From an uncultured Oscillospiraceae bacterium (GTDB lineage: Bacteria; Bacillota; Clostridia; Oscillospirales; Ruminococcaceae): DNA of 64,000 nucleotides. The notes beneath the pieces are model-generated. The model searched no databases and was not told the origin of the DNA. It saw nothing but the letters and a program-made list of their open reading frames with translations. Positions within the stretch are counted from its first letter, which is position 1. Each line of letters begins with the position of its first letter. The stretch lies in assembly GCA_934513685.1 (NCBI GenBank), contig CAKSWY010000002.1, forward strand, positions 57,946 through 121,945. The letters run 5' to 3'. Below are positions 1 to 64,000 of the stretch, piece by piece. Position numbers and translations under genes: made by a program.

Positions 1-27
1 CCCAGGGCTTCGGCCGCCCCGATGTGA
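1..27 (+). CDS. 3' end of upstream gene (partial; possibly dnaX by synteny with ybaB-recR)
   Basis: In-frame reading ...PRASAAPM then TGA at 25-27; window edge. dnaX assignment is from synteny only. Confidence 0.25.
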   Translation, partial: PRASAAPM

Positions 28-323
28 ACGCACTGATGCGTCAGGCCCAGAAGATGCAGGAAGAAGTCAAGGCCAAGCAGGCCGAGCTGGAAGCCACGGA
101 GTACCAGGGCAGTTCCGGCAGCGGCATGGTGGAAGTGACCATGACCGGCAAGCATGAGATCACCGCGCTGCACATCAAGCCCGAGGCTGTGGACCCGGAC
201 GATGTGGAAATGCTGGAGGACCTGATCGCTGCCGCCATCAACGACGCCGTGCGCGCTGTGGACGAAGCCGCGGACGCCGAGATGGGCAAGCTGACCAACG
301 GCATGAACATTCCCGGCCTTTAA
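24..323 (+). CDS. ybaB: YbaB/EbfC family nucleoid-associated DNA-binding protein
   Basis: 99 aa; N-terminal MNALMRQAQKMQEEV motif typical of YbaB; GTG start overlapping the upstream stop; immediately upstream of recR. Confidence 0.85.
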   Translation: MNALMRQAQKMQEEVKAKQAELEATEYQGSSGSGMVEVTMTGKHEITALHIKPEAVDPDDVEMLEDLIAAAINDAVRAVDEAADAEMGKLTNGMNIPGL

Positions 324-338
324 TGGCGGTGACCGAAC

Positions 339-938
339 ATGAGCAACAACGCGGAACCCCTGGAACGGCTGATTGAACAGTTCAGCAAGTTTCCCGGCGT
401 GGGGCGAAAGGGTGCCACCCGCATGGCCTATCAGGTGCTGAGTATGCAGCCCGAACAGGCCATGGAGCTTTCCAAAGCCATTCAGGATGCGCACACCCGC
501 CTGCACCGCTGCCGTGTGTGCATGAATTACACCGAGCAGGATGTGTGCAAGATCTGTTCCTCCCCCAAGCGCGACCATTCCATGATCTGCGTCGTGGAAA
601 GCCCGCGGGACATCGTCTCGTTTGAGCGCACCCGGGAATACAACGGCCTGTACCACGTGCTGCACGGCCTCATCTCCCCCATGGACGGTGTAACGGCCGA
701 CCAGCTCTGCGTGAAGGAGCTTTTGGCCCGTTTGACCAACGGCACCGTAAAAGAGGTCATCATGGCCACCAATCCCACCGTGGAGGGTGAAGCCACCGCC
801 ATGTATCTGGCGAAGCTGATCAAGCCTTTGGGGGTGCGGGTCTCCCGCCTGGCCTACGGCCTGCCGGTCGGTTCCAGCCTGGAATACGCCGATGAAACCA
901 CCCTGTTCCGGGCGTTCACCGGCCGTGACGAACTGTAA
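339..938 (+). CDS. recR: Recombination protein RecR
   Basis: 199 aa; HhH (FPGVGRKGATRMAY), C4 zinc finger (CRVCMNY...CKIC) and Toprim region; ybaB-recR synteny. Confidence 0.9.
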   Translation: MSNNAEPLERLIEQFSKFPGVGRKGATRMAYQVLSMQPEQAMELSKAIQDAHTRLHRCRVCMNYTEQDVCKICSSPKRDHSMICVVESPRDIVSFERTREYNGLYHVLHGLISPMDGVTADQLCVKELLARLTNGTVKEVIMATNPTVEGEATAMYLAKLIKPLGVRVSRLAYGLPVGSSLEYADETTLFRAFTGRDEL

Positions 939-964
939 TCGCCGTTTTCTTTCAAGTAAACAAA

Positions 965-1003
965 CAGCCAGCCGATGAAATTTCTCATCGGCTGGCTGTT
1001 TTA
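965..1003 (+). terminator. Rho-independent terminator after recR
   Basis: Perfect 14-bp stem cagccagccgatga / catcggctggctg with a 7-nt loop, followed by TTTT. Confidence 0.7.
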
Positions 1004-1019
1004 TGTTGTATTCAAATGG

Positions 1020-1262
1020 TTACGCGTTCTGCTCGCAGCATTCCCGCACAAAATCGATCACGCACTGATTGCTGGTAATCACCGGCACCTTGAGAACCGC
1101 GGAAAGCTCCTGCCGGATCTCCGCCGAGCGCACGTTGGTGCAGGAGAAAAAGCACAGGTCGGTTTCTCTGGGCAGGTCCCAGGCAGTGTGCCGGGCAAAC
1201 GCCAGAATTTTCTCCGGGGTCAGCGCAGCAATGTCAAACAGATTCCGACATTGTCGTTTGCC
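1020..1262 (-). pseudogene. C-terminal remnant of an Asp/Glu/hydantoin racemase (maleate isomerase/arylmalonate decarboxylase family) gene
   Basis: Minus-strand translation ...LFDIAALTPEKILAFARHTAWDLPRETDLCFFSCTNVRSAEIRQELSAVLKVPVITSNQCVIDFVRECCEQNA* matches the conserved C-terminal SCTN...PV(I/V)(T/S)SNQ block of that family. Only ~80 codons, preceded by an in-frame stop and lacking an N-terminus. Confidence 0.45.
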
Positions 1263-1390
1263 GGCTTCATTTTACCACGCCGCCGGTGCACCTGCAAGAG
1301 TGCCGCTGCCGAACTCTGCACCGCTTTTTCTGCCGTTTTTTATAAGATACGCACATTTGAGCCCCGCGGCGGCGGAACCGGCCCTTAACA

Positions 1391-1419
1391 TTGACTTTTC
1401 TGCGCATTTATTGTATGAT
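1391..1419 (+). promoter_or_regulatory. Sigma-A type promoter for tRNA-Leu
   Basis: TTGACT (1391-1396), 17-nt spacer, TATGAT (1414-1419), ~36 nt upstream of the tRNA. Confidence 0.55.
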
Positions 1420-1455
1420 AACAACAGTTTCAGAACCTCGTTTGTTCTGATTTTG

Positions 1456-1542
1456 GCCGCTGTGGCGGAACTGGCAGACGCAAGGGACTTAAAATCCCTC
1501 GGTGGAAACATCGTACCGGTTCGATCCCGGTCAGCGGCACCA
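1456..1542 (+). tRNA. tRNA-Leu (anticodon TAA)
   Basis: 87-nt cloverleaf GCCGCTGTGGCGGAACTGGCAGACGC...CTTAAAATC... with a long variable arm, TTCGATCCC T-arm and encoded CCA. Anticodon loop CT-TAA-AA. Confidence 0.9.
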
Positions 1543-1632
1543 AAGGCACAAAGCGCCAGGGCGTGGCTTCACCCCTGGGCTTTTTCTTTTTGTACGGACG
1601 TTTTGCTTTCTTCCTTTGGGAGGGGATTGATC

Positions 1633-3591
1633 TTGAGCGCATTGTCAAACAAGCGCCGCGCTTCCTGGGTGCGGTTCGCTTTCGGGTGCCTTCTGGGGGC
1701 AACCGCCTTTCTTCTTTTATACGGAACCGCCCCGCTGGATGTAACCAACGACACCTGGCTGCGGGGCGGCTTTGTGGAAAAGGACTGCATCCAGCATTAC
1801 ACCGGCTGGCTGTTTTACCGAAAAAGCAAGCTGGGGCTGCCCCTGTGCATCGCCAACGGCATCAACTGGCCGCAGGGGTTAAGCGTTGCCTTTACCGATT
1901 CCATCCCCCTGTTCGCCGCGCTGTTCCGCCTGCTGTCGCCGCTTCTGCCCGGCACCTTCCAGTATTTCGGGCTGTTCTCCTTCCTCTGCTATGCGCTGCA
2001 GGGCGGGTTTGCCGCCTTGCTGCTGGGGTTGTTTGTACAGAAGCTCCCGCTGGTGCTTTGGGGTACGGTGCCCTTTGTGTTCAGCCCGATTCTGGTGGAG
2101 CGCACCTTTCGCCACCCCTCCCTCGCCGCGCATTTTCTCATTCTGGCGGCCCTGTACTATTACATTCGCGGCCGGCGGGAAGGGCGCTGTTTCTTCCCCG
2201 GGCTGCTCGCACTGAATTGCCTGACCATTGCCGTGCATCCTTATTTCGTCCCCATGACCTACGCCCTCACCGCTGCCCTCGCGCTGGAATGCGCGGCTGT
2301 CTCGCGTAAGCCGCTGCCCTGCCTGGGCAGTGTGGCGGGCAATCTGGTCGGCACCGTGGCGGTTGGCTGGCTGTTCGGCCTGTTTACCGGCTCGGCCAGC
2401 GGCGGCAGCGAAGTGGAATACGGTTACTTCGGCATGAATCTGAATGCCCTGTGGAACCCCACCAGCCGCTGGAACACCCTGTGGAGCCGGGTGCTGCCGG
2501 TGCAGAACCAGACCGGCGGCAACTACGATGCCTTCAACTATCTGGGGCTTGCCATGCTGCTTGTAGGCGCCGCGATGCTGATCTGGTTGGCCGTGCACTG
2601 GCGCCAGACGCTGGCGCTTCTGCGCCGCCACTGGGCGCTGGTGCTGGTTTGCCTGTGCCTGACAGTGTTCGCCGTCAGCAATGTGGTCACGGCCAATGGG
2701 GCCACCCTGTTTACCCTGCCGCTGCCCCACGCGCTGGTGCGCCTGGCCACCACCTTCCGCTCCAGCGGCCGGCTGTTCTGGCCGGGGTATTACCTGATTT
2801 TTCTCAGCTGCCTGGTCTTTTTGCTGCGGCGCCTTCCTTCGGTTCGCTGGGCTGCGCTGGGGCTGGCCGTGCTGGCGGCCGTTCAGCTGTGGGATATTTC
2901 TCCGGCGCTACTCACGCGCAGCCGGGAAATGCGCCAGTATCAGACGGAATACCAGACGCCGCTTACCAGCACCTTCTGGCAGCAGGCAGCCGGGCAGTAC
3001 CGACACATTCTATCGCTGGACGGCCTGCAGGAAGAGCCACTTTTCCTCGCGTTGTGGGCCGCCGACAACGGCCTGACCACCAACGACCCCTTTGCCGCCC
3101 GCTGGGATGAGGCCACCCTGGCCGCACAGCGCCAGCAGCAGATCGATTCCCTGCTGGCTGGGCAGCCGCAGAAGGGCTGCCTGTATCTGGTGCAGGACGA
3201 AGGCCTATTTTTACAGCTGGCTGAGGTCCTGCAGGATCAGGCGCTCTGCGCCAAACTGGATGACACCTGGTATGTCATTGCCCCCGGCATGAACTACAAC
3301 GGCAGCGATGTGCAGCGCTATGGCGACGCCTACCCCCTGCACATCTGCGATTACACCGACAGCCTGTGGGATCACGGGGTTCTGACCCGGGAAGCCCCCT
3401 ACCAGACCGTGCTGTTCTACGACTGCGCCTTTACACGCCGCCGCCTGGAAGGAATGCAGGCGCTGCGTGCCGACGGCGTAGATTATCCCATTTTGAACAT
3501 TGACGACAAGGATGCCGGCTGGCTGATGGTCACGCTGGACATCCCGGATGCCCACACGTTACAGGGCAAAGAATTGGAGAGTATCGCATGA
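1633..3591 (+). CDS. Large polytopic membrane protein with C-terminal soluble domain (function unknown; possibly glycosyltransferase-like)
   Basis: ~650 aa; many hydrophobic helices in the N-terminal 450 aa; hydrophilic C-terminal ~200 aa. The six-frame ORF is N-terminally over-extended across tRNA-Leu; a TTG at 1633 preceded by GGGAGGGG is the likely start. Confidence 0.5.
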   Translation: MSALSNKRRASWVRFAFGCLLGATAFLLLYGTAPLDVTNDTWLRGGFVEKDCIQHYTGWLFYRKSKLGLPLCIANGINWPQGLSVAFTDSIPLFAALFRLLSPLLPGTFQYFGLFSFLCYALQGGFAALLLGLFVQKLPLVLWGTVPFVFSPILVERTFRHPSLAAHFLILAALYYYIRGRREGRCFFPGLLALNCLTIAVHPYFVPMTYALTAALALECAAVSRKPLPCLGSVAGNLVGTVAVGWLFGLFTGSASGGSEVEYGYFGMNLNALWNPTSRWNTLWSRVLPVQNQTGGNYDAFNYLGLAMLLVGAAMLIWLAVHWRQTLALLRRHWALVLVCLCLTVFAVSNVVTANGATLFTLPLPHALVRLATTFRSSGRLFWPGYYLIFLSCLVFLLRRLPSVRWAALGLAVLAAVQLWDISPALLTRSREMRQYQTEYQTPLTSTFWQQAAGQYRHILSLDGLQEEPLFLALWAADNGLTTNDPFAARWDEATLAAQRQQQIDSLLAGQPQKGCLYLVQDEGLFLQLAEVLQDQALCAKLDDTWYVIAPGMNYNGSDVQRYGDAYPLHICDYTDSLWDHGVLTREAPYQTVLFYDCAFTRRRLEGMQALRADGVDYPILNIDDKDAGWLMVTLDIPDAHTLQGKELESIA

Positions 3592-4523
3592 GAGTGATTA
3601 AAGTACGCAGCCTGATTCCGGTTCGGCTGGACAAGTACCTGATGGACCAGTTTCCCACCCTGGGGCTGGGCCGCCTGAACAAGGCCCTGCGGGAAAACAA
3701 GATCAAGCTGAACGGAAAGAAGCAGCCCCTGGCTACCCGGGTGCAGAACGGCGATGAGATTCGGCTGTTCATTCTGGATGACGTGCTGGACGGGGCTGAC
3801 GGCAAAGGCACGGTGAGCGGTGCCCGCTGCCCGGCCCAGCCGGTGTATGAGGACGATCAGCTGCTGATCGTCAACAAGCCCGCCGGGCTGCCCAGCCAGG
3901 GCCCCAGCGACGAGGACAATCTGGAAAGCCGCGTTGCCCTGTACCACGCGCAGAACGGCGGCAAGGGGCCTGCCCCCCAGCTGTGCCATCGGCTGGATAC
4001 CGGCACCAGCGGCCTGGTGGTGCTGGCCAAAACGCCGGAGGCCGAAGCCCTGATGGGTCAGCTCATCCGGGACCACAAAATGCGCAAGAGCTATGTGTGC
4101 GTTACCTTTGGCCGCCCCCGCCCGGAGGCCGCCAGCCTGCAGGGCTATCTGGTCAAGGATGCCGCCAAGGGCATGGTCTACATCCAGCAGGACAATGTGC
4201 CCGGGGCACGGCAGGTGCGCACCGACTACAAAACCCTGGCCATCAGCGGGCGGCTGGCGCTGCTGCAGGTGGAGCTGATCACCGGGCGTACCCACCAGAT
4301 CCGCGCCCATCTGGCCAGCATCGGCTGCCCCATTCTGGGCGATAGCAAGTACGGCAACAATGCGGCCAACCGGGAGCTGAAGCTGAAGTATCAGGCCCTG
4401 TGCGCCTACGAACTGCGTTTCCCTGACCTGCACGGCACCCCGCTGGAAGCCGTGAGCGGCAAGGTGCTGCACTGCGAAAAGCCCTGGTATTACCGCCAGA
4501 TTCTGGACGGAACCCTGAAATAA
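3588..4523 (+). CDS. RluA-family 23S rRNA pseudouridine synthase (RluD/RluC-like) with N-terminal S4 domain
   Basis: 311 aa; HRLDTGTSGLVVLAKT catalytic Asp motif and HQIRAHLASIGCPILGDSKYG C-terminal motif; ATG overlaps the upstream stop (GCATGA), with GGAGAG RBS. Confidence 0.85.
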   Translation: MRVIKVRSLIPVRLDKYLMDQFPTLGLGRLNKALRENKIKLNGKKQPLATRVQNGDEIRLFILDDVLDGADGKGTVSGARCPAQPVYEDDQLLIVNKPAGLPSQGPSDEDNLESRVALYHAQNGGKGPAPQLCHRLDTGTSGLVVLAKTPEAEALMGQLIRDHKMRKSYVCVTFGRPRPEAASLQGYLVKDAAKGMVYIQQDNVPGARQVRTDYKTLAISGRLALLQVELITGRTHQIRAHLASIGCPILGDSKYGNNAANRELKLKYQALCAYELRFPDLHGTPLEAVSGKVLHCEKPWYYRQILDGTLK

Positions 4524-4671
4524 TCGTTTTTTGTCTTCCACTGCCCTTCGTTTTTGCAATGTGCAATGGAAGACATTTTTGTACTGCCGTCTATGTGCAG
4601 GTCTTTTTTACGCCGCACGCAGACGTCTCAAACCACCGCAGAGCTTTCGCAAGGAGGAAAGGAGCCGCACC

Positions 4672-5472
4672 ATGGAATTTCTCACCTTGAACACCGGCGC
4701 ACAGCTGCCTATGATCGGCTTCGGCACCTGGGACGTGCGCGGCGAAGAAGGCAAGCGCAGCATTCTGGGCGCGCTGGAGCTGGGCTACCGCCTGGTCGAT
4801 ACGGCCCTGATGTACAAAAACCACGCCATTGTCGGGGCTGCCCTGCAGGAAAGCGGCCTGCCCCGCAGCGAATTGTTCCTCACCACCAAACTGAACCGCC
4901 CCTGCAGCAGCTATCCGGCCGCAAAGGCGGGCATTGAACAGTGCCTGAACGAGCTGCAGACGGACTATCTGGATCTGCTTCTGATCCACGAACCATACGA
5001 AAATGCCCTTGCCATGTACCAGGCCATGACCGAGGCCGTCCGCTCCGGCAAGGTCCGTGCCATCGGCATTTCCAACTTCAGCCCGACGGAGTATGAGGAG
5101 TTTCTCACCCAGTGCGGCGTGGTGCCCGCGGTGAACCAGATCGAATCCCACGTGTACCATCCTCAGCTGCACTTCCGGCAGCTGCTGAACGAATACGGCA
5201 CGCAGATGCAGTCCTGGGCGCCCTTCACCGAGGGCCGCAAGCCCATCTTTTCCGAGCCGGTTCTGTGCGCCATCGGGGCCGCCCACGGCAAAAGCGCCGC
5301 ACAGGTGGCCCTGCGCTATCTGACGCAGAACGGCATTGCCGTCATTCCCAAATCCGTTCATCGGGAGCGGATGGCGCAAAATCTGGACCTCTTCGACTTT
5401 ACGCTCACGCCGGAGGAGCTGGCCCGCATTCGGCAGCTGGATCAGGGTACTTCCCTGTTCGGCTGGTATTGA
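4672..5472 (+). CDS. Aldo/keto reductase family oxidoreductase
   Basis: 266 aa from ATG 4672 (RBS AGGAGGAAAGGAG). GFGTW...DTA..Y.NH, IGISNF and LLIHEP motifs of the AKR superfamily. Confidence 0.85.
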   Translation: MEFLTLNTGAQLPMIGFGTWDVRGEEGKRSILGALELGYRLVDTALMYKNHAIVGAALQESGLPRSELFLTTKLNRPCSSYPAAKAGIEQCLNELQTDYLDLLLIHEPYENALAMYQAMTEAVRSGKVRAIGISNFSPTEYEEFLTQCGVVPAVNQIESHVYHPQLHFRQLLNEYGTQMQSWAPFTEGRKPIFSEPVLCAIGAAHGKSAAQVALRYLTQNGIAVIPKSVHRERMAQNLDLFDFTLTPEELARIRQLDQGTSLFGWY

Positions 5473-5538
5473 CCCATAGAATGGGCCTGCCCGTCCGATT
5501 TTGAGGGCTGATTTTGAGAAAAGGGGGTGTGAACCGCC

Positions 5539-6403
5539 GTGGAACTCCGCGTTCTGAATTATTTTCTGGCCATCGCCCGGGAAGAAAACTTCACCCGGGC
5601 CGCCCAGCAGCTGCACGTGACGCAGCCCACCCTCTCCCGCCAGATCGCCGATCTGGAGCAGGAGCTGGCGTGAAGCTGTTTCGCCGCAGCAATCACAACA
5701 TCGTTCTCACCGAGGATGGCATGATTCTCAAGCGCCGAGCAAGGCGCTTCTCGCCCTTGCGGATAAAACCAAACGGGACTTTCTGCACCGAGGCGAACAG
5801 CTGGAGGGCACCATCGCCATCGGCAGCGGAGAGTTTCTGGCCACCCGCTGCCTGACCGACTGCATTGCGGCCTTTCACCGGATGCACCCGCTGGTGCGCT
5901 ACGAACTGGTCAGCGGCAACGCGCTCAATCTGCTGGACCTTGCGCTGCTTGCCGAACCCATTGACATCCGCAAATACGACTTTGTGCCCACGCCGGTTTT
6001 GGAAGAATGAGGCGCGCTGGTGCAGGAGGACTCGGAACTGGCCCAAAAGGCCGGCCTTGCCCCGCAGGATCTGGTCGGCATTCCCCTGATCTCCTGCCTG
6101 AGCGACCCCGCCCAGGAGCGGCTGCAAGCCTGGTTCGGCCCTTACGCCGGGCAGCTTGACGTTCTTGCCCGTGGAAGCCTGATGTACAATGAAGCGCTTC
6201 TCGCGCAAAGCAACATTGGGGCGGTGATCGGTATTCGGCTGGCCTGCCAGTACACCGGCCTTCGGTTCGTCCCCTTTTCCCCGCCGCTGCAAAACTGCAC
6301 CGCGCTGATCTGGAAAAAGGAACAGGTGTTCTCCACCGCCACCTCGGCCTTTCTGGAGTTCGCCAAGGAATACCTTTTGGGCATTTCTCGCGATAATAGA
6401 TAA
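5539..6403 (+). pseudogene. LysR-family transcriptional regulator, disrupted by at least three frameshifts
   Basis: HTH ([44 protein letters not shown]) ends in TGA at ~5670. The reading continues in other frames ([24 protein letters not shown]..., then LADKTKRDFLHRGEQLEGTIAIGSGEFLATRC..., then 6020-6403 MQEDSELAQKAGLAPQDLVGIPLIS...) as LysR substrate-binding domain pieces. Confidence 0.75.
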
Positions 6404-6531
6404 GCATTGGGCATTGCTCGGCCCGAATTCTATAATAAAGGTGTTCAAAGCAGGGAGCCATTCCGCTTTGGGCACCTGATTTTTGTTTTGGGCACCGCGA
6501 ACGGTTCCGGTGCCTCGGAAAGGGCGTTGGT

Positions 6532-6888
6532 ATGACCATTCAGGAAGCAAGCGAGTGCTACCGCATTCCCCTGCACATTCTGCAGGAATATGAACGCTGG
6601 GGGCTTTGCCGCGCAGTAAAGGACGTGATGGGGACCTGGCAGTATGACCAGACCGACATTGAACGCCTGAGCCTGATTTTGACGCTGCACGACGTTGGGT
6701 TTAGCCCGGAAGAGGTGGAGCATTCTATGCGTCTGCTTCGGGTGGGGGATTCCACCAAAGAAGAGCGCGCCCGTATGCTGAATGAGCGCCGGGACGGCAC
6801 GCTGGATGAGATCCACCTGCGCCAGCAGCAGCTAGGCCGCCTGGACTATCTGCGCTACGAGCTTGCCCAGGGTCACCCGGGGCGCTGA
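6532..6888 (+). CDS. MerR-family transcriptional regulator (small, HTH only)
   Basis: 118 aa; N-terminal MerR-type HTH (TIQEASECYRIPLHILQEYERWGL...DQTDIERLSLILTLHDVGFSPEEVE). Confidence 0.55.
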   Translation: MTIQEASECYRIPLHILQEYERWGLCRAVKDVMGTWQYDQTDIERLSLILTLHDVGFSPEEVEHSMRLLRVGDSTKEERARMLNERRDGTLDEIHLRQQQLGRLDYLRYELAQGHPGR

Positions 6889-6948
6889 CTTTGCGAAACG
6901 TATCTCCGCCCGGTTCCGTTTTTCCCTGCAAAGAAAGTGAGGATGCTT

Positions 6949-7821
6949 ATGAAAAAGAAACTTGCACTTTCTTCTGGCCGCCTGTCTGGCCCTTGCGGTG
7001 GTCGGGTGCGGAAGCACTGCCGTCTCCAGCAGCGCCGCAACCCCTGCCTTCTCCGAAACGGCCGACTCTCAGACGCAGCCCACCCCCACCGCAGATCCGG
7101 AGGCCACCCCGGAAGCCACACCGGAGGCCGAAGCTTCCAGCCGGATTCTGGTGGCCTATTTCTCCTGCACCGGGCACACCCAGGCCGTTGCCGAGCAGAT
7201 CGCCCAGCAAACCGAAGCAGACCTGTATGAAATCACCCCGGCTGATCCTTACACCGTCGAGGATCTGAATTACAACGACAACAATTGCCGCGCCAATCAG
7301 GAAATGAACGACCTGGCGGCACGGTGCCATGGCTGGGCACAGTTTCAGGCCATGGAAAACCACTACAACCTGCTCTACCGGGAAGACGAGCGGGAGCTGA
7401 TTCCCATCTGCAAACAAATGGGTGTGTCACTCATGCCGTACAGCCCCCTGGCCGCCGGGCACCTCACCCGCCCGGAGTGGACCACCGACACCCTGCGCAG
7501 CCGGACCGACCGGGTCGCCATGGGCAAATACGACCGCACCAAAGAGCAGGATCTGGAGATCGTGCACCGGGTGCACACGCTGGCCGAGCGCTACGTCGTA
7601 AAGATGCAGCAAATCGCATTGGCCTGGCATTGGGCCAAGGGCGTTGCGCCCCCCATCATCGGGGCCACCAAGGCCGCCCATTTTGACGATGCTGCGGCCG
7701 CGCTCAATGTTCGGCGGAGGATGTGGCCTATCTGGAACAGCCGTATCTGCCCCACCCGATCGTGGGCGCCATCAACCAGAACCCGGCAGAGGGCGTTATT
7801 CTGCTGGACGAAAAGAAATGA
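6949..7821 (+). pseudogene. Chimeric pseudogene: frameshifted lipoprotein-flavodoxin N-terminus fused to the C-terminal half of an aldo/keto reductase (also frameshifted)
   Basis: MKKKLAL... at 6949 (RBS GTGAGGA) shifts frame into a lipobox LAAC LALAVVGCGS. A flavodoxin-like segment follows (ILVAYFSCTGHTQAVAEQIAQQ...DLNYNDNNCRANQEMND), then directly an AKR C-terminal region (YNLLYREDERELIPICKQMGVSLMPYSPLAAGHLTRP...IALAWHWAKGVAPPIIGATKAAHFDDAAAALNV). A final frameshift precedes the terminal ...ILLDEKK*. Confidence 0.65.
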
Positions 7822-7848
7822 GCCCCCTGCATTCCGCAATACAAAGCA

Positions 7849-7905
7849 AAAAAACACCGTGGTACATCGGCCGGTTGAACCGGCTTTTGTGCCACGGTGT
7901 TTTTC
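7849..7905. terminator. Bidirectional terminator hairpin (between pseudogene region and the cytidylate kinase-like gene)
   Basis: aaaaacaccgtgg ... ccacggtgttttt long stem containing an inner ccggttgaaccgg hairpin, with A-run and T-run flanks. Confidence 0.6.
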
Positions 7906-7914
7906 AGGTTCGGT

Positions 7915-8529
7915 TTACTTTTCCAGCGCTGCCAGATAGTCCAGCACGGCCTGGGTCACGACCTTGATGTTCTGCCCGGAGGTATTCACCATCAGGTCGT
8001 AATTTTCCCGCGCGCCCCACTTGCGGTCGCTGTAAAACTCATAGTACTTGGCGCGGCCCTTATCAATGCTGGCCATGCGCTTCTTCATCTCCTGCTCGGT
8101 CAGGTGTTCATCCTCGGCCTTACGCTTCATGCAGCGGTCCAGCTTGCTGGCCACATCCGCATACACGAAGATGCGGAACGGCTTTTCATCCCGCAGAATG
8201 TAATCGGCACAGCGGCCAACGATGATGCAGTCCGACTTTGCCGCCATCTCCTGAAGCAGTTTGTGCTGCTCGGCATACACATTCATGCTCTGCTGGAACA
8301 TGGGGTTCGTCACCGGATAAAAGCTGTGCCCGACATGAATGGGGAACGAAGTGATGGGCTTGCGCTCAATGATCTGCTGCACATACTCCTCCGAAAGGGC
8401 CGTGCGCTTGGCGATTTCGGTGATGATCTCCTGATCGTAATAGGCATAGCCCAGCTTTTCCGAAAGGCGGCGCCCTAGCTCACGCCCGCCGCTGCCAAAC
8501 TCTCGTCCAATGGTAATGATTTTGCTCAT
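7915..8529 (-). CDS. Cytidylate kinase-like family protein (P-loop)
   Basis: 204 aa; IITIGREFGSGGRELGRRLSEKLGYAYYD N-terminus typical of the cytidylate-kinase-like family; RBS GGAAAGGAG. Confidence 0.7.
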   Translation of the reverse strand: MSKIITIGREFGSGGRELGRRLSEKLGYAYYDQEIITEIAKRTALSEEYVQQIIERKPITSFPIHVGHSFYPVTNPMFQQSMNVYAEQHKLLQEMAAKSDCIIVGRCADYILRDEKPFRIFVYADVASKLDRCMKRKAEDEHLTEQEMKKRMASIDKGRAKYYEFYSDRKWGARENYDLMVNTSGQNIKVVTQAVLDYLAALEK

Positions 8530-8625
8530 ATCTGTCGCTCCTTTCCGACGTTTCCGGTGTGGTTCTTCCGGCAGGCCGTGTCTGCCTAAGGCTGACCGCC
8601 GCCTTTTTCAGGATGCAGCAATCGT

Positions 8626-9600
8626 TCATTCCAATCGCTGCTCAAATTTCTGATAGGCCGCAAAGCGCTCGCCGATCAAATCCATCAGATAGCGCTTGTA
8701 CGGTGCTAGGGCGCTTTCCTTGTGCCAGATCAGCGCCAGGGTGCTGTTCTGCAGCCGGCCTTCAAAATCAATGGGATAGATGTGCAGACGGTTTTCCTGC
8801 CGCTGCCGTTTGTTGTTGTTCAAGGTGGTTCCGCAGATCTGGTGCGGAATGATACACCCGGCCATATCCGTCCGGGCCAGCGCATCCAGAACCTCCGTTC
8901 GGTTCGAAGCAAACACAGTGTGGAATTCCCGCCCCGTCTGTGCCGTGTACTCATCCATTACGCTGCGCAGGCGGCTGCCGACCGGATACGTTACAATCGG
9001 GACCTGCGCCAGCTGCTCCAGCGTAATGCCGTTTTGCTTATAATGGAAATCTGCCTCCCGTGCCCGGCTGCCAAGGCAGGCCTGCAGCAATCGGTCCGAA
9101 AGGATAAACAGATAGGTATCCTGCAAAAGCACCGAGGCATTCAGCTGCGGCCGGGGGCTGTACTGGGTCACAATGGCCATATCCAGAATACCCCGCTCCA
9201 CCTGATTTTGCAAGAGATTGGAGTAATCATACGCAACCTCCAGCTCCACGTGGGGGTATTTCTTCTTAAACGGCGGCACAATGCGGGGAACGATCTCCGT
9301 ATAGCGGGCCGAGGGCACCCCAAGCGTCACGCGGCCTTTGGCATCCGGCCCGCTGCCGTCCAGTTCGGCGGCAATCCCGTTCTCCAACGCCCGGATCTTT
9401 TTCAGGGTCTCCAGCAGCGCCTGCCCCTCTGCCGTGAGGGCAAAGCGCGGGCGATGCTCCACCAGCTTTACACCGTATTCCTCTTCCAAGCTGCGCACAT
9501 GGGCGCTGACGCACTGGTAAGAAACAAACAACTGCTGTGCCGCCCCGGAAAGGCTTCCGGCCTCGGCAACAGCCAGAAAGGTGGTAAAGCGCTGGTTCAT
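8626..9600 (-). CDS. LysR-family transcriptional regulator (divergent from ilvD)
   Basis: ATG at 9600 preceded by GAGGGGGAGGG; HTH MNQRFTTFLAVAEAGSLSGAAQQLFVSYQCVSAHVRSLEEEYGVKLVEH, then a LysR substrate-binding domain. Confidence 0.85.
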   Translation of the reverse strand: MNQRFTTFLAVAEAGSLSGAAQQLFVSYQCVSAHVRSLEEEYGVKLVEHRPRFALTAEGQALLETLKKIRALENGIAAELDGSGPDAKGRVTLGVPSARYTEIVPRIVPPFKKKYPHVELEVAYDYSNLLQNQVERGILDMAIVTQYSPRPQLNASVLLQDTYLFILSDRLLQACLGSRAREADFHYKQNGITLEQLAQVPIVTYPVGSRLRSVMDEYTAQTGREFHTVFASNRTEVLDALARTDMAGCIIPHQICGTTLNNNKRQRQENRLHIYPIDFEGRLQNSTLALIWHKESALAPYKRYLMDLIGERFAAYQKFEQRLE

Positions 9601-9790
9601 TTCGCCCTCCCCCTCTCTTTTCTCTATCATGCCGCTTTTTGCACAAAATGTCAAGGGAATTTCCGGCCCGTTTTCAACAGTTCTAACAAGAACCTTCCGG
9701 CCGGTTCTCGATTTTCTTCTCTTTAAACCGTGCTTTTTGTCAAGGTATCGCCGCTGTTTTCCCGCCGGATTTAAGGGCGTGCAGCCCCTT

Positions 9791-9834
9791 CAAATTCAAA
9801 AAATTTTTTGAATTTGATCAAAAAACGTTTTGAT
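9791..9834. promoter_or_regulatory. Candidate LysR operator: perfect 26-bp palindrome plus an adjacent 18-bp palindrome in the lysR-ilvD intergenic region
   Basis: caaattcaaaaaattttttgaatttg (9791-9816) is a perfect inverted repeat fitting a T-N11-A LysR box. atcaaaaaacgttttgat (9817-9834) is a second palindrome. Confidence 0.4.
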
Positions 9835-9994
9835 TGTGTTTTTCGACTTCCTGCCTTACAATGACAGCAGATGAAGCGTTCCTCATCTGCCCGCACCGGG
9901 CAAATTTTCTTCGGTTTCAGGCGATTTCGGCGCGCGGCTTTCCCGTGTCGATGGAAGAAGCACCAGGCCCATAAAGCAAAAAGGAGTGTTCAAT

Positions 9995-11704
9995 ATGTCC
10001 GATCAGACTCATTCCAAGGATTCCATGCACTACAAAGATTGGCGCAGCGGAATGCTCACCAACGGCATTGAGCGTGCCGCCCACCGCGCCCTGCTGTACA
10101 GCACCGGCCTGGAGGAGCGAGACCTGCACAAGCCGCTCATCGCCATTGTAAACTCGTTTACGGAAATGGTGCCCGGGCACTTCCACCTGCGGGAGCTGGC
10201 CCAGTGTGTGGCGCAGGGCGTTTGGGAGGCCGGCGGCGTGCCGCGGGAGTTCTCCACCATCGCCATTTGCGACGGCATCTGCCAGGGGCACAAAGGCATG
10301 AGCTACCCCCTGCCCAGCCGGGAACTGATCGCCGACTCGGTGGAATATATGATCGAAGCCCATCGGTTTGACGCCATGGTGATGCTGCCCGGCTGTGACA
10401 AGATCGTTCCCGGTATGCTGATGGGGGCCATGCGGTGCAACATTCCTGCCATTGTGGTGCCCGGCGGTCCGATGCTGCCCGGCTCCTGCAAAGATCACCC
10501 GGTGATGACCCTGACGGATATGCGGGAGCTGATTGGCCAGACCCAGACCGGGAAAATGACCGTGGAGGACCTGATGGCCGCCGAGCAGACCGCCCTGCCC
10601 GGCGTGGGCACCTGTAGTATGCTGGGCACCGCCAACACCATGAGCTGCCTGGCGGAAGTTCTGGGCATGAGCCTTCCCGGTTGCGGCCTGGCCCACGCGG
10701 TCAGCGCCAAAAAGCGCCGCATCGCCAAGCAGAGCGGCTACCGGGTGGTGGAAATGCTGAAGGAGGGCCTGACCCCCCGCAAGATCATGACCCGCGACGC
10801 CCTGCGCAACGCCATTATCGTGAGCATGGCCATGGGCGCCTCCACCAACAGCACCCTGCACCTGCCCGCCATTGCCCACGAAGCCGGCATTGACCTTTCG
10901 CTGAAGGATTTTGACGAGCTGAGCCGTAAGGTGCCCTATCTGTGCAACATCAAGCCCAGCGGCAGTCATCCCCTCTCGGATCTGGAAGCCGTGGGCGGCG
11001 TGCCCGCCGTGATGAAAACGGTGGAGCCGCTGCTGGAGGGCAGCGCCCTGACCTGCACCGGCAAAACCGTGGCCGAAAACCTGAAGGATGTCACCGTTCA
11101 GGAAAACGATGTGATCTTCTCGCTGGCCCATCCCAAAAAGCCCGAGGGCGGTTTGGCCGTGCTGCACGGCAGCCTGGCGCCGGACGGTGCCGTGGTCAAG
11201 CAGGCCGGTGTGAAGCCCAGCATGCACCGCTTTGAGGGCAGGGCCAAGGTGTTCACCAGCATGGAGGACGCCTGCGAGGCGGTTTCCGGCGGGCAGATCA
11301 CCCCGGGCACGGTCATCGTCATCCGGTACGAAGGCCCCAAGGGCGGCCCCGGTATGCGGGAAATGCACATGGTTACCAGCCTGATCGTGGGCCGCGGTAT
11401 GGATGAAATGTGCGCGCTGGTCACGGATGGCCGCTTCTCCGGCTCCACCCGCGGCCCGGCCATTGGACATGTCAGCCCGGAAGCTGCCGCCGGCGGTCCC
11501 ATTGCCATTGTGCAGGACGGCGACCCCATCCTCATCGACATCCCCAACCGTCGGCTGGATCTTCTGATCCCGCAGGAAGAAATTGATTGTCGGCTCACCC
11601 AGTGGAAGCCGCTGCGCAAGCCCCGCACCCCCGCGCTGGATCGGTATGCCTCTCTGGTAAGCAGTGCCGACAAGGGTGCCATTCTCCGCGCACCGCAGGA
11701 ATAA
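9995..11704 (+). CDS. ilvD: Dihydroxy-acid dehydratase
   Basis: 569 aa from ATG 9995 (RBS AAAGGAG); conserved IlvD/EDD motifs (CDGICQGH, PGCDKIVPG, GGPIAIVQDGD). Confidence 0.92.
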   Translation: MSDQTHSKDSMHYKDWRSGMLTNGIERAAHRALLYSTGLEERDLHKPLIAIVNSFTEMVPGHFHLRELAQCVAQGVWEAGGVPREFSTIAICDGICQGHKGMSYPLPSRELIADSVEYMIEAHRFDAMVMLPGCDKIVPGMLMGAMRCNIPAIVVPGGPMLPGSCKDHPVMTLTDMRELIGQTQTGKMTVEDLMAAEQTALPGVGTCSMLGTANTMSCLAEVLGMSLPGCGLAHAVSAKKRRIAKQSGYRVVEMLKEGLTPRKIMTRDALRNAIIVSMAMGASTNSTLHLPAIAHEAGIDLSLKDFDELSRKVPYLCNIKPSGSHPLSDLEAVGGVPAVMKTVEPLLEGSALTCTGKTVAENLKDVTVQENDVIFSLAHPKKPEGGLAVLHGSLAPDGAVVKQAGVKPSMHRFEGRAKVFTSMEDACEAVSGGQITPGTVIVIRYEGPKGGPGMREMHMVTSLIVGRGMDEMCALVTDGRFSGSTRGPAIGHVSPEAAAGGPIAIVQDGDPILIDIPNRRLDLLIPQEEIDCRLTQWKPLRKPRTPALDRYASLVSSADKGAILRAPQE

Positions 11705-11754
11705 GCGGCCGCCACTCGCTCTGCCTTTCTCTTGCTTTTCCAGATAGAACAGCA

Positions 11755-11812
11755 CAAAAGTGCCCGGAATTCGGCCTATAAGCCGACATTCCGGGCACTT
11801 TTGCTTTTATTT
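11755..11812. terminator. Bidirectional terminator between convergent ilvD and the acyltransferase gene
   Basis: caaaagtgcccggaat ... ttccgggcacttttg perfect 15-bp inverted repeat followed by CTTTTATTTAT. Confidence 0.7.
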
Positions 11813-11830
11813 ATGCTTTGTTTTAAGGGT

Positions 11831-12865
11831 TCAGGCCGCACCGTCTCTGCGGCCGGGGTCCAGAATCCGGGCAAGCACTGCGCGCACCGGCCATGCCGCG
11901 GCGCGCAGCAGAACCGCCAGAACGCAGCACAGCGGTGCATACAGTACAAAGCCGAGCACCGGGCCGATGGCAAACCGTGCCATCACCCGCAGCCAGACCA
12001 GAATCAAAAACACATGATGCACCAGAAAAATCCCATAGCTTTCCCCCGCCAGCCGGTGCAGCCCCGCGCCGGCTTTGGCCGGCAGCCGCTGCCCCAGCCA
12101 GAGCAGCCCGCTGAACAGCAGCACCGAGGTCACCGGCCCCAGCCAGGGGGCCGCGCTGCCCTGCCACAACAGCAGCACCAAGGTCCAGATTCCCAGGTCG
12201 GCTCCCAGCCAGCCCCAGGTCTGCACCGTCCTGTTTTTCCACCCCCGGGCAAGGGCCATGCCCGCGCAGAACACCGGCAGACTGCCCAACATCGTGTGGC
12301 GGGCATTCCAGCCTGCCGGGCAGGCCAACGGCCAGAAGGCCCACAGGCAAACGCACACCGCCGCCAGCAGCTTGCGCCCCCTCGGGCGGCGCATCAGCCA
12401 GGCCAGCAGCGGGAACACTCCATACAGCAGGATCAGGCAGCCCAGAAACCACTCGCCGATTTTATAAAAGGTAAGGGTCCATTGAGAGAGGTAACCGTCC
12501 AGCCCCAAAACCGAAAAGAGCAGCCGCCACCGGGGAATTTCGCGGTTGTTCCCGTGCAGGATCTCCCCGTAGAAAAACAACGCAAAGAACCCCGTCCAGA
12601 ACATGGGGTAGATGGCCAGCGCCCGCTTTTTTGCATAGGCCGAAAGCCTTCCGCCCTCGCCCCACCCGAGCCACAGAGAAAACCCGGACGTGAGGAAGAA
12701 CAGATCGCAGGCAATTTCGATCCACCGGGCAAACTGCGGCGCAGCAGCAAAGGAAGGGGAAGAAAAGCCCGCTGTCAGCCGCTCCACCCCGAAGTGATAC
12801 AGCAAAATCAGCAGTGCCGAAAGGCATTTGCACAGATCCAGCCCCTTTATGATTTCTCGTTTCAT
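11831..12865 (-). CDS. Acyltransferase 3 family membrane protein (OafA/YrhL-like)
   Basis: ~344 aa from ATG 12865 (RBS AGGAG); multi-pass membrane protein with N-terminal MKREIIKGLDLCKCLSALLILLYHF typical of the acyltransferase-3 family. The six-frame ORF is extended upstream. Confidence 0.7.
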   Translation of the reverse strand: MKREIIKGLDLCKCLSALLILLYHFGVERLTAGFSSPSFAAAPQFARWIEIACDLFFLTSGFSLWLGWGEGGRLSAYAKKRALAIYPMFWTGFFALFFYGEILHGNNREIPRWRLLFSVLGLDGYLSQWTLTFYKIGEWFLGCLILLYGVFPLLAWLMRRPRGRKLLAAVCVCLWAFWPLACPAGWNARHTMLGSLPVFCAGMALARGWKNRTVQTWGWLGADLGIWTLVLLLWQGSAAPWLGPVTSVLLFSGLLWLGQRLPAKAGAGLHRLAGESYGIFLVHHVFLILVWLRVMARFAIGPVLGFVLYAPLCCVLAVLLRAAAWPVRAVLARILDPGRRDGAA

Positions 12866-13124
12866 CGCTGCTGCCAGCTCCTTTCCTACGCCTTCCCGGC
12901 AAAATCTGTTCTTTTCTATCCTACCAAATCTACCCGCAATTGTCACGGGGATTTGCGCGAACTGCCTGTAATTTTTTTGCCGGTCGTTTTCTACGGCGCT
13001 CCACCTGTTTATCATTTTCGCATTTTAAATGCAAAATCGCTGCAAAAAGGCGAAGATTTCGTTGACAAGTTCCCGTTATTTCATTAAAATAACCAGTGCG
13101 GGAATGGTAATTTTCATTCTTCCC

Positions 13125-13345
13125 GCAGGAAATGGAGGTGTGCTTTATGGACGATCACAGTCGAAGTCGCAGCGATGGGCAGGCAGACGCCCCGGACGGA
13201 TTATGCGGCGCGGCGGGTCCAAAAGCACCCGGCGTTTTCTGCATTGTTTTCTGAGTTTGCTGGTTCTGCTCATCGCACCGATGTATCTGTGGTCGGCAAT
13301 TTGCCGGTTGTGGAACAGGGGTGCTTTTTTTGCGCCCTTTTTCCG
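13125..13345 (+). ncRNA. Candidate Mg2+-sensing M-box (ykoK) riboswitch leader of mgtE, with intrinsic terminator at 13316-13345
   Basis: ~260-nt untranslated leader ahead of mgtE. It has an AGGTGTGCTTTATGGACGAT segment resembling the M-box AGGTGAGGCTCCTGTATGGAGAT core (compared from memory) and an AGACGC element. The terminator is GGGTGC-TTTTTTT-GCGCCC with a G-U pair, then TTTTTCC. Motif match was judged by eye. Confidence 0.45.
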
Positions 13346-13384
13346 AACATACCCTGATTTTTCAGGGAAAGCGAGGTGCGAATT

Positions 13385-14779
13385 ATGAACGAAGAAATGG
13401 TAAAATCCGCTTCTTTTACCGATGAAGTGGTGCGCCTTGCGCGCAGCGGTACGTCCGGCGCGCAGTTGGCTCAGCAGTTGGACGATTATCATGAAAAAGA
13501 CATTGCCGCCGCCCTGGAGCAACTGGATCAGCAGCATCGGCTGCTGGTTTATCACGCCCTGGGGGCCGAGCGCCTGTCGGAGGTATTTGCCTACCTGAAC
13601 GATGCGGGCAAGTACCTGCGGGAGCTGCCGGTGAAAAGCGCCGCTTCCATCCTGCAGGAAATGGATGCGGACGACGCGGTGGATGCACTGGAAACCGTTC
13701 CGCCGGAGACCCGGAAGGCCCTGCTGGAACAGATGGACAGCGAGGCCAAGGCGGATGTGCGCTTGATCTGCTCTTACGATGAGGACGAGATCGGCAGCCA
13801 AATGACGACGAACTTCATCCTCATCGACCGCCAGCTGACGGTGAAGCAGGCCATGCGTGCCCTGATTGCCCAGGCGGAGGAAAACGACAACATCTCCACC
13901 ATTTATGTAAGCGGCGAGAACGGGGTGTTCTGCGGCGCCATTGATCTGAAAGACCTGATCATTGCCCGGGAAGGCACCAGCCTGGAAACGCTTATCAGTA
14001 CCTCCTACCCCTACGTCGGCGCCCACGAGCGCATTGAGGACTGCATTGAGCGCCTGAAGGAATACGCCGAGGACTCCATCCCCGTGCTGAATGAGAAAAA
14101 GCGCCTCATCGGCATCATCACCGCACAGGACATTGTGGAGGTCGTGGACGATGAGATGGGCGACGATTACGCCAAGTTGGGCGGCTTGACGGCCGAAGAG
14201 GACCTGAACGAGAGCCTTCTGGTCAGCGTGAAAAAGCGCCTCCCCTGGCTGATCATTCTGCTGTTCCTGGGCATGGTGGTTTCCACCGTTGTGGGCCTGT
14301 TTGAGGGCGTTGTTGCTCAAATTGCCCTGCTGGTGTGCTTCCAGTCGCTGATTCTGGACATGGCTGGCAACGTGGGCACCCAGTCACTGGCGGTCACCAT
14401 TCGTGTTCTGATGGACGAAAGCCTCACCGCCCGCCAGAAGCTGGAGCTGGTCTGGAAAGAAATGCGTATTGGCCTGTGCAACGGCGGCCTGCTGGGTGTG
14501 CTGGCGCTGCTGTTCATCGGCCTGTATGTGTGGCTGTTCAAGGGCAAAACCATCCACTATGCGTTCTGCCTCTCCGGCTGCGTGGGCGTGTCGCTGCTGC
14601 TGTCCATGGTGATTTCCAGCTTTGTAGGCACCGCCATTCCCATGTTCTTCAAGAAGATCAAGGTGGACCCCGCCGTGGCTTCCGGCCCGCTCATCACCAC
14701 TGTGAACGACCTGGTGGCGGTGGTCACCTATTACAGCCTGTCCTGGCTGATGCTGGTGGAGATCTTTCACCTGGCCTGA
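13385..14779 (+). CDS. mgtE: Magnesium transporter MgtE
   Basis: 464 aa; N-terminal MgtE-N domain, tandem CBS domains and a C-terminal 5-TM MgtE channel domain (DMAGNVGTQS, VNDLVAVV). Confidence 0.9.
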   Translation: MNEEMVKSASFTDEVVRLARSGTSGAQLAQQLDDYHEKDIAAALEQLDQQHRLLVYHALGAERLSEVFAYLNDAGKYLRELPVKSAASILQEMDADDAVDALETVPPETRKALLEQMDSEAKADVRLICSYDEDEIGSQMTTNFILIDRQLTVKQAMRALIAQAEENDNISTIYVSGENGVFCGAIDLKDLIIAREGTSLETLISTSYPYVGAHERIEDCIERLKEYAEDSIPVLNEKKRLIGIITAQDIVEVVDDEMGDDYAKLGGLTAEEDLNESLLVSVKKRLPWLIILLFLGMVVSTVVGLFEGVVAQIALLVCFQSLILDMAGNVGTQSLAVTIRVLMDESLTARQKLELVWKEMRIGLCNGGLLGVLALLFIGLYVWLFKGKTIHYAFCLSGCVGVSLLLSMVISSFVGTAIPMFFKKIKVDPAVASGPLITTVNDLVAVVTYYSLSWLMLVEIFHLA

Positions 14780-14894
14780 GCTACCCGGGCCTGAATGCTT
14801 TTCTTTATAAACAAGCGATCAAAAAGCGAATTTCTGCAATACCTTACGTTTCCTATGTAAAACGCAAGGCATTGCTTTTTCGTTTCCGGGCTGT

Positions 14895-15659
14895 TCATTG
14901 CTCCATGCACACCGCCAGATGCCCAAGGCCCTCCTCGCTGGTCACCGCAAGCTGCTGCACAAAGCCATGCCGTTCCGGCGCAAGATAGCGGCACACCGCC
15001 TTCGAGTGGGGGCAGCGCCCGGCGGTCATCTGCTGCAAAAGCAGCGCCAGCTTCGCCTCCTGCTGTGCCGGGGTGGTGGTCGTTCTCCAAACCGCCAGGC
15101 ACGCCGCGCTTGGGGCAGTTCGGTCTCCCAGAATCTCCTGCCGCAGTGCCGTGACCATCACGCAGCGCAGCAGCACCCCGCTCAGATTGTAAAACTGCCG
15201 CCGGTAATCCGGGTCAAATCGAAGCAGGGTGCGCACTGCCAGAGACTCCGGGAACAACTGCAGAAACTCCTGCGCCAGTTCTTCCAGCCGTTCAAAATCG
15301 CCGCCGCATATCCCCTCAAAGCGGGTGCTCAAGGATTCCAGAATTTGCTCATCCGTCACCCGTTCACCGGCCTGAGCGCGGCAGTGATAAAACAGCGCAG
15401 CCAGCCGCTCCAGGCTTTCCGCGTAGGTCTGCCGGTCCAGATAGGCACTTTGCTCAAACCGCTTTGCCAGCTGCGGCAGAATTCCCTCGCCCCATTCCGC
15501 AAGGCCCTCCCGGTGCAGGGCCTCCCGCCGGGTTTCCAGCAGCTGAAGGGCCTGCGCCCCGGTCAGCGTCAGATCCGCTTCCTCTTCCGGCTGTGCCAGA
15601 AGCTCGTTCAGGCATTGCTGCTCATTCGCCTGCATCATCCATTCGTTTATCCCGTTCAT
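14895..15659 (-). CDS. Hypothetical protein (helical, acidic; no recognised domain)
   Basis: 254 aa; good RBS GGCGGAGGTG upstream of ATG 15659; no overlap with other genes. Confidence 0.5.
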   Translation of the reverse strand: MNGINEWMMQANEQQCLNELLAQPEEEADLTLTGAQALQLLETRREALHREGLAEWGEGILPQLAKRFEQSAYLDRQTYAESLERLAALFYHCRAQAGERVTDEQILESLSTRFEGICGGDFERLEELAQEFLQLFPESLAVRTLLRFDPDYRRQFYNLSGVLLRCVMVTALRQEILGDRTAPSAACLAVWRTTTTPAQQEAKLALLLQQMTAGRCPHSKAVCRYLAPERHGFVQQLAVTSEEGLGHLAVCMEQ

Positions 15660-15818
15660 TGCTGCACCTCCGCCTGTTTTTTGGTCTGCTCAGGATAGCA
15701 CAGAAGCGTCGGGAAGAACAGGCTTGAAATCCCGCCCAAAGTGTGATAATGCAGCCGGAAAACTTCACACATTCTTAAGGCATTCTGCCCGATGCAGGCC
15801 AAACTTTAAAAGATACGA

Positions 15819-15847
15819 TTGAACCCGCTTTACAATTCCGCTATAAT
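15819..15847 (+). promoter_or_regulatory. Sigma-A type promoter for the NSS transporter gene
   Basis: TTGAAC (15819-15824), 17-nt spacer, TATAAT (15842-15847), ~80 nt upstream of the ATG. Confidence 0.55.
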
Positions 15848-15927
15848 AAAAAAGCGGCCCCGATTGGAAATATTTTGCCGCACCACAGCCCGCCAAGCAT
15901 TCGCGGCTGTAAAAAATAGGAGAAAAC

Positions 15928-17310
15928 ATGAAATCAAACGAATCTAGAAGCACCTTTTCCGGCAAACTCGGCTTTGTGCTGTCCGCTGCCGGTGCCTCCG
16001 TCGGGTTGGGCAACATCTGGCGGTTCCCGTATCTGGCCGCCAAGTACGGCGGCGGTATTTTTCTGCTCATTTACATCCTGCTGGCGCTCACCTTCGGCTA
16101 TTCTATGATCGTGGCGGAAACCGCTCTGGGCCGCATGACCGGCAAAAGCCCCGTGGGCGCGTTCGCGTTTTTTGCAAAGCCCGGCAAGCGAACCGGGCCG
16201 CTGCGCTTCGGCGGCTGGATCAACGCCGTTATCCCCATCCTGATCGTCCCCTATTACTCGGTCATCGGCGGCTGGGTCGTCAAATACCTGTGCGAGTACC
16301 TGCTGGGCCACAGCCATGCGCTGGCCAGCGATGGCTACTTCTCCGGCTTCATTTCGGACGGTGCTTCCACCGAGCTGGCCTTTCTTGCGTTTGCACTGCT
16401 GACGCTGGGCATTATTTTTGCCGGTGTGGAGAACGGCGTGGAGCGTTTTTCCAAAGTGACCATGCCGGTGCTGGTGGTGCTCTCCGTCATCATCACCATT
16501 TATTCCGTGACCCGCCCGGGGGCCATGGCCGGTGTCAAATACTTTCTGGTTCCCAACCCGGAGAATTTCTCCTGGATGACGGTCGTTTCCGCCATGGGGC
16601 AGATGTTCTACTCCCTGTCCATCGCCATGGGTATTCTGATCACCTTTGGCTCCTACATGAAGCGGGACATTGCCATTGAAGATTCCACCCAGAACGTGGA
16701 GTTCTTTGACACCCTCATCGCCATGATGGCCGGCCTGATGATCATTCCCGCTGTGTTTGCGTTCTCCGGCGGCGACTCTGCCTCGCTGAATGCTGGGCCG
16801 TCTCTGATGTTCATCACCCTGCCCAAGGTGTTTGACAGCATGGGCTTCGGCTCTGCGGTGGGCGTGCTGTTCTTTTTGCTGGTGCTGTTTGCCGCGGTAA
16901 CCAGCTCCATCGCCTTGACGGAGAGCGCGGTTTCCACCTTCCAGGATGAATTGGGCTGGAGCCGCAAAACGTCCACCTGCCTGATGGCCGTCATTCTGGT
17001 TGCGCTGGGCACGCTCTCTTCGCTGGGGTATGGCCCGCTCTCCGGTGTAACGATTCTCGGAATGCAGTTTTTGGACTTTTTCGATTTCCTGACCAACTCG
17101 GTCATGATGCCCATCGCCGCCATTGCCATCTGCCTGCTGGTCTCCCGCGTTGTGGGGGTAAAGGCCATTGAGGCCGAGGTGCTGCACGGCGAGGGCACCT
17201 TCCGCCGCAAAACGGTGTTCACCTTCATGATCCGCTACCTGTGCCCCATTTTCGCCGCCATCATTCTGGCCAGCTCCGTCGCCAATGCGTTCGGCTGGAT
17301 CAGTATGTGA
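15928..17310 (+). CDS. Sodium-dependent transporter, neurotransmitter:sodium symporter (SNF/NSS) family
   Basis: 460 aa; SAAGASVGLGNIWRFPY signature and 11-12 TM helices. Confidence 0.9.
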   Translation: MKSNESRSTFSGKLGFVLSAAGASVGLGNIWRFPYLAAKYGGGIFLLIYILLALTFGYSMIVAETALGRMTGKSPVGAFAFFAKPGKRTGPLRFGGWINAVIPILIVPYYSVIGGWVVKYLCEYLLGHSHALASDGYFSGFISDGASTELAFLAFALLTLGIIFAGVENGVERFSKVTMPVLVVLSVIITIYSVTRPGAMAGVKYFLVPNPENFSWMTVVSAMGQMFYSLSIAMGILITFGSYMKRDIAIEDSTQNVEFFDTLIAMMAGLMIIPAVFAFSGGDSASLNAGPSLMFITLPKVFDSMGFGSAVGVLFFLLVLFAAVTSSIALTESAVSTFQDELGWSRKTSTCLMAVILVALGTLSSLGYGPLSGVTILGMQFLDFFDFLTNSVMMPIAAIAICLLVSRVVGVKAIEAEVLHGEGTFRRKTVFTFMIRYLCPIFAAIILASSVANAFGWISM

Positions 17311-17326
17311 TTTCACCTGACCAATA

Positions 17327-17375
17327 AAAAAAGGCGCTGCCCTGCGATGCAAATCGCGGGCAGCGCTTTTTCGTC
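17327..17375. terminator. Bidirectional terminator
   Basis: AAAAAAAGGCGCTGCCCTGCGA...TCGCGGGCAGCGCTTTTTCG hairpin with A-run and T-run flanks, between convergent genes. Confidence 0.6.
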
Positions 17376-17396
17376 TCTGCGGCCGGGGCCTTTCGT

Positions 17397-17693
17397 TCAG
17401 TTCTCTTCCTGGGCCGGATAATAGAGGTTGTTGGCCACAAACTCCAGTTTGTCTTTCAAAATCAGCTCCAGGTTGCTCACGGCGGAAACCATGTTCACCA
17501 CCGACTCATTCACTTCCACAATGCGGCAGAAATCCGCCGGTTCCTGGGCCAGCACCTTCTGGATTTTTTCGCCCTCCGCGTTGAGAATGTGGCTGAGGGC
17601 CGTCTCCTCCAGGGCAATGCTCTCCAGCAGGTCGGTCACCGCCTGGGCCATGGTAATCGGATTGCAGGGCATTGCAATAACAGGCATCGACAT
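17397..17693 (-). CDS. Small hypothetical protein (98 aa, helical)
   Basis: Strong RBS AAAGGAGGT 8 nt upstream of ATG 17693; no domain recognised. Confidence 0.5.
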   Translation of the reverse strand: MSMPVIAMPCNPITMAQAVTDLLESIALEETALSHILNAEGEKIQKVLAQEPADFCRIVEVNESVVNMVSAVSNLELILKDKLEFVANNLYYPAQEEN

Positions 17694-17864
17694 ATGAGGT
17701 ACCTCCTTTGTGTCCCGAATTCATTCGGTGCCCCATTTTATGGCATCCCGGTGGTTTTGGTTCCCCTATCCCGGTGCCGCAAAAAGCAAAAAGGGCGATA
17801 CCGCCCGGCAGCCTGCCTGGTTGGTATCGTCCTTTTGAATTGCATGATAAACCGTCTGCGCGGC

Positions 17865-18842
17865 TCAGATGGAAATGGTGTTGGCGACGTCGATCATCTT
17901 GGTGTCGATGGTCTTGTGCATGGCCAGTGCCACGTTGATGTCGTAATCCACGATCTGATCGGCCGACACAGCCACCACGCGGTTGAAGATGCCGCGCTCC
18001 AGAAGATACACAGCCTGATAGCCCATCTGAGAGGCCGTCACGCGGTCACGCAGGGTGGGGGCACCGCCGCGCTGCACATGGCCCAGAACGGTGGCACGGG
18101 AGTCAATGCCGGTGCGGGCCTGAATCTCGTTGGCCAGATCCTGCGCCGTGCCGGGCACGCCCTCGGCCTTCACGATGATGAAATGCTTCTTGCCGGTTTT
18201 CTGGGTGAAGCTCATCCGGTCCAGAATGTCCCGCTCCAGGTCGTAAGGCCGCTCGGGGATCAAGGTGGCAATGGCGCCGGTGGCGATGCCCACGTTCAAG
18301 GCAATGTAGCCGGCGTGGCGGCCCATTACCTCCACCACGCTGCAGCGGTCATGGCTCTGGGTGGTATCGCGCAGCTTATCCACCATCTCCACCGCAGTGT
18401 TCATGGCGGTGTCGTAGCCGATGGTGTACTCACTGCAGGCAATGTCGTTGTCAATGGTGCCGGGAATGCCGATGCAGGGAATGCCCAGGTTGGCCAGCGC
18501 GCGGGCGCCCTTGAACGAACCGTCGCCGCCGACGACCACCAGCGCGTCAATGCCGTTGTCGCGGCAGCACTGCGCGCCCTGCTCCTGGCCCTCTTTGGTG
18601 AGGAACTCCAGGCAGCGGGCGGTATACAGCACCGTACCGCCGCGATGAATGATCTCGGAAACGCTGCGCAGATCCATGTCCCGCATTTCGTTGTGAAGCA
18701 GGCCGTTGTAGCCGCGCTCAATGCCCTTGACCTTGATGCCCTTGCTCAGGGCGGTACGCACAACTGCACGCACAGCAGCGTTCATGCCGGGGGCGTCGCC
18801 GCCGCTGGTGAGAACGCCGATGGTCTTGATCTCTTTTGCCAT
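17865..18842 (-). CDS. pfkA: ATP-dependent 6-phosphofructokinase
   Basis: 325 aa; GVLTSGGDAPGMNAAVRAVV, GGDGS and MGR motifs; RBS TAGGAGGAG; dnaE-pfkA synteny. Confidence 0.92.
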   Translation of the reverse strand: MAKEIKTIGVLTSGGDAPGMNAAVRAVVRTALSKGIKVKGIERGYNGLLHNEMRDMDLRSVSEIIHRGGTVLYTARCLEFLTKEGQEQGAQCCRDNGIDALVVVGGDGSFKGARALANLGIPCIGIPGTIDNDIACSEYTIGYDTAMNTAVEMVDKLRDTTQSHDRCSVVEVMGRHAGYIALNVGIATGAIATLIPERPYDLERDILDRMSFTQKTGKKHFIIVKAEGVPGTAQDLANEIQARTGIDSRATVLGHVQRGGAPTLRDRVTASQMGYQAVYLLERGIFNRVVAVSADQIVDYDINVALAMHKTIDTKMIDVANTISI

Positions 18843-19177
18843 AAGACACTCCTCCTAAAAACGGGCCGCCCTGCTGGTCGGAACCGGTCGGCGGCTTACA
18901 GCCGCCCACCCCGTTCAACCGGCTGTTCCGGGGGCGTACTCTCTGGGCCACGGGTCGCAGCGCCGGAAGCCTGTCCTCCAGGGCTGCCGCTTTTCTCTGC
19001 CCATCGTTAAAAGTATATCACGCTCAGTTTTGATTTGTAAACGGTGGGAATGTTGCATGAAATCTCACTTTGTTGCACCTGTTTTCCCATCGTTCTGCCC
19101 ATTTCTCGCATTTTGCGTTATGGGGTTCTGTTTCCTGCCCTTCGGTTGCCGCGCAGCTGTTTTTGACGGGCGGGCAT

Positions 19178-22100
19178 TCAGCGAACCGCCACATTTCCCT
19201 CGCCCAGAATGCGGTTCAACTCGCTGTACAGAAGGGGGTGATCCAGCGCCCACAGGGTGCGCGGGGCCAGCACCATCTTTCCGGTGTCCACAAAGCGGAT
19301 GTAGACCGGCATGGTCCCGTCCAGAATGCCCAGCAGGCTGCGCACCTTGGCCATCTGGGGGCTGTCCTTTCCGGGCAGCTTCAGATACACGGCCTTCGGG
19401 CTTTCCTTCGCCACCGTACTGCGCTTGGCCAGGTTCTGCTGATCGGGCGTGTAGCGGTCAATGGGCACCACATGGTCGGCCAGCAGTTTGGCCGGTTCTT
19501 CCTCTTTGACCGAGACCCGGCCGCTCACCACCACAACAGCGTTGTCCTGCAGGGCATCCCGGCAGTCGGCAAGCGTCTTGGGGAAGATCAAAATCTCCAT
19601 GGTGCCGGTCAGGTCCTCCACTGTGGTAAAGGCCATCAGCGTGTTGGATTTGGTCGTCATAAACTTGGTTTTGACCACCGTGCACACCAGATTTACCTGC
19701 CTGCCGTCGTATTCTTTGGCGCTTTCACCGGAAAGCGCCAAAATCTGGCAAGTGGCGTACTGCTCAATCTTTTCGCGGTAACTGTCCAGCGGATGGCCGG
19801 ACAGATACAGCCCGCTCACATCCTTCTCCATGCGCAGCAGTTCCTGCGGCGAGTACTCGGGCACCTTGGGGATGTGGTAATCGTCCCACTCGTCTTCATC
19901 GTCCAGCTGACTGAACAGGTCCAGCTGCCCGGCGACGTTTTTTCGCGCATCGGTTTCCACGCTTTTCAGAATGCCTTCTACCGACTCCAGCATTCCCCGC
20001 CGGGTGTCCTCCAACTGGTCAAAAGCTCCGGCCTTGATGAGGCTTTCCACCGCCCGGCGGTTGATCTCCACGCCGTACAGCCGCTTGCAGTAATCGTACA
20101 GGCTGCGGAAGGGCGTTTCCTTGCGCTCCTGCACGGTGGTGGCGATCAGGTTGCGGCCCACGTTTTTCACCGCATTCAGGCCAAACCGGATGTTCTGTCC
20201 GTCCACGGTAAAGCCGCCGTCGCTCACATTGATGTCCGGCGGCAGCACCTGAATGCCCAGGCGCTGGCACTCACCGGAGTACTCGATGACCTTGTCGGTG
20301 TTGTCCAGCACGCTGGTGAGCAGCGCCGCCATAAACTGGCTGCGGTAATGGCACTTCAGGTACGCGGTCTGATACGCCACATAGGCATAGCAGGCGGCAT
20401 GAGATTTATTGAAGGCGTAGGACGCAAAGCTGGACATATCGTCAAAGATGGCATTGGCCGCCTCCTCCGAAATGCCGTTTTTAATGCAGCCGTTGCATTC
20501 CTGCCCGGGGGTCGTGTTGCCGTACACGAAGTGCTGGCGTTCTTTTTCCATCACATCGTGCTTTTTCTTGCTCATTGCACGGCGCACCAGGTCAGCCTGG
20601 CCATAGGAGAAGCCGGCCAGCTCCCGGCAGATCTGCATGACCTGCTCCTGATACACGATGCAGCCGTTGGTCACGTCCAGAATGTGCGCCAGTTCCGGCG
20701 TTTTATAGCGGATCTGGTCCGGCTGGCGGCGGTTGCGCAGGTAGGTGGGAATGGAATCCATGGGGCCGGGGCGGTACAGGCTGATCAGAGCGATGACGTC
20801 CTCAAGGCTCTGCGGGTGCAGCCCGGCCAGAACCTGCCGCATGCCTGTGGATTCCAGCTGGAACACACCCTCGGTTTCGCCCTGGGCCAGCATTTCGTAG
20901 GTGGCCTTGTCCTCATAGGAGATGGCATCCAGCGAAAAATCCGGCTGCACCCGGCGAATCATCTCCTCGGCGTCGTGCAGTACCGTCAGGGTACGCAGGC
21001 CCAAAAAGTCCATCTTCAGCAGGCCCAGCTCCTCAATGGTGGTCATGTTGAACTGGGTCACCGGCACACCGTCGTTGGTGGAAAGGGGCACATACTCATT
21101 GGCCGCCTCCCGGGTGATCACCACGCCTGCCGCGTGGGTAGAGGCATGGCGGGGCATTCCCTCGATCTTGATGGCGGTGTCGATCAGCTCCTGCACCTTG
21201 GGATCGGCGTCGTAGCGGGCTTTCAGCTCCGGCGAAACCTCCATGGCCCGGTGCAGGGTCATTTTCAGCTCCATCGGCACCAGTTTGGCGACTCCATCCA
21301 CCTCCTGATAGGGGATGTCCAGCACACGGCCCACGTCCCGAATGGCCGCACGGGCCGCCATGGTTCCGAAGGTAACGATCTGGGCCACATGGTCATGGCC
21401 GTACTTCCGGTTCACATAGTCAATGACCTCCTGCCGCCGTTCGTAGCAGAAGTCCACGTCAAAGTCGGGCATACTCACGCGCTCCGGATTCAGAAAGCGT
21501 TCGAACAGCAGGTTGTACCGAATGGGGTCGATGTTGGTAATGCCTACGCAGTAGGCGCACAGGCTGCCCGCGCCACTGCCGCGGCCGGGGCCTACCGGAA
21601 TTCCCTGGCTTTTTGCGTAATTGATAAAGTCGAACACAATGAGGTAATAGTTGGTGTACCCCATGCGCTTGATGACCCCAATTTCATATTCCAGGCGCTT
21701 GGTCAGCTCCGGGTCGGGATGTTCGCCGTAGCGGCGCACCAGACCTTCCCGGCAGAGCTTCTCAAAGTACTCCTGATTTTCCATTCCGTCCGGCGCTTCA
21801 AAGTAAGGCAGCTTGGTCACGCCAAACTCAAAATCGAAGTTACACTGCTCGGCAATTTTGTTGGTGTTCTCACACGCCTCCGGGCAGATGGAGAACAGAT
21901 CGTACATCTCATCGGTGCTTTTGAGGTAGAACTCGTCCGTCTCAAATTCCATCCGATCCTGGTCGTTCACGGTTTTGCCCGTCTGAATGCAGATCAGGAT
22001 GCTCTGCATCTTGCTGTCTTCCTTGCGCAGGTAGTGGGCATCGTTGGTGGCCACCAGCGGAATGCCCGTCTCTTTGGAAAGGCGGAGCAGCTGGGGCAGC

Positions 22101-22660
22101 ACCGTCTGCTGCTCCTCAATGCCGTGGTCCTGAACCTCCAGGTAGTAATTTCCCTGCCCAAACAGGTTGTTGTACCACAGCGCAATTTCCTTGGCGCGGT
22201 CGTAATCACCGGCCAGCAGCGCCTGCGGCACCTCGCCCGCCAGGCAGGCCGACAGGCAGATCAGCCCTTCGTGGTACTGTTCCAGCAGCTCATGGTCCAC
22301 ACGGGGCTTGGAGTAAAAGCCCTCAATGAACCCGGCACTGACCATTTTAATGAGGTTTTTATACCCGGTTTCATTTTTACACAGCAAAATCAGGTGGCGG
22401 TTGCCGTCAATGCGGGCTACCTTGTCAAACCGGGTGCGGGTGGCCACATACACCTCACAGCCGATGATCGGCTTGATGCCCGCCTTTTTAGCTGCCTTAT
22501 AAAAATCCACACAGCCGTACATCACGCCATGGTCGGTGATGGCAATGGCGGTCTGGCCCAGTTCCTTCACCCGGTCAAACAGCTGATCAATGCGGCACGC
22601 GCCGTCCAACAGGCTGTACTCCGTGTGTACGTGCAGATGGGTAAATTGCCGTTCAGCCAT
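19178..22660 (-). CDS. dnaE: DNA polymerase III alpha subunit
   Basis: 1160 aa; N-terminal PHP domain (HLHVHTEYSLLDGA), polymerase core and C-terminal OB fold. Confidence 0.95.
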   Translation of the reverse strand: MAERQFTHLHVHTEYSLLDGACRIDQLFDRVKELGQTAIAITDHGVMYGCVDFYKAAKKAGIKPIIGCEVYVATRTRFDKVARIDGNRHLILLCKNETGYKNLIKMVSAGFIEGFYSKPRVDHELLEQYHEGLICLSACLAGEVPQALLAGDYDRAKEIALWYNNLFGQGNYYLEVQDHGIEEQQTVLPQLLRLSKETGIPLVATNDAHYLRKEDSKMQSILICIQTGKTVNDQDRMEFETDEFYLKSTDEMYDLFSICPEACENTNKIAEQCNFDFEFGVTKLPYFEAPDGMENQEYFEKLCREGLVRRYGEHPDPELTKRLEYEIGVIKRMGYTNYYLIVFDFINYAKSQGIPVGPGRGSGAGSLCAYCVGITNIDPIRYNLLFERFLNPERVSMPDFDVDFCYERRQEVIDYVNRKYGHDHVAQIVTFGTMAARAAIRDVGRVLDIPYQEVDGVAKLVPMELKMTLHRAMEVSPELKARYDADPKVQELIDTAIKIEGMPRHASTHAAGVVITREAANEYVPLSTNDGVPVTQFNMTTIEELGLLKMDFLGLRTLTVLHDAEEMIRRVQPDFSLDAISYEDKATYEMLAQGETEGVFQLESTGMRQVLAGLHPQSLEDVIALISLYRPGPMDSIPTYLRNRRQPDQIRYKTPELAHILDVTNGCIVYQEQVMQICRELAGFSYGQADLVRRAMSKKKHDVMEKERQHFVYGNTTPGQECNGCIKNGISEEAANAIFDDMSSFASYAFNKSHAACYAYVAYQTAYLKCHYRSQFMAALLTSVLDNTDKVIEYSGECQRLGIQVLPPDINVSDGGFTVDGQNIRFGLNAVKNVGRNLIATTVQERKETPFRSLYDYCKRLYGVEINRRAVESLIKAGAFDQLEDTRRGMLESVEGILKSVETDARKNVAGQLDLFSQLDDEDEWDDYHIPKVPEYSPQELLRMEKDVSGLYLSGHPLDSYREKIEQYATCQILALSGESAKEYDGRQVNLVCTVVKTKFMTTKSNTLMAFTTVEDLTGTMEILIFPKTLADCRDALQDNAVVVVSGRVSVKEEEPAKLLADHVVPIDRYTPDQQNLAKRSTVAKESPKAVYLKLPGKDSPQMAKVRSLLGILDGTMPVYIRFVDTGKMVLAPRTLWALDHPLLYSELNRILGEGNVAVR

Positions 22661-23570
22661 GCTCTCTCCTCTCCCGCAGGGTTTCTGCGATCTCCTGCAA
22701 GCGCTTGAACCGGTGCGACAGTCCCGACCGGCTCACCGGCGGGTCCAGCAGCGGGGCCAGCTGCGCCAGCGAAGCGTCCGGCTGCTCCAGCCGCACCTGG
22801 GCCGCCTGGCGCAGCGGCTCCGGCAGGCCGGCCAGGTCGCCGTGCTCTTCCAAATAACGCACCGCCTTGTTCACCGGCGCGTTGGCCGCGGCCATTTTGC
22901 TCAGGTTGGCCGTTTCGCAGTTGATGATGCGATTGGTCTTGTTGCGCACGTCCTTCACCATCTTCAGCTCCATCAGCTGCATGGCCGCCTTGGGCGCGCC
23001 CATAAAGGTCAAAAGGTCCACCAGCGGTTCGCTGGCCTTGACATAAATCACGTTGGCCCCCTTGCGCACGGTGCGATGCGGGCAGAATTCATGCTCGGCG
23101 ATGAGGGCCTCAAAATCCCGCGCCAGATTGCGCCGGCCGGTCAGGAATTCCAGATTGTACTCCTTCTGCGGGTCGGTCATGGTGCCGCTGCACAAAAATG
23201 CCATGGACACAAAGGCGCTCACACAACCGCTGCACTGCAGAATGGCCGGGTTGATGCGTAGGCTGGCCTCGGTTCCGGTGTGCCCGAACAATTCCATCAT
23301 ACGGGCCACCTGCTCCGGGTCTTTCACGCTGAATTCGCTGATGGGGCCGCCCAGCCGCTCTTTCTGAACGATCTCGCCCTCAATGCCCACCCGATGGTAC
23401 AGCTTCTGCACCAGCCGGGCCGCTTCCGGAATTTCGGTGTGCAGCACCATTCCCTGGGCATCAAAATACTTGCCGAAGCAGGCCGCTCCGTAACAGGCCG
23501 CCAGCGCACAGCAGGGTTTGCCGATGCGCCGGGCAATGATCTCATATTTTACGTCCTGCGAAAAACTCAA
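22653..23570 (-). CDS. whiA: Sporulation/cell-division transcription regulator WhiA
   Basis: ~306 aa from a TTG start (LSFSQDVKYEI, RBS GGAGAG); LAGLADGxD-homing-endonuclease-like domain plus C-terminal HTH. The six-frame ORF is over-extended upstream. Confidence 0.8.
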   Translation of the reverse strand: MSFSQDVKYEIIARRIGKPCCALAACYGAACFGKYFDAQGMVLHTEIPEAARLVQKLYHRVGIEGEIVQKERLGGPISEFSVKDPEQVARMMELFGHTGTEASLRINPAILQCSGCVSAFVSMAFLCSGTMTDPQKEYNLEFLTGRRNLARDFEALIAEHEFCPHRTVRKGANVIYVKASEPLVDLLTFMGAPKAAMQLMELKMVKDVRNKTNRIINCETANLSKMAAANAPVNKAVRYLEEHGDLAGLPEPLRQAAQVRLEQPDASLAQLAPLLDPPVSRSGLSHRFKRLQEIAETLRERREHG

Positions 23571-23710
23571 GGGTACTCTCCGTTCTTTGAAACCACTGCC
23601 GTCAGCCATTCTTTTCCGCACTCTGCGGCCCAAAGCATGACTGACGGCATTGCTTGTTTGAATTGTCTGCCGGCCTGCGCATTCTGAAGCGGCTGTGCCG
23701 GAAATCGTGT

Positions 23711-24574
23711 TCAGTTTGTGCGGCGGGCATCCCGATGCTGCACGCTGGGCTCATAGCCAAGCCGGTCGCAGAATTCCGCCAGTTTGCGGGCAAATGTGAT
23801 GGAGCGGTGTTTGCCGCCGGTGCAGCCCACGGCCACCGTCAGCTGGCTCTTGCCCTCCTGCACATACAGGGGCAGAGAGTACTCCAGCAGCCCTTCCATG
23901 CGCTTGAGCAGTTCCTGCGACTGCGCCGAGTTCATCACATAGTCCACCACTTCCTGATCCAGGCCGGTCTTGTCCTTCAGCTCCGGCACATAGAAGGGGT
24001 TGGGCAGGCAGCGCACGTCAAACACAATGTCCGCCTCGGCGGGCAGGCCGAACTTGAACCCGAAGGACACAATGTTCAGGGCCATGGGCCGCTCATGTCC
24101 GGTCAAGAACAGCGCACAGATACGCTCTTTGTTCTGGGCCGTGGAGAGCAGCGAGGTATCCACCACAAAATCCGCCCGTTCAAACAGGGGGCGCAGGATC
24201 TGCCGCTCCCGCACAATGGCTTCGCTGGTGGAAATGCCCTCGCTGATGCTGATGGGGTGGCGGCGGCGGGTCTCTTTGTAGCGGCGGCGCAGCACATCGT
24301 CCGTGGCCTCCAGAAACAGTATCCGATAATCCACCTTCCGGTCGTCCAGCGTGGCCAGTGCGTCCCGAATCTCCTGCGGCGAGCGGGCACCGCGGATGTC
24401 CAGGCCCACCGCCACCTTTTTCAGCAGGTTGCCGCCCTGCTGGGCAAACTCCAGCAGGCGGGGCATCAGCCCGGCGGGAATGTTGTCAATGCAAAAATAG
24501 CCAATGTCCTCCAGCGCGTTCATCGCCAGAGATTTGCCCGCACCGGAAAGCCCGGTCACGATCACAAGTTCCAT
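23711..24574 (-). CDS. rapZ: RNase adapter / nucleotide-binding protein RapZ (YvcJ)
   Basis: 287 aa; MELVIVTGLSGAGKSLAMNALEDIGYFCIDNIP Walker A N-terminus typical of RapZ. Confidence 0.9.
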   Translation of the reverse strand: MELVIVTGLSGAGKSLAMNALEDIGYFCIDNIPAGLMPRLLEFAQQGGNLLKKVAVGLDIRGARSPQEIRDALATLDDRKVDYRILFLEATDDVLRRRYKETRRRHPISISEGISTSEAIVRERQILRPLFERADFVVDTSLLSTAQNKERICALFLTGHERPMALNIVSFGFKFGLPAEADIVFDVRCLPNPFYVPELKDKTGLDQEVVDYVMNSAQSQELLKRMEGLLEYSLPLYVQEGKSQLTVAVGCTGGKHRSITFARKLAEFCDRLGYEPSVQHRDARRTN

Positions 24575-24704
24575 TTTTCGCTCCTGTTCTGCCCGGCCCC
24601 GCCGATTTGTTCCGGCGCCGGGTACTTTCCCATCCTGTCTGGCAGCCGCTGTCTTGTTTCCCGCGTGCTGTCCCGTTCGCCCTCTCCGGGCGGTGAAACC
24701 CGCC

Positions 24705-25622
24705 TTACTTCACCACACGGATTTCCCGTTCCAGCGTGTAGCCGGTTTTCTCCTTCACCACACGGATCACCTGTTCCGTGAGGGCGATCACATCGGCGCA
24801 GGTCGCGCCGCCTAAGTTTACCACAAAGCCGCTGTGCTTCCGGCTCACGGCCGCGCCGCCCACCTGAAGGCCCTTCAGGCCGCACTGCTCAATGAGGGCG
24901 GCCGCAAAGGCCCCCTGGGGCCGCTTGAAGGTGCTGCCTGCGCTGGGCCATTCCAGCGGCTGCTTTTCCCGGCGCTTGGCAAGCAGCTCCGCCATGCGGG
25001 CGCGAATGGCTGCCTTGTCGCCATGGGCAAGGCGAAGCGTGGCCGAGAGTACACAGCTGCCGTCCTGCTCAAACACGCTGGTACGGTACCCGAACGCCAG
25101 TTCATCGGCCGTGCGGGTCTCCACCGTTCCCTCCGGGGTCAGGCAGGTCACCGTTTCCACCACGTCCTTCATCTCACCGCCGTAAGCACCGGCGTTCATA
25201 TACAGCGCGCCGCCCAGGCTTCCCGGAATGCCGCAGGCAAATTCCAGGCCGGTCAGCCCGGCGTCCCGCGCCATGGCGCACAGGGCCGTCAGCCCGGCCC
25301 CGGCCGGTGCCGTCATGCGTTCGCCCTCAATGCGCGGCACATCGCCCATCATGCGGGTGCAGATGACTGCTCCGTCAAACCCTTCGTCCGCGAACAGCGT
25401 ATTGGAGCCCTGCCCCAACAGATAATATCGCACATCGGATTTTTTGCAGGCTGCCAGCGCCGCTTCCAGCTGCCGGGCATCGGCAGGGCGGGCAAACAAA
25501 GCCGCCGGGCCGCCGATTTTAAAAGTGGTATACCGGGCAAGGGGCGTACCGCACTCATACGGCACGCCCTCCCGGTCCCACAAGCCTTTCAGCATTTCCA
25601 GCTGATCCTGTCTCATGGTCAT
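24705..25622 (-). CDS. murB: UDP-N-acetylenolpyruvoylglucosamine reductase
   Basis: 305 aa; FAD-binding TTFKIGGPA and LGQGSN motifs. Confidence 0.9.
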   Translation of the reverse strand: MTMRQDQLEMLKGLWDREGVPYECGTPLARYTTFKIGGPAALFARPADARQLEAALAACKKSDVRYYLLGQGSNTLFADEGFDGAVICTRMMGDVPRIEGERMTAPAGAGLTALCAMARDAGLTGLEFACGIPGSLGGALYMNAGAYGGEMKDVVETVTCLTPEGTVETRTADELAFGYRTSVFEQDGSCVLSATLRLAHGDKAAIRARMAELLAKRREKQPLEWPSAGSTFKRPQGAFAAALIEQCGLKGLQVGGAAVSRKHSGFVVNLGGATCADVIALTEQVIRVVKEKTGYTLEREIRVVK

Positions 25623-25645
25623 GTTCTCCTCGTTTCAGCGCAGGC

Positions 25646-26611
25646 TCAGGCCATCTGCTGCTCGCCCAGGCTGGCTGCACCCAACACGCCCGCATCGTTC
25701 TTCAGCTCGGCTGCTTTGATGACCGTGCGCTTTTTGCCGTTGCGCGCATACTCTTCTCGGTCCACATACTCCCGGATGGGTCCCAGCAGGGTCTCGCCCT
25801 GCGCCGAAACGCCGCCGCCGATGCAGATCACTTCCGGCTGGAAAATGTTCACCACGTCGGTAATGCCGCAGGCCACATACTCGATCCAGTTCGACACCAC
25901 AGTTTTGGCCAGCTCATCGCCTGCATGCAGGGCATCAAAGGCGGTTTTGGCGCCCACCTTGGTCAGGTCGCCGCCCACCAGTTTCCACATCATGTTGTCA
26001 GGGTTGGCCAGCATCGCGGCTCGGGTGTCCTCAGTCAGGGCGCGGGCGCTGGCGTACTTTTCCCAGCAGCCGCGGCGGCCGCACATGCAAGGCCGGCCGC
26101 CCTTCACCACAACGGTGTGGCCCAGCTCGGCACCGGCGTAGTTAAAGCCGGCAAAGATCTTGCCGTTGATGATGATGCCGCCGCCGATGCCGGTGCCCAG
26201 GGTGATGGCCACCGCATACTTTGCCCCCTTGGCTGCACCGGCGATGTATTCGCCGTAGGCCGCCGCATTGGCGTCGTTTTCAATATACACCTTGCAGCCC
26301 AGCAGCTTTTCCATGTTGGCCTGCAATGCCCAATCGTTGTAGCCGAAGTTCGCATTGAACTCCACCACGCCGCTCTCGCTGTTCACACTGCCGGGTGTGC
26401 CGATGCCCACCCACTTCAGGTCGCTCATCGCAAACTTGTGCTTTTCGGCCAGCTGGCGGCAAAGCCCGGCAATCTCCTGCTCCACTTCTTCCGAAGGCCG
26501 GGGCAGCCCGGTGAGGCAGCTTGCACGGTCCACAATGTTATGGTCTTTGTCCACAAGGCCGGCCGTGATGGTCGTGCCGCCCAGATCTACGCCAATGGTA
26601 TACTGTTCCAT
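25646..26611 (-). CDS. glcK: ROK-family glucokinase
   Basis: 321 aa; N-terminal IGVDLGGTTITAGLV ATPase motif and the ROK CxCGxxGCxE zinc motif (CMCGRRGCWE). Confidence 0.85.
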   Translation of the reverse strand: MEQYTIGVDLGGTTITAGLVDKDHNIVDRASCLTGLPRPSEEVEQEIAGLCRQLAEKHKFAMSDLKWVGIGTPGSVNSESGVVEFNANFGYNDWALQANMEKLLGCKVYIENDANAAAYGEYIAGAAKGAKYAVAITLGTGIGGGIIINGKIFAGFNYAGAELGHTVVVKGGRPCMCGRRGCWEKYASARALTEDTRAAMLANPDNMMWKLVGGDLTKVGAKTAFDALHAGDELAKTVVSNWIEYVACGITDVVNIFQPEVICIGGGVSAQGETLLGPIREYVDREEYARNGKKRTVIKAAELKNDAGVLGAASLGEQQMA

Positions 26612-26639
26612 AGTTTTTTTCTCCTCACTTTGCAGCGTT

Positions 26640-27578
26640 TCAGGTTTTGTTGCTCAGGTCGTCCTCTAGACCAAGGCGGGTCAGCAGCTCCTGTGCGGCG
26701 CTGTACCCCATCTTCTTCTGGCGGTTCGTGATGGCTGCTGTCTCCAGAATCACCGCCAGGTTTCGGCCGGGCATCACCGGAATGACCGTGCTGGGAATCT
26801 GCACGCCCAGAATCTCATAGTTTTCACCGGTCAGGCCGGTACGGTCGTAGGTTTTGCTCTTGTCCCAGGGTTCCAGCTCCACCACCAGGTCAATGTTGGC
26901 GCTGGTTTTCACGGCGCCAATGCCGAAGGTGCGGGCCACGTTTACAATGCCAATGCCCCGCAGCTCCAGAAAATGGCGGATGTTCTCCGGCGAGGTGCCG
27001 ATGACGGTGGTGCCGGAAGTGCGGCGCAGTTCCACCGCGTCATCCGCAATCAGCCGGTGGCCGCGCTTCACCAGCTCCACCGCCGTCTCGCTTTTGCCCA
27101 CGCCGCTGTCGCCCAGAATCAGGATGCCCTCGCCGTACACCTCCACGCACACGCCATGGCGGGTCACGCGGGGGGCCAGCTCCACATTCAGGTAGCTGAT
27201 CAGGTTGCTCATCAGCGTGGAGGAGGTTTCGGCCGAGCGCATCAGGGGCACATCGTACCAGCGGGCAAAGTCCAGCATTTCATCCAGCGGGTCCATCCCG
27301 CGGGAAATGATCACGGTGGGGGGCTTCATGCTGAACAGCTTTTCCAGATGGTTGCGCCGCTCATCGTCCGGCAGGTCTTTCAGATACGCCATCTCCACCA
27401 TGCCGATGATCTGAATTCGGGTGGCGTCAAAATACTGATAAAAGCCTGCCAACATAATGCCGGGGCGGTTGATGTCCGCCGTGGTGATGGGAATCTGCCA
27501 CAGGTCCTTGGGGGCGTACAGGCTCTCCAGGTTCAGCTGCTTTGCCAGTTTTCCGAGCGGGACTGAAAATTGGGGCAT
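26640..27578 (-). CDS. hprK: HPr kinase/phosphorylase
   Basis: ~313 aa from ATG 27578 (MPQFSV..., RBS GGAAAGGAA); Walker A GDSGVGKSE and the HprK C-terminal signature LELRGIGIVNV. Confidence 0.88.
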   Translation of the reverse strand: MPQFSVPLGKLAKQLNLESLYAPKDLWQIPITTADINRPGIMLAGFYQYFDATRIQIIGMVEMAYLKDLPDDERRNHLEKLFSMKPPTVIISRGMDPLDEMLDFARWYDVPLMRSAETSSTLMSNLISYLNVELAPRVTRHGVCVEVYGEGILILGDSGVGKSETAVELVKRGHRLIADDAVELRRTSGTTVIGTSPENIRHFLELRGIGIVNVARTFGIGAVKTSANIDLVVELEPWDKSKTYDRTGLTGENYEILGVQIPSTVIPVMPGRNLAVILETAAITNRQKKMGYSAAQELLTRLGLEDDLSNKT

Positions 27579-27863
27579 TGCTTCAACATTCCTTTCCTGA
27601 AACATTCGGGCCGCAGTGGCCCCGGGCCAAGGCAGCGTTTTCCGGCCTTCGTCCGTTTTGTGCGGGGGCCGCCGAACCAGCGCCCCCATCAAATCTTCTA
27701 TTTATTATATACGCAAACCGCCGGAATGGGAATAGCGTTCCCCCTCATTTTATCTCAAATCTCTTCCTCTCTTTTCATTTTCCGGGGCAGCGGTTCCGCT
27801 TTTTGCCCTTGTGGCGCGCGCAGGCCCTCCCGCATAGGATGTGCCCAAAGGAGGGAAACATTT

Positions 27864-28982
27864 ATGGAACACACCCATGCACCCATTCAGGCCAACTTTT
27901 TCCTGGGCTGCCTGTCCCCCACCGGCTTCCGGGGCTACTTTCACGAGCTGGCCCGGCAGCCCGGCCTTGCGCTCTGGCTCATCAAGGCCGGGCCGGGCTG
28001 CGGCAAGTCCACCCTGATGAAGCAGCTGACCGCCCGCGGCCGCGGCGTGGTGGAACACATCCACTGCTCTTCGGACCCGGACAGCCTGGACGGCGCCATC
28101 TTCTGGCAGGAGGGCTGCGGCATTGTGGACGCCACCGCGCCCCACACCCTGGACCCGGCCTATCCGGTGGCGCACGAACAGGTGGTGAGCCTGTATCACA
28201 CCCTGAACCGGGCCTATCTGCAGGAGAACCGCGAAGAGATCCAGCGCCTGTTTGACCTGTGCAGCCGGTTCCAGGGCCGGGCCGCCCGCTATGTCTCCGC
28301 CGCCGGGGGCATTCTGCTGGACAGCCGCCGCACCGCCGCCTGCACCACCGACTTTGACAAGGTCCGCAAAGAAGCCGCCCGGCTGGCCGCCCGCTATCTG
28401 CCCAGCCTGCCCGGCCCCGGCCTTGCCTGCGACCGGCTGCTCAGTGCCGTCACCCCGCAAGGGCGAATCGTCTACAGCGATACCATTGCTGCCCTCACCG
28501 ACCGGCAGGTGGTTCTGCAGGACGAAACCGGCGCGGCCAGCCGCCTGCTGCTGGAGCTTCTGCGGGACGCCGCCCTGCAAAAGGGCCACCGGGTCATCGT
28601 GTGCTGGTGCCCCATGGCGCCGGGCGACAAAATCGACCACCTGATCTTCCCCGACCTGCGCCTTGCCTTCCTCACCGCCAACAGCTGGCACCCGCTGCAC
28701 TTTGAGGGGCAGCGCACCATTCGCTGTGCCCGGTTCAGCACCCAGCCCACGCTGAGCTGCCGCCGTAAACGGCTGCGCTTCAACAAAAAGGCCGCGGAGG
28801 ACCTTCTGACACAGGCCAGTGCCATGCAGGCTTCCGCCAAGCAGAATCATGACCTGCTGGAGGAGTTTTATAAGGCTGCGGCAGATTTTTCTCAGGTGGA
28901 GGCCATCGGCCGGGAGACCGCTCGCGCCATGGGGCTGCAGGAACCGCCGCCGGATTGCACACCCGCGCAAAATACGCTATGA
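27864..28982 (+). CDS. Uncharacterised P-loop NTPase (Walker A GPGCGKST)
   Basis: 372 aa from ATG 27864 (RBS AAGGAGGG); Walker A WLIKAGPGCGKSTLMKQL. Sits directly upstream of, and co-oriented with, the nuclease-helicase gene. Confidence 0.55.
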   Translation: MEHTHAPIQANFFLGCLSPTGFRGYFHELARQPGLALWLIKAGPGCGKSTLMKQLTARGRGVVEHIHCSSDPDSLDGAIFWQEGCGIVDATAPHTLDPAYPVAHEQVVSLYHTLNRAYLQENREEIQRLFDLCSRFQGRAARYVSAAGGILLDSRRTAACTTDFDKVRKEAARLAARYLPSLPGPGLACDRLLSAVTPQGRIVYSDTIAALTDRQVVLQDETGAASRLLLELLRDAALQKGHRVIVCWCPMAPGDKIDHLIFPDLRLAFLTANSWHPLHFEGQRTIRCARFSTQPTLSCRRKRLRFNKKAAEDLLTQASAMQASAKQNHDLLEEFYKAAADFSQVEAIGRETARAMGLQEPPPDCTPAQNTL

Positions 28983-29034
28983 TAAAGTCAATCATTTCTC
29001 CAAATTCAATTTTGGAAAGGAGACCCGAACGAAT

Positions 29035-31425
29035 ATGGAACCGGAATCGACCGTTCAGGTCCGCCTTTCTGTTCGGCAGTTGGTGGAATTTCTGCGCAAC
29101 ACCGGCAGCATCGACAATCGCTTCACCGGGTTTGACCGGGCGCTGGAGGGGGCGCGCATCCATCGCCGCCTACAAAAAGCCGCCGGAGACGGATACGAAG
29201 CCGAAGTCTCCATCAAGGCCGATCTGAACGCCGCCGGCGTTGTCTACCGGCTGGAAGGCCGGGCCGACGGGATTTTCACCGGCGTTGACGGGCTGGTCAT
29301 GGTGGATGAAATCAAAACCGTCACCTGCCCCACCGAGCAGATCACCGAAGAGATGGCGCCAGTTCATTGGGCACAGGCGCAGGTATACGCCGCCATCTGG
29401 GCCGCCCAGCAGGGGCTGGACGAGATTGGCGTGCGCCTGACCTATTTTCAGGTGGAAGATCAGCAAATCGTCCGTTTCGAGCGCTGCTTTTCCGCCCAGG
29501 CCCTAACCGCATTTTTGCAGGAGCTGCTGGAAGAGTACGCCCCCTGGGCCAAACGGCAGGCCCAATGGCAGGCCGACCGCACACAGGATCTGGCGGCGCT
29601 GGCCTTTCCCTTCGCGCAGTTCCGCCCCGGGCAGCACGCCCTGGCCGGCGAGGTGTACCGTGCCTGCCGCCAGGGCCGCCGCCTGATGGTGCAGGCCCCC
29701 ACCGGCATCGGTAAAACCATCAGCACCCTGTACCCGGCCCTTCGGGCCATGGGCGAGGGGGACGGCGAACGGGTGTTTTATCTCACAGCCCGCACCACCA
29801 CCCGCCGGGCCGCCTGGCAGGCGCTGGACCTGCTGCCGCCGTCGCTGCATCTGCGCAGCATTGCCCTCACTGCAAAGGACAAAGCCTGCCTGCTGGAGCA
29901 CCGCGAATGCACCCCCGAGGCCTGCCCCTACGCCAACGGCTATTACGACCGGGTGAAGGCCGCCCTCTGGGAAGGGCTAGACAAGACCCGCCTGGACGGC
30001 CCCGCCCTGGAAGTGCTGGCACGCCGCCACACCGTCTGCCCCTTTGAGCTGGGACTGGATCTGGCCCTCTGGTGTGATGTGATCGTGGGCGACTACAACT
30101 ATCTGTTTGACCCGGTGGTGCGCCTGAGCCGCTTTTTCGAAACGCCCGGCGACCATCTGTTTCTGGTGGACGAGGCCCACAACCTGCCCGACCGGGCACG
30201 GGAAATGTACTCGGCCGAACTGGGCCGCGCACAGCTGGCGGAGGCCCGCAAGGCCCTCGGCAAGGGGCGCAGCCGCCTGAAAACCGCCCTGGGCAAGGTC
30301 AACACCCAGTTTCTCACCTGGCGGGATCAATGCCGCGAAGCCCCGGACCGCACCCTGTTCTTCACCCCGGCCCAGGAAGCCTTTTCCGAAGCGGTGCGCC
30401 GCTGCCTGAAGCCGCTGGAGGAATGGCTGGACGAACACCGGCAGGGGCCTGCCCACGATGTGCTGCTTCAGCTTTACTTCGATTTTCGGGCCTGGCTGCG
30501 GGTGGCCGACGGGTACGACGAGCATTACATCACCCAGGTCAGCCTTACCGGCGGGCAGGTGCTGGCCCGGCAGCTGTGCCTGGACCCCAGTGATTTTCTG
30601 AACGCCAGCTTCGCGCTGGGCCGGGCCGCTGTTCTGTTCAGCGCAACGCTTGCCCCGCCCTCTTATTATCGGGACATTCTGGGCTGCCCGGAAGCCCGGT
30701 GCGTTGCCCTGCCCAGCCCTTTTCCCCGGGAAAACCTGGGCCTGTTCTGCGCCTGCCGGGTCTCCACCACCTACCGCAGCCGGGCCGCCAGCCTGGATGA
30801 GGTCTGCCGCCTTCTGGCCGCAATGACCGAGGGCCGGGCCGGGAACTATCTGGCGTTTTTCCCCTCCTATGCCTATCTGAACCAGGCCGCCCAGCGCTTT
30901 GCGGAGCTGTTCCCGCAAATCCCCACCCTGCTTCAGCAGCCCGGCATGGGGGACAGCGAGCGGGAGACGTTTCTCGCCCAATTTTCCACGGCATCCGGCG
31001 AAACACTGCTGGGGTTTGCCGTGATGGGCGGCGTATTCGGCGAAGGCGTGGACCTGGTGGGCGACCGGCTCATCGGGGCCGCTGTGGTCGGCGTTGGGCT
31101 GCCTCAGGTCAACCCGGTGCGGGAAATGCTGCGCCGCTATTTTGAGGGCAGCCGCGGCAGCGGTTTTGCCTACGCCTACCAATACCCCGGCATGAACAAG
31201 GTTCTGCAGGCCGCCGGGCGGGTCATCCGCACCCCAAGCGATCAGGGGGTTGTGCTGCTGATCGATGAGCGCTTTACTTGGGAGGATTACCGCGCCCTGC
31301 TGCCCGCCCACTGGAACGGCTGCCGACCGGTGCTGAGCGCGGCCCAGCTGGCGGACGAGCTTCGGGCGTTCTGGGCGGAAAAGCCCTGCGGCACAGCGCC
31401 CGCGCGCCCTACCGAAGAGCAATGA
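29035..31425 (+). CDS. DinG/Rad3-family (XPD-like) SF2 helicase with N-terminal PD-(D/E)XK (Cas4/RecB-like) nuclease domain
   Basis: 796 aa from ATG 29035 (RBS GGAAAGGAG). N-terminal D...VMVDEIKT nuclease motif; helicase motif I QAPTGIGKT; DEAH box LFLVDEAHNL; C-terminal helicase-C2 region. Confidence 0.8.
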   Translation: MEPESTVQVRLSVRQLVEFLRNTGSIDNRFTGFDRALEGARIHRRLQKAAGDGYEAEVSIKADLNAAGVVYRLEGRADGIFTGVDGLVMVDEIKTVTCPTEQITEEMAPVHWAQAQVYAAIWAAQQGLDEIGVRLTYFQVEDQQIVRFERCFSAQALTAFLQELLEEYAPWAKRQAQWQADRTQDLAALAFPFAQFRPGQHALAGEVYRACRQGRRLMVQAPTGIGKTISTLYPALRAMGEGDGERVFYLTARTTTRRAAWQALDLLPPSLHLRSIALTAKDKACLLEHRECTPEACPYANGYYDRVKAALWEGLDKTRLDGPALEVLARRHTVCPFELGLDLALWCDVIVGDYNYLFDPVVRLSRFFETPGDHLFLVDEAHNLPDRAREMYSAELGRAQLAEARKALGKGRSRLKTALGKVNTQFLTWRDQCREAPDRTLFFTPAQEAFSEAVRRCLKPLEEWLDEHRQGPAHDVLLQLYFDFRAWLRVADGYDEHYITQVSLTGGQVLARQLCLDPSDFLNASFALGRAAVLFSATLAPPSYYRDILGCPEARCVALPSPFPRENLGLFCACRVSTTYRSRAASLDEVCRLLAAMTEGRAGNYLAFFPSYAYLNQAAQRFAELFPQIPTLLQQPGMGDSERETFLAQFSTASGETLLGFAVMGGVFGEGVDLVGDRLIGAAVVGVGLPQVNPVREMLRRYFEGSRGSGFAYAYQYPGMNKVLQAAGRVIRTPSDQGVVLLIDERFTWEDYRALLPAHWNGCRPVLSAAQLADELRAFWAEKPCGTAPARPTEEQ

Positions 31426-31492
31426 AGCACACTCAGTCCTGCCGCTCTCCATTTCTAATTCCTAATTTCTCATTTTTTCAAGGAGCACTGCC

Positions 31493-31651
31493 ATGAATTT
31501 CCCGTTCTTCAAAAAGTCTCGCCCCCGCACCGAGCGCCCTACTCTGGGGGCTGCTCTGCGCCAGAATCTGAACGTGCGCTATCTTGTTTTATGGCTGGTT
31601 TTCATTGCTGTTGTGTTCGGCATCGGCCTGTGGTATTGGCAAACGCTGTGA
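31493..31651 (+). CDS. Possible small membrane protein (52 aa)
   Basis: RBS AAGGAG 8 nt upstream of the ATG; single predicted TM helix (LVLWLVFIAVVFGIGLWYW). Confidence 0.35.
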   Translation: MNFPFFKKSRPRTERPTLGAALRQNLNVRYLVLWLVFIAVVFGIGLWYWQTL

Positions 31652-31707
31652 TTTTTCGCCTGTTTTCGTAAAATTCAAATCAATTTCGCTTTTTTAAGAA
31701 GTTTTTG

Positions 31708-31736
31708 TTGACATCTCTCCTTCTCTTTGCTATAAT
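31708..31736 (+). promoter_or_regulatory. Consensus sigma-A promoter for tRNA-Ala
   Basis: TTGACA (31708-31713), 17-nt spacer, TATAAT (31731-31736). Confidence 0.7.
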
Positions 31737-31787
31737 AACTCTCACAGCCGCAAGAGCGGCCGCAATTGAATCTGCTTCTTCTGCCAT

Positions 31788-31863
<76 letters not shown>

Positions 31864-31885
31864 AACTTCAGAAGAAGCACAAAAT

Positions 31886-31922
31886 GAGCATCCGAGTTTC
31901 GGATGCTCGTTTTTGGTTTTTA
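31886..31922 (+). terminator. Rho-independent terminator after tRNA-Ala
   Basis: gagcatccga gtt tcggatgctc perfect 10-bp stem followed by GTTTTTGGTTTTT. Confidence 0.8.
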
Positions 31923-32087
31923 TTCAGCCTTTTGTTGATTCGCCTTTCCTGTCTATTTAACTTGCCTACCTATAAAGATAAAGCCCGGCACAGCGTCGAA
32001 GGCAAACTCGTCTGCCCTCGCCCTGTGCCGGGCGTTTCTTTGAACGATAATTTGAGCAATAAAATCATGGTGCATCCCCTCCGGGTG

Positions 32088-33041
32088 TCACCCCTCCTGC
32101 TGAGCAAATTTCCAGGTCAGACCCTCATCCCGGGAGATGTACTGCAGAATATGCACCCACTGGCCGCCGCTGCGCTGTTGGTAAACCCGCACCGGGATTA
32201 CAATCGCGTCATCCTCCGCGCGCTGCGGGGTCAGGGCCTCCGCACGAAGCAGGCCGGTGAGCGTGGGCAGCTCCATGGGCATTTTCTCCCAGGTTGCCCC
32301 GCCGTCCCGCGTCTGATACAGGCGCGGCTCCAGCTGATGCTGATCCGTGGTGGCCAAAAAGCCCAGCTGTTCCGAAACAAATCCGCCGCCGCACATCCAG
32401 GCGTCCCCGTCCTCTCCGGTCAGGTCCTCCAGTTTGTTCCAGGTAAGGCCCCCATCGCTGGTCAGCAGCACACTGCGGCGGGCCTGATCCGTCTCCAGAA
32501 TCAGCGAACCGCACTGTTCTGACCAGAAATTCAAAAATGCATCCGCCAGCTGCTCCTCTTCCTGAAGCCCCAGGGCAGGCAGGTTCATCTTCTGTTCCTG
32601 CCAGTGCGCCCCCAAATCGTCGCTTCGATAAAGGGTCGCTTTGGCTACGTTGTTGGGGTGGTCGCTGTTCGGCTGAAGCAGCACAAGAATCAGGGTATCT
32701 TGATACACATTCAGGTCGGCTAGGGCCAGCGTATCGGCCGCCTGCTCCACTTCCGGCGGCAGCGGAAGCTGCCCCTGCCCGTCGAAGGGGTTTTCCAGCA
32801 CATACAGGCCGTTCTGGCTGCTTAGCCGCAGCGCCTGCGGGTCCCAGATCGCCACCGGGAGGGTCGGCTCCGGCTGTGCCTCGGTCGTTTGTGCCGCCGG
32901 AGGCAGGGGGGCCGGCTCCGTTGGCGTGTTTAGCTGCTGTGCGGTCTGCCGTACCAGCAGCAGCCCAGCCCCGGCACAGCCCGTTGCAAACAGGGCCGCC
33001 GCGGCAATCGCCCCGAGCATCATCCACCGGGTTCGTTTCAT
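32088..33041 (-). CDS. Lipoprotein with BNR/Asp-box repeats (sialidase/Ycf48-like beta-propeller)
   Basis: ~317 aa from ATG 33041 (RBS GGGAGGGAAG); signal peptide with lipobox FATGC; four S/T-x-D-x-G-x-T-W repeats (DDLGAHW, SDGGLTW, TRDGGATW, SRDEGLTW). Confidence 0.75.
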   Translation of the reverse strand: MKRTRWMMLGAIAAAALFATGCAGAGLLLVRQTAQQLNTPTEPAPLPPAAQTTEAQPEPTLPVAIWDPQALRLSSQNGLYVLENPFDGQGQLPLPPEVEQAADTLALADLNVYQDTLILVLLQPNSDHPNNVAKATLYRSDDLGAHWQEQKMNLPALGLQEEEQLADAFLNFWSEQCGSLILETDQARRSVLLTSDGGLTWNKLEDLTGEDGDAWMCGGGFVSEQLGFLATTDQHQLEPRLYQTRDGGATWEKMPMELPTLTGLLRAEALTPQRAEDDAIVIPVRVYQQRSGGQWVHILQYISRDEGLTWKFAQQEG

Positions 33042-33368
33042 CTGCTTCCCTCCCCTCACCAGAACCGGCACTGCCGCCGGTTTTCCTGCAATCGTTTTTT
33101 CGGCATCCTTTGTTATATTGTTATAAAGAATACGACAGCATCTTCATTTTTATTTCGTCTTCTTCAAAAAGATTCGCGCAATTGTCTCATTTTTCAAACT
33201 TTGTCCGTCAAGCCGTTCTGCCGTGCCCAGGTTTTCCTTCGCGTTTTTTCGCGCCGTCCCGGCGGCCCGCCCTTGTTCCCGCCGGGCGGCTGTGGTATGA
33301 TAGCAATAGAATTTTATTGCCGCGGAATTTTTCCGCCCTGGCAAACAAACAGCAAAGGACGGCGTATC

Positions 33369-35282
33369 ATGACACACGGTTTTATCAAAGCCTGCACAGT
33401 CTCCCCGGCCCTTCGGGTGGCCGATTGCCCCTACAACACCCAGATGACCATTGAGGCCATGCAGAAAGCAGCCTCCGAGGGCGTACAGCTGGCCGTTTTC
33501 CCGGAACTGGGCCTGACCGGTTACACCTGCGGCGACCTGTTTTTGCAGCAGCCCCTGCAAAAGGCGGCCGAAGCCGGCCTTACCGCCATTCTGAAGGCCA
33601 GCGAAGAACTGGACCTGGTGGCGCTGGTAGGCCTGCCGGTGCTGGTGGAGGGCAAGCTGTACAACTGCGCCGCGGTGGTCTGCCATGGCCGGCTGCTGGG
33701 TCTGGTACCCAAGACTCACCTGCCCAATTACAGCGAATTCTATGAAAAGCGCCACTACAACCCGGCCCCCGCCGGGCTGCGCACCATCCGGTTCGCCGGG
33801 CAGGAGGTGCCGTTCGGCACCGCGCTTCTGTTCCAGTGCGAGGAGATGCCGGAGTTCTGCCTGGGCGTTGAGGTCTGCGAGGATCTGTGGGCGCCGCTGC
33901 CGCCCAGCACCCGCCACGCGCTGGCCGGTGCCACGGTGATCGCCAACCTCTCTGCCAGCGACGAAACCGTCGGCAAGGCCGGTTATCGCCGCCAGCTGGT
34001 CAGCCAGCAGTCCGCCCGGCTGCTGTGCGCCTATCTGTATGCAGACGCAGGCCACGGGGAATCCACCACCGACATGGTGTTTGCCGCTCATGACCTGATC
34101 TGTGAAAACGGTGCGCTGCTGGCCGAGGCAAAGCCCTTCGGCAGCGGATACGCCTGCACCGAGCTGGATCTGGGCCGTATGGTCAGCGAGCGCTGCCGCA
34201 ACACCACCTTCCAGCCGGATTCCGCCGGGTATCAGGTGGCGCCCTTCTCCCTTCCGCTGCGTGAGGTTGCCCTGACCCGCTTTGTCTCCCCCACGCCGTT
34301 TGTTCCGGCCGGCAACGCCGCCCGGGCTGAGCGCTGCGAGCTGATTCTGGAGATGCAGGCGGACGGTCTGGCCAAGCGCATTGAGCACGCCCATGCCAAA
34401 ACGGCGGTCATCGGCATTTCCGGCGGGTTGGACAGCTGCCTGGCCCTGCTGGTGGCCGTGCGCGCCATGAAGCGCCTGGGGCGGAGCACCGGCGACATTC
34501 TCGCGGTAACCATGCCCTGCTTCGGCACCACCCAGCGCACCCGCTCCAACGCCGAGATCCTGTGCGACGAGCTGGGCGTTTCCTTCCAGGAGATTCGCAT
34601 TGCCAACACCGTGCACAGCCACTTTGCCGACATCGGCCAGGACGAGCAGGTGCTGGATGTAACCTACGAAAACGGTCAGGCCCGCGTGCGCACGCTGGAG
34701 CTGATGGACCTGGCCAACCGCACCGGCGGCATGGTCGTCGGCACCGGAGATCTGAGCGAGCTGGCCCTGGGCTGGGCCACCTACAACGGCGACCATATGA
34801 GCATGTACGGCGTCAATGCGGGCGTGCCCAAAACGCTGGTGCGCCACATTGTGCACTATGAGGCCGACACCGCCGCCAGCCCTGCCCTGAAGGAGGTTCT
34901 GCTGGACATCCTTGATACCCCCGTCAGCCCCGAGCTGCTGCCCGCCAAGGAAAACGGCGAGATCGCGCAGGAAACCGAGTCTCTGGTCGGGCCTTATGAG
35001 CTGCACGACTTCTATCTGTACTATGTGCTCCGCTTCGGTTTTGGCCCCGCAAAAATCTACCGGCTGGCCCAGGCTGCCCTGGGCGATCGGTACTCCAACG
35101 AGGTTCTGCTGCACTGGCTGAAGAACTTCTACCGCCGCTTCTTCGTGCAGCAGTTCAAGCGCAGCTGCTTGCCGGACGGCCCCAAGGTCGGTTCCGTCAC
35201 CCTGTCGCCCCGCGGCGACTGGCGTATGCCCAGCGATGCCTGCGCCGCTGTCTGGCAGGCGGAACTGGAAACGCTGGCCTAA
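33369..35282 (+). CDS. nadE: Glutamine-dependent NAD+ synthetase
   Basis: 637 aa from ATG 33369 (RBS AAAGGA); N-terminal carbon-nitrogen hydrolase domain (FPELGLTGYTCGDLF, catalytic Cys in VEVCEDLW) plus a C-terminal NAD synthetase domain with PP-loop GISGGLDS. Confidence 0.9.
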   Translation: MTHGFIKACTVSPALRVADCPYNTQMTIEAMQKAASEGVQLAVFPELGLTGYTCGDLFLQQPLQKAAEAGLTAILKASEELDLVALVGLPVLVEGKLYNCAAVVCHGRLLGLVPKTHLPNYSEFYEKRHYNPAPAGLRTIRFAGQEVPFGTALLFQCEEMPEFCLGVEVCEDLWAPLPPSTRHALAGATVIANLSASDETVGKAGYRRQLVSQQSARLLCAYLYADAGHGESTTDMVFAAHDLICENGALLAEAKPFGSGYACTELDLGRMVSERCRNTTFQPDSAGYQVAPFSLPLREVALTRFVSPTPFVPAGNAARAERCELILEMQADGLAKRIEHAHAKTAVIGISGGLDSCLALLVAVRAMKRLGRSTGDILAVTMPCFGTTQRTRSNAEILCDELGVSFQEIRIANTVHSHFADIGQDEQVLDVTYENGQARVRTLELMDLANRTGGMVVGTGDLSELALGWATYNGDHMSMYGVNAGVPKTLVRHIVHYEADTAASPALKEVLLDILDTPVSPELLPAKENGEIAQETESLVGPYELHDFYLYYVLRFGFGPAKIYRLAQAALGDRYSNEVLLHWLKNFYRRFFVQQFKRSCLPDGPKVGSVTLSPRGDWRMPSDACAAVWQAELETLA

Positions 35283-35446
35283 CCATCTGCTTCCCTTTGG
35301 GCATTCCTGAATTATAAAACAAACTGCGCCGGGCCGTGCACCAATCTGCACCGCCCGGTGCTTTTTTGTTTTTCTTTGGCTGCGGCCGCGCATGAACCCT
35401 CCCCCACTGGCCCATACTACCGGAAACAACTTTGGGAGGATGTGCT

Positions 35447-37024
35447 ATGTCAGAAATGTTCTGCTTTCAATGTCAGCAAACCGCGGGCGGCAGCGGCTGT
35501 GTGCGCACCGGCGTTTGCGGCAAGCAGCCCGAAACCGCCACCCTGCAGGATGCGCTGGTCTGCCGGCTGATCCAGCTGGCCGAGGCGTGCCTTCGGCAGG
35601 GGCAATTCCCGGAAACGGTCACCCGCCTTCTGGTGGACGGCCTGTTTACCACGCTCACCAACGTCAACTTTGACGATGAAGCCATCCGCGCCTTCACCAG
35701 CCGGGTGGAAGAGGCCCTGCTTCAGCAGAATGGTGCCTTGAAAGAGGGACCCATTGACTGGCTTTGGCAGGGGGAAACGGATGTGGTGTCTCTGCGCTCT
35801 ACCCTTCTGTTCGGCCTGAAGGGCATGGCAGCCTACGCGCACCACGCCATGAATCTTGGCTACCGGGACGAGCAGGTCAGCGCCTGGTTTTATAAGGGGC
35901 TGGCCGCCCTGCACCAGCCCCACAGCACCGAGGAATGGCTGAATCTTATTCTGGAGTTTGGCAAGGTAAACTACCAGTGCATGGCCCTTTTGGATAAGGC
36001 CAACACCGGCACCTTCGGCGACCCGGTGCCCACGCGGGTCCATGTGGACGTCAAGGAGGGGCCGTTCATCGTGGTTTCGGGGCACGACCTGGAGGATCTG
36101 CACCAGCTCTTGGAGCAGACCGCCGGAACGGGCATTCAGGTGTACACCCATTGCGAAATGCTGCCCGCCCACGGGTACCCCAAGTTAAAGCAGTACCCCC
36201 ATCTGGCCGGCAACTTCGGCACCGCCTGGCAGAACCAGCAGCAGGAGTTCGATGCACTGCCCGCCCCGATTCTGTTCACGACCAACTGCCTGATGCCGCC
36301 CCGGCCCAGCTACGCCGACCGGGTGTACACCACCTCGGTGGTGGGCTACAAGGGCCTGCGGCACATCACCGCGGACGAGCAGGGCCATAAGGACTTCACC
36401 CCGCTGATCGAGCAGGCCCTTGCTCTGGGCGGATACGACACCGACCAAAGCATGAGCGGCATCAACGGCGGGCATATGCTCACCACCGGATTTGCCCGGG
36501 CAGCCGTGCTTCGCCAGGCCCCGCAGCTGCTGGAGGCCATTCGCAGCGGTGCCGTAAAGCACATCTTTCTGGTGGGCGGCTGTGATGGCGCGCACCCCGG
36601 GCGCAACTACTACACGGAATTTGTAAAGCGTACCCCGATGGACTCGCTGGTTCTGACGCTGGCCTGCGGCAAATACCGTTTCAACGATCTGGATCTGGGC
36701 GAAATCGGCGGCATTCCCCGCATTCTGGATGTGGGCCAGTGCAACGACGCATACAGCGCCGTCCAGATCGCCCTGGCTCTGGCGGAGGCCTTCGGCTGCA
36801 CCATCAACGAGCTGCCTCTCACGCTGGTGCTTTCCTGGTACGAACAGAAGGCGGTCTGCATTCTGCTTACCCTGCTGGCGCTGGGTGTCAAAAACATTTA
36901 CCTCGGCCCCACCCTTCCGGCCTTTTTGTCCGAAACCGTGGTGAAAACGCTGGTGGAGGCTTACAACCTGCAGCCCATCACCGACCCGCAGCAGGATCTG
37001 GACGCCATTCTGCACCGGGGCTGA
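35447..37024 (+). CDS. hcp: Hydroxylamine reductase (hybrid-cluster protein)
   Basis: ~525 aa; N-terminal MFCFQCQQT...GVCGK cysteine motif for the cubane cluster. Start at ATG 35447 (RBS GGGAGGA) or 35456. Confidence 0.9.
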   Translation: MSEMFCFQCQQTAGGSGCVRTGVCGKQPETATLQDALVCRLIQLAEACLRQGQFPETVTRLLVDGLFTTLTNVNFDDEAIRAFTSRVEEALLQQNGALKEGPIDWLWQGETDVVSLRSTLLFGLKGMAAYAHHAMNLGYRDEQVSAWFYKGLAALHQPHSTEEWLNLILEFGKVNYQCMALLDKANTGTFGDPVPTRVHVDVKEGPFIVVSGHDLEDLHQLLEQTAGTGIQVYTHCEMLPAHGYPKLKQYPHLAGNFGTAWQNQQQEFDALPAPILFTTNCLMPPRPSYADRVYTTSVVGYKGLRHITADEQGHKDFTPLIEQALALGGYDTDQSMSGINGGHMLTTGFARAAVLRQAPQLLEAIRSGAVKHIFLVGGCDGAHPGRNYYTEFVKRTPMDSLVLTLACGKYRFNDLDLGEIGGIPRILDVGQCNDAYSAVQIALALAEAFGCTINELPLTLVLSWYEQKAVCILLTLLALGVKNIYLGPTLPAFLSETVVKTLVEAYNLQPITDPQQDLDAILHRG

Positions 37025-37048
37025 GGGCTATATCCCGTAAAAAATGCG

Positions 37049-37098
37049 CAAAAGCTCCGGAGAACCATCCGAACGGACCGTTCTCCGGAGCTTTTTTG
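37049..37098. terminator. Bidirectional terminator between hcp and the ABC permease
   Basis: Perfect 15-bp stem aaagctccggagaac / gttctccggagcttt with TTTT after it. Confidence 0.75.
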
Positions 37099-37126
37099 AT
37101 TGCTTTTCGTCTTGCCGTCCGGCCGC

Positions 37127-38569
37127 TTACTCGCGGCGAATGGCTTCCAGTGCGCTGATCTTCACCGCCCGGTTGGCCGGAACCACGCCGGACACCAGAC
37201 CCACCAGCGTCGAGAACGCCAGCGCAGCCAGCACCAGCCACAGCGGAATGATGGAGATCTGCCCGCCGGAGGCCCCCAGTGAACCGAAGGCATCCAGCAT
37301 CCCCGAGGACATTCCGTCGCCACTCATCATCATCGAACTGACGTTGTTCAGGATGAACGAGAGCAGGTAGCTGAAGGCCACACCCACGATGCCGCCCAGC
37401 AGGCCGATGGCCCCGGCCTCAAACAGGAACATCGTGCGGATGTTGTTCAGCTCACAGCCCAACACCTTCATTACACCGATTTCCTTCGTGCGCTCGTAAA
37501 TGGCCATGGTCATGGTGTTGGCAATGTTCAGCGCCGCCACCAGCAGGGCCACCGCCGCCGTGCCGCCCAGAATCATCTGGCTCTTTGCCACCTGTGCCTG
37601 CATATCCTCACGGATCTGCGTCATGGAATAGGTCTCGTAGCCCTGATCCTTGATCCAGCTTTCCACGTCGGACACATTATCCACCTCGTCCACTTTCACG
37701 TAGACTTCCTGGTAGCCGTTGTCCTTCTCCTGCATCATGACGCCGTTGGAGATCATATAGCTCTGGCTCTGGCGTTTTTTGGTGCCGGAAAGCTTCTGGT
37801 AGGCCTCTTCCAGCATCTTCATGTCGGACAGGCGCAGCACCATACCGCTGTCGGTAAAATAATGTTTGCTGTAATCGCTGACGAAGGTGCCCACCACCAC
37901 CAGGTCATAGTCCTGGGTCTTTTCCTTGCCGTTGTTGTCGGTGTAGGAAAGGCGCAGGGTCATCTTGTCCTTGTTCACATCCACAAAGGGCTGCACCAGA
38001 TTGCCGTTGGCATCCGTCTGCCCCTGATAGATCTGCCGCTTGCCGCTGTTGTAGCTTTTGCGGGTATCCTCAAAGTTGTAGGCAAAGTTTTCGCCCACCA
38101 TGACCGGAATTTTATTCTTGCCAAGACTCATGTCGCTGGTGAAAAAGGTACCATCGGCCAGATCAAAGCCCATCTTTTCCAGTGCATCCGGGTCGGCGCC
38201 GTAGCACTGCCACACGCCGGTTTCGTAGCGGCCGTTTTTGCCGGAAAGGATCTTGCCGTTCAGATCATTGGGCTGATAATAAGGCGTGACCGCCACCACA
38301 TGATCCAGCGAGCGGATCTGATTCAGCATCTCGTCGTTCAGGGCCGGAGTTTCGGTTGCGCCATAGGCATAGTTGTAGATCTGAATCTGGGTCAGGTCAC
38401 CCCAACTGGCCAGCATGGCCTCGTTGTTTACGTTGGTGGCAATTCCCAGGCTGATCATCACCACAATGGCGCAGGTGCCCACCACCACACCAATGATGGT
38501 CAGGGCCGTGCGGCCCTTGCGGCGGCGAAGGTTGTCTGTGCTGAGCCGCAGCAGATCAGATATCTTCAT
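37127..38569 (-). CDS. ABC transporter permease, FtsX/MacB family
   Basis: ~480 aa from ATG 38569 (MKISDLLRLSTDNLRRRKGRTALTIIGVVVG); FtsX-type 4-TM architecture with a large extracytoplasmic loop. The start lies 14 nt inside the upstream gene. Confidence 0.8.
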   Translation of the reverse strand: MKISDLLRLSTDNLRRRKGRTALTIIGVVVGTCAIVVMISLGIATNVNNEAMLASWGDLTQIQIYNYAYGATETPALNDEMLNQIRSLDHVVAVTPYYQPNDLNGKILSGKNGRYETGVWQCYGADPDALEKMGFDLADGTFFTSDMSLGKNKIPVMVGENFAYNFEDTRKSYNSGKRQIYQGQTDANGNLVQPFVDVNKDKMTLRLSYTDNNGKEKTQDYDLVVVGTFVSDYSKHYFTDSGMVLRLSDMKMLEEAYQKLSGTKKRQSQSYMISNGVMMQEKDNGYQEVYVKVDEVDNVSDVESWIKDQGYETYSMTQIREDMQAQVAKSQMILGGTAAVALLVAALNIANTMTMAIYERTKEIGVMKVLGCELNNIRTMFLFEAGAIGLLGGIVGVAFSYLLSFILNNVSSMMMSGDGMSSGMLDAFGSLGASGGQISIIPLWLVLAALAFSTLVGLVSGVVPANRAVKISALEAIRRE

Positions 38570-40046
38570 CCTCGTCCTCCAGTGTTCCCAGCGCCTTTTC
38601 CTTGCGCTTTTTGCGGACAAACACTACCACACCGGCAATCACAGCAACCACGGCCACGCCGATGAGCGCCTTTGCCCAGATGGGCAGGCCGGTCTTTTCC
38701 GGCTCCACCATGCCCGGGTCAAAATCGTCCATGCCGTCATCGTAGGAGGGCATTTCCTGCACGTCGCAGGAGAAGTCCTTGGTCATGGTCTTGACGTTGC
38801 CCTGATCGTCCTCGTAGCTCAGGGTGATGGTGCCCTTCAGCGTACCGGTATTGTTGGCCTGCACGTTGAAATCCACCGAGTTTTCGGTGCCGGCGGCAAT
38901 GTTGCCCAGATACTGGCTCTGGCCGGGGTTGGCGATGTTGTCGCCGCTGATCTCCGCCGAGAGGTTGTTGATGGAGCTTTTGCCCTTGTTGACAAACGTC
39001 AGGGACACATAGCCTTCCTCGCCCAGGTACATGGTCTCGGGGGCTTCCAGATTGGTCAGTTCAAAGCGCTCGGGCTGCACCACGGGAACGGTCACGTTGG
39101 TGGAGGAGGACACGGCCACGCCGGTGTCCTTGCCCACCGCCGAGAGGGAGACCCCCACGGTGGCCACGCCGCCGGTGAAGTTTGCGCCCGGCAGCAGCTG
39201 GAAGCTGACGCTGGTGCTGCTTCCGGCCGCCATGCTGCCCACATAGGCGGTGCTGTTGCCGCTGGCCAGGGTCACACCCTCCGGCAGCGCCAGGGTAACC
39301 AGCAGGTCGGTCAGGGCCTCATCACCGGAGGTGCTCAGAATGTCCAGCGTCATGGTGCACTCATTGCCCGCCAGAGCGGTGCCCGCGGCCGCGCCCTGGG
39401 CCGAAGTGGTGATCTTATTGCCGCGCACCAGAATGGAGGGGGTGCGGCTGTTGTCCTTGGTGGTGGTAACGCACTGCCCCATGGCGTGGCTCACGCTGCC
39501 TTGGGCCAGTATCGATCCCACATAAGAGATGTCCACATTAAAATTGTTGTCGCCGCCGTTGTAGATCACATCCCGGAACAACAGCACGTAGCAGCCTTCC
39601 ACTGTATCAACCTGGCTCACCTCAGCCAGACCGGTGTAAGTAAACGCGGCGGTGTTCACACGGGCCGCAATGTGTTTAGCCTGAAGGCTGGTGCCCACAA
39701 TGGACGGATCCACAACGCTGAGAACCACATTTACACGGTCGCCCTTTTCCACCTTGGTCACTTCACCGCCTGCCGAATTGGTCAGAGCATACGCTGTCAG
39801 ATACGGAGCCGCCGCCGTAGGCGGCGCCGGAGTAGGCTCCGGAGTGGGCGGCGGAGTGGGGTTGCCACCAGTACCGCTTCCGCTACCACCTGCTCCATCT
39901 CCCTGTTCCGTGCTCCCCGACGAGGCGGTTGAGGTAGAACTCGAGCTGCCTTTATTCCCTTCCGCAAAAGCCGTCATGCTCAGCAGCATGGCCAGGCTGG
40001 TCACCGCGGCAAGCAGCCGGCCCAGAGTTTTCATCCGTTTGTTCAT
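38556..40046 (-). CDS. Secreted, C-terminally membrane-anchored surface protein associated with the MacB/FtsX-type ABC exporter
   Basis: ~496 aa from ATG 40046 (RBS AAGGAGAA); signal peptide, Ser/Thr/Pro-rich linker (PTPPPTPEPTPAPPTAAAP), large beta-rich ectodomain, C-terminal TM helix and an RKKRKEK tail. Confidence 0.65.
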   Translation of the reverse strand: MNKRMKTLGRLLAAVTSLAMLLSMTAFAEGNKGSSSSTSTASSGSTEQGDGAGGSGSGTGGNPTPPPTPEPTPAPPTAAAPYLTAYALTNSAGGEVTKVEKGDRVNVVLSVVDPSIVGTSLQAKHIAARVNTAAFTYTGLAEVSQVDTVEGCYVLLFRDVIYNGGDNNFNVDISYVGSILAQGSVSHAMGQCVTTTKDNSRTPSILVRGNKITTSAQGAAAGTALAGNECTMTLDILSTSGDEALTDLLVTLALPEGVTLASGNSTAYVGSMAAGSSTSVSFQLLPGANFTGGVATVGVSLSAVGKDTGVAVSSSTNVTVPVVQPERFELTNLEAPETMYLGEEGYVSLTFVNKGKSSINNLSAEISGDNIANPGQSQYLGNIAAGTENSVDFNVQANNTGTLKGTITLSYEDDQGNVKTMTKDFSCDVQEMPSYDDGMDDFDPGMVEPEKTGLPIWAKALIGVAVVAVIAGVVVFVRKKRKEKALGTLEDEDEDI

Positions 40047-40059
40047 GCGTCCATTCTCC

Positions 40060-40914
40060 TTACTTTGCATTGCGTTTTATCTTGATCGGGTTCTTAAAAA
40101 GATGCTTGCTGTGTCGGGCCTGTTTGCTGCCGCTGTCCTCTTTTTCATGGGCCAGTGCATCGGCCACATTCAGATCGTCCAGCTGATCCACCCCAAGGGC
40201 GGCCCGGCCCGCGGCCTTTTCTTCTTCGGTCAGCACACGGTCGCTCTGCACGTTGCCGTCCGAAATGGTCACCACCCGATCGGCACAGCCCGCCAGCTCC
40301 CGCTCGTGGGTTACCATCACAAAGGTAATGCCGTTTTCCTTGGCCATTTTCAGGATACGCCCCAGCACCTTCCGGGTGGTCACCGTATCCAGGTTGCCGG
40401 TGGGCTCGTCGGCAAAAATCACCTTGGGCTTGCACACAAACGCCCGGGCAATGCCCACGCGCTGCTGCTGGCCGCCGCTCATCTCCGTGGGGCGGTGGTC
40501 TGCACGGGAGGCAAGCCCCATGCGGGCCAGCTCAGCCTTGGCCAGTTCCAGCCGCGTTTTTCGGTCCACTCCCTGAAACATCAGCGGCAGGGCCACATTT
40601 TCGGCCGCCGTCATGCTGCCCAGCAGGTTGTAGCTTTGAAAAATGAACCCCAGATGCGCCTGCCGGAATTTTGCCAGAGAGTTTTCGTCCATCTCGCTGA
40701 TGCAGTGCTTACCGATAAACACCTGGCCGCGGGTCGGCTTTTCCAGGCCCGCCAGCTGGTTCAGCAGCGTGGATTTGCCGCTGCCGGAAGCACCGACGAT
40801 GCAGCAGAACTCCCCCGGCTCAATGGCCAGCGAAACATCGTTCAGGGCCACCACTTTTTCTTTGCCCACGCGGTACACCTTGCGCAGGTGCTCCACCCGG
40901 ATAATGGGCGCCAT
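40060..40914 (-). CDS. ABC transporter ATP-binding protein (MacB/LolD-type)
   Basis: 284 aa; Walker A GASGSGKST, signature LSGGQQQRVGIARA, Walker B IFADEPTGNLD. Confidence 0.9.
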   Translation of the reverse strand: MAPIIRVEHLRKVYRVGKEKVVALNDVSLAIEPGEFCCIVGASGSGKSTLLNQLAGLEKPTRGQVFIGKHCISEMDENSLAKFRQAHLGFIFQSYNLLGSMTAAENVALPLMFQGVDRKTRLELAKAELARMGLASRADHRPTEMSGGQQQRVGIARAFVCKPKVIFADEPTGNLDTVTTRKVLGRILKMAKENGITFVMVTHERELAGCADRVVTISDGNVQSDRVLTEEEKAAGRAALGVDQLDDLNVADALAHEKEDSGSKQARHSKHLFKNPIKIKRNAK

Positions 40915-40927
40915 AGAACCACCTCAC

Positions 40928-41755
40928 TTACTTGATTTGCAAACGCCCCACCATTCCGTGCATCCAGCCGGCGGCCGAGGATTTGAACACCCAATAATAC
41001 AATACCGCAAACACTTCGCGGAAATAACAGGGCAGCACCGCCGAGGCATTGATGGATGCGGGCAGTTTGTCCACATCCGTAAAGCCTGCCATGGCTGCAT
41101 ATTTGCCCGCCCGGTAGCAATGGAATGCATTGGTCACCAGCACCACCGGGTCACTGGCAGAAATCCCTCGCTCCGCCAGAAGCGGCCGGGAAAAGGCGAA
41201 ATTCTCTTCGGTGGAGGTACTGGCGCATTCCGCCAGAACCTGTTCCTCCGGCACGCCCTTTTCCACCAGATACTGCTTCATAGCGCGGCCTTCCGGAATG
41301 GTTTCGCCGGGGCCTTGCCCGCCGGCGACCACCAGCAGCGTCTCCGGATGATCCTGCCAATACGCATACGCCGCATCCAGCCGGCATTTCAGCAGGCTGG
41401 TAATGCGCTCGCCCCGCAGGCCGGCCCCCAGTACGATCACCGCCTTTTTTTCGCCTTTCGGCTGGTCAGAATATCCGCTGACCGCCACAAAGGCAAGCAG
41501 GCACACAAACACGGCCATGCCGCAACCAAACAGAATGGCCAGCACCCGCCCCACCCCGTGGGAGCAGAACCGGTGAATGGGTTCATGCCAGATGGCATAC
41601 ACCAGCAGCCCGGCGGCCAGCCCATCGGTGAGCCATACGCCCAGGTTGCCGTTTGTGCCCCGCACATGGCGCACCACGCAGGAGGCACACAGCACCAGCG
41701 CCGCACACCAGACAAGCGCCAACAACAAGGAATGCTTCATCATGTACTTTTTCAT
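40928..41755 (-). CDS. YdcF/ElyC (DUF218) family membrane-anchored protein
   Basis: ~276 aa; N-terminal TM helices then the DUF218 core (VIVLGAGL...LLVVAGGQG...STSTEENFAFS). The ATG 41755 start is uncertain. Confidence 0.6.
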   Translation of the reverse strand: MKKYMMKHSLLLALVWCAALVLCASCVVRHVRGTNGNLGVWLTDGLAAGLLVYAIWHEPIHRFCSHGVGRVLAILFGCGMAVFVCLLAFVAVSGYSDQPKGEKKAVIVLGAGLRGERITSLLKCRLDAAYAYWQDHPETLLVVAGGQGPGETIPEGRAMKQYLVEKGVPEEQVLAECASTSTEENFAFSRPLLAERGISASDPVVLVTNAFHCYRAGKYAAMAGFTDVDKLPASINASAVLPCYFREVFAVLYYWVFKSSAAGWMHGMVGRLQIK

Positions 41756-41979
41756 CTCACATACGCTTGTGCAGGAGCCGCACCCCAACAAAAAAGGGGC
41801 GGGCGCCGAGGCCGGACCAACCGCCGGAATGTGTTTGCCCGGCATCCGCCTCAGCGCCCGCCCCTGGCTGCTTCGGAAAGCTCTCTCCGAGAGCTTCACT
41901 ATTATTAGAACGGGTCCTCTTGCACAATTATTTCAAAATTTTCAAATTTATTTCTTGTTTTTTATATATTTTCGTTTCT

Positions 41980-43119
41980 TCAACCTTTTTTCTTCTCACC
42001 GGTGCGCGGCTGATAATACATGTACACCTGGCAGGGAATCATGCCGTTGTACAGCTTGCGGCGGCGGGCCGCCTTTTTACCGAAGTGCCGCTCAAAGTCC
42101 GCGTCCGCCGTGATGACGTACAGGCCCTGTCCGGGGTTCTGCTCCCAGCGGCTTCCCAGAACACCGGCCAGCTTGGCCGCCGTTTCCAGGTCGCCCAGGC
42201 GCTCACCGTAGGGCGGGTTCGTCAGCACCGTGGCGGCTACATCCGGCACAAAGTCTGCTACGTCCGCCACCTCAAAATGGCAGCGTTCGCCCACGCCCGC
42301 CAGCTTGGCATTCTGCGTGGCCAGCTCGACGGCGGCGGGGTCAATGTCCCAGCCGCGGCCCTCAAAGGCGGCATCCATGCGCACCTCGCTCAGGGCTTTC
42401 TCCCGCTGCTCGGCCCAAACCTTCTGGGGAATAAAGCCGTAATGCTCCGCGCAGAACCGGCGGCGCAGGCCGGGGGCGATGTTCATGGCTTTTTGAGCTG
42501 CCTCGATCACCATCGTGCCGCTGCCGCAGAAGGGGTCCTGCACCAGCGTATCGCGGCGCACGCGGCCCAGGTCCGCAATGGCAGCCGCCAGCGTCTCCTT
42601 GATGGGGGCACCGGTGGCGTTGCGGCGGTAGCCCCGCTTGTGCAGGCCGTCGCCGGAGGTATCCAGCATGATCTCCACCCGGTTTTTGCGGATGGAGAAC
42701 CGCAGCTTGTACAGCGCACCGGTTTCGGGCAGGGTGAGCACCTTGTGGCCTTTTTTCAGCCGCTCGACCACAGCCTTTTTCACGATCTTTTGGCAGGCCG
42801 GAACGCTGGAAAGAATGCTGGACAGGCTGGAGCCTTTCACCGGGAACTGAGCATCGGCGGGCAGCAGCTCCTCCCACGGAATGGCATACACCCCGTCGAA
42901 CAGCTCGTCAAAGGTGGTGGCGGTGTAGCTCTTCAGCAGCAGCAGCACCCGCTCGGCACAGCGCAGGTTCAGGTTTGCTGCCGCAATGATCTCCGGCCCG
43001 CCGGTGAATGCAATGCGGCCGTCAGTAACCTGCACATCTTCCGCGCCGATGCGCCGCACCTCAAAGGCAGCGGTGGACTCGGTGCCGAAATAGCAGGGAG
43101 CAATCAGATGATACTTCAC
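41980..43119 (-). CDS. THUMP-domain class I SAM-dependent RNA methyltransferase (RlmL/YpsC-like, N6-adenine/N2-guanine type)
   Basis: 379 aa; THUMP domain then methyltransferase motifs DPFCGSGTMVIEAA and NPPYGERL. Confidence 0.8.
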   Translation of the reverse strand: MKYHLIAPCYFGTESTAAFEVRRIGAEDVQVTDGRIAFTGGPEIIAAANLNLRCAERVLLLLKSYTATTFDELFDGVYAIPWEELLPADAQFPVKGSSLSSILSSVPACQKIVKKAVVERLKKGHKVLTLPETGALYKLRFSIRKNRVEIMLDTSGDGLHKRGYRRNATGAPIKETLAAAIADLGRVRRDTLVQDPFCGSGTMVIEAAQKAMNIAPGLRRRFCAEHYGFIPQKVWAEQREKALSEVRMDAAFEGRGWDIDPAAVELATQNAKLAGVGERCHFEVADVADFVPDVAATVLTNPPYGERLGDLETAAKLAGVLGSRWEQNPGQGLYVITADADFERHFGKKAARRRKLYNGMIPCQVYMYYQPRTGEKKKG

Positions 43120-43296
43120 GTTTCTTTTCCTCTCTGGGTCTCAAATTCATGGCGCTGCGCCGGAAAACGCCCCGCCGCGGCTGCCGGTTTTCTTCATTTT
43201 ATCCGCGGTTCGTCCGCAAATGCAACATTTGCACACGCCGCCACAACACAAAAGCAGCCGCTGGGGTGGCCCCGGGCGGCTGTTGCATCGGTATGC

Positions 43297-43776
43297 TTAC
43301 CGCTTGCGGGAGTATCCCCCGCCGCGGCGGTTTTCCGTGACACGTTTCAGGTCAGAGATTTTCTCTTCGCTCTGGCTCTTAAAGCGGGCCATCATGTCCT
43401 CAAAGCTCATATCGCCCTGGGGCTGGCTGCGCTTGGGCTGCCACACCCGGCCTCCATCGGCCCGCTGGGGGCGGCTGCCGCCCGGTCGGCCCTGCCCGCC
43501 GGCCCGACCGCCCTGCTGGGGCCGGGGCGCACGGGGCTGCTGGGGCAGCGTGCGCTTGATGGAGAGGGCGATTTTGCCGTCCTCCGCAATGTTGATGACC
43601 TTCACCTTGACCGTCTGGCCTTCTTCCAGCACGGTGGAAAGATCCTGAATGAATTCGTTGGACACCTCAGAAATGTGCACCATTCCCGTTTTGCCCTCGG
43701 GCAGGGCCACAAATGCGCCAAACTTCTTAACGCCGGTGACCTTACCTTCTAAAATGCTACCTACCTCAAACTGCAA
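43297..43776 (-). CDS. yabR: S1 RNA-binding domain protein YabR
   Basis: ~159 aa from TTG 43776 (MQFEVGSILEGKVTGVKKFGAFV...MVHISEV S1 domain), with a basic Gly/Arg-rich tail; last gene of the yabP-yabQ-divIC-yabR cluster. Confidence 0.75.
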   Translation of the reverse strand: MQFEVGSILEGKVTGVKKFGAFVALPEGKTGMVHISEVSNEFIQDLSTVLEEGQTVKVKVINIAEDGKIALSIKRTLPQQPRAPRPQQGGRAGGQGRPGGSRPQRADGGRVWQPKRSQPQGDMSFEDMMARFKSQSEEKISDLKRVTENRRGGGYSRKR

Positions 43777-43851
43777 TGCACGAAACCCCTTTTTGTCGTG
43801 TGTGAACTCCTTCGGCCCGCAAACGGGCAATCGCCCGGCCGAAGGGTGCGG

Positions 43852-44160
43852 TCACTTCCCGCTGATGTCGTAAAAAATCCGCTCACTGGGGCGGGCATAG
43901 CCCAGATCATCCCGGGCCGCCCGTTCAATGATTGCGTCATCGTTTCCGCTGCCGTCGCCGATCAGCCGCTGCAGCTCTTCGTTTTCCTGCTGCTTCTGCG
44001 TAACCTGCTCCTGCACATCGCTCAGTTCCTGCCGCTTGGCCGTGATCTGCACCTGGTTGTAGATCAGTGTTCCCACCAGATACACCGCGAGCACCGCGAT
44101 CAGCCCTTTGCTCAGCGTGCCGGAAAGGCCGGCGCGCCGCTTTTTCTGTGCTTTTTTCAC
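43852..44160 (-). CDS. divIC: Septum formation initiator (DivIC/FtsB family)
   Basis: ~102 aa; N-terminal TM helix then a coiled coil (QELSDVQEQVTQKQQENEELQRLI) and the DivIC C-terminal motif. Start is GTG at 44160 or 44169. Confidence 0.75.
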   Translation of the reverse strand: MKKAQKKRRAGLSGTLSKGLIAVLAVYLVGTLIYNQVQITAKRQELSDVQEQVTQKQQENEELQRLIGDGSGNDDAIIERAARDDLGYARPSERIFYDISGK

Positions 44161-44210
44161 GCAGGCCACCTCCTTCGCCGCCGTGACGTTCAGCTTCTCC
44201 GCCTCATGAC

Positions 44211-44684
44211 TTATTTAGAATTATACAATACCTTGGCGTTTTTTTGCAACTGTTTTGTGCGCCTAGCCTGGGCTTTTTTCTGTTTTTTCTCATGATGGGC
44301 CCTGTGCACACATTCCGCCATGTGCCGCACCGGCCAGCCTACCGCCAGTGCCAGCAGGGCCGCCGGGCGGGTCAGTAGCCACCTGAGCCAATTCTCCAGC
44401 GTGCGGGTGGCCGGGGCCAGCACGCCGAAATAGCCTGCATCCCCCGCCAGCAACGCCGCCGCCATATACCAGCGCACCGTGCCCGCCCGGCTGCGGGAGG
44501 CCGAGAAACTGCACAGCAGCACAGCCGCCAGGCAGAACGCCCCCATGTCCGCCGCAAAGCAGGCCGACTTTCGGTCGCCCAGCAGGAACCGCGCCAGATC
44601 GTACAGCGCCCCCAGCAAAAAGCCCAGCCCCAGGCAGCAAAGAGCATCCGCCGCCAGCTCCGGGGCCGCCTGTGCCGCCGCCAT
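44211..44684 (-). CDS. yabQ: Spore cortex biosynthesis membrane protein YabQ
   Basis: 157 aa multi-TM protein located between yabP and divIC as in Bacillus. Confidence 0.6.
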   Translation of the reverse strand: MAAAQAAPELAADALCCLGLGFLLGALYDLARFLLGDRKSACFAADMGAFCLAAVLLCSFSASRSRAGTVRWYMAAALLAGDAGYFGVLAPATRTLENWLRWLLTRPAALLALAVGWPVRHMAECVHRAHHEKKQKKAQARRTKQLQKNAKVLYNSK

Positions 44685-44690
44685 GGCGGC

Positions 44691-44996
44691 TCACCGCACA
44701 AGCCGCTTGAAAAATCCGGCCGGGCTTTCTTTCAGGTCCGCATACTGGATGGACTCAATTTTTCCCGCGATTTTCACCTCGCCGGTCTGAATGGACAGTT
44801 CGCTCACCTGAAGCTCCCGGCCGCCCACCACAAGGCTGCCCTGCTGAGTCTCCAGCGTGGCGCTGTATTCGTCGTAGCTGACGATGCGGGTAATTCCGGT
44901 GGCCGTCATGGCGCGCCGGTCCTCCAGAATCAGATTGTGATGCCCCTGTGAGGCGCTTGCCTCCTGCACGGGGGCCGGGTACACCGCCTGAGCCAT
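44691..44996 (-). CDS. yabP: Sporulation protein YabP
   Basis: ~101 aa from ATG 44996 (RBS GAAAGGTG); YabP-like HNLILEDRRAMTATGITRIVSYDE region. The six-frame ORF extends 10 codons upstream from a GTG. Confidence 0.7.
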   Translation of the reverse strand: MAQAVYPAPVQEASASQGHHNLILEDRRAMTATGITRIVSYDEYSATLETQQGSLVVGGRELQVSELSIQTGEVKIAGKIESIQYADLKESPAGFFKRLVR

Positions 44997-45183
44997 ATCC
45001 TGCACCTTTCGTCCCACCGGGCGCACGCCATTCGTTCCGCTGCCGGAGCAACGGCGTGCGGTTCCGTGTTTTTACCTCCGGGCACACCTTCCATTTTGCC
45101 GGAAGGCCCCAGAGCCTTTGTTCCAGGATATGCCGGCCCGCCGCCGGGTAGACCGCCGCCGGGTAATTCGCCTGGTGCTGCCC

Positions 45184-45426
45184 TTATTCGATCACCTCAT
45201 ACATCTCCCGCGCCACGTCCTTCCGATCCGGGCCTTCGGCGGCCAGCACGCGCACCTTCACCGGCTTGTTGCCGAAGGTGATCTCGATCACATCGCCCAC
45301 CTTCACCGCATAGCTGGCCTTTACGGCCTTTCCGTTTACCAGAATGCGGCCGGCATCGGCCACATCGTTGGCCACGGTGCGCCGCTTGATCAGGCGGCTT
45401 ACCTTCAGATACTTATCAATTCTCAT
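45184..45426 (-). CDS. yabO: S4-domain RNA-binding protein (YabO/Hsp15-like)
   Basis: 80 aa from ATG 45426 (RBS GGAGGG); S4 motif MRIDKYLKVSRLIKRRTVANDVADAGRILVNGK. Confidence 0.8.
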   Translation of the reverse strand: MRIDKYLKVSRLIKRRTVANDVADAGRILVNGKAVKASYAVKVGDVIEITFGNKPVKVRVLAAEGPDRKDVAREMYEVIE

Positions 45427-45582
45427 GGGTATTTCCCTCCATATTCCGGGGTTCAAATCGGTAAGAAAAAGGGCGCTGCCCCATCAAAGGCAGCACCCCA
45501 TCCGGCGCGGCACAGGCAGCCAGCGAAGTTTCGCTGCGCCGCCCCTGCTCTCGCCCGGCTGACATTTCAGCGTAAGGCCGTC

Positions 45583-45858
45583 TTACTTGTTCACGGCGTC
45601 CTTCAGGGCCTTGTTTGCCTTGAAGGCGGGCACGGTGGCGGCGGCAATCTCGATGGGCTGCTTGGTGCGGGGGTCACGGCCGGTACGGGCAGCACGCTCG
45701 CGGGTCTCAAAGGTGCCAAAACCGGCCAGGGCGATCTTCTCACCATCCGCCAGCGCAGCGGTGATCACTTCCAGGGTGGTGTTGACGGCCTTCTCGGCGT
45801 CCTTCTTGCTCATATCAGCCTGAGCGGCCACTTTCGCAATCAAATCAGCTTTCGTCAT
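45583..45858 (-). CDS. hup: DNA-binding protein HU
   Basis: 91 aa; HU signature [20 protein letters not shown] and a DNA-binding arm; RBS GGAGGT. Confidence 0.92.
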
Positions 45859-46603
45859 TTTTTCTTACCTCCAAATTTCTATCAGCACAGAGCGTCTGCT
45901 CTGTTGACGGTGCGGTTTTCTCTGCCTGTTTCACAAAGCGCTGGGTGGCGCGGGTCAGCGCCAGCTCCGGGTCAACCCCGGCCAGGCGGCAATAGGCGGT
46001 CAGGGCAAGCAGTGCGTCGCCCACCTGGGCCTCCCGCTCTGCCGAAGTGCCTTTGTCCCCGGCCAGCAGCTGCTGCAGCTGCGCCCCGGCCTCGCGGCGG
46101 GCAGCGGCTTCATCCGCCGGGCCAAAACCGTAGCGGGCCGCCCGTTTCAGGGTTTTGCCCGCCCGCATCAGGGCCGGCAGCGTGGCCGGAACGCTCTCCA
46201 GTTCATCCGTCAGGCTCGCCCGCCCCTTTTCCTGATTTTTCAGTTCGTCCCAGGTGGAAGGCCCGGGCGCCGCCTTGCCCGCAAACACGTGGGGATGCCG
46301 GTAAATCAGCTTGCGGCACACCCCGGTGCACACATCTTCCAGCGTAAAGCGGCCCTGTTCCTCTTCCATTGCGGTATGCAGCGCCACCTGCATCAGGATG
46401 TCGCCCAGCTCCTCGCAGAGAAGGGTGCTGTCTGCCAGATCGATGGCTTCCAGCACCTCACAGGTCTCTTCCAGAAAATTCATGCGAATGGACTGGTGTG
46501 TCTGCACACTGTCCCAGGGGCAGCCGCCCACCGGGCGGCGCAGCAGGCGGATGATCTCCATCAGATCGTCCATTTCAAAGCGCTCTTTCCCGGCCAGCTC
46601 CAT
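45845..46603 (-). CDS. mazG: MazG-family nucleoside triphosphate pyrophosphohydrolase (YabN-like)
   Basis: ~253 aa from ATG 46603 (RBS GGAAAGGGAG). Two MazG EE(x)2E(x)nD modules ([26 protein letters not shown]; C-terminal copy). Start is ambiguous (46603, 46618 or 46681); the 3' end overlaps the hup start by 14 nt. Confidence 0.75.
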
Positions 46604-46696
46604 GTTGTGCTCCCTTTCCATGTGGCCCGCAGCCGCCTGCAGCTCGGCCACGGCCCCGCTTTCAAACGCCCGCATTTTCATGCGAAGCTGTGTCTC

Positions 46697-46725
46697 ATTC
46701 TATCTCAGATTTGACGGCTTTGCAA
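46697..46725 (-). promoter_or_regulatory. Candidate sigma-A promoter for mazG (minus strand)
   Basis: Minus-strand TTGCAA, 17-nt spacer, TAGAAT; it would place the TSS downstream of the 46681 ATG, favouring the 46603 start. Confidence 0.4.
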
Positions 46726-46795
46726 GTATTTTAGTCATTTTCGGCACAAAATCTTTGCTTTGCCCCCTGTTTTTTTGCCGCCTGCTGGTTTTGTA

Positions 46796-46846
46796 TACAA
46801 AAAACGGCCCTGCCTGGCCGGGAATTTCCCGCAGGCAGGGTCGTTT
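46796..46846. terminator. Terminator after the liv operon (bidirectional hairpin)
   Basis: aaaaaacggccctgcctg ... caggcagggtcgttttt stem-loop with A-run and T-run flanks. Confidence 0.6.
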
Positions 46847-46868
46847 TTCAATGCGTTGTTTTCTGCGC

Positions 46869-47585
<717 letters not shown>

Positions 47586-47587
47586 GG

Positions 47588-48349
47588 TCAGTCACCTCCC
47601 AGATAGGCCGCAATGACCTTGGGGTTATTGCGCACCGCATCGCCTGTGCCCTGTGCCAGCTCACGGCCGTAGTTCAGCACCGTGATGTACTCGCAGATGC
47701 CCATCACAAAGCTCATATCGTGCTCAATGAGCAGCACGGCGATGCCAAAGGTATCCCGCACAAACTTGATGGTGTTCATCAGCTCAGCCGTCTCATTGGG
47801 GTTCATGCCGGCGGCCGGCTCGTCCAGCAGCAGCAGCTTCGGATTGGTGGCCAGCGCCCGGGCGATCTCCAGCTTGCGCTGCTTGCCGTAGGGCAGGCTG
47901 GATGCCTTGAGCTTGGCTTCCTTGTCCAGATCGAAGATCTTCAGCAGCTTCATGGCCTGCTTGTTCATCTCACGCTCCTTCGTGTAGAAGGAGGGCAGAC
48001 GAAGCACGCCAGTCCACATGGGGTAGCGCACCTGATTGTGCAGGCCAACTTTTACGTTGTCCAGCACGGTCAGGTCGTTGAACAGACGGATGTTCTGGAA
48101 GGTACGGGCAATGCCGGCCTGGTTGATGGTGGCCGGCGGCAGGCCGGTGATGTTCTTGCCGTCCAGAATGATGTCCCCTTCCGTGGGCTTGTACACACCG
48201 GTGAGCATATTGAACACGGTGGTTTTGCCCGCGCCGTTGGGGCCGATCAGGCCATACAGCTGGCCCTTTTCAATTTTCAGGTCCAGCTGAGAGACCGCCT
48301 GCAGGCCGCCGAACGCAATGCCCAGGTTTGAAACTTCAAGCAGTGCCAT
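47588..48349 (-). CDS. livG: Branched-chain amino acid ABC transporter ATP-binding protein LivG
   Basis: 253 aa; Walker A GPNGAGKTT, the LivG-specific insertion, Walker B LLLLDEPAAG. Confidence 0.9.
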   Translation of the reverse strand: MALLEVSNLGIAFGGLQAVSQLDLKIEKGQLYGLIGPNGAGKTTVFNMLTGVYKPTEGDIILDGKNITGLPPATINQAGIARTFQNIRLFNDLTVLDNVKVGLHNQVRYPMWTGVLRLPSFYTKEREMNKQAMKLLKIFDLDKEAKLKASSLPYGKQRKLEIARALATNPKLLLLDEPAAGMNPNETAELMNTIKFVRDTFGIAVLLIEHDMSFVMGICEYITVLNYGRELAQGTGDAVRNNPKVIAAYLGGD

Positions 48350-48352
48350 GGC

Positions 48353-49417
48353 TTAGCCCTCCTTCTTTTCTTTGCCAAACTTTTTCCGCAGCTTTTCGGT
48401 CATCTGCTCGCGCCACTGAATCATGGCCGGGGCAGAGTTGAAGAGCATCATCAGGATCAGCACGATGGCGTAGATGAGCATCCGGTAATCGTTCAGGCTG
48501 CGCAGCAGCTCCGGCAGCACGGTAAGCAGCGCCGCCGCGAGGATGGAACCCAGCATATTGCCCATGCCGCCCAGCACCACGAACACCAGAATCAGAATGG
48601 AGGTGTTGAAGTCAAACTTGGTGGCAATGATGGCGTTCTGGGCCTGGCCGTATAGGGCACCGCCTGCACCGGCAATGGCCGCAGAAATGACAAAGGCCAT
48701 CAGCTTGTACTTGGTCACATTGATGCCCACGCTTTCCGCGGCGATGCGGTTGTCCCGCAGGGCCATAATGGCGCGGCCGGCCCGGCTGTTCACCAGATTG
48801 AAGATCACGAACAGCGCAATGAGAATGAGGATAAAGCCGGCGGCAAACGTGGCCGTCTTTTTAATGCCGGGCACGCCCATAGGGCCGCTGAGAATCATGC
48901 GGCCGCCCTCACCCAGCACAATGGTGTTGTTCAAAAAGCTGGCGTGCAGGCCGTTCACATCCATGCCGATGTACAGGTTGTTCACGATGGACTTGATGAT
49001 CTCGCCGAAGGCCAGCGTAACAATGGCCAGATAGTCGCCGTTCAGACGCAGAACGGGAATGCCGATGAGCACGCCCACAATGGCCGCCAGCGCGGCGCCC
49101 ACCAGAACGGCCACGGTAAGCCGCAGCGCGGAAGAAGGCACGGAATCCTGCATGGCCGAGGCCGTGACCGCGCCCGCAAAGGCGCCGACGCTCATAAAGC
49201 CCGCATGGCCCAGGCTCAATTCGCCCAGAATGCCCACGGTCAGGTTCAGGGAAAGGGCCATCAGCACATAGGCGCAGATGGGCACCAGCTGGCCCTTCAT
49301 GGTGGAGGACAGCACCCCGGCGCTGCCCAGAGCCTGGAACAGCACGAAGGCCGCCACCACCACGGCATAGGTGATCACATTGGTGCGCAATGTTTTATTG
49401 GTACGCAAACTTCTCAT
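48353..49417 (-). CDS. livM: Branched-chain amino acid ABC transporter permease LivM
   Basis: 354 aa polytopic permease; RBS GTAAGGTGG. Confidence 0.85.
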   Translation of the reverse strand: MRSLRTNKTLRTNVITYAVVVAAFVLFQALGSAGVLSSTMKGQLVPICAYVLMALSLNLTVGILGELSLGHAGFMSVGAFAGAVTASAMQDSVPSSALRLTVAVLVGAALAAIVGVLIGIPVLRLNGDYLAIVTLAFGEIIKSIVNNLYIGMDVNGLHASFLNNTIVLGEGGRMILSGPMGVPGIKKTATFAAGFILILIALFVIFNLVNSRAGRAIMALRDNRIAAESVGINVTKYKLMAFVISAAIAGAGGALYGQAQNAIIATKFDFNTSILILVFVVLGGMGNMLGSILAAALLTVLPELLRSLNDYRMLIYAIVLILMMLFNSAPAMIQWREQMTEKLRKKFGKEKKEG

Positions 49418-49426
49418 AGTTCCACC

Positions 49427-50347
49427 TTACACTTTCTCGCGGATCTGCTTACCCAGCAGACCGGTGGGCCGCACCAGCAGCACAACAATCAGCACGGCGA
49501 ACACAATGGCATCCGACAGCTGGGTGGAGATGTACGCCTTGGCGAAAATCTCGATCACACCCAGCAGAATGCCGCCCAGCAGTGCGCCGGGGATGGAGCC
49601 GATGCCGCCGAACACCGCCGCGGTGAATGCCTTGATGCCAGGCATGGAGCCGGTGGTGGGCACCAGGGTGGGATACGCCGAGCACAGCAGCACGCCCGCA
49701 ATGGCGGCCAGTGCCGAGCCGATGGCAAAGGTGAGGGAGATGGTGGTGTTCACGTTGATGCCCATCAGCTGGGCCGCACCCTTATCCTCCGAGCAGGCCT
49801 GAATGGCCTGGCCCATCTTGGTGTGCTCAGTAAACCAGGTGAGCACCAGCATGATGACCACGCACACCGCAATGGTGATCAGGGTGGCATACGAAACGCT
49901 CAGCTGGCCGCCCGCGAACTGAATGCCGCTTTTCACGGTCTGGGTGCCGTCGGCGTTCTGCTGGGTGACCACCAGGAAGGACGGGAAGATCTTGGGGTTG
50001 GAAGTCCACAGCAGCTGGGCCGCGTTCTGCAAAAAGTAGCTCACGCCGATGGCGGTGATCAGCACGGCCAGCGAAGGCGCAGAGCGCAGCGGCTTGTAAG
50101 CCAGCCGCTCAATCACCATGCCGAGCACGGTGCACACCACCATGGCCAGCAGCACGCCCACAATGGGAGGCAGCCCAAAAGTGGACACCGCAAAGAAGCA
50201 GATGTACGCGCCCACCATAATGATGTCGCCATGGGCAAAGTTCAGCATTTTTGCAATGCCGTATACCATGGTATAGCCCAGGGCGATGATGGCGTACACA
50301 CTGCCCAGGCTGATGCCGTTGATCAGGTGGTTCAGGAAGGTAAGCAC
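49427..50347 (-). CDS. livH: Branched-chain amino acid ABC transporter permease LivH
   Basis: ~307 aa from GTG 50347 (RBS GAGGTG); LINGISLGSVYAIIALGYTMVYG N-terminus typical of LivH. The six-frame ORF is over-extended upstream. Confidence 0.8.
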   Translation of the reverse strand: MLTFLNHLINGISLGSVYAIIALGYTMVYGIAKMLNFAHGDIIMVGAYICFFAVSTFGLPPIVGVLLAMVVCTVLGMVIERLAYKPLRSAPSLAVLITAIGVSYFLQNAAQLLWTSNPKIFPSFLVVTQQNADGTQTVKSGIQFAGGQLSVSYATLITIAVCVVIMLVLTWFTEHTKMGQAIQACSEDKGAAQLMGINVNTTISLTFAIGSALAAIAGVLLCSAYPTLVPTTGSMPGIKAFTAAVFGGIGSIPGALLGGILLGVIEIFAKAYISTQLSDAIVFAVLIVVLLVRPTGLLGKQIREKV

Positions 50348-50489
50348 AAATACACACCTCAATTTCTGTCTGGGGCCCGAAGGCTCATTCCGGGCGTTCC
50401 GCAACGGAACCCGCAAGGACCGGGATCAGCCCCTGTTTGTGATTTCCGCACAAAGCTACGTGCTTTGGCGGACCGATCGGCCGCAAGGC

Positions 50490-50531
50490 CGGAATGCAAA
50501 AGAAGGGCTGCCGGAACCCGGCAGCCCTTCG
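50490..50531 (-). terminator. Intra-operon attenuator/terminator hairpin between livJ and livH
   Basis: On the minus strand, the perfect stem gaagggctgccgg / ccggcagcccttc is followed by TTCTTTTGCATTCC; a ~245-nt gap separates livJ from livH. Confidence 0.45.
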
Positions 50532-50593
50532 GGGCCTTGAATTCAATTCGACAGCCCTTGCAAACGCAGGGTAATGATGCAGTCGGCCGTGCC

Positions 50594-51823
50594 TTAGTCC
50601 ATGCCGATGTAAGCGCCGTTCTCGATCACCATGCCCTTGGGGCTCTTGGTCACTTCGCCGCTGGTGCTCCAGGTCATGCCCTCGCCGGTCAGGCCGTCAA
50701 ACACGAAGTTGGGAGAGGTGAACTGAGCGATCAGGGCATCGCACATATCACTGGCAGAAGCATCCGCAGCCACACCGGACTCGGTCAGAGCCTGATAGAT
50801 AGCGTACACGCAGTCGTAAGCGTCCGCCGCAAACTGGTTGGGGGTCTCGCCGTACTTCTCGTTGTACTTGTTCACAAAGCTCTTGGTCTTTTCGTCCTGA
50901 GCATCGGCGTTGAAGGGAGTCAACAGAATGACGCCCTCAGCCAGGGACTTGTTGAAACCGTCCAGAGTCAGAATGCCGTCCATGCCGTCCACGCCGAAGA
51001 ACTTGGGTGCATAGCCGATGTTGTTGGCCTGGGTCAGAATCAGAGAAGCCGCATCGTAGTACATGGGCAGGAACAGCAGATCGGCGCCGCTGTTCTTGGC
51101 ATCGTTGATCTGCACGGAGAAGTCGGTCTGGCTGTCCGAGGTGAAGGTGGTGGTGGAAACCACGTCCAGACCCAGCTCCTGCGCCTTGTTCATGAAGCTG
51201 TTGTAAATGCCGGTGGAGTACACGTCATCGTTCTTATAGATGATGGCGATCTTGGTGCCCAGGTTCTTCTCGCTGATGTACTGCGCAGAAGCGGAGCCCT
51301 GGTTGGGGTCCATGAAGCACATCTGGAAGGCATTGTCCTTGCGGGGCACGTCGATGGTGCCGGTCAGGGGGTTGGCCACGCCGCCCAGAACGTCGGTGCT
51401 GGAAGCGGAGGGGGTCAGCAGGAAGATGTGGTCGCCGTTGCTCTCAGCAGAGGTGGCAACGCAGGGGGTGGAAGTAACGGAGCCCAGGAACACCTGCATA
51501 CCCCAGTCCTTCAGGGTGTTGTAGGCGTTGACGGCCTTCTCGGCGTCGTGGGTGTCGTCCTCGTACTTCAGGTCGAGCTGCAGGCCACCCAGAGCATTGA
51601 TCTCCTCAACGGCGATCTCCGCGCCGCGCTTGGCCGCGTTGCCGTAAATGGCTGCGCCGCCGGTCAGGGGGCCGGTGCCGCCGATTTTGACGGCGCCCTC
51701 AGCAGCGGTGCTGCTGGAAGCGTCGCCGGCTTCCGAAGAAGCCGCAGAACTGCTGCTGCCGCCGCAGGCCACCATGCTGAACGCCATGGCCAGGGCAAGA
51801 CCCATACAGATCACTTTTTTCAT
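50594..51823 (-). CDS. livJ: Branched-chain amino acid ABC transporter substrate-binding lipoprotein LivJ/LivK
   Basis: ~409 aa from ATG 51823 (RBS AAGGAGGG); lipoprotein signal MKKVICMGLALAMAFSMVACGG; type-I periplasmic binding fold. Confidence 0.85.
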   Translation of the reverse strand: MKKVICMGLALAMAFSMVACGGSSSSAASSEAGDASSSTAAEGAVKIGGTGPLTGGAAIYGNAAKRGAEIAVEEINALGGLQLDLKYEDDTHDAEKAVNAYNTLKDWGMQVFLGSVTSTPCVATSAESNGDHIFLLTPSASSTDVLGGVANPLTGTIDVPRKDNAFQMCFMDPNQGSASAQYISEKNLGTKIAIIYKNDDVYSTGIYNSFMNKAQELGLDVVSTTTFTSDSQTDFSVQINDAKNSGADLLFLPMYYDAASLILTQANNIGYAPKFFGVDGMDGILTLDGFNKSLAEGVILLTPFNADAQDEKTKSFVNKYNEKYGETPNQFAADAYDCVYAIYQALTESGVAADASASDMCDALIAQFTSPNFVFDGLTGEGMTWSTSGEVTKSPKGMVIENGAYIGMD

Positions 51824-51942
51824 TGTAGTTCCCTCCTTGATGGTTAACCCGCATCTCCAAAGCACTCCGGCCGTTGCAGCCGTACACTTGGCTCGGCCGC
51901 CCTCTTCTTCGTGCCTTTTCTTTGGGGATGTGATGACTTTTA

Positions 51943-51970
51943 TTATACTGGTTTCCATTTCCTCCTGCAA
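51943..51970 (-). promoter_or_regulatory. Candidate promoter for the liv operon (minus strand)
   Basis: Minus-strand TTGCAG, 16-nt spacer, TATAAT, ~120 nt upstream of the livJ ATG. Confidence 0.4.
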
Positions 51971-52245
51971 TAGAATATTTCACCATAGATTTCTCTCATT
52001 TTTACCTGTTTTCCGCCACTATTCACAGAAATTTTTATATTTTTTGGATAGTTGCGCCAAAATGTGTTTCTATGACGTACACACTCGTTTTTCGTTCGAT
52101 TTCACTCGCCCCGTTTTCAGGCGAAGGCCCTCCCCTTTAGCACTGCTCCGGGCAAAATATTCTCCCCCACCGCATTGCAAATACCGAAAGATTCTGACAT
52201 AATAGGTTTATATCGTTTTGTTCTGCCGCAGCCCGGCAGTGAGGA

Positions 52246-52277
52246 GACGCCGCGCGGGGCCTTCCCCGCGCGGCGGA
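52246..52277 (+). promoter_or_regulatory. GC-rich perfect hairpin in the xpt 5' leader (function unknown)
   Basis: cgccgcgcgggg-cctt-ccccgcgcggcg: 12-bp all-GC stem with a 4-nt loop, ~45 nt upstream of the xpt start, with no U-tract after it. Confidence 0.35.
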
Positions 52278-52320
52278 CCGGGCGTCGGCCATTCCAATCA
52301 AATAAATGGGGGCATTTGCT

Positions 52321-52908
52321 TTGAAACTTCTGGAAGATCGTATCCGCAAAGATGGCCAGGTGCGGGCCGGCAACGTATTAAAGGTAGACTGCTTTTTGAA
52401 CCACCAGCTGGATGTGCGCCTGCTGGACGCCATCGGCGCAGAGTTTTACCGTCAATTCAAGGATGCCGGCATCAACAAGATCCTGACCATCGAGGCTTCC
52501 GGCATTGCCATTGCCTGCATGACGGCCCGATACTTTGATGTGCCCGTAGTGTTTGCCAAGAAGGCCAAGAGCAAGAATCTGGACGGCGATGTGTACACCT
52601 CCGTGGTGCATTCCTACACCTACGGCCGCGATTACAACATCACTCTGGCCCAGAAATTCCTCGGCCCCGAGGATCGGGTGCTGATTGTGGACGATTTTCT
52701 GGCCGTGGGCAAGGCCATGAGCGGTCTGCTGGATGTGTGCCAGCAGGCTGGCGCCCAGGTGGGCGGCATCGGCATTGCCATTGAGAAGGGCTTCCAGTCC
52801 GGCGGCGCTGCCCTGCGGGCGGCGGGCTATCGGCTGTCCAGTCTGGCCATTGTGGACGCGATGAATGAGGAAACCGGCGAGATCACGTTCCGTCCCCAGG
52901 AGGATTGA
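52321..52908 (+). CDS. xpt: Xanthine phosphoribosyltransferase
   Basis: ~195 aa; [14 protein letters not shown]-terminus, PRPP-binding motif [13 protein letters not shown]. Start at TTG 52321 (RBS GGGGG) or ATG 52306. Confidence 0.85.
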
Positions 52909-52940
52909 GCGGCTTTCCCCCGGCTTTGAGCACCCTATAA

Positions 52941-52990
52941 GAAGCAGAAGCGGCAGGTCCCAACGGATCTGCCGCTTCTGCTTTTGTTGT
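52941..52990. terminator. Bidirectional terminator between xpt and the Ubl-operon terminal gene
   Basis: Perfect 14-bp stem agcagaagcggcag / ctgccgcttctgct with TTTTGTTGTTTCC after it. Confidence 0.75.
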
Positions 52991-53091
52991 TTCCGGCCGC
53001 GAACGTTTCCCTTACGTTTTACAACACCATTATAAAGCACTATTGCAGAAATCAAGTGATATGCGCCGCTGCATCATGGTGCGGCGGCGGC

Positions 53092-53718
53092 TCAGGCGAA
53101 CGGATTCTTCCCCTCGTCCACCGGCTCCCGCAGGGCGTGAAGCAGCGGCAGCGGGTTCTGCTTGTACAGCGCATAGCCCAGTCCAAGGGCCGCGCCGAAC
53201 GCACCCCCACCCAAAAAGTCGTGGCCGCCTTCAAACAGCAGCCCCGCCGCCAGCAGGCAGCCGCCCATCCACAGCAGGTAGCGCAGAAGGACCCGTCCTC
53301 TGGCCTCCAGCGCTTCCCGCTTGTGCCGGTTGACCGCCCGGGTGTATTGCAGGGCCTGGCCGTCCAGCCCGTGCAGGCGTTCCAGTGTTTCCCAGCTTTT
53401 TCGGGCGGGCGCGATCATCAGGGGAAATGGGGCCAGATTTTCAAAATTTTCCGTGGCCGCCTGCAGCGTCAGCCGATACAGGCGAACCTCGTCGGGCTGT
53501 TGATTCATTAAGGGGGTCAGCAGATCGACCGCCTCTTGCCAGTTTCCGGCCCGCAGATGGCGCACCGCCCGGTCAACGTCCTGGTCGAAGCGGCGAAGCT
53601 GCTCTTCCTGTGCAGGGTCCGCCACCGGCCAGCCGCAGCAGTCGCACTCCCGCCGCATCCGGTTCCGGTTGTAATGGCAGGCCGGGCAGCCGCATTGTGG
53701 GCACCGCCAATCGCTCAT
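53092..53718 (-). CDS. Zinc-ribbon plus transmembrane protein (last gene of the Ubl/E1/E2/JAB operon)
   Basis: 208 aa; N-terminal CPQCGCPACHY...CDCCGW zinc-ribbon-like cysteine cluster, helical middle, C-terminal hydrophobic segments (LLWMGGCLLAAGLLF...AFGAALGLGYALY). Confidence 0.5.
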   Translation of the reverse strand: MSDWRCPQCGCPACHYNRNRMRRECDCCGWPVADPAQEEQLRRFDQDVDRAVRHLRAGNWQEAVDLLTPLMNQQPDEVRLYRLTLQAATENFENLAPFPLMIAPARKSWETLERLHGLDGQALQYTRAVNRHKREALEARGRVLLRYLLWMGGCLLAAGLLFEGGHDFLGGGAFGAALGLGYALYKQNPLPLLHALREPVDEGKNPFA

Positions 53719-53754
53719 CCTGTCACCTTCTCTCTGTTCTCCGGTTTCGTTTTG

Positions 53755-54342
53755 TCAGTGCCGGGGCGGCTTTGCGGGCAGCGGCGGCACCACTTTGTTC
53801 CGGGGTGCCGGGTCAGCTGCCGGGGCAGGCTCCGGGCGGTACGGCGCACACAGCACCGGCGACGGCTCCGCCGCCTGCTGGGCATACCCGTCGTCCGCGC
53901 ATTCCGTCCGGTCATCCGCCGCCGGTTCCTCCGGCTCCAGCCAATCCAGAGGCTGCACGGCGGGCAGCTCACTGTGGGCAGTGGCTGCCGCCATCGGGAT
54001 CAGCACACCCAGAATGGCCAGCGTCATCGCCGCCATGGCAAAGCCCGCCGTGCGCAGGCTGGCGTTCACCGCCAAAAGCACCGCCCCCACCAGAATGGTA
54101 AAGGCCTGGGCCGCCCCGGCCAGCGCCGCTGCACCGGCGGCCCGTCGCAGGCCATACCGCCAGCACAACAGGCAGGCGTAAAGCGGCAACGCCAGAGTAA
54201 GCACGGTGCCCACCCCATGCACCAGCCAGCGGGCCGCCGCCATGGCAGGGGCCAGCCAGAAATAAAACAGCTGAGGCAGGGCCATCAAAGCCAGCAGCGC
54301 GGGCAGCACCATCCACCAAAACCGATTCGTGTTCCGCTCCAT
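53755..54342 (-). CDS. Small polytopic membrane protein with Pro/Ala-rich C-terminal tail
   Basis: 195 aa; RBS AGGAGGATG; 4-5 predicted TM helices. Confidence 0.5.
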   Translation of the reverse strand: MERNTNRFWWMVLPALLALMALPQLFYFWLAPAMAAARWLVHGVGTVLTLALPLYACLLCWRYGLRRAAGAAALAGAAQAFTILVGAVLLAVNASLRTAGFAMAAMTLAILGVLIPMAAATAHSELPAVQPLDWLEPEEPAADDRTECADDGYAQQAAEPSPVLCAPYRPEPAPAADPAPRNKVVPPLPAKPPRH

Positions 54343-54373
54343 GTTTCATCCTCCTGTTCGTTTGCCGTGTGAT

Positions 54374-55441
54374 TCATTCCAATCCGGTTCCGTTCGTCCC
54401 ATGGTTCGTGTGCAGCGGCTGGCCGCAGTGGGGGCAAACCGCCGCCTGCGGGCTGACGCTGCCGTGACAGCAGGGGCACTGCCGCAGCCGCCCCGGCAGC
54501 GGCGGCGTACCCGCCGGGCCGCCGGTTTGGGCCATCGTGCCCACCGTCTGCTGCAAAGTAGGCCAGAGCTGGCTCAGCAGCAGTGCCTGCGCCAAAGGTG
54601 CGGCCATCCCGCCGCCGCTTGCCTGCCCGGCGCTGCTGCCCCGGGCAGGCAGGCCCGTCATGGCTTCCGCCAGCGTGCGCCGGTCCAGGTTTCCGCCCCA
54701 GATCCGTTCCAGATGGTCCTTCTCCAGGTCGGTCTGCGTGCGGCCCGCGGCCTCTTTGCCTTCCAGCTCGTGCAGGCGCGCCCAGCCTTCCTCGGGAATG
54801 TTCACGGCCGTCACCGCAAACTGTTCCAGGCTCAGGCCAAACTCTGCCAGCGCCTGGGACAGCGGGCCGCGGGTCTCGGCCCCAATGGCCCCAAGACTTC
54901 GGTTAAACTCCACAATGGTGTGGCGGTTGAGCGCCCCGGCCAGAGTCTGCCGCAAGGGGGCCAGCACCAGCTGGCGCAGGCAGGGCTCCAGATCCTCGTC
55001 CGAGAACACGGCCTGATAGGTGCCCACCATCGTTTCCAGCGTCTGCAGCGGGTCCGCAATGCGGTAGGCCAAGCTGCACGAGGCCAGCGCCTCCATGGTC
55101 AGCCGGTAGCGCCGCTCCTCAAAGGGGATCGGCCCGGTGCCCAGCTGCATGAAGTTCGTTCTCTGGGTGGACACAAAGAACACGGTCACGCTCACCGGTG
55201 CTTCCCCACCGGTCATCAAATTGCGCAGCCGCACGAAGAAGGGGTCCACCCCGGTCATTAATTCGTAGCGCCCGGGCCAGTACGGCCCGACCACCTGCCC
55301 GTTAAGGGCGACAAAGGCCTGGGTTCCGGCCGGCACCAGCAGCACACTGCCGTTTACCACCGTCCGCCCCGGGCCGCAAAGCTCCGGCATCACGCGAATC
55401 AGGCTGCTTCCGCCCGGATCACGAATCACCCGCTGCAGCAT
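54374..55441 (-). CDS. SPFH/band-7 domain protein with C-terminal zinc ribbon
   Basis: 355 aa; RBS AGGAGGTG; SPFH-like core (PVSVTVFFVSTQRTNFMQLGTGPIPFEERRYRLTMEALASCSLAYRIADP); C-terminal CPCCHG...CPHCGQ zinc ribbon. Confidence 0.65.
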   Translation of the reverse strand: MLQRVIRDPGGSSLIRVMPELCGPGRTVVNGSVLLVPAGTQAFVALNGQVVGPYWPGRYELMTGVDPFFVRLRNLMTGGEAPVSVTVFFVSTQRTNFMQLGTGPIPFEERRYRLTMEALASCSLAYRIADPLQTLETMVGTYQAVFSDEDLEPCLRQLVLAPLRQTLAGALNRHTIVEFNRSLGAIGAETRGPLSQALAEFGLSLEQFAVTAVNIPEEGWARLHELEGKEAAGRTQTDLEKDHLERIWGGNLDRRTLAEAMTGLPARGSSAGQASGGGMAAPLAQALLLSQLWPTLQQTVGTMAQTGGPAGTPPLPGRLRQCPCCHGSVSPQAAVCPHCGQPLHTNHGTNGTGLE

Positions 55442-55460
55442 GGGTACACCTCCTGTTGAT

Positions 55461-56441
55461 TCAGCGGCTCGCCTGTTTCATAAGGGCAACGGCCCTCAGC
55501 GAAGCCACATGGTAAATGTTCCAGCATCCCGGCAGGCCGCGCAAGGCCTCGTGGATCGCCCGGCCCATCTGCGCATCGGTACACGGCGGCTGCATCTGCC
55601 CGTAGGCCATGCCGCCCTGCGCGGCACCGCTGCGCAGATGGCCGGTCAGCTCTGCCAGTGAGCAGACGCTGTGCCCGTGCAGCCGGTAATAGCTGTACGC
55701 CTCGGTGCGGCAGACGGGCAGGCCCTGCCCGGCAAACCCGCTGTGGTCCCGCGAGATCTGCTCGTCCGTCAGGTTGAAATACCGGTAGAGCATCGCGCCT
55801 TTCCCCGGCTTCTCCCAGGTCACATCGCAGTGCACCGGTTCGCCGTTCAGCCAGACCATCGCCCAGCAGTGGCCCTCCGTGCGCCCTCTCCCGAGGATTT
55901 GAACGCAGGCCACCCCGGCCCGGCGCAGGCAGTACAGCAGCAGGGCGTTCTGCCCCTCGCACACGCCCCGTGCGGTCAGCAGCGGCCCCACCAGATTGTG
56001 CTCCTGCTCGCTTCGGGTGTTCTGGTAGCGCAGCTGCCGGGCCAGCCGAATGTAAATGAGTTCTTCCCGCTGCACAAGGCTCAGGGCCGCCGTTCCGGCC
56101 ATCAACGGCAACATTTTCTGCCGGAAGGCCGCCTGCAATGTCTCGATTTCCGCAGGCGTATACAGCATTTGCAGCCGAAGCTTCCCTTCCTGCCCGCCGC
56201 GGTATAAGAAGGTCATCTGCCGCCCGAGGAAGAAGTACTCCGGCCGGTCATGCCGCAGGGCCTTGCAGGCAGCAAAGGCATCGTCGTATGCCCGTTCCCA
56301 CTTTTCCAGCGTCAGCGGAACCTCGGCGCGGTAATCTCCCCCGGCCAGGCGACGGTCCAGCTCATCGTAGAACCGCCTCGCCTGCCCGGGCGGCAGCCGG
56401 TCCCTGTAAAAACAGCGGCCCAGGGCGTGCGGCTCGCTCAT
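55461..56441 (-). CDS. Transglutaminase-like cysteine protease-fold protein
   Basis: 326 aa; RBS GGAAGAGGAGGG; the ATG overlaps the JAB stop (ATGA/TGA coupling). Cys-His-Asp triad context GVCEGQNALLLYCLRRAGV...GHCWAMVWLNG...HCDVTW. Confidence 0.7.
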   Translation of the reverse strand: MSEPHALGRCFYRDRLPPGQARRFYDELDRRLAGGDYRAEVPLTLEKWERAYDDAFAACKALRHDRPEYFFLGRQMTFLYRGGQEGKLRLQMLYTPAEIETLQAAFRQKMLPLMAGTAALSLVQREELIYIRLARQLRYQNTRSEQEHNLVGPLLTARGVCEGQNALLLYCLRRAGVACVQILGRGRTEGHCWAMVWLNGEPVHCDVTWEKPGKGAMLYRYFNLTDEQISRDHSGFAGQGLPVCRTEAYSYYRLHGHSVCSLAELTGHLRSGAAQGGMAYGQMQPPCTDAQMGRAIHEALRGLPGCWNIYHVASLRAVALMKQASR

Positions 56442-56442
56442 G

Positions 56443-57339
56443 TCAGCCCTCCTCTTCCTTCGGCCTGCCCGGAATCGTCAGTGTGACGCGCACTTTGGTG
56501 CAGCGGCGCAGCTTTCCGGTAACACAGCGGACGGTGCCTTTTGCCCCGTCCATGCGCAGGCAGCGGCTGGCCAGCTTCATCAATGCCTCCACCGGGAACT
56601 CCGGCATGGGGTGCTCCGTCTCCGCCGGGTGCGGCGCTTCTTTGGCCGCGGCCTTTGCGGTGCGGCGGCACACGATCACCTGGGCATTCTCAAAGTTTTT
56701 GCCGATGCTGGCCAGCATCTGGCGGCGAATGGGGTCGCACACAAAGATGCACACCGGCGCTTTGGCCGCCCGGGCTTCTCCGCTGCTGCGGTCCGTCCCG
56801 GACCAGAACACGCCCAGATCCGGGTGGGTGTGGCCCTCCAGGCAGTATTCACTGGGCCCGTACTCCAAAAACGGGTCCACCACGCACCCTTGGGCATCCC
56901 GGTTGAAGCGCTTTTCGTCCCGAAGGTACTCGTCCCGGTAATACTCCAGAAAGTCCAGCCCCGGGTTGTTCTCCCCGTTGGGGCCAAGGCCGGAGGCGGA
57001 GCTTCTCGTCCGGTTCATGGTGTGCACCTGCAGAAAGTGGCTGACCACCACGTTCACCCGGCCGTCCTTCTCCAGGAAGAAATGCCCCAGCCCGATGTAT
57101 TTCTGCTCCAAATGGTTCATGGGGGAACGGCGGCCGTAGCTCACCATCATGGTCAGTTCTTCGGCGGCTTCCGGCAGAAAGAACACGTAGTGTCGGCCCT
57201 TGCCGTGGCGCTCTGCCTGAAAGCTGCCGCAGTTCTTCTCAATCACCGCGGCGATCTCCACCGCGCTCAGCACCGGATACGTGCGGGACGGCGTAATGGG
57301 GCGCGGCGGCAACGGCGGGCAGTTCGTTTTCACTTCCAT
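56443..57339 (-). CDS. JAB/JAMM (MPN+) metallo-isopeptidase
   Basis: 298 aa; RBS AAAGGAGAA; JAMM zinc motif EGHTHPDLGVFWSGTD = H-x-H-x7-S-x2-D, with upstream Glu. Confidence 0.8.
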   Translation of the reverse strand: MEVKTNCPPLPPRPITPSRTYPVLSAVEIAAVIEKNCGSFQAERHGKGRHYVFFLPEAAEELTMMVSYGRRSPMNHLEQKYIGLGHFFLEKDGRVNVVVSHFLQVHTMNRTRSSASGLGPNGENNPGLDFLEYYRDEYLRDEKRFNRDAQGCVVDPFLEYGPSEYCLEGHTHPDLGVFWSGTDRSSGEARAAKAPVCIFVCDPIRRQMLASIGKNFENAQVIVCRRTAKAAAKEAPHPAETEHPMPEFPVEALMKLASRCLRMDGAKGTVRCVTGKLRRCTKVRVTLTIPGRPKEEEG

Positions 57340-57380
57340 CGCATGTTCTCCTTTGCTTGCGGGCCTTGCCCGGAGGTTCT

Positions 57381-58008
57381 TTAGCTGCGGCGCGGCAGCG
57401 GGGGCGGCGTGCCCGTGCCGGGGACCGCGCGGCGCACCGGAAGCGGCGGCCGCTGCGGGGCCTCCAGCAGCTTGGGCGAAATGGTGGGAAAGCGCCCGCT
57501 CGCCACACCGGCCCGGTGCCAGTCCGCCACATCGCCGTTGGCCATGGAGTCATAGCGGGTCACCGCCGGGTCGTGGATCATATCCTTCACCAGCTTTTCC
57601 GCCACCGTGAGCATCGAGCTGGTATAAATTTTCCATTCGTCAATGCAGGCGGCCCCGCTGCGGAATACGTTGGGGCTGGCCAGCCGCCGCTTTGCCGGGT
57701 AGGCAGCTTTCACGCTTTTCAGCGGATAGCCCAGAAACACCGCCACCTCCGCGCTCATAGAGGAACAGCTCTTGGGGGAAGCGTCGTCCCGGTCGGTGAG
57801 GTAATGGCTGGGGGCGTGCACCGTGATCCGGAAACGAAACTCCTCGCCCGGCTCACAGGCCACCTCCTCCACCGTCACATACCGGGGGTTGAACATACCC
57901 CGCAGAACGTTCCAGTCGTTGCGGATGGCCTCGCGGGATTCCCCGTCCGAAATGGAAACGGGCACGCTGCTGCCCCGCTCGTCCGTATAAGTCGTGCTGT
58001 ATGCCATG
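57381..58008 (-). CDS. Ubiquitin-conjugating enzyme (E2/UBC fold)-like protein
   Basis: ~209 aa from ATG 58008 (RBS AAGGAGGAG). UBC-like core EFRFRITVHAP..YPLKSVKAAYPAKRRLASPNVFRSGAACIDEW aligns to the eukaryotic E2 Y-P-F-K-P-P-K-V-x-F...HPN(V/I)...G-x-(I/V)-C-L-D block, including the catalytic Cys. Confidence 0.7.
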
Positions 58009-58020
58009 CTTCTCCTCCTT

Positions 58021-59279
58021 TTACTCCAAATGCTGCACCCGATGCATCTGCTCCGGGTCGCCCCGCAGGGCAAACACAAGCGTTTCCCGGCTGCCGTTGG
58101 CCTGCGTGCAGAGCACCTTCAGATGCGCGCCCAGCGGGTAGCCCAGCTGAAACAGGGTCCGTTCTTTCATCTCCGGGTCGCTCTCGGGCGAAAATGCATA
58201 AAGCACATCATCCATTGCGAAATCCACGTCGTACCGGGCCGGGCGGCCGACGGCGCGGCAGGCCTCACAGCGCAGATCCTGCAAAAAGGTGCGGCCCTCG
58301 TGCCGCATCACCTTGATAGGCGCGCCGCAGACGTGGCACAGGTCGCTGCGGATGAACCCGGTGTAGGTGCGCTGGTTGTAATTCAGCCAGTGAACCTGCA
58401 GCTCAAAGGCTGCCTGACCCAGCCGGGCGGCGATCTGCTCCAGCGCCTGTCCCAGCGTAAGTTCCAGCACCGTGCCCTCCAGCCAGAGGATCTCCTTCGG
58501 CGGCTGAACCGCACAGCCCGGGCAGCCCCGCTTCGCCTTGGGGTGGGTCACGGTCAGCTCCATATTCGGATAGGCGTAATAGGTCAGGCGCCGGTTCATG
58601 GCCTCTTTCACGCCGATCACCTGCGCGCGGAATTGCTCCGCCGTCAGGTTGGCCGCATGGCTGCTGGCCAGCCCGCTGGTGCGCACCGGCACCGTCTCAC
58701 CGTCCACCGCGCGCAGCTGCGGCCCGCTGCAGGAGGTGCGCACGGCTCCGTTTTCCAGCCAGCGCTCGTCCATCAGGCAGCGCAGGCAGAACTCTCGGCC
58801 GTCCATCATGACACTGCGCGCCATTTCGTCCTGCGTTCCGTCCATAATCACCACCGGGCGGCGCTCCGGCGGCAGCTGCATCCACAGCTCGTTGAACAGG
58901 GCCTTGGCCGCGTAATTGTCCAGGCACAGCACCACCACGTCGTAGTCCGCCAGTGCCTCCGGGCCGATCCTGCACAGGTCCGTGTCCACCCCGTTTGCGG
59001 TGCAGCCCTCTTCCAGAAACGGCTGCACCCGCCGGGCCACGCACCGGGCCTTGTTTTGGCCCACATCCTCCGGCGTGCGCACCAGGCAGCTGTGCTTGGC
59101 GGCATTTTCCAGCGTAAAGGTGTCAAAGTCGAGCAGGTCCAGGCTGCATCCCATTTTCACCAGCGCTTCCGCCACGTTAGACCCCACCGCGCCCGCGCCG
59201 CAAATGAGCACGCGTTTTCCGCCGAACAGCGGCCGATAGGCCGACAGCTTCAACGGATTGTACAGACGATCCTCCATCA
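58021..59279 (-). CDS. ThiF/MoeB-type ubiquitin-activating (E1)-like enzyme with C-terminal Cys-rich domain
   Basis: ~419 aa from ATG 59279 (RBS AGGAGG). Rossmann motif KRVLICGAGAVGSNVAEALVKMG, then LDLLDFDTFTLENAAKH; four C-x-x-C pairs in the C-terminal third. Confidence 0.8.
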
Positions 59280-59312
59280 TTTCCTCCTGTTTTGTTTCCG
59301 TCCTCGGCGACC

Positions 59313-59786
59313 TCAAAGAATGGGCCGCCCGTTGGGGGCAATTCGATGGCCGTTCGGGCAGCGATAACATCCGGCCGTTTCATTCCAGAAAATTTTCTGG
59401 GGCTGCCCGGGCAGGTTCCGCGCCCGGTCGATTGGGCAGCACGGGAACTGATCCGGCCGAATGCCCCGCGGCCCCGCGCCTGCCGCCGGGAGGGTGCGTC
59501 GCACCGCCGGTTCCGACCGCGAGGGCCGGGCGGTTCGCGGGTTCCGGTGGTTGATCGGCTCTTCCCGCCGCGCCGGGCGTACGTTTGCCGGGGCGGCCAG
59601 TCTCGGCCGATTTCCCACAGGCTGCCGAAGCGCCGCCGGGCGGCTCGCGCTGCCTCTCCCCTGCGGCAGAGGCGGCGGCTGTCTGCTTTTGTACGATGGT
59701 TTGCTGCGGCGGTTCAGGGCCATCCAGGCAGCCCCACCGCCCAGCAGCAGAATCGCCCCCGCTGCAATGCAAATCCAGTTCAGCAT
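59313..59786 (-). CDS. Small membrane-anchored protein with Arg/Pro-rich disordered tail
   Basis: 157 aa; good RBS GAGGAAGGA 7 nt upstream of the ATG; N-terminal TM helix MLNWICIAAGAILLLGGGAAWMAL; the rest is low-complexity R/P-rich. High GC makes a spurious ORF possible. Confidence 0.4.
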   Translation of the reverse strand: MLNWICIAAGAILLLGGGAAWMALNRRSKPSYKSRQPPPLPQGRGSASRPAALRQPVGNRPRLAAPANVRPARREEPINHRNPRTARPSRSEPAVRRTLPAAGAGPRGIRPDQFPCCPIDRARNLPGQPQKIFWNETAGCYRCPNGHRIAPNGRPIL

Positions 59787-59828
59787 GTACGATTCCTTCC
59801 TCGTTTTGCGGTGTTTGTCCGAAAATGA

Positions 59829-60146
59829 TTAAGCCACGCCGCCGTCGTCCGAAATGGTCAGCACATCGCCGTTCATCAGCCCCATGCCCTCCACCGTCTC
59901 GTTCTCATCGCAGCTTTCCACACCGGTGCGCTTATTCACAAACACCAGCTTGGCCGCGTCCCTCCGGATTCCCAGATCCTGCGCATACGCGTCCAACAGC
60001 TGGCCCATGGTGTTGCCTCCCACCACCGGGACCTTGGCGTAGGTCACGCCGCTGCCCTTGTTCACCAGATCGATCTCCATCATGGTCTGGGTGGTGCTGT
60101 CCTGCATGGTCGCTTCGCTCGCATCAAATTTGTTCCGTTCCGTCAT
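59829..60146 (-). CDS. Ubiquitin-like (beta-grasp) protein with C-terminal ...GG-VA
   Basis: ~105 aa from ATG 60146 (RBS GAAAGGGAG). ~80-aa beta-grasp-sized core ending LTISDDGGVA*; first gene of the operon that also encodes E1, E2 and JAB. Confidence 0.7.
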   Translation of the reverse strand: MTERNKFDASEATMQDSTTQTMMEIDLVNKGSGVTYAKVPVVGGNTMGQLLDAYAQDLGIRRDAAKLVFVNKRTGVESCDENETVEGMGLMNGDVLTISDDGGVA

Positions 60147-60169
60147 GGTTCGTCTCCCTTTCTGCACTC

Positions 60170-60563
60170 ATACTGTGTGTTGTATCCGGATTCCGCAGCT
60201 TCTTGTGAAAGCCTCGTGTCCGGATTTCTTTATGTCAAAACTCTCGCCGCCGGATGCATATTGTCGGATATACGATGCAACTTTTCAAAATTTGCTGCAA
60301 TTGGAGGAATTGACGCGAAACAGCAAAAGCCGCGGTGTCTGCACACCGCGGCTTTTCTGCTTTATTTTATAGGACATATGGTACGATAGGCACGCACAGG
60401 GAAGGCTTTGCTGCATTGGCATTCCCCTCGAGAGGATTTGATTGGTGTTATCGCATTAATTGTTTACGTAATTACTTGCGGAAGCTTGAACGGCGGCCGA
60501 AATGGCAGCATATTAGATTCACATACGATATACTTTCTTTCCTTTGGAGCGTTCAACCTCCAA
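60170..60563. promoter_or_regulatory. AT-rich intergenic region between the Ubl operon and the CRISPR array (Ubl-operon promoter region / CRISPR trailer)
   Basis: ~400 bp, distinctly AT-richer than its surroundings. Four direct CCGGAT/TCGGAT repeats (60185, 60220, 60250, 60275) and a perfect 14-bp hairpin aaaagccgcggtgt-ctgc-acaccgcggctttt at 60325-60356. Confidence 0.45.
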
Positions 60564-62056
60564 GAGTCACCCCTGCGTATACGGGGGAAAAGCCAGCGCC
60601 ATCTGCAACTTCGCAATGGCCGTAGGATCACCCCCGCGCATGCGGGGAAAAGTCTCCGATAAAAACGGTGTTTCCGCCGGACGGGGGATCACCCCCGCGC
60701 ATGCGGGGAAAAGCTTTGACCCAAAGTTGGCCCGGTTGTGTCCTACGGGATCACCCCCGCGCATGCGGGGAAAAGGCCTGAACGACCGAGAAAATGCCCG
60801 CGATGGTGGGATCACCCCCGCGCATGCGGGGAGAAGAGTTTTTAAACGATGCACCGTCAGTCCATGTGGGGATCACCCCCGCGCATGCGGGGAGAAGTGT
60901 GAAAATCGGCCCGGACACCTACCGCAAAAAGGATCACCCCCGCGCATGCGGGGAGAAGTTGGCTTTTTACAATCCGTGTTATAGGGCTTTAGGATCACCC
61001 CCGCGCATGCGGGGAAAAGGGTAAAAGGTGCCGTCGCCGGGCACCAGCCAGGGGATCACCCCTGCGTATGCGGGGAAAAGCAGGCAAGGCCGGGGCCGAC
61101 GGTCACGGTCATGGGATCACCCCCGCGCATGCGGGGAAAAGTACCGATTTCGGCGGCACACGCCAATGTACTCAGGATCACCCCCGCGCATGCGGGGAAA
61201 AGTTTGTCGGCAGCTGCGTAAAGAATTCAACCACGGGATCACCCCCGCGCATGCGGGGAAAAGTGCAGCGCCGACTAAAAAATATAGGCAATGCCAGGAT
61301 CACCCCCGCGCATGCGGGGAAAAGAACATTTTTGCACATAACAGCGTACTTAAATTGGGATCACCCCCGCGCATGCGGGGAAAAGTTGTGCATAATTGTC
61401 CATATGCAGCACATCACAGGATCACCCCCGCGCATGCGGGGAAAAGAAACAGTCCTCAAAACCGACGACCCATCGGTTAGGATCACCCCCGCGCATGCGG
61501 GGAAAAGCAGCGTCCACAGCCCTGCAACAATCATACATAAGGATCACCCCCGCGCATGCGGGGAAAAGGAAATTTGTGCTTGATGGGATGCAAGCGGCGG
61601 GGGATCACCCCCGCGCATGCGGGGAAAAGAACTCGCCCGTCTCCATGTTCTCGACGCCCACAGGATCACCCCCGCGCATGCGGGGAAAAGTGAGTTATAA
61701 TAAAGACGATGAAAGGAGTGATAGGATCACCCCCGCGCATGCGGGGAAAAGACATTGTGAGGTGCGTATGAATTTTTTGAAGTGGGATCACCCCCGCGCA
61801 TGCGGGGAAAAGCATTTTTTGAGAAGGGGGGTGAATTTGTGAGCGGGATCACCCCCGCGCATGCGGGGAAAAGACACTCCCTGACGCAATCAACAACGGC
61901 GTCGAGGGATCACCCCCGCGCATGCGGGGAAAAGCCGGCGCATCTTCCACCCCCGAGGCCCGGAGCGGGATCACCCCCGCGCATGCGGGGAAAAGAAGGC
62001 TGCGATCGTATGTTTGGCCCGTGAGACGGGATCACCCCCGCGCATGCGGGGAAAAG
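60564..62056 (-). CRISPR. CRISPR array, type I-E-like: 25 repeats of 28 nt (GGATCACCCCCGCGCATGCGGGGAAAAG on + strand), 24 spacers of 32-34 nt
   Basis: 61-62 nt periodicity; the repeat has an internal CCCCGC-GCAT-GCGGGG hairpin. The repeat at 60564 is degenerate (gagtcacccctgcgtatacgggggaaaag); variants occur at 61053 and at 60809/60870/60931 (GAGAAG). Orientation is assigned tentatively from the degenerate terminal repeat and the co-oriented cas genes. Confidence 0.9.
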
Positions 62057-62073
62057 ACTAAAAAGATCCCGTA

Positions 62074-62967
62074 TCACCGACTGTATCCGTTGCGTTCCGC
62101 TCCATTTTCGTTTAGTTTCGCATAAACTTTCTGCGTCAAACGGCAGTCGGGCACCGCCCGGTGCTCTACCTTGTCTGCCAGCGCAAAATGCTGCGCCAGT
62201 GCAAGCAGTTTATAACTGGACAGGCCCAGTATTTTTCGCCGTGCAAGAGGAAGGAGATCGATTTTCCGGTTGGCCAAAACCGGTTTCATGTTCCGAATGC
62301 AGGCCATACGCAGAAATTCCAAATCAAATTGCAGGTTGTGTCCCACCAAAGTATCTTTGCCTACAAAGCGCAGGAACGCCTCCAGCGCATCCGCGGCGTC
62401 CATACCGCCTTCCAGTTCTTCCTGTGTGATGCCCGTCAGGCGGGCAATTTCTGCGGGCAACGGCGTTTCCAGCCGCACCAGCGCCGAAAACTCCTCTCCT
62501 GGCTGCCCATCCCGGACCCGGACCGCGCCATACTCCACGATTGCATCCGTTGCCGCATGCAGTCCTGTTGTTTCAAGGTCGATCACGGTATAATCCTGCT
62601 TTCCGGGCGGTCGGGCAGCTCTTTGCGCCATTTTCTGTGCCATCTGATACTTTGCCGCCTTGCTGAATCCCGGTTTCAGCTCCAACGCCTCGACCTGGGG
62701 TTGCGCTTGCGGAAGCGGACGGCGCATCAGCTTAATGCCGTCGTAATCCACCACTTCCCAGTTAGTATTATGGGTGCGGAATTCCATCTTCTGCTCGCCG
62801 GCCGCTGTATAGACCATCGTCGCCTGTCCATTTTTCAGGTACTGGCAGACCCGATCCCAGACCGCATCCCGCACGCGGCTGCTCACGTTCCCCACGTAGA
62901 CGCCGGTGTTGATCTCACACAGCCATTTGGACAGATCTCCCCGCAGGCGCGGCGGGCAGCTGGTCAT
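62074..62967 (-). CDS. cas2: CRISPR-associated Cas2 fused to DnaQ-like 3'-5' exonuclease (type I-E Cas2-DnaQ)
   Basis: N-terminus PPRLRGDLSKWLCEINTGVYVGNVSSRVRD matches E. coli Cas2 [26 protein letters not shown]. C-terminal DEDDh exonuclease motifs (VIDLETTGL, GHNLQFDLEFL, YSR). The true start is probably upstream at a non-ATG codon (~62982), restoring the IVVLT beta-strand. Confidence 0.85.
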   Translation of the reverse strand: MTSCPPRLRGDLSKWLCEINTGVYVGNVSSRVRDAVWDRVCQYLKNGQATMVYTAAGEQKMEFRTHNTNWEVVDYDGIKLMRRPLPQAQPQVEALELKPGFSKAAKYQMAQKMAQRAARPPGKQDYTVIDLETTGLHAATDAIVEYGAVRVRDGQPGEEFSALVRLETPLPAEIARLTGITQEELEGGMDAADALEAFLRFVGKDTLVGHNLQFDLEFLRMACIRNMKPVLANRKIDLLPLARRKILGLSSYKLLALAQHFALADKVEHRAVPDCRLTQKVYAKLNENGAERNGYSR

Positions 62968-62975
62968 CGTCAGAA

Positions 62976-63929
62976 CTACAATGGCTCCTCACCCTCTTCC
63001 CAGGCAGCATAGTTGATGCCGTTGGACACCGTGCCGAGGTTGTTGTCCCAAAGATACACGGCATCCGGTTCTTCCATCTGTTCTCCGTCGCTCAGCAGCA
63101 GCCAGCGAATGTCATGCACCATCCGTTCCAGAATATGGTGCTCCACCATGGCATCCCGCACACGGCGGCGCACAACGGCAGGCAGGTCTTCCGGTGCCTG
63201 CGTTGCAACCTCAAATGCGATGGGAATGGTCACCTCGGCCTTATACAGGTCTGCAATGTCGTACACAAAAGAACACTCATGGCCGACATGCACAAACCCC
63301 AGCCCTGGTGCGCAGCCCAACGCGACAATGACCGCATGCGCCAGCCCATACAGGCACGCATGCCCGGCCGACAGCGCCTGATTGACCAGGTCTCCTAACG
63401 CAAAATCCTCCGGGCGGTACAGCCGTCCACTCCATGGCACGCCGGTTTCTTTGGACGCCTTGCGGTAGACGTTCCTCACACGGCTGCCCTCCCGGCCGCG
63501 TAGCTGCTGCATCGTAAGGTTGGAAACATCTTCTTCAGGGAAACGCAGCTGATACATCTTACGCACCACGTCCAAATGCTTCCGTTGGTTGCTGACAAGT
63601 TCTGCCTGCCGAATCAGCATCCTGGAATGGGTGGTCAGCGGGCGTCCGTGGGCGTAGTAGCGCACGCCGTGCTCTCCCACCCAGACAGCTCCCACGCCGG
63701 TATCGCCCATCAGCTCCATAGCGCGATGGGTCACGCGGGTGCCAGGCCCAAGCAGCAGCACCGAGATGCCCGCCGCCGGGATCTGGACGACGCCTTTTTC
63801 GTCCGTCACGGTAATGGCACCGTCCTGCCGCCCCAGCGTACAGTGTTCCAGATACAGAAACGTCATCCGGTCTTTTACCTGTGGCAGTGCCTGCAAATCA
63901 GGCCGGATCATGCCCGGAAGTTCATCCAT
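62976..63929 (-). CDS. cas1: CRISPR-associated endonuclease Cas1, type I-E
   Basis: 317 aa; closely alignable to E. coli Cas1/YgbT (GTRVTHRAM, VWVGEHGVRYYA, DVVRKMYQLRF, LRGREGSRVR, GFVHVGHECSFVYDIADLYK); RBS GGAGGAA. Confidence 0.92.
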   Translation of the reverse strand: MDELPGMIRPDLQALPQVKDRMTFLYLEHCTLGRQDGAITVTDEKGVVQIPAAGISVLLLGPGTRVTHRAMELMGDTGVGAVWVGEHGVRYYAHGRPLTTHSRMLIRQAELVSNQRKHLDVVRKMYQLRFPEEDVSNLTMQQLRGREGSRVRNVYRKASKETGVPWSGRLYRPEDFALGDLVNQALSAGHACLYGLAHAVIVALGCAPGLGFVHVGHECSFVYDIADLYKAEVTIPIAFEVATQAPEDLPAVVRRRVRDAMVEHHILERMVHDIRWLLLSDGEQMEEPDAVYLWDNNLGTVSNGINYAAWEEGEEPL

Positions 63930-63956
63930 GGCCAGTTCCTCCGCGCAGGATCGTCA

Positions 63957-64000
63957 TCAAGCCAAGGCCGTAGGCTTTGCCGCGGCCAATGCCCTGACAC
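63957..64000 (-). CDS. 3' end of upstream cas gene (partial; possibly cas6e by I-E gene order)
   Basis: Minus-strand reading ...VRALAAAKPTALA* ends 27 nt upstream of cas1. Only 14 codons are visible; identity is inferred from canonical I-E order. Confidence 0.3.
   Translation of the reverse strand, partial: VRALAAAKPTALA

Follow-up and report, generated by a model that had tools for sequence, protein, structure and literature searches.

Described conjugation systems and the operon in the window

To our knowledge, the residue that is activated is a C-terminal glycine in all characterised ubiquitin-like (Ubl) modifiers, from ubiquitin to the bacterial proteins BilA and BubA, and alanine is used, as far as is known, only by the CD-NTases of CBASS, which are not Ubls. 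Specialists regard a terminal glycine as the mark of a Ubl that can be conjugated, and rely on it in searches. The mature end of UFM1 is Val-Gly, where the valine is penultimate to the activated residue; this modifier is made with a Ser-Cys pro-peptide, is matured by cysteine proteases, and uses UBA5 and UFC1. Among the bacterial systems, Bub (6E/DUF6527) includes a DUF6527 serine protease, fusions of the types Ubl-E2, E2-E1, or JAB-E1, and an E1 without the crossover-loop cysteine. [quoted passage not shown] Type II CBASS (Cap2/Cap3) has a bacterial E1/E2 and a JAB, and the reactive last residue of its substrates is Gly or Ala, preceded by a residue that varies (PMC10097602).

The window analyzed here, a stretch of 64,000 nucleotides from an uncultured Oscillospiraceae bacterium, contains an operon composed of the following genes, listed from its last gene to its first:

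53092..53718, reverse strand: 208-aa Zn-ribbon and membrane protein, the window's last operon gene; conserved in the operon
53755..54342, reverse strand: 195-aa membrane protein; conserved in the operon
54374..55441, reverse strand: SPFH/Band-7 protein with a C-terminal zinc ribbon (Pfam Band_7_1, 1.7e-19); conserved in the operon
55461..56441, reverse strand: transglutaminase-like (papain-fold) protein (Pfam Transglut_core, 1.4e-7); conserved in the operon
56443..57339, reverse strand: predicted JAMM/JAB metallopeptidase, 298 aa (invariant zinc-site motif and MPN-like model)
57381..58007, reverse strand: predicted UBC-like E2, 208 aa (invariant Asn113 and Cys121)
58021..59280, reverse strand: E1, ThiF-family adenylating enzyme (Pfam ThiF, 1e-20)
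59313..59786, reverse strand: membrane protein (157 aa) that has a Zn-ribbon-like CC...CxxC at its C-terminus and a PLPxR motif; retained between the Ubl and E1 genes in about 70 loci
59829..60146, reverse strand: Ubl gene, 105 aa and stop, the operon's first gene (ORF and translation)

A contig scan with the single E1 of the window found one locus, in an Oscillospiraceae MAG. With an E1 alignment, 73 metagenome loci were fetched, mostly from the human gut, and the loci L001 to L003 were added to them. When all ORFs of these loci were compared by HMM and phmmer, the order of genes was nearly everywhere (about 70 loci) the same: Ubl, TM/Zn-ribbon protein, E1, E2, JAB, transglutaminase-like protein, SPFH/Zn-ribbon protein, membrane protein, and Zn-ribbon membrane protein. 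The 195-aa membrane protein carried a C-terminal PLPxK/R motif in 35 of 35 orthologues. In most sister lineages, the operon also encodes a HerA-like ATPase, which matched the PADLOC models HerA, DndH, and mad8, and a WHH/colicin-DNase nuclease. The Ubl-E1-E2-JAMM operon was common in human-gut metagenomes, and literature searches found no published description of an operon type that combines a Ubl with SPFH, transglutaminase, and HerA proteins. A CRISPR-Cas locus adjoins the operon in the window; between its array and the Ubl gene lie a promoter-like site (60288 to 60260, reverse strand) and a hairpin (60325-60356), both of which are consensus matches only.

The start of E1 was set at MMEDRLY by orthologue alignment. 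Its invariant features were GxGxxG, Asp121, the crossover-loop cysteine Cys184 in a TSC motif, and two CxxC pairs, and its C-terminal domain contained two further CxxC pairs. In a profile search against the PDB, the nearest solved relatives were TcdA, the NEDD8-E1 UBA3, Cap2, SAE2, and UBA1 (E of 1e-9 to 1e-6), and the only PADLOC matches were 'E1-E2' models of the Cap2 type. For the 208-aa protein encoded next to E1, nothing was above threshold in Pfam, NCBIfam, and PADLOC scans; its profile gave 74 weak PDB matches (E of 0.009 to 0.5), and the 60 that were listed were all E2 enzymes. Asn113 and Cys121 were invariant in LASPNVFRSGxACID, where the Cys is eight residues after the Asn, the spacing that UBC enzymes show in their HPN...C motif, and by this motif the protein is a UBC-like E2. 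Similarly, the 298-aa protein had no match above threshold in Pfam, NCBIfam, or PADLOC (Pfam Prok-JAB was below its cutoff, with E of 0.04 to 0.1), and single-sequence and profile searches against PDB sequences returned nothing meaningful. Its residues Glu78, His170, His172, Ser180, and Asp183 (E...HxHx7Sx2D) were invariant in 32 sequences, and the best folds matching its AlphaFold2 (AF2) model (pLDDT 75.6) were Rpn8/Rpn11, BRCC36, and CSN, all weakly (E about 1e-3, TM 0.3-0.5). A zinc site on a predicted MPN-like fold identifies this protein as a JAMM/MPN+ peptidase, in agreement with an earlier reading of the window from its letters alone (hereafter the sequence-only reading), which had named a co-encoded JAB protein. 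The Ubl-E1-E2-JAMM cascade looks catalytically complete by its motifs.

The Ubl itself had nothing above threshold in Pfam, NCBIfam, and PADLOC scans, and when the Pfam scan was extended to an E of 10, the SUMO-like Rad60-SLD appeared as a sub-threshold match (E=0.09). In its AF2 model, built from a small alignment (pLDDT 76.5), residues 22-100 form a beta-beta-alpha-beta-beta grasp (strands 22-29, 35-42, 67-71, and 95-100; helix 47-58), residues 1-21 are disordered or of low confidence, and residues 103-105 are of low confidence. A Foldseek search of the PDB ranked SUMO1 and SUMO2 first (probability 1.0, TM 0.70-0.76 normalised to target), and the ubiquitin of the archaeon Caldiarchaeum was also among the top matches (probability 1.0). 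The family profile found eukaryotic ubiquitin by sequence, with an E of about 1e-3 to 2e-2 for single ubiquitin and much better scores for polyubiquitin, where domain scores add up. Model and profile place the Ubl among true ubiquitin/SUMO-type beta-grasp proteins, as the sequence-only reading had assumed of its fold.

A sulfur carrier of the ThiS/MoaD type, which would serve a ThiF/MoeB-type enzyme with no protein conjugation, could account for the Pfam ThiF match of E1 and for its sub-cutoff matches to the NCBIfam ThiF/MoeB models. However, the NCBIfam scores were far below the curated cut-offs, the structural neighbors of the Ubl were SUMO and ubiquitin instead of ThiS/MoaD, a GG end was not conserved in the family (see below), and the operon included an E2 and a JAMM peptidase and no thiamine or molybdopterin genes. 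The combination typical of such carriers, i.e., a GG end, a ThiF/MoeB partner, no E2, and cofactor genes as neighbors, was not found here, and a sulfur carrier appears extremely improbable.

Among the described systems, Type II Bil similarly has separate Ubl, E1, E2, and JAB/JAMM genes, an arrangement found here in about 70 loci, and single- or multi-domain Ubls with variable N-terminal parts. The present operon differs from it in gene order (Ubl-TM-E1-E2-JAB instead of Ubl-E2-JAB-E1), in the presence of five to seven additional genes that are conserved (TM/Zn-ribbon, transglutaminase-like, SPFH, the two for membrane proteins, HerA-like, and WHH), and in its host, which is of the Clostridia. 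No Bil-named chain was found among the PDB matches of the E1, E2, and JAB sequences or profiles, in a PDB copy whose Bil content is unconfirmed. In contrast to Bub, the E1 keeps an invariant Cys184 in its crossover loop (T-S-C); the enzymes of the window operon are all separate proteins, no DUF6527 match was found in this operon, and no Bub chain was among the PDB matches of the E1 profile. The likeness to Type II CBASS, which shares a bacterial E1/E2 with a JAB and whose Cap2 ranks with the nearest solved relatives of E1, was confined to the E1 adenylation domain. While CBASS conjugates a nucleotidyltransferase with a fused E1-E2, a beta-grasp Ubl and separate E1 and E2 proteins were found here, and the window operon encoded no CD-NTase or cyclic-nucleotide effector. 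A UBC-type E2 with an xPN...Cys motif is shared with the SUMO and ubiquitin systems. By these comparisons, which for Bil and Bub draw on published descriptions instead of direct sequence comparison with BilA and BubA, the operon is of a bacterial ubiquitination type akin to Bil, Bub, and CBASS that lacks one or more defining features of each.

The C-terminus of the Ubl and its relatives

The Ubl gene includes the following features:

59832..59837, reverse strand: codons of Val104-Ala105, the dipeptide conserved at the C-terminus, proposed as the reactive end (family alignment and register)
59838..59843, reverse strand: codons of Gly102-Gly103 ('GG'), non-conserved positions (family column counts)
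59847..60080, reverse strand: predicted beta-grasp core, residues 23-100 (AF2 model)
60081..60146, reverse strand: codons of the 22-aa acidic N-terminal extension (MTERNKFDASEATMQDSTTQTM), of low pLDDT in the AF2 model
60153..60159, reverse strand: Shine-Dalgarno site AGGGAGA, with a 6-nt spacer to the Ubl ATG (read from the DNA)

Read from the window DNA, the ORF translates into 105 residues, MTERNKFDASEATMQDSTTQTMMEIDL...LTISDDGGVA and a stop, or, in pieces, MTERNKFDASEATMQDSTTQTM-MEIDLVNK...GDVLTISDDGGVA and the stop. The start codon is the ATG at 60144-60146 (reverse strand), and because AGGGAGA lies six nucleotides 5' of it, both this start and the 22-residue extension are well supported. 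Two other starts were considered and rejected: an in-frame GTG upstream (60167), which lies 5' of the Shine-Dalgarno site, and Met22 or Met23, which would leave no extension and neither of which is preceded by a Shine-Dalgarno-like site. Besides this missing support, the N-terminal region was conserved as protein in relatives. On the same strand, the C-terminal codons are those of Gly102 (59841-59843), Gly103 (59838-59840), Val104 (59835-59837), and Ala105 (59832-59834), followed by the stop (59829-59831), so that the GG followed by VA of the sequence-only reading was present as described.

A word-indexed protein search with the Ubl found only eight close relatives, and 107 proteins of the family were identified when 1.84 billion cluster representatives were searched exhaustively with an HMM. 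Sixty-one representatives, picked by eye as full-length single-domain members, were aligned (alignment A3). Val104 was the sole invariant column (61/61), an invariance that is partly a selection effect of the choice by eye. At position 105, Ala was found in 58 and Gly in three of these sequences. Gly102 occurred in 40 of the 61, while position 103 was Gly in only ten, with Lys (12), Ser (8), Thr (6), Asn, Cys, and Ile (4 each), Asp, Arg, and others in the remainder. The GG pair at 102-103 was observed seven times, where 6.6 were expected from independent columns, a chance frequency which suggests that the GG of the window is no more than a coincidence. The end of the protein was exactly at V-A in 35 of the 61 representatives, and the other 26 carried two to seven extra residues.

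An unselected count was also made from 110 scanned family proteins of the word-indexed and HMM searches. V-[A/G] was found at +6/+7 after the beta5 motif GDxLxI in 72 of the 110, among which it formed the last two residues in 44, and six more had V-[A/G] when their tails were inspected. The rest were mostly truncated, frameshifted, or of other architectures, and about a dozen matches with an intact beta5 strand had a different or shorter tail. In the 76 loci (the 73 metagenome loci and L001 to L003), 62 unique Ubl ORFs adjoin E1. V-[A/G] was in register in 49 of their terminal domains, and 47 of the 49 stop directly after it. The most common ending was AGVA (28), followed by GGVA and GVVA (5 each), and GG and GV were each found in six of the operon-linked tails.

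The close relatives of the window Ubl varied at the same position. The protein P0002, which is 95% identical to it and represents a cluster of 99 member sequences, ends in DDGVVA. Both DDGGVA and DDGVVA alleles occur in the window's own clade, with GVVA in L007, L009, and P0002, while a relative of 57% identity ends in DDGGVA-ADVAVV.

These counts identify Val-Ala, or Val-Gly in few members, as the conserved end of the family, and the Gly-Gly of the window as a lineage-specific coincidence. A conserved C-terminal Gly, usually Gly-Gly, as in canonical Ubls was not found in the 61-sequence alignment. The universal Gly of Type II Bil is likewise absent, as 35 of the 61 representatives and 47 of the 49 operon-linked terminal domains end at V-A. 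In contrast to the variable penultimate residue of CBASS substrates, the penultimate Val is invariant here. A penultimate Val is shared with UFM1, and the three representatives with Gly at 105 end in V-G as UFM1 does, while no sequence relationship between the Ubl and UFM1 was detected in the searches run.

The register of the tail was examined against the sequences of ubiquitin and SUMO1. In the HMM alignment, E64-S-T-L67 of ubiquitin pairs with G93-D-V-L96 of the Ubl, and nine residues remain after this point in both proteins (HLVLRLRGG in ubiquitin and TISDDGGVA in the Ubl). Similarly, EDVIEVYQE-QTGG of SUMO1 aligns with GDVLTISDD-GGVA. In this register, which is an ungapped extension from the aligned core and not a structural superposition of the tails, Val104-Ala105 is at the position of Gly75-Gly76 of ubiquitin and of the SUMO GG, and the GG of the window corresponds to Leu73-Arg74 of ubiquitin. 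Hence, unlike ubiquitin and SUMO, which have Gly-Gly and are made as pro-forms, the family has Val-Ala at the equivalent positions, and most of its genes stop there.

The sequence-only reading had taken GG-VA for a pro-form, in which JAB removes Val-Ala and exposes Gly102-Gly103 so that E1 adenylates Gly103. The window protein does have GG two residues from its end, and SUMO2 has an analogous GG-VY pro-form. In Type II Bil, JAB trims up to nine residues after the conserved Gly (PMC10557695). However, neither Gly103 nor Gly102 is a conserved column, GG pairs occur at chance frequency, a common near-identical allele has GV, and no part of the family is more conserved than the dipeptide supposedly discarded. 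A cut after Gly103 would also leave a tail two residues shorter than that of ubiquitin or SUMO. Additionally, Ser, Val, Arg, or Trp at the reactive end of Cap2 substrates abolishes the reaction (PMC10097602), which argues against activation at position 103, where most relatives have residues such as Lys, Ser, Thr, or Ile. The orthologue alignment that had been proposed as a check of the pro-form, with the lack of a conserved GG counting against it, showed that GG is not conserved. A cut after GG is hence very unlikely.

Extended and tandem Ubls and the N-terminal tail

Among the 26 representatives that extend beyond V-A, the first additional residue was Ala in 17 and Gly in six. Since 23 of the 26 extensions begin with Ala or Gly, the reactive residue of these V-A-[A/G] forms might be the one after V-A, by analogy with the BilA of Ensifer. 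The end of that protein was deduced to be V-A-G, with cleavage between this Gly and a following A, from the mutant name V95K, an Ala-Gly remnant, Gly97, and Ala98 (PMC10557695), and it is close to the V-A(-A/G) of the extended Ubl relatives.

The same observation bears on whether something other than activation keeps V-A conserved, such as recognition by JAB or E1 (the activated residue of the extended forms then being the next Ala or Gly), a degron or binding motif, or a role of the Ubl as a non-covalent adaptor. The resemblance of V-A-[A/G] to the Ensifer end would agree with the first of these, and hydrophobic-Ala ends resemble the LAA of the ssrA tag, which is a degron. Some family members also had no V-A or were fused to other domains (P0082, P0096, and P0106). 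However, most members end at V-A, the exposure of another residue would cost conserved ones, and the register equals that of the ubiquitin GG. The operon also always has an E1 and an E2, both with a catalytic Cys, together with a JAMM peptidase, implying covalent chemistry at the C-terminus. Such other roles of V-A are accordingly regarded as unlikely, if less so than a cut after GG.

The family also included head-to-tail repeats encoded in one gene, as in polyubiquitin genes. In a large sister clade with near-identical operons, genes with one (99 aa, L026), two (187 aa, e.g., L024), and three (P0009) repeats were found. The repeats within these di- and tri-Ubls, which are recent duplications, were almost identical, V-A was kept at each junction, and the junction, ...AGVA followed by ADEEAFEIDL..., was exact in 13 unique tandem sequences. 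The tandem Ubls thus look like precursors of the polyubiquitin type with a strain-variable copy number, which are likely to be processed at the bond that follows V-A, or perhaps one residue further on. In contrast, seven diverged two-domain members (P0013, P0021, P0024, P0025, P0027, P0031, and P0058) have lost the motif in the first domain, while six of the seven keep V-A in the last domain. Conservation on the last domain only would be expected if selection acts on the free C-terminus alone. The role of maturase that the sequence-only reading had assigned to JAB is therefore plausible for relatives in which extensions or further repeats follow V-A, but the Ubl of the window does not require it.

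An N-terminal extension was found in 60 of the 61 representatives, with a median length of 23 aa (range 3-36) and a median net charge of -5; Asp and Glu made up 25% of its residues, compared to 14% in the core. The extension of about 22 residues in the window, which had been called atypical for ThiS/MoaD, is thus real and typical of its own family, and ThiS/MoaD is beside the point as a yardstick for a Ubl on the ubiquitin/SUMO side. A hydrophobic-[D/N/E]-x-x-hydrophobic motif (e.g., PIDxAL and IDEML) was present in 44 of the 61 extensions, while it occurred in 14 +/- 3 (maximum 22) when the extensions were shuffled; the window's own tail had no strict motif. Between the Ubl of the window and the 85% identical P0003, nine of 22 residues were identical in the extension, compared to 80 of 83 in the core. 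Lys was found in the extension of only 19 of the 61 representatives, which makes a conserved chain-forming lysine unlikely. By these measures, the acidic tail is a fast-evolving trait of the whole family and not a quirk of one gene, reminiscent of SUMO, which also has a flexible N-terminal tail of about 20 residues in addition to being the best structural match. As in SUMO, it may, at a guess, serve as a docking or regulatory tail.

A proposed mechanism and its implications

The preferred interpretation is that the Ubl is encoded in mature form, with Val-Ala as its functional end, and is activated at Ala105 as the modifier of a hitherto uncharacterised Ubl-E1-E2-JAMM operon family of gut Clostridia (Oscillospiraceae). 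Based on the family alignment and operon content, we consider this probable, though well short of certain. The window Ubl would be translated with no need of trimming. E1 would adenylate the carboxylate of Ala105 and then hold the Ubl as a thioester on the crossover-loop Cys184, from which it would move to Cys121 of E2 and be ligated to target amines. The JAMM peptidase would reverse the conjugates, and in relatives with two to 14 extra residues or a further Ubl repeat it would cut after V-A, as in polyubiquitin precursors. One bacterial experimental precedent for activation at alanine is provided by Cap2, which conjugates CD-NTases whose last residue is Gly or Ala; the enzyme of Enterobacter cloacae naturally has Ala there, although a change from Gly to Ala reduces conjugation (PMC10097602).

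A broader proposal, held more tentatively and with somewhat less than even confidence, is that the operons represent an undescribed ubiquitination family of gut Oscillospiraceae and other Clostridia. Such a family would include a modifier activated and conjugated through a C-terminal Ala instead of Gly, encoded by mono-, di-, or tri-Ubl genes that vary among strains and cut after Val-Ala by a divergent JAMM peptidase, together with a membrane module of SPFH and transglutaminase-like proteins and, in most cases, a HerA-like ATPase and a WHH nuclease, and it would act in defense. The HerA-like ATPase and WHH nuclease of the sister operons, together with the SPFH protein and the CRISPR-Cas neighbor, would point to a role in defense.

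For annotation, the window illustrates that a GG near the C-terminus is no evidence of a pro-form unless it is supported by orthologues. With no above-threshold matches for its Ubl, E2, and JAMM proteins, its frequent occurrence in human-gut metagenomes, and its unusual partners, the operon is a candidate for a new defense or stress system. If the proposed activation is correct, the existence of a Ubl family that invariably ends in Val-Ala would mean that the terminal-Gly rule is not universal for beta-grasp modifiers, and these operons would provide a natural system for asking how the active sites of E1, E2, and JAMM enzymes fit a methyl side chain at P1.

Copy number, paralogues and fusions of the Ubl gene

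Among operons that were otherwise near-identical, the gene for the ubiquitin-like protein (Ubl) was found to vary in copy number, with one, two or three repeats. The repeat unit spans 88 aa, and the copies are almost identical and joined at the junction ...AGVA|ADEEAFEIDL.... The variable-copy Ubl gene has a polyubiquitin-like architecture, here in bacteria. In addition to the loci listed below, it was represented by the Ubl family proteins P0009 and P0010.

Ubl genes of variable copy number in related metagenome loci
L024, 8965-9528
L026, 9229-9528
L040, 8930-9592

Some operons carry, between the genes for the Zn-ribbon membrane protein and the HerA-like ATPase, another Ubl-like paralogue (228 aa). 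Its N-terminal beta-grasp domain lacks the terminal Val-Ala (V-A), and the C-terminal domain behind it is uncharacterised. A PADLOC search returned no match for this paralogue, and a similar architecture was found in the family proteins P0082 and P0096.

Second Ubl-like paralogue, 228 aa
L025, 9231-9917
L045, 10157-10843
L071, 10241-10927

The V-A end was also missing from P0018, where Ubl is fused in frame to the downstream TM/Zn-ribbon protein, and from P0106, where the Ubl domain follows an unrelated N-terminal domain of 160 aa. These two proteins could be either true fusions or artefacts of assembly or frameshift.

Boundaries of the operon and the E1 start

Directly upstream, the Ubl operon of the window is adjoined by a CRISPR array on the same strand, beyond which lie a Cas2 fusion and an ORF taken, from its translation, to be a putative Cas1.

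CRISPR neighbourhood in the window
60564-62057, same strand as the Ubl operon, CRISPR array (61-nt period, about 25 repeats, repeat core GGATCACCCCCGCGCATGCGGGGAAAAG)
62074-62967, Cas2-DnaQ/RNase T exonuclease fusion (Pfam Cas_Cas2CT1978 and RNase_T)
62976-63929, putative Cas1, 317-aa ORF

Within the operon, the longest E1 ORF (58021-59370) overlaps the preceding gene (59313-59786) by 58 nt. With the true start set by orthologue alignment at MMEDRLY (about 59280), the two genes no longer overlap.

At the other end, the last operon gene in the window clade (also L003, L005-L008 and L010) encodes the Zn-ribbon membrane protein, ending at 53092 in the window. Neither the HerA-like ATPase (847 aa) nor the WHH/colicin-DNase nuclease is present in this clade; both follow in most sister loci (for comparison, L001 11931-15120). 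The next ORF in the window (52306-52908, 200 aa) lies on the opposite strand, and its translation looks like a putative xanthine phosphoribosyltransferase.

A proline motif common to operon proteins

Several operon proteins of the window, and members of the same families in loci L001-L076, share a short motif built around proline, [P/A/S]-L-P-x(1-2)-[R/K]; its form PPLPxR resembles a class II SH3 ligand.

Proline motif in the window
59313-59786, TM/Zn-ribbon protein, residue 39
57381-58079, E2, residues 212 and 227 (positions in the 232-aa ORF)
56443-57339, JAB, residue 9
54374-55441, SPFH protein, residue 314
53755-54342, TM195, residue 187

Across the operon loci, the motif was present in 55 of 58 TM/Zn-ribbon proteins, at the C-terminus of E2 (49/51, in two copies) and TM195 (35/35), and in 25 of 28 HerA-like proteins. 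Of 48 JAB proteins, 14 carried it at the N-terminus, and 8 of 37 SPFH proteins did so at the C-terminus. The background was 72 among the 1,331 remaining ORFs of the same loci. The motif suggests that these proteins may share one docking partner inside the system.

Follow-up and report, generated by a model that had tools for sequence, protein, structure and literature searches.

The CRISPR array analysed here is very probably part of a standard, active type I-E locus that is ordered along the minus strand and whose compact leader runs into the 3' end of cas2-dnaQ. We assign it the conventional orientation (cas operon, leader, array, all on the minus strand) because five independent lines of evidence agree: the architecture of the repeat, the decay of repeats at the cas-distal end, the arrays of sister strains, a 5' AA PAM and an E. 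coli-like leader-repeat junction. A sequence-only reading of the window, by which we mean the whole 64,000-nt stretch of DNA that was analysed, had preferred minus-strand transcription, and each of these lines bears it out; the same reading called the orientation unusual, and it is instead the canonical one for type I-E. Features are collected in Table 1, and negative positions are counted upstream from repeat 1.

Table 1. Features of the CRISPR-Cas locus and its flanks, in coordinates of the window.
Feature	Position	Strand	Basis or remark
cas1, type I-E, 317 aa	62976-63929	-	ORF; PADLOC Cas1e, E=2e-130
cas2-dnaQ fusion, 297 aa	62074-62967	-	ORF; PADLOC Cas2e and DEDDh
Functional leader (proposed), -62 to -1	62057-62118	-	45% GC; blocks in 58 species, fixed spacing, synonymous-site constraint
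Distal leader block AAACTAAACGAAAA, -62 to -49	62105-62118	-	Family consensus AARYTNAATGAAA
Leader-repeat junction motif GGGATCTTTTTAGT, -14 to -1	62057-62070	-	Proposed first integration attack site
CRISPR array	60564-62056	-	25 repeats of 28 nt, 24 spacers
Repeat 1, newest end	62029-62056	-	
Terminal degenerate repeat, mark of the trailer end	60564-60591	-	7/28 mismatches
Trailer (predicted), 207 nt	60357-60563	-	43.5% GC; conserved among strains; not leader
Intrinsic terminator hairpin (putative)	60325-60356	-	14-bp stem, 4-nt loop, then UUUUGCUGUUU on minus strand
Promoter-like site TTGAAA-17-GACAAT, Ubl/E1 operon	60260-60288	-	Consensus match only
Ubl/E1 operon, first gene	59829-60146	-	Gene order

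A type I-E locus of the Cas2-DnaQ family

[quoted passage not shown] PADLOC matches in Cas2-DnaQ place Cas2e at residues 1-115 and the DEDDh domain at residues 128-282, the protein carries an ExoIII H-x4-D motif (HRAVPDC, with the His codon at 62161-62163), and a phmmer search of the PDB retrieves Megasphaera Cas2-DEDDh (8fy9, E=6e-52) and S. thermophilus DnaQ (8h18, E=2e-29). The window edge falls just upstream of cas1, where cas6e is expected from a contig of the same strain (L001). On this contig, Pfam matches identify cas3-cse1-cse2-cas7-cas5-cas6e-cas1-cas2dnaQ on one strand, and both its Cas2-DnaQ and its array are identical to those of the window. The assignment to the subgroup draws on Cas1e, the Cas2e-DEDDh fusion, the Cascade genes of L001 and the repeat/spacer format, together with the 5'-AA-3' PAM seen with sister-strain spacers and the comparative evidence for polarised acquisition described below.

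Polarity of the array

The array has a period of 61 nt, with 23 spacers of 33 nt and one of 34 nt. Its repeat reads GGATCACCCCCGCGCATGCGGGGAAAAG on the plus strand and CTTTTCCCCGCATGCGCGGGGGTGATCC on the minus strand; the latter is identical at 24 of 28 positions to the CRISPR4 repeat of S. thermophilus DGCC7710, GTTTTTCCCGCACACGCGGGGGTGATCC (PMC3890593 Table 1), so that the likeness which the sequence-only reading had pointed out is real. The same repeat as in S. thermophilus CRISPR4 is carried by a further locus of the comparison, L102. On the cas coding strand the repeat is laid out as 5 nt, a 16-nt GC hairpin and 7 nt (the ...GTGATCC handle), which is the type I-E arrangement. An Rfam search of 59000-64000 at a relaxed threshold matched no family of CRISPR repeats and gave only a mir-92 match within the array that is due to chance, and an ORF of 171 aa that lies within the array is spurious. 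The degenerate repeat reported at 60564 is present with its mismatches, although its length is 28 nt and not the 29 nt first given; the remaining variant repeats, with one or two mismatches each, all fall within the cas-distal third of the array.

Sister strains (n=10, L005-L014), recovered by a look-up with the neighbouring Ubl protein, show which end of the array is growing. Exact-protein look-ups with Cas2-DnaQ, Cas1, P0001 and the 171-aa ORF returned only the same strain or a contig lacking an array, and carried no polarity information. The sister-strain arrays hold 4-40 spacers and have no leader-proximal spacer in common. The terminal, cas-distal spacer is common to nine of the ten (it is absent in L014 and in the window), and the degenerate repeat and the trailer are the same in all ten. 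Mutated repeats are confined to the cas-distal side in the window and in nine sister strains, L014 adding one mid-array repeat with a single mismatch. This comparison, which had been suggested as a check, identifies the cas2-proximal end as the growing one, and the diversity among strains indicates, as far as sequence can tell, that the array is actively acquiring spacers. New spacers would thus go in at the cas2-proximal repeat.

Protospacer flanks, likewise proposed earlier as a means of locating the PAM side, point the same way. Among about ten protospacers, a small sample from Faecalibacterium phage FP_Lugh and small circular viruses and all matched by sister-strain spacers, AA lies directly 5' of the protospacer (cas-strand orientation) in seven flanks, and the 3' side is without a motif. 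Spacer position 1 is C or T in 199 of 210 spacers; an AA PAM and a C/T preference at this position have likewise been published for S. thermophilus. The sole protospacer match for the window's own spacers is that of spacer 4 to an Inovirus record, with five mismatches and a CA flank. An exact scan of IMG/VR with window spacers 1, 3, 5 and 6 gave no matches, a search of plasmids with the window spacers gave none, and BLAST of the window array against phages matched other arrays and nothing else.

The reverse orientation, in which the AT-rich stretch at 60170-60563 would act as leader and promoter for plus-strand transcription of the array towards cas2 and new spacers would be added beside 60564, must be weighed against these observations. 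That flank does look like a textbook leader, being 394 nt long with about 45% GC, and the palindromic stem of the repeat would give a hairpin on either strand. However, the degenerate repeat and the spacer common to nine of the ten strains sit here while the opposite end is fully variable, the PAM is on the side expected of a minus-strand crRNA, and the plus-strand handle would have 5 nt against the 7-8 nt typical of type I-E. A plus-strand promoter-like site was not found in 60170-60563, the predicted trailer (60357-60563) included, and a conserved junction motif with fixed spacing marks the cas2 end in some 60 species. Nor is the far flank (43.5-45% GC in a window of 60.6%) the only AT-rich sequence at hand, as had been supposed: the 60 nt upstream of repeat 1 (62057-62116, minus strand) are equally AT-rich, at 45% GC. 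We regard the reverse orientation as next to impossible, and transcription from the far side towards cas2, which the sequence-only reading had kept as its alternative, is contradicted by a cas2-proximal end that varies and grows and by a fixed anchor at 60564.

A compact leader at the end of cas2-dnaQ

Given the minus-strand orientation, the leader has to be sought where cas2-dnaQ meets repeat 1. The gap between the stop codon (TGA on the minus strand, 62074-62076) and the first repeat is exactly 17 nt (62057-62073), as had been stated. The conclusion drawn from it, that a conventional leader is lacking, did not hold: a leader is present and is compact, about 62 bp, and the accompanying suggestion of a leader that overlaps cas2-dnaQ at its 3' end is supported. 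Only 62057-62073 is non-coding; the remaining 62074-62118 overlaps the stop and the last 14 codons of the gene.

This geometry is shared across the family. From the ExoIII His codon to repeat 1 the distance is 105-108 nt in 62 of about 70-80 species-level Cas2-DnaQ loci, and exactly 107 nt in 35 of those 62; across the same 62 loci the gap from stop to repeat 1 ranges from 21 to 55 nt. The S. thermophilus-type locus L102 has 107 nt with a stop gap of 20 nt, and the Negativicutes locus L086 has 107 nt with a gap of 38 nt. The supposedly unusual leader position, with its short stop-repeat gap, is therefore the norm in the Cas2-DnaQ family, L102 included. A hairpin of terminator type in the gap between stop and repeat 1 was considered as a family trait and rejected; it occurs in about a dozen species and is not found in the window (z=+2.2).

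Three leader blocks are conserved with fixed spacing: the junction at -14 to -1, an A-run near -30 and AARYTNAATGAAA at -62 to -49. The junction motif is the most conserved block outside the repeat in 58 leaders (1.0-1.8 bits per position); the window reads TTTTTAGT/C at the junction, and the longer form TCTTTTTAGT/C is found in the window and the family. The distal block AAACTNAATGAA coincides with the codons K-L-N-E, the last conserved codons of cas2-dnaQ (62107-62118), and is constrained at synonymous sites: N is AAT in 44 of 45 loci, E is GAA in 55 of 55 and L is YTR (p=2e-20). The constraint begins at the L codon; of the 45 codons upstream of the His codon, those that are conserved and were tested all lack a comparable bias. 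In 58 of 68 loci the distal motif is found at -63 to -61, and L059, L089 and L095, where it is out of frame or non-coding, are among them (-62/-63). The window differs from the consensus at two leader positions: it has AAC for AAT, and its weak A-run is absent at -31 to -28. A scan for IHF sites found the strict pattern WATCARNNNNTTR in one of 58 leaders, and the same regular expression also misses the E. coli site. A literature search found no description of an overlap between leader and cas2-dnaQ, which is weak negative evidence.

In an alignment of homologues, conservation stops at ...KLNE and the tails beyond it differ, the longest being that of the window (10 aa after KLNE, NGAERNGYSR, non-conserved). 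This tail is translated leader DNA. In the arrangement that we propose, the DnaQ domain would end at ...KLNE, with exactly 50 nt left to repeat 1, and the frame would then run on through the leader until a chance stop ends it, 33 nt further on in the window strain and after 0-30 nt in most relatives. By analogy with the leader of E. coli, with its junction, a middle bent by IHF and an integrase-anchoring site upstream at about -50, the three blocks may place Cas1-Cas2/DnaQ on repeat 1, probably with the help of a host protein that bends DNA. On the same analogy the distal block is a candidate for the upstream site at which the integrase or a host factor is anchored. That the K-L-N-E codons (AARYTNAATGAA, -62 to -50) have a dual use, completing the exonuclease fold and serving as the distal recognition element of the ~62-bp leader, is in our judgement an evenly balanced proposition. 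A gene end with such a dual use is modestly interesting.

Two other explanations of the conserved blocks compete with this proposal. The overlap may have no cis function, in which case spacing and codon bias would stem from constraint on the protein or its translation, or from ancestry, and the leader would amount to the junction of about 14 nt. KLNE closes the last DEDDh helix and is hence conserved as protein, in type II-A systems a short leader-anchoring sequence beside repeat 1 is enough (PMC8616872), and the Megasphaera complex makes no base-specific leader contacts in vitro (PMC10284694). Yet synonymous positions are fixed in the L, N and E codons only, whereas in the same genes those for His, Asp, Cys and Lys vary freely. 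The motif also keeps its position where it is out of frame (L059) or lies beyond the stop in non-coding sequence (L089, L095), and the 35 nt between the blocks are constant in length (+/-1) across phyla despite being free to vary in sequence. We find an overlap without cis function quite improbable.

Alternatively, a dedicated promoter inside the 3' end of cas2-dnaQ, as put forward in the sequence-only reading, could make most of the pre-crRNA, the conserved blocks being promoter elements and not integration signals. Eight of 59 related loci do carry TTGCAA-17-TA[ACG]AAT at a fixed position, with the -10 element ending at -38 and straddling the stop, and in L089 a perfect extended -10 (TGTTATAAT) stands at that position; in E. 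coli CRISPR-1 the transcription start lies some 50 nt ahead of repeat 1 (PMC10011333), and the window itself has a weak TTGACG-19-TAAACG whose -10 ends at -53. Most loci, however, lack a consensus-like site, the window among them: no sigma-70-like site matching at least 9 of 12 positions was found upstream of repeat 1, the best (the site just named) reaching 8/12. The most constrained sequence, AATGAA at -55 to -50, falls in the promoter spacer of the eight loci and not in a hexamer, the sixth -10 position near -26 has no conserved T, and there is no strong terminator between the cas genes and the array. The blocks themselves were tried as -35 and -10 hexamers and rejected; their spacing would be compatible with this, whereas the conserved bases mismatch key -10 positions. 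A dedicated internal promoter is possible, though on the unlikely side.

Transcription, processing and the far end of the locus

Under the minus-strand reading, pre-crRNA would most likely arise by read-through from the cas operon, from a weak promoter in the 3' end of cas2-dnaQ, or from both; the lack of a strong terminator between cas genes and array means that read-through is available. Because the repeat is homologous to that of S. thermophilus CRISPR4, for which the crRNA ends have been determined experimentally, we infer that the minus-strand transcript would be processed to crRNA of 61 nt, in which GUGAUCC forms a 5' handle of 7 nt, the spacer takes up 33 nt and a 3' hairpin handle the last 21 nt.

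The AT-rich sequence at the far end comprises a predicted trailer, a putative terminator and a predicted promoter of the next operon. The perfect hairpin noted earlier at 60325-60356 is present, and its minus-strand RNA folds at -41.3 kcal/mol (z=-5.4), with none of 200 shuffles as good. Its probable role is to terminate the cas/CRISPR transcript and to shield the Ubl/E1 operon beyond it.

Implications

The Cas2-DnaQ family is widespread in gut bacteria, and its arrays would be mis-oriented by rules that take the longer or the more AT-rich non-coding flank as their guide or that assume at least 100 nt of leader after cas2. The right orientation can be obtained from the strand of the repeat, the distal repeat decay and the TTTTTAGT junction. 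The comparison also defines a compact leader of three blocks with fixed spacing, one of them inside coding sequence. Published experiments in vitro did not reproduce the leader-proximal specificity of Cas1-Cas2/DEDDh, and these blocks are concrete targets for mutagenesis and for a search for the host factor. If the dual use of KLNE is true, its DNA would be the analogue of the integrase-anchoring site of E. coli and would point to the sequence read by the leader-specificity factor of Cas1-Cas2/DEDDh. Integrase gene and integration site would then be physically interlocked in a constant 107-nt register in Clostridia, Negativicutes, Actinobacteria and other phyla.

Comparison with known systems

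E. coli K-12 CRISPR-1 has the same order of cas2, leader and repeat 1, and its leader end, ...ATGTATACTTTTAGA/GAGTTCCCCGCG, shares the junction motif (CTTTTAG) with the window. The junction of the window, TTTTTAGT/C, resembles CTTTTAGA/G of E. coli (longer form ACTTTTAGA/G). An A-run lies around -30 to -35 in the E. coli leader and likewise near -30 in the Cas2-DnaQ family. The conserved elements of the E. coli leader span about 60 bp, with the IHF site at -9 to -35 and a second block at -44 to -59, and the leader of the window about 62 bp. The integrase-anchoring site of E. coli, at -50 to -53, is similar in position to the distal block of the window and unrelated in sequence (GAAA in the window, GTGG in E. 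coli, at -53 to -50), so the likeness is positional only. E. coli differs further in that its Cas2 has no DnaQ fusion and that a non-coding gap of 105 nt separates cas2 from the array, with a sigma-70 promoter in the leader, whereas the window has a gap of 17 nt and, upstream of repeat 1, no site of at least 9/12.

The best structural homologue is the Cas1-Cas2/DEDDh 'trimmer-integrase' of Megasphaera NM10 (8FY9; PMC10284694), which has both the Cas2 and the DEDDh domains and ends in ...KLNK. It uses a TT PAM, the complement of AA, and its repeat belongs to the same family as that of the window; L086 is a related Negativicutes locus. In vitro this complex was without leader specificity, and a missing IHF-like factor was proposed (PMC10284694); any reading of the leader therefore needs a host factor; overlap of leader and gene is not discussed in that report.

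S. thermophilus DGCC7710 CRISPR4 has a Cas1e and Cas2-DnaQ adaptation module as in the window. It differs in several respects: the host of the window is a Faecalibacterium with 60% GC, the S. thermophilus DnaQ domain is only distantly related to that of the window (E=2e-29), and the C-terminal tail that extends into the leader has another sequence. No natural acquisition had been reported for CRISPR4 as of a 2013 review. L102, a locus distinct from that of DGCC7710 with a DnaQ domain 95% identical and an internal stop in the gene, has the junction GGGATCTTTTAGT/G and the same geometry as the window. The format of CRISPR4 matches that of the window throughout, with a repeat of 28 nt, spacers of 33 nt, a unit of 61 nt, an AA PAM and C or T at spacer position 1.

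Array and adaptation genes

The array, its genes, the 17-nt gap between the cas2-dnaQ stop codon and the nearest repeat (62057-62073), a degenerate distal repeat and a hairpin, all described in an earlier sequence-only reading, were found again, and that description is thus accurate apart from two corrections. The degenerate repeat is present, with mismatches at 7/28 positions, but measures 28 nt (60564-60591) rather than 29. Nor is AT-richness unique to the far flank: in the 60 nt that precede repeat 1 (the cas2-proximal repeat, 62029-62056) on the minus strand, GC content is about the same (45% versus 43.5-45% in the far flank; whole window 60.6%). Spacers are 33 nt long in 23/24 cases and 34 nt in one. 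Among solved structures, the window Cas2-DnaQ is closest to Megasphaera Cas2-DEDDh (8fy9, E=6e-52) and to the DnaQ domain of S. thermophilus (8h18, E=2e-29). Spurious long ORFs span the repeats, such as 61068-61583 (+), with periodic peptides (…PRMRGK… / …PAHAGK…), and public assemblies of this strain annotate them as genes.

Features of the CRISPR locus and its far flank
Feature	Position	Strand	Remarks
cas1	62976-63929	minus	PADLOC model Cas1e; directly right of array
cas2-dnaQ fusion	62074-62967	minus	297 aa; PADLOC models Cas2e and DEDDh
cas2-dnaQ stop codon	62074-62076	minus	
CRISPR array	60564-62056		25 copies of 28-nt repeat, 61-nt period, 24 spacers
Trailer			207 nt, after terminal repeat and before hairpin; strain-conserved
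Hairpin	60325-60356		14-bp stem; minus-strand RNA fold -41.3 kcal/mol (z=-5.4), then UUUUGCUGUUU
Promoter-like site	60288-60260		upstream of Ubl/E1 operon
Operon directly downstream of array	54374-60146	minus	syntenic in 10/10 sister strains

Direction of the array

Five independent lines concur in placing the array on the minus strand, heading away from cas2, as the sequence-only reading had favoured. Read on the minus strand, the repeat (CTTTTCCCCGCATGCGCGGGGGTGATCC) is laid out as in type I-E, with 5 nt, a 16-nt GC stem-loop and a 7-nt tail. Its suspected likeness to the CRISPR4 repeat of S. thermophilus DGCC7710 is borne out, with 24/28 positions identical (PMC3890593, Table 1); in the crRNA of that system, as determined experimentally, a 33-nt spacer is flanked by a 5' handle of 7 nt and a 3' handle of 21 nt. 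Repeat decay is restricted to the cas-distal end in the window, where the remaining variant repeats carry 1-2 mismatches each, all within the distal third, and in 9/10 sister strains (L005-L014, ten other human-gut strains of the same synteny, found by looking up the neighbouring Ubl protein); the exception, L014, has a single mid-array repeat with one mismatch as well. The sequence before repeat 1, GGGATCTTTTTAGT/C, is similar to the leader-repeat junction of E. coli K-12, ...ATGTATACTTTTAGA/G.

Strain comparison had been proposed as a way to see which end grows. The ten sister arrays hold 4 to 40 spacers with nothing in common at the cas2 end; the terminal spacer is identical in 9/10, and the degenerate repeat (60564 end) and trailer in 10/10. 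With a variable cas2 end and a fixed distal end, the cas2-proximal end is therefore the growing one. The terminal spacer common to nine strains is absent from the window and L014, and window spacer 17 is the second-to-last spacer of L010, a pattern (window 60592-60624 and 61020-61052; L010, L014) that points to recombination or internal deletions at the array's old end.

The protospacers detected by a BLAST search of 210 spacers of these strains against phage genomes, also proposed earlier, lie in Faecalibacterium phage FP_Lugh, two small circular 'Inovirus sp.' genomes and two faecal phage contigs. In cas-strand orientation, AA lies directly 5' of the match in 7 of about 10 protospacers, and no motif was found on their 3' side. 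Spacer position 1 is C or T in 199/210 spacers. Published work on S. thermophilus gives an AA PAM too, with C/T preferred at spacer position 1, and the Megasphaera enzyme recognises TT, the complement of AA (PMC10284694). The alternative raised by the AT-rich far flank, that the array is read from there towards cas2, is effectively excluded by repeat architecture, decay, strains, PAM side and junction motif.

One matched genome, a 4425-bp circular 'Inovirus sp.' from pig (MT135286.1; also MT135312.1), is hit by seven spacers from five Faecalibacterium strains, one exactly and the rest with 3-5 mismatches (window spacer 4 included); these matches suggest that the element or a relative infects Faecalibacterium. 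Arrays belonging to the window's repeat family also occur in two INPHARED 'Bacteriophage sp.' entries from human faeces, MT835722.1 (13155-14587) and MT838183.1, with 34 matching places in one of them; either these entries are misfiled bacterial contigs or the arrays are borne by phages.

Gene-to-repeat spacing

The short gap and the leader position had been considered unusual; across Cas2-DnaQ loci this layout is the norm. We used a Cas2-DnaQ alignment to scan one genome per species, yielding 80 loci; the closest, at 79% identity, are from Faecalibacterium, and the rest come from other Oscillospiraceae, Lachnospiraceae, Negativicutes, Parolsenella and Kiritimatiellaeota-labelled MAGs, among others. 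Wherever an array is present, its repeat, read along the cas coding strand, follows the pattern CTTTTCCCCGC....GCGGGGGTGATCC. The distance from the catalytic ExoIII His codon to the start of repeat 1 is 105-108 nt in 62 of about 70 measurable loci (exactly 107 nt in 35 of the 62), a register in which repeat 1 lies 50 nt past the final conserved residues, ...KLNE. The stop codon varies in position, 21-55 nt before repeat 1 in the 62 fixed-register loci; the window gap is the shortest because its reading frame extends furthest, by 10 extra non-conserved residues. The geometry recurs in an S. thermophilus-type locus (L102), whose repeat is identical to that of DGCC7710 and whose DnaQ domain matches the crystallised one at 95% identity: repeat 1 lies 107 nt past the His codon, the gap is 20 nt and the junction reads GGGATCTTTTAGT/G. 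Its cas2-dnaQ (L102 5001-5936) contains an in-frame stop (…LDNY-stop-LQTALK…) that probably truncates the DnaQ domain; leader and array are intact.

A leader overlapping cas2-dnaQ

Alignment of 58 distinct leaders, anchored on repeat 1, revealed three stretches of conservation, counted upstream of repeat 1: GGGATCTTTTTAGT at -14..-1, an A-run near -31..-28 and AAACTGAATGAAA at -62..-49. Between them lie about 35 variable nt of constant length. Since the distal block coincides with the K-L-N-E codons, we tested whether its conservation is merely protein-level. Among 63 loci, N is AAT in 44/45 and E is GAA in 55/55, against background A/T-ending usage of 58% and 56% (earlier 57-locus run), and for Leu the choice is limited to CTG/CTA/TTA (p=2e-20). 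Synonymous codons are used freely at the remaining conserved codons that we tested (His, Asp, Cys, Lys, Tyr, Ala, Thr, Leu), which were drawn from the 45 upstream of the His codon and from those after it.

The distal motif lies at -63..-61 in 58/68 loci, and it persists where the gene end is rearranged. In L059 (6830-6962), an 11-nt insertion changes the frame (protein end ...AIAQTE), with AAACTGAATGAA still at -63. In L089 (6940-7090), the gene ends 78 nt before repeat 1 and a 43-nt insertion puts the KLNE-coding motif outside the coding sequence, leaving AAGTTAAATGAA non-coding at -62. In L095 (6770-6984), a degenerate repeat lies 12 nt past the stop codon, and beyond it come a decayed pseudo-copy of the final ~25 cas2-dnaQ codons and a full leader; the functioning leader contains the pseudo-copy, with AAGTTAAAGAAA at -62. 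At the level of sequence comparison, these three natural rearrangements confirm a DNA-level constraint on the distal block. Blocks, codon bias and motif positions together point to a functional leader of about 62 bp, of which the proximal 17 nt alone would be non-coding in the window, upholding the earlier proposal that leader function overlaps the 3' end of cas2-dnaQ.

Transcription of the array

The cas genes and array are co-directional, with one weak, chance-level terminator-like site between them (five sites found versus 3.7 expected), so read-through from the cas operon is possible. Upstream of repeat 1 in the window, no sigma-70-like site scores at least 9/12; the best candidate is TTGACG-19-TAAACG, ending at -53. 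A good promoter-like site, TTGCAA-17-TA[ACG]AAT, lies at a fixed position across the stop codon (-66 to -38) in 8/59 related loci (L019-L023, L025, L026, L028), its -35 formed by Tyr-Cys-Lys codons and its -10 overlapping the stop codon. In L089, that position is occupied by a perfect extended -10, TGTTATAAT; the window has no equivalent. These loci point to an embedded promoter in part of the Cas2-DnaQ family that is not a general feature. About a dozen species (for example L072, L073, L067, L082, L083, L093, L040; -35 to -1) carry an A-run/GC hairpin/T-run between cas2-dnaQ and repeat 1, whose tail is the conserved T-run of the junction motif. This structure, absent between gene and repeat 1 in the window, may be terminator-like or a palindromic binding site. 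For the window strain, we infer read-through, with or without a weak internal promoter, and rank it above a dedicated promoter.

Far flank and downstream operon

Given its strong minus-strand fold and the sequence that follows it, UUUUGCUGUUU, the hairpin is probably the intrinsic terminator of the cas/CRISPR transcript. It is terminator-like on the plus strand as well, and no plus-strand gene among the window ORFs ends there. The 'leader-like' AT-rich far region thus reads as trailer, predicted terminator and putative promoter of the next operon. That operon encodes 105-aa Ubl-like, 157-aa, ThiF/E1-like (PADLOC 'E1-E2' models, E down to 1e-13), 208-aa, 298-aa (JAMM-like motif HTHPD...S..D), transglutaminase-like and SPFH/Band-7 proteins, and may be a ubiquitin-like conjugation defence system adjoining the CRISPR locus.

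Comparison with known systems

The locus matches the Cas2-DnaQ subgroup of type I-E in each defining feature that could be tested. Our literature search, a weak negative, found no paper remarking on the leader/cas2-dnaQ overlap, the fixed 107-nt register or the synonymous constraint; those working on S. thermophilus and Megasphaera cloned 'the leader' and made no comment on it (Megasphaera: PMC10284694). The modestly novel element is the dual-use end of the cas2-dnaQ gene, and array-orientation rules relying on AT-rich or long flanks fail for such loci.

Wang et al. found that the Megasphaera integrase alone cannot distinguish leader side from spacer side and invoked a host factor (PMC10284694); the leader blocks are obvious candidates for the sequence read by that factor, or by the complex bound to it. 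Scanning the leaders with a strict IHF consensus was uninformative. E. coli K-12 has a Cas2 without a DnaQ domain and a 105-nt gap, and the window lacks the long non-coding, promoter-bearing segment of an E. coli-type leader. In the E. coli leader, an IHF site spans -9..-35, and a further conserved block, at -44..-59, contains an integrase-anchoring site at -50..-53 (PMC5224486). The positional match with the Cas2-DnaQ leader blocks suggests that a three-part logic is shared, although the upstream block differs in sequence between the E. coli and Cas2-DnaQ leaders.

What the first reader, a model, noticed from the sequence alone, without database searches (positions are those of the whole stretch)
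62074..62982. Cas2-DnaQ fusion whose conserved first beta-strand lies upstream of the annotated ATG, implying a non-canonical start overlapping cas1
Alignment with E. coli Cas2 (MSMLVVVTENVPPRLRG...) shows the window protein matching from PPRLRG onward. The preceding in-frame codons read G-A-I-V-V-L-T before the ATG, reproducing the conserved hydrophobic beta1 strand. No ATG/GTG/TTG is in frame there, so ATT or CTG initiation, or coupling to cas1 termination, is implied; otherwise the protein is N-terminally truncated. The C-terminal DnaQ DEDDh domain (DxE, GHN, YxxxD present) is a known but uncommon I-E variant.
Basis: partly seen in the sequence, partly recalled or inferred. Interest (0 to 1): 0.5.

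Follow-up and report, generated by a model that had tools for sequence, protein, structure and literature searches.

The report
Cas2-exonuclease gene starting at ATT
The CRISPR memory-making gene cas2 (fused to a DNA-trimming exonuclease) in this gut bacterium almost certainly begins at a rare ATT start codon five codons upstream of the annotated ATG; the same holds for a whole clade of relatives whose database entries all lack the protein's first structural strand.

Summary
On the minus strand the cas2-DEDDh frame reads TGA GGA GCC ATT GTA GTT CTG ACG ATG, with no ATG, GTG or TTG before the annotated ATG. The five upstream codons (IVVLT) align to strand beta1 of every solved type I-E Cas2.

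Comparative data support ATT (62982-62980) as the start:
- **Codon class.** In the window plus 71 species-level genome loci, the homologous codon is ATG/GTG/TTG in 32. It is ATC/ATT/ATA in 39, which form a single clade with one reversion to ATG.
- **Metagenomes.** Another 78 gut-metagenome loci all carry ATC or ATT.
- **Translation.** Codons 2-5 vary synonymously, so they are translated. Codons upstream are unconserved and often hold a stop 2-3 codons before the ATH codon (ATC, ATT or ATA).
- **Ribosome binding.** A Shine-Dalgarno peak sits at the same distance from ATH as from canonical starts, and is stronger. There is none before the internal ATG.
- **No fallback start.** Seven ATH loci lack the internal ATG, and five of these have no plausible canonical start.

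The cas1 stop falls 4 nt into cas2, so translational coupling is likely. No database protein checked uses the ATH start. The Cas2-DEDDh fusion is already known. The conserved near-cognate start and the systematic mis-annotation appear unreported. Interest is moderate.

The parts
62074..62982 (-). Proposed full cas2-DEDDh coding sequence: 302 codons plus stop, with ATT start and TGA stop at 62076-62074
   Evidence: The full-length match to Cas2-DEDDh 8FY9 has E=1.6e-53, query residues 4-294 to chain residues 4-288.
62980..62982 (-). ATT, the proposed initiation codon (expected to be decoded as fMet)
   Evidence: The homologous codon is ATG/GTG/TTG in 32 loci and ATC/ATT/ATA in 39 genome and 78 metagenome loci.
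62985..62996 (-). Shine-Dalgarno region GAGGGTGAGGAG, lying inside the cas1 3' end
   Evidence: Predicted anti-SD duplex is -14.7 kcal/mol with aligned spacing 9 nt to ATT. The family-wide SD peak is at -6 from codon 1.
62989..62991 (-). In-frame TGA, the upstream limit of the cas2 reading frame, 3 codons before ATT
62965..62967 (-). Internal ATG (Met6), the start codon used in public annotations
   Evidence: There is no SD potential in the 14 nt before it. It is absent in 7 of 39 ATH-class loci.
62968..62979 (-). Codons 2-5 (VVLT), the rest of strand beta1 of the Cas2 fold
   Evidence: aligned to beta1 residues of solved Cas2. One search shows synonymous GTN/ACN variation.
62976..63929 (-). 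cas1e (317 aa). Its TAG stop at 62978-62976 overlaps cas2 codons 2-3.
   Evidence: (TIGR03638, 365 bits)
62713..62982 (-). Cas2 (type I-E) domain, about residues 1-90
62122..62586 (-). DEDDh (DnaQ-like) 3'-5' exonuclease domain, residues 133-287 with D135, E137, D220, H274, D279
62057..62106 (-). CRISPR leader equivalent: 50 nt between the last conserved codons (KLNE) and repeat 1. The window ORF runs 33 nt into it.
60625..62056 (-). Type I-E CRISPR array: 24 repeats with 61-nt period

Best explanation
cas2-DEDDh is translated from the near-cognate codon AUU at 62982-62980, giving a 302-residue protein that begins fMet-V-V-L-T-M-T-S-C-P-P-R-L-R-G and contains the complete beta1 strand of the Cas2 fold.

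**Shown:**
- The five upstream codons are under protein-level selection.
- They are homologous to beta1 of solved Cas2 structures.
- The reading frame can only open at or immediately next to this codon.
- The codon is a canonical start in sister lineages.
- A Shine-Dalgarno sequence sits at the canonical distance from it.

**Inferred:**
- Initiator tRNA reads AUU, as in infC and pcnB of E. coli.
- Initiation is weak. Near-cognates give about 1-2% of AUG in E. coli reporters.
- It is helped by a stronger SD and by ribosomes delivered by cas1 translation, which terminates 4 nt into cas2. This would be termination-reinitiation, or coupling by unmasking of the site.
- The result would be low Cas2-DEDDh output tied to Cas1.

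The likely origin is a G-to-C/T/A change in an ancestral ATGA start/stop overlap. That change removed both the cas2 ATG and the cas1 TGA, and cas1 then extended to the next stop.
For: 1. **Sequence.** There is no ATG/GTG/TTG between the in-frame TGA and the annotated ATG.
2. **Homology.** PF09707 coverage extends from profile positions 7-86 to 2-86 when the extension is included. E. coli, Megasphaera and S. thermophilus Cas2 structures all have residues aligned to VVLT.
3. **Codon classes.** In the window plus 71 genome loci the codon is ATC 28, ATT 9, ATA 2, against ATG 23, GTG 6, TTG 3. ATH loci form one clade with one reversion to ATG (L017). They span pairwise protein identity down to 48%. 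All 78 metagenome loci carry ATC or ATT, with ATC/ATT polymorphism on otherwise identical flanks.
4. **Selection pattern.** Codon 3 is GTC 13, GTT 9, GTG 9, GTA 7. Codon 5 is ACC 18, ACG 9, ACA 6, ACT 4. Codons -1 and -2 are unconserved. 18 of 39 ATH loci have a stop at codon -2 or -3. Codon 1 never becomes Val or Leu, although codons 2 and 4 interchange I/V/L freely.
5. **Loci without a fallback start.** In L025, L031 and L038 the next canonical start is codon 37. In L027 a stop lies 2 codons upstream and the next canonical start is TTG at codon 13. In L033 the next downstream canonical start is codon 56, and the only upstream one is a TTG 11 codons back, far from the SD.
6. **SD profile.** The anti-SD pairing peak is at -6 from codon 1 in both classes, -9.4 (ATH) against -7.4 kcal/mol (canonical). 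For the -20 to -3 region the Mann-Whitney p is 1e-4. Pairing potential before the internal ATG is about 0.
7. **Function retained.** ATH-clade loci keep intact DEDDh residues and CRISPR arrays, so the gene is functional and not decaying.
8. **Precedent.** AUA, AUC and AUU initiate at 1-2% of AUG in E. coli, and infC and pcnB use AUU (bioRxiv 10.1101/063800).
Against: - There is no direct protein or ribosome-profiling evidence.
- Near-cognate starts are weak, and the internal ATG is conserved in 32 of 39 ATH loci against 8 of 32 canonical loci. It could therefore act as a second start, although this association is confounded by phylogeny.
- The SD overlaps Glu codons of the Cas1 tail (GEEP), so its conservation cannot be assigned cleanly to cas2.
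- In the window the strongest AGGAG core is only 2 nt from ATT. The well-spaced pairing uses GGGTGAG.
- The SD strength difference may partly reflect higher GC content (57% against 50%).
- The AlphaFold model of the Cas2 domain had low confidence (pLDDT below 50 for residues 1-38 and 49-106). It adds nothing on whether beta1 is indispensable.
Confidence: 0.8

Rival explanations
1. Translation starts at the annotated internal ATG (62967-62965) only. This would give a 297-residue Cas2-DEDDh without beta1, and the upstream similarity would be a relic.
For: - ATG is the only canonical start.
- All gene callers choose it. 82 of 120 database homologues begin MT(N/S/D)CPP, and the window's ATG form is in NCBI, ENA and Logan.
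- Met6 is enriched in the ATH clade (32/39).
Against: - Codons 2-5 upstream show a synonymous-substitution pattern and are conserved down to 48% protein identity. A relic would decay.
- There is no SD potential before the ATG.
- 7 ATH loci have Leu or Val at that position, and 5 of them have no other plausible start.
- Removing beta1 removes profile positions 1-6, a strand present in every solved Cas2.
Confidence: 0.06
2. Dual initiation: both AUU and the internal AUG are used, giving a full-length form and a beta1-less form. The short form would be inert or regulatory.
For: - Met6 is conserved in most ATH loci.
- Ribosomes terminating at the cas1 TAG are 8 nt upstream of the ATG and could reinitiate there.
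Against: - There is no SD for the ATG.
- Met at this position also occurs in 8 canonical-start loci, so it can be an ordinary core residue.
- 7 ATH loci lack it.
Confidence: 0.1
3. The beta1 codons are reached by programmed frameshifting or readthrough from cas1, giving a Cas1-Cas2-DEDDh fusion instead of independent initiation.
For: - cas1 overlaps the first codons of cas2.
- In L027 the two genes are in the same frame, separated only by TGA GCG.
Against: - The slot between the cas2-frame stop and the cas1 stop is only 10-20 nt. It has no slippery heptamer and is not conserved in sequence.
- There is no significant RNA structure at the junction (z=+0.75).
- Relatives have a plain start codon and SD at exactly this position.
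- The solved complexes use separate Cas1 and Cas2-DEDDh chains (8FY9; PMC10284694).
Confidence: 0.02
4. Initiation at CTG (codon 4), or an assembly error or pseudogene that destroyed an ATG.
For: CTG is a permitted table-11 start. ATT differs from ATG by one base.
Against: - Codon 4 is ATC/ATT/CTG/CTT/CTC/TTA across the clade.
- The same ATH architecture recurs in 38 independent genome loci and 78 metagenome contigs, so it is not an error.
- The gene is intact, with conserved catalytic residues.
Confidence: 0.02

Closest known systems
Cas2-DEDDh trimmer-integrase of a Megasphaera NM10-related type I-E system (PDB 8FY9-8FYD; Wang et al., Nature 2023, PMC10284694)
   Same: - Same domain order: I-E Cas2, linker, then DEDDh exonuclease.
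- Full-length alignment with E=1.6e-53.
- Same catalytic residues.
- Same position next to cas1e and directly upstream of the array.
   Different: - The nearest Megasphaera-like locus here (L064, MPLTVITLKNVPP) starts at a canonical ATG two codons before beta1. The window's clade starts at ATH directly on beta1.
- About 40% identity.
- The window protein has Cys-Pro-Pro where Megasphaera has Val-Pro-Gln.
S. thermophilus type I-E Cas2 with DnaQ domain (PDB 8HI1, 8H18; PMC10470216)
   Same: Cas2 and DnaQ/DEDDh modules are homologous, with the same proposed role in trimming prespacer 3' overhangs.
   Different: The lineage is more distant. No non-canonical start is known for it from the data examined here.
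E. coli genes with an AUU start (infC, pcnB)
   Same: A near-cognate AUU in place of AUG, preceded by an SD. Relatives use canonical starts at the same position (bioRxiv 10.1101/063800 for pcnB).
   Different: - For infC the AUU is the sensor of an IF3 autoregulatory loop. No such loop is known or tested for cas2.
- Here all three AUH codons are used interchangeably.
- The start is embedded in an overlap with the upstream gene.
E. coli K-12 Cas2 (YgbF; PDB 4P6I, 5DS4)
   Same: The Cas2 I-E fold is homologous, with beta1 LVVVTE aligning to VVLTMT without a gap. It is also the partner of Cas1e.
   Different: - It has no exonuclease domain, and trimming is done by host DnaQ-family enzymes.
- It has a canonical ATG start.
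- Glu9 is replaced by Thr in the window protein.

Membership tests
Type I-E Cas2 (Pfam PF09707 / NCBIfam TIGR01873) | Profile match above the curated cut-off | tested here: met
   PF09707 scores 110 bits (cut-off 24.7). TIGR01873 scores 60.2 bits (cut-off 33.15).
Type I-E Cas2 (Pfam PF09707 / NCBIfam TIGR01873) | Complete ferredoxin-like fold including N-terminal strand beta1 | tested here: met
   Met only with the ATT start, which covers profile positions 2-86. The ATG form covers 7-86. beta1 residues of 8FY9, 8HI1 and 4P6I align to VVLT.
Type I-E Cas2 (Pfam PF09707 / NCBIfam TIGR01873) | Genomic context: directly downstream of cas1e and next to an I-E-type CRISPR array | tested here: met
   cas1e matches TIGR03638 at 365 bits. 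There are 24 repeats, CTTTTCCCCGCATGCGCGGGGGTGATCC, with a 61-nt period.
Cas2-DEDDh trimmer-integrase subunit | Single polypeptide with N-terminal Cas2 and C-terminal DEDDh exonuclease | tested here: met
   Both domains lie in one ORF. The alignment to 8FY9 chain A covers residues 4-294.
Cas2-DEDDh trimmer-integrase subunit | DEDDh catalytic residues (D, E, D, H-x4-D) intact | tested here: met
   D135, E137, D220, H274 and D279 are present in the window protein and invariant in 25 homologues.
Cas2-DEDDh trimmer-integrase subunit | 3'-5' exonuclease trimming of prespacers and PAM removal in complex with Cas1 | not testable with these tools
   This is biochemical. It is inferred from homology to the Megasphaera enzyme (PMC10284694).
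Bacterial genes initiated at a near-cognate AUH codon (infC/pcnB type) | No canonical start available in frame that would give the conserved protein | tested here: met
   For the window. In L025, L027, L031 and L038 no canonical start lies near the ATH codon. In L033 the only upstream one is a TTG 11 codons back, not matched to the SD.
Bacterial genes initiated at a near-cognate AUH codon (infC/pcnB type) | Shine-Dalgarno at functional spacing from the AUH codon | tested here: met
   Aligned spacing is 6-10 nt in 39 of 39 ATH loci. The peak position is the same as for canonical-start relatives.
Bacterial genes initiated at a near-cognate AUH codon (infC/pcnB type) | Homologous codon is a canonical start in related genes | tested here: met
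   32 loci have ATG, GTG or TTG at the aligned position.
Bacterial genes initiated at a near-cognate AUH codon (infC/pcnB type) | Experimentally determined N-terminus or initiation footprint | not testable with these tools
   No proteomic or ribosome-profiling data were available.
Bacterial genes initiated at a near-cognate AUH codon (infC/pcnB type) | IF3-dependent regulation of expression through the AUH codon | not tested
   This applies to infC only. There is nothing here for or against it.

The most novel reading that the evidence does not exclude
The near-cognate AUH start is a selected regulatory device, not just a tolerated mutation. It has been kept through divergence down to 48% protein identity, paired with a strengthened Shine-Dalgarno sequence and an overlap with cas1. 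It would hold Cas2-DEDDh synthesis at a few percent of Cas1 and make it depend on cas1 translation. Initiation fidelity (IF3 level, stress, phage infection) might also influence it. This would act as a translational throttle on spacer acquisition and on a potentially toxic exonuclease.

A second unexcluded reading concerns the 3' end of the gene. It may double as the CRISPR leader, given the constant 50-nt distance from the KLNE codons to repeat 1. Start and stop of this ORF would then both be shaped by overlapping signals.
Probability: 0.25. Interest if true: 0.6.

Novelty: new member of a known kind. Interest (0 to 1): 0.42.

Why it matters
**Practical consequences.** Every public protein entry examined for this clade starts at the internal Met and lacks strand beta1 of the Cas2 fold. 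That includes Faecalibacterium, one of the most abundant human gut genera. Anyone who clones these Cas2-DEDDh genes from the annotation would probably express a truncated protein, likely misfolded or unable to dimerise. Family alignments and structure predictions also inherit the truncation.

**Conceptual consequences.** This adds a clade-wide, evolutionarily stable example of AUU/AUC/AUA initiation outside infC and pcnB. It has an internal control, because sister lineages carry AUG/GUG/UUG at the same codon. It also shows a hint of compensation by a stronger SD. The system is testable for asking how near-cognate starts and gene overlap set subunit ratios in the CRISPR adaptation complex. Finally, gene callers restricted to ATG/GTG/TTG fail here in a predictable, homology-detectable way.

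Tried and rejected
- **AlphaFold2 model.** A model of the ATT-start protein built on a 25-sequence alignment was confident for the DEDDh domain. pLDDT was below 50 for residues 1-38 and 49-106 of the Cas2 domain. The predicted strand at residues 2-6 is therefore not used as evidence, and no fold search was run.
- **RNA structure.** Folding the cas1/cas2 junction gave nothing beyond shuffled controls (z=+0.75). No structure-based coupling or frameshift stimulator is proposed.
- **Database look-up.** Exact look-up of nine ATH-start (Met-substituted) proteins found none in the 15-billion-protein collection. This shows the start is unannotated, but cannot show whether it is used.
- **Literature.** Searches for cas2 with non-canonical or ATT start codons, or with translational coupling, found nothing relevant. 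One hit concerned a cas4 TTG annotation in Francisella, the other ureF in Synechocystis.
- **Same-species contigs.** The look-up of encoding contigs on the window's own protein returned only identical contexts.
- **Rejected alternatives.** CTG start, frameshift fusion, sequencing error and pseudogene were considered and rejected for the reasons given under the rival explanations.
Full report
**What is in the sequence.** The finding lies on the minus strand. cas1e occupies 62976-63929 (317 aa; TIGR03638 at 365 bits). The ORF called from ATG 62967-62965 to TGA 62076-62074 (297 aa) carries a type I-E Cas2 domain (PF09707) and a DnaQ-like exonuclease domain (PF00929). Upstream, the cas2 frame reads TGA(62991-62989) GGA GCC ATT(62982-62980) GTA GTT CTG ACG ATG, which translates to *GAIVVLTM. 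No ATG, GTG or TTG lies between the in-frame stop and the annotated ATG. The cas1 stop (TAG, 62978-62976) sits inside cas2 codons 2-3.

**Is the upstream similarity real?** Yes.
- With the extension, PF09707 aligns to profile positions 2-86 (110 bits). From the ATG it aligns to 7-86 (104.3 bits).
- E. coli Cas2 (LVVVTENVPPRLRG), Megasphaera Cas2-DEDDh (8FY9, TVITLKNVPQSLRG) and S. thermophilus Cas2 (8HI1, TVVTLKSVPPSLRG) all align without a gap, residue 4 to residue 4 of GAIVVLTMTSCPPRLRG.
- Every solved I-E Cas2 therefore has a strand where the window has VVLT, and the ATG-start protein would lack it.

**Comparative test.** A scan of one genome per GTDB species returned 73 loci. In 70 of them the tblastn match begins exactly at the codon homologous to ATT.

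The window plus 71 loci were tabulated:

| Codon at the ATT position | Loci |
|---|---|
| ATC | 28 |
| ATT | 9 |
| ATA | 2 |
| ATG | 23 |
| GTG | 6 |
| TTG | 3 |
| CTG (with an ATG two codons upstream) | 1 |

- On a neighbour-joining tree of the proteins, the ATH loci form a single clade with one reversion to ATG (L017). The clade includes Faecalibacterium, Gemmiger, Butyricicoccus, Flavonifractor, Fournierella, Ruthenibacterium and others. Canonical-start loci are the outgroups.
- Within the ATH clade, pairwise protein identity falls to 48%.
- A metagenome scan added 78 close relatives, all with ATC or ATT. One lineage shows ATC/ATT polymorphism on identical flanks, and none has ATG.

**Are the upstream codons translated, and from where?**
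- In the ATH class, codon 3 is GTC 13, GTT 9, GTG 9, GTA 7. Codon 5 is ACC 18, ACG 9, ACA 6, ACT 4. This is free third-position change with the amino acid kept, the signature of selection on a protein.
- Conservation stops abruptly upstream. Codons -1 and -2 are unconserved, and 18 of 39 loci have a stop at -2 or -3. The single codons between stop and ATH (AAC, ATT, CGA, AAT, GAC, GCG, AGG) cannot start translation.
- Codon 1 is only ever ATC, ATT or ATA. The neighbouring hydrophobic positions 2 and 4 interchange I, V and L freely. This fits a constraint to stay one base from AUG, not merely a constraint to be hydrophobic.
- Seven ATH loci lack the internal ATG, carrying CTT, CTC or GTA instead. 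In L025, L031 and L038 the next canonical start is codon 37. In L027 it is codon 13, with a stop two codons upstream. In L033 it is codon 56, and the only upstream candidate is a TTG 11 codons back. In these loci a canonical start would delete beta1 and usually helix 1.

**Ribosome-binding site.**
- Predicted pairing with the 16S 3' tail gives aligned spacings of 6-10 nt to the ATH codon in all 39 loci. For the window the duplex is -14.7 kcal/mol with spacing 9.
- A sliding profile peaks at the same position (-6) in the ATH and canonical classes. The peak is -9.4 against -7.4 kcal/mol. For the -20 to -3 region the Mann-Whitney p is 1e-4.
- Pairing potential in front of the internal ATG is nil.
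- Caveats: the SD overlaps Glu codons of the Cas1 tail, the ATH loci are more GC-rich, and the loci are not phylogenetically independent.

**Mechanism.** The best-supported reading has three parts.
- Initiator tRNA starts at AUU, as in infC and pcnB. In E. coli, AUA, AUC and AUU give 1-2% of AUG (bioRxiv 10.1101/063800).
- The start is assisted by a strong SD.
- It is also assisted by ribosomes translating cas1, which terminate within +1 to +16 nt of the cas2 start in most loci.

In canonical-start relatives the usual arrangement is the ATGA/GTGA/TTGA overlap. A change of the G would remove the cas2 ATG and the cas1 TGA at once, which explains why cas1 runs a few codons further in the ATH clade. 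The two ATA loci keep a 4-nt overlap (ATAG, ATAA). No slippery site or significant RNA structure supports frameshifting.

Initiation at AUU itself, its low efficiency and the coupling are inferences. Translation of the beta1 codons and the position of the start are supported by the comparative data.

**Relation to what is known.** The Cas2-DEDDh fusion is established (PMC10284694; PDB 8FY9-8FYD; also PMC10470216 for S. thermophilus). The window protein is a clear member. It aligns over its full length (E=1.6e-53), and D135, E137, D220, H274 and D279 are intact.

What appears unreported is a conserved AUH start of cas2 in a large gut-bacterial clade and the resulting systematic truncation in databases:
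- 82 of 120 nearest database proteins begin MT(N/S/D)CPP.
- None of nine ATH-start sequences is present among about 15 billion proteins, while the window's truncated form is in NCBI, ENA and Logan.
- Literature searches found no mention.

**Verdict.** The confidence that translation begins at 62982-62980 is about 0.8. Interest is moderate: a useful annotation correction and a clean natural example of near-cognate initiation, but no new kind of system.

Noticed in passing
window 62057-62106 (-); related loci L002-L070 downstream of cas2: - The cas2-DEDDh stop is only 17 nt from CRISPR repeat 1.
- Across about 55 related loci, the distance from the last conserved codons (AAA CTR AAT GAA, KLNE) to repeat 1 is constant at about 50 nt, while the stop codon floats within that stretch.
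- The 14-16 nt before repeat 1 (GGGATCTTTTTAGT) are conserved.
- The whole leader is therefore at most 50 nt and overlaps the ORF. The window's unconserved tail NGAERNGYSR is read from leader DNA.
- The KLNE codons are unusually conserved at third positions and might double as an upstream leader motif.
   Followed up: partly
window 63922-63945 (-): The cas1 ATG (63929) overlaps the end of the upstream cas6e-like ORF (ATGGATGA), with GGAGGA 7 nt upstream. Overlap and coupling are therefore the rule at junctions of this operon. The rest of the cas operon lies beyond the window end.
   Followed up: no
window 60625-62056: The array has 24 repeats with a 61-nt period. Three consecutive repeats at 60809-60958 carry a GAGAAG variant, flanked on both sides by the GAAAAG form. 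One repeat near 61053 has two substitutions.
   Followed up: no
L027 2490-2510 (possibly also L035): In this Anaeromassilibacillus locus, cas1 and cas2 are in the same frame, separated only by TGA GCG before the ATT. Stop-codon readthrough would fuse them.
   Followed up: no
L008, L009, L011, L025, L031, L033, L038: ATH-start cas2-DEDDh loci occur in bins labelled Parolsenella, Bacteroidaceae, Selenomonadales, Kiritimatiellaeota and Lentisphaeraceae. This reflects either horizontal transfer of the cassette or MAG mis-binning. If the labels are real, the AUH start works in very different hosts.
   Followed up: no
L001 2480-2503: One Faecalibacterium locus lacks a single C relative to the window (GTGAGGAGC-ATC). 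This brings the GTG of the SD element into the cas2 frame, and a database protein is called from it (MRSIIVLTM..., P0013). The GTG has no SD of its own.
   Followed up: partly
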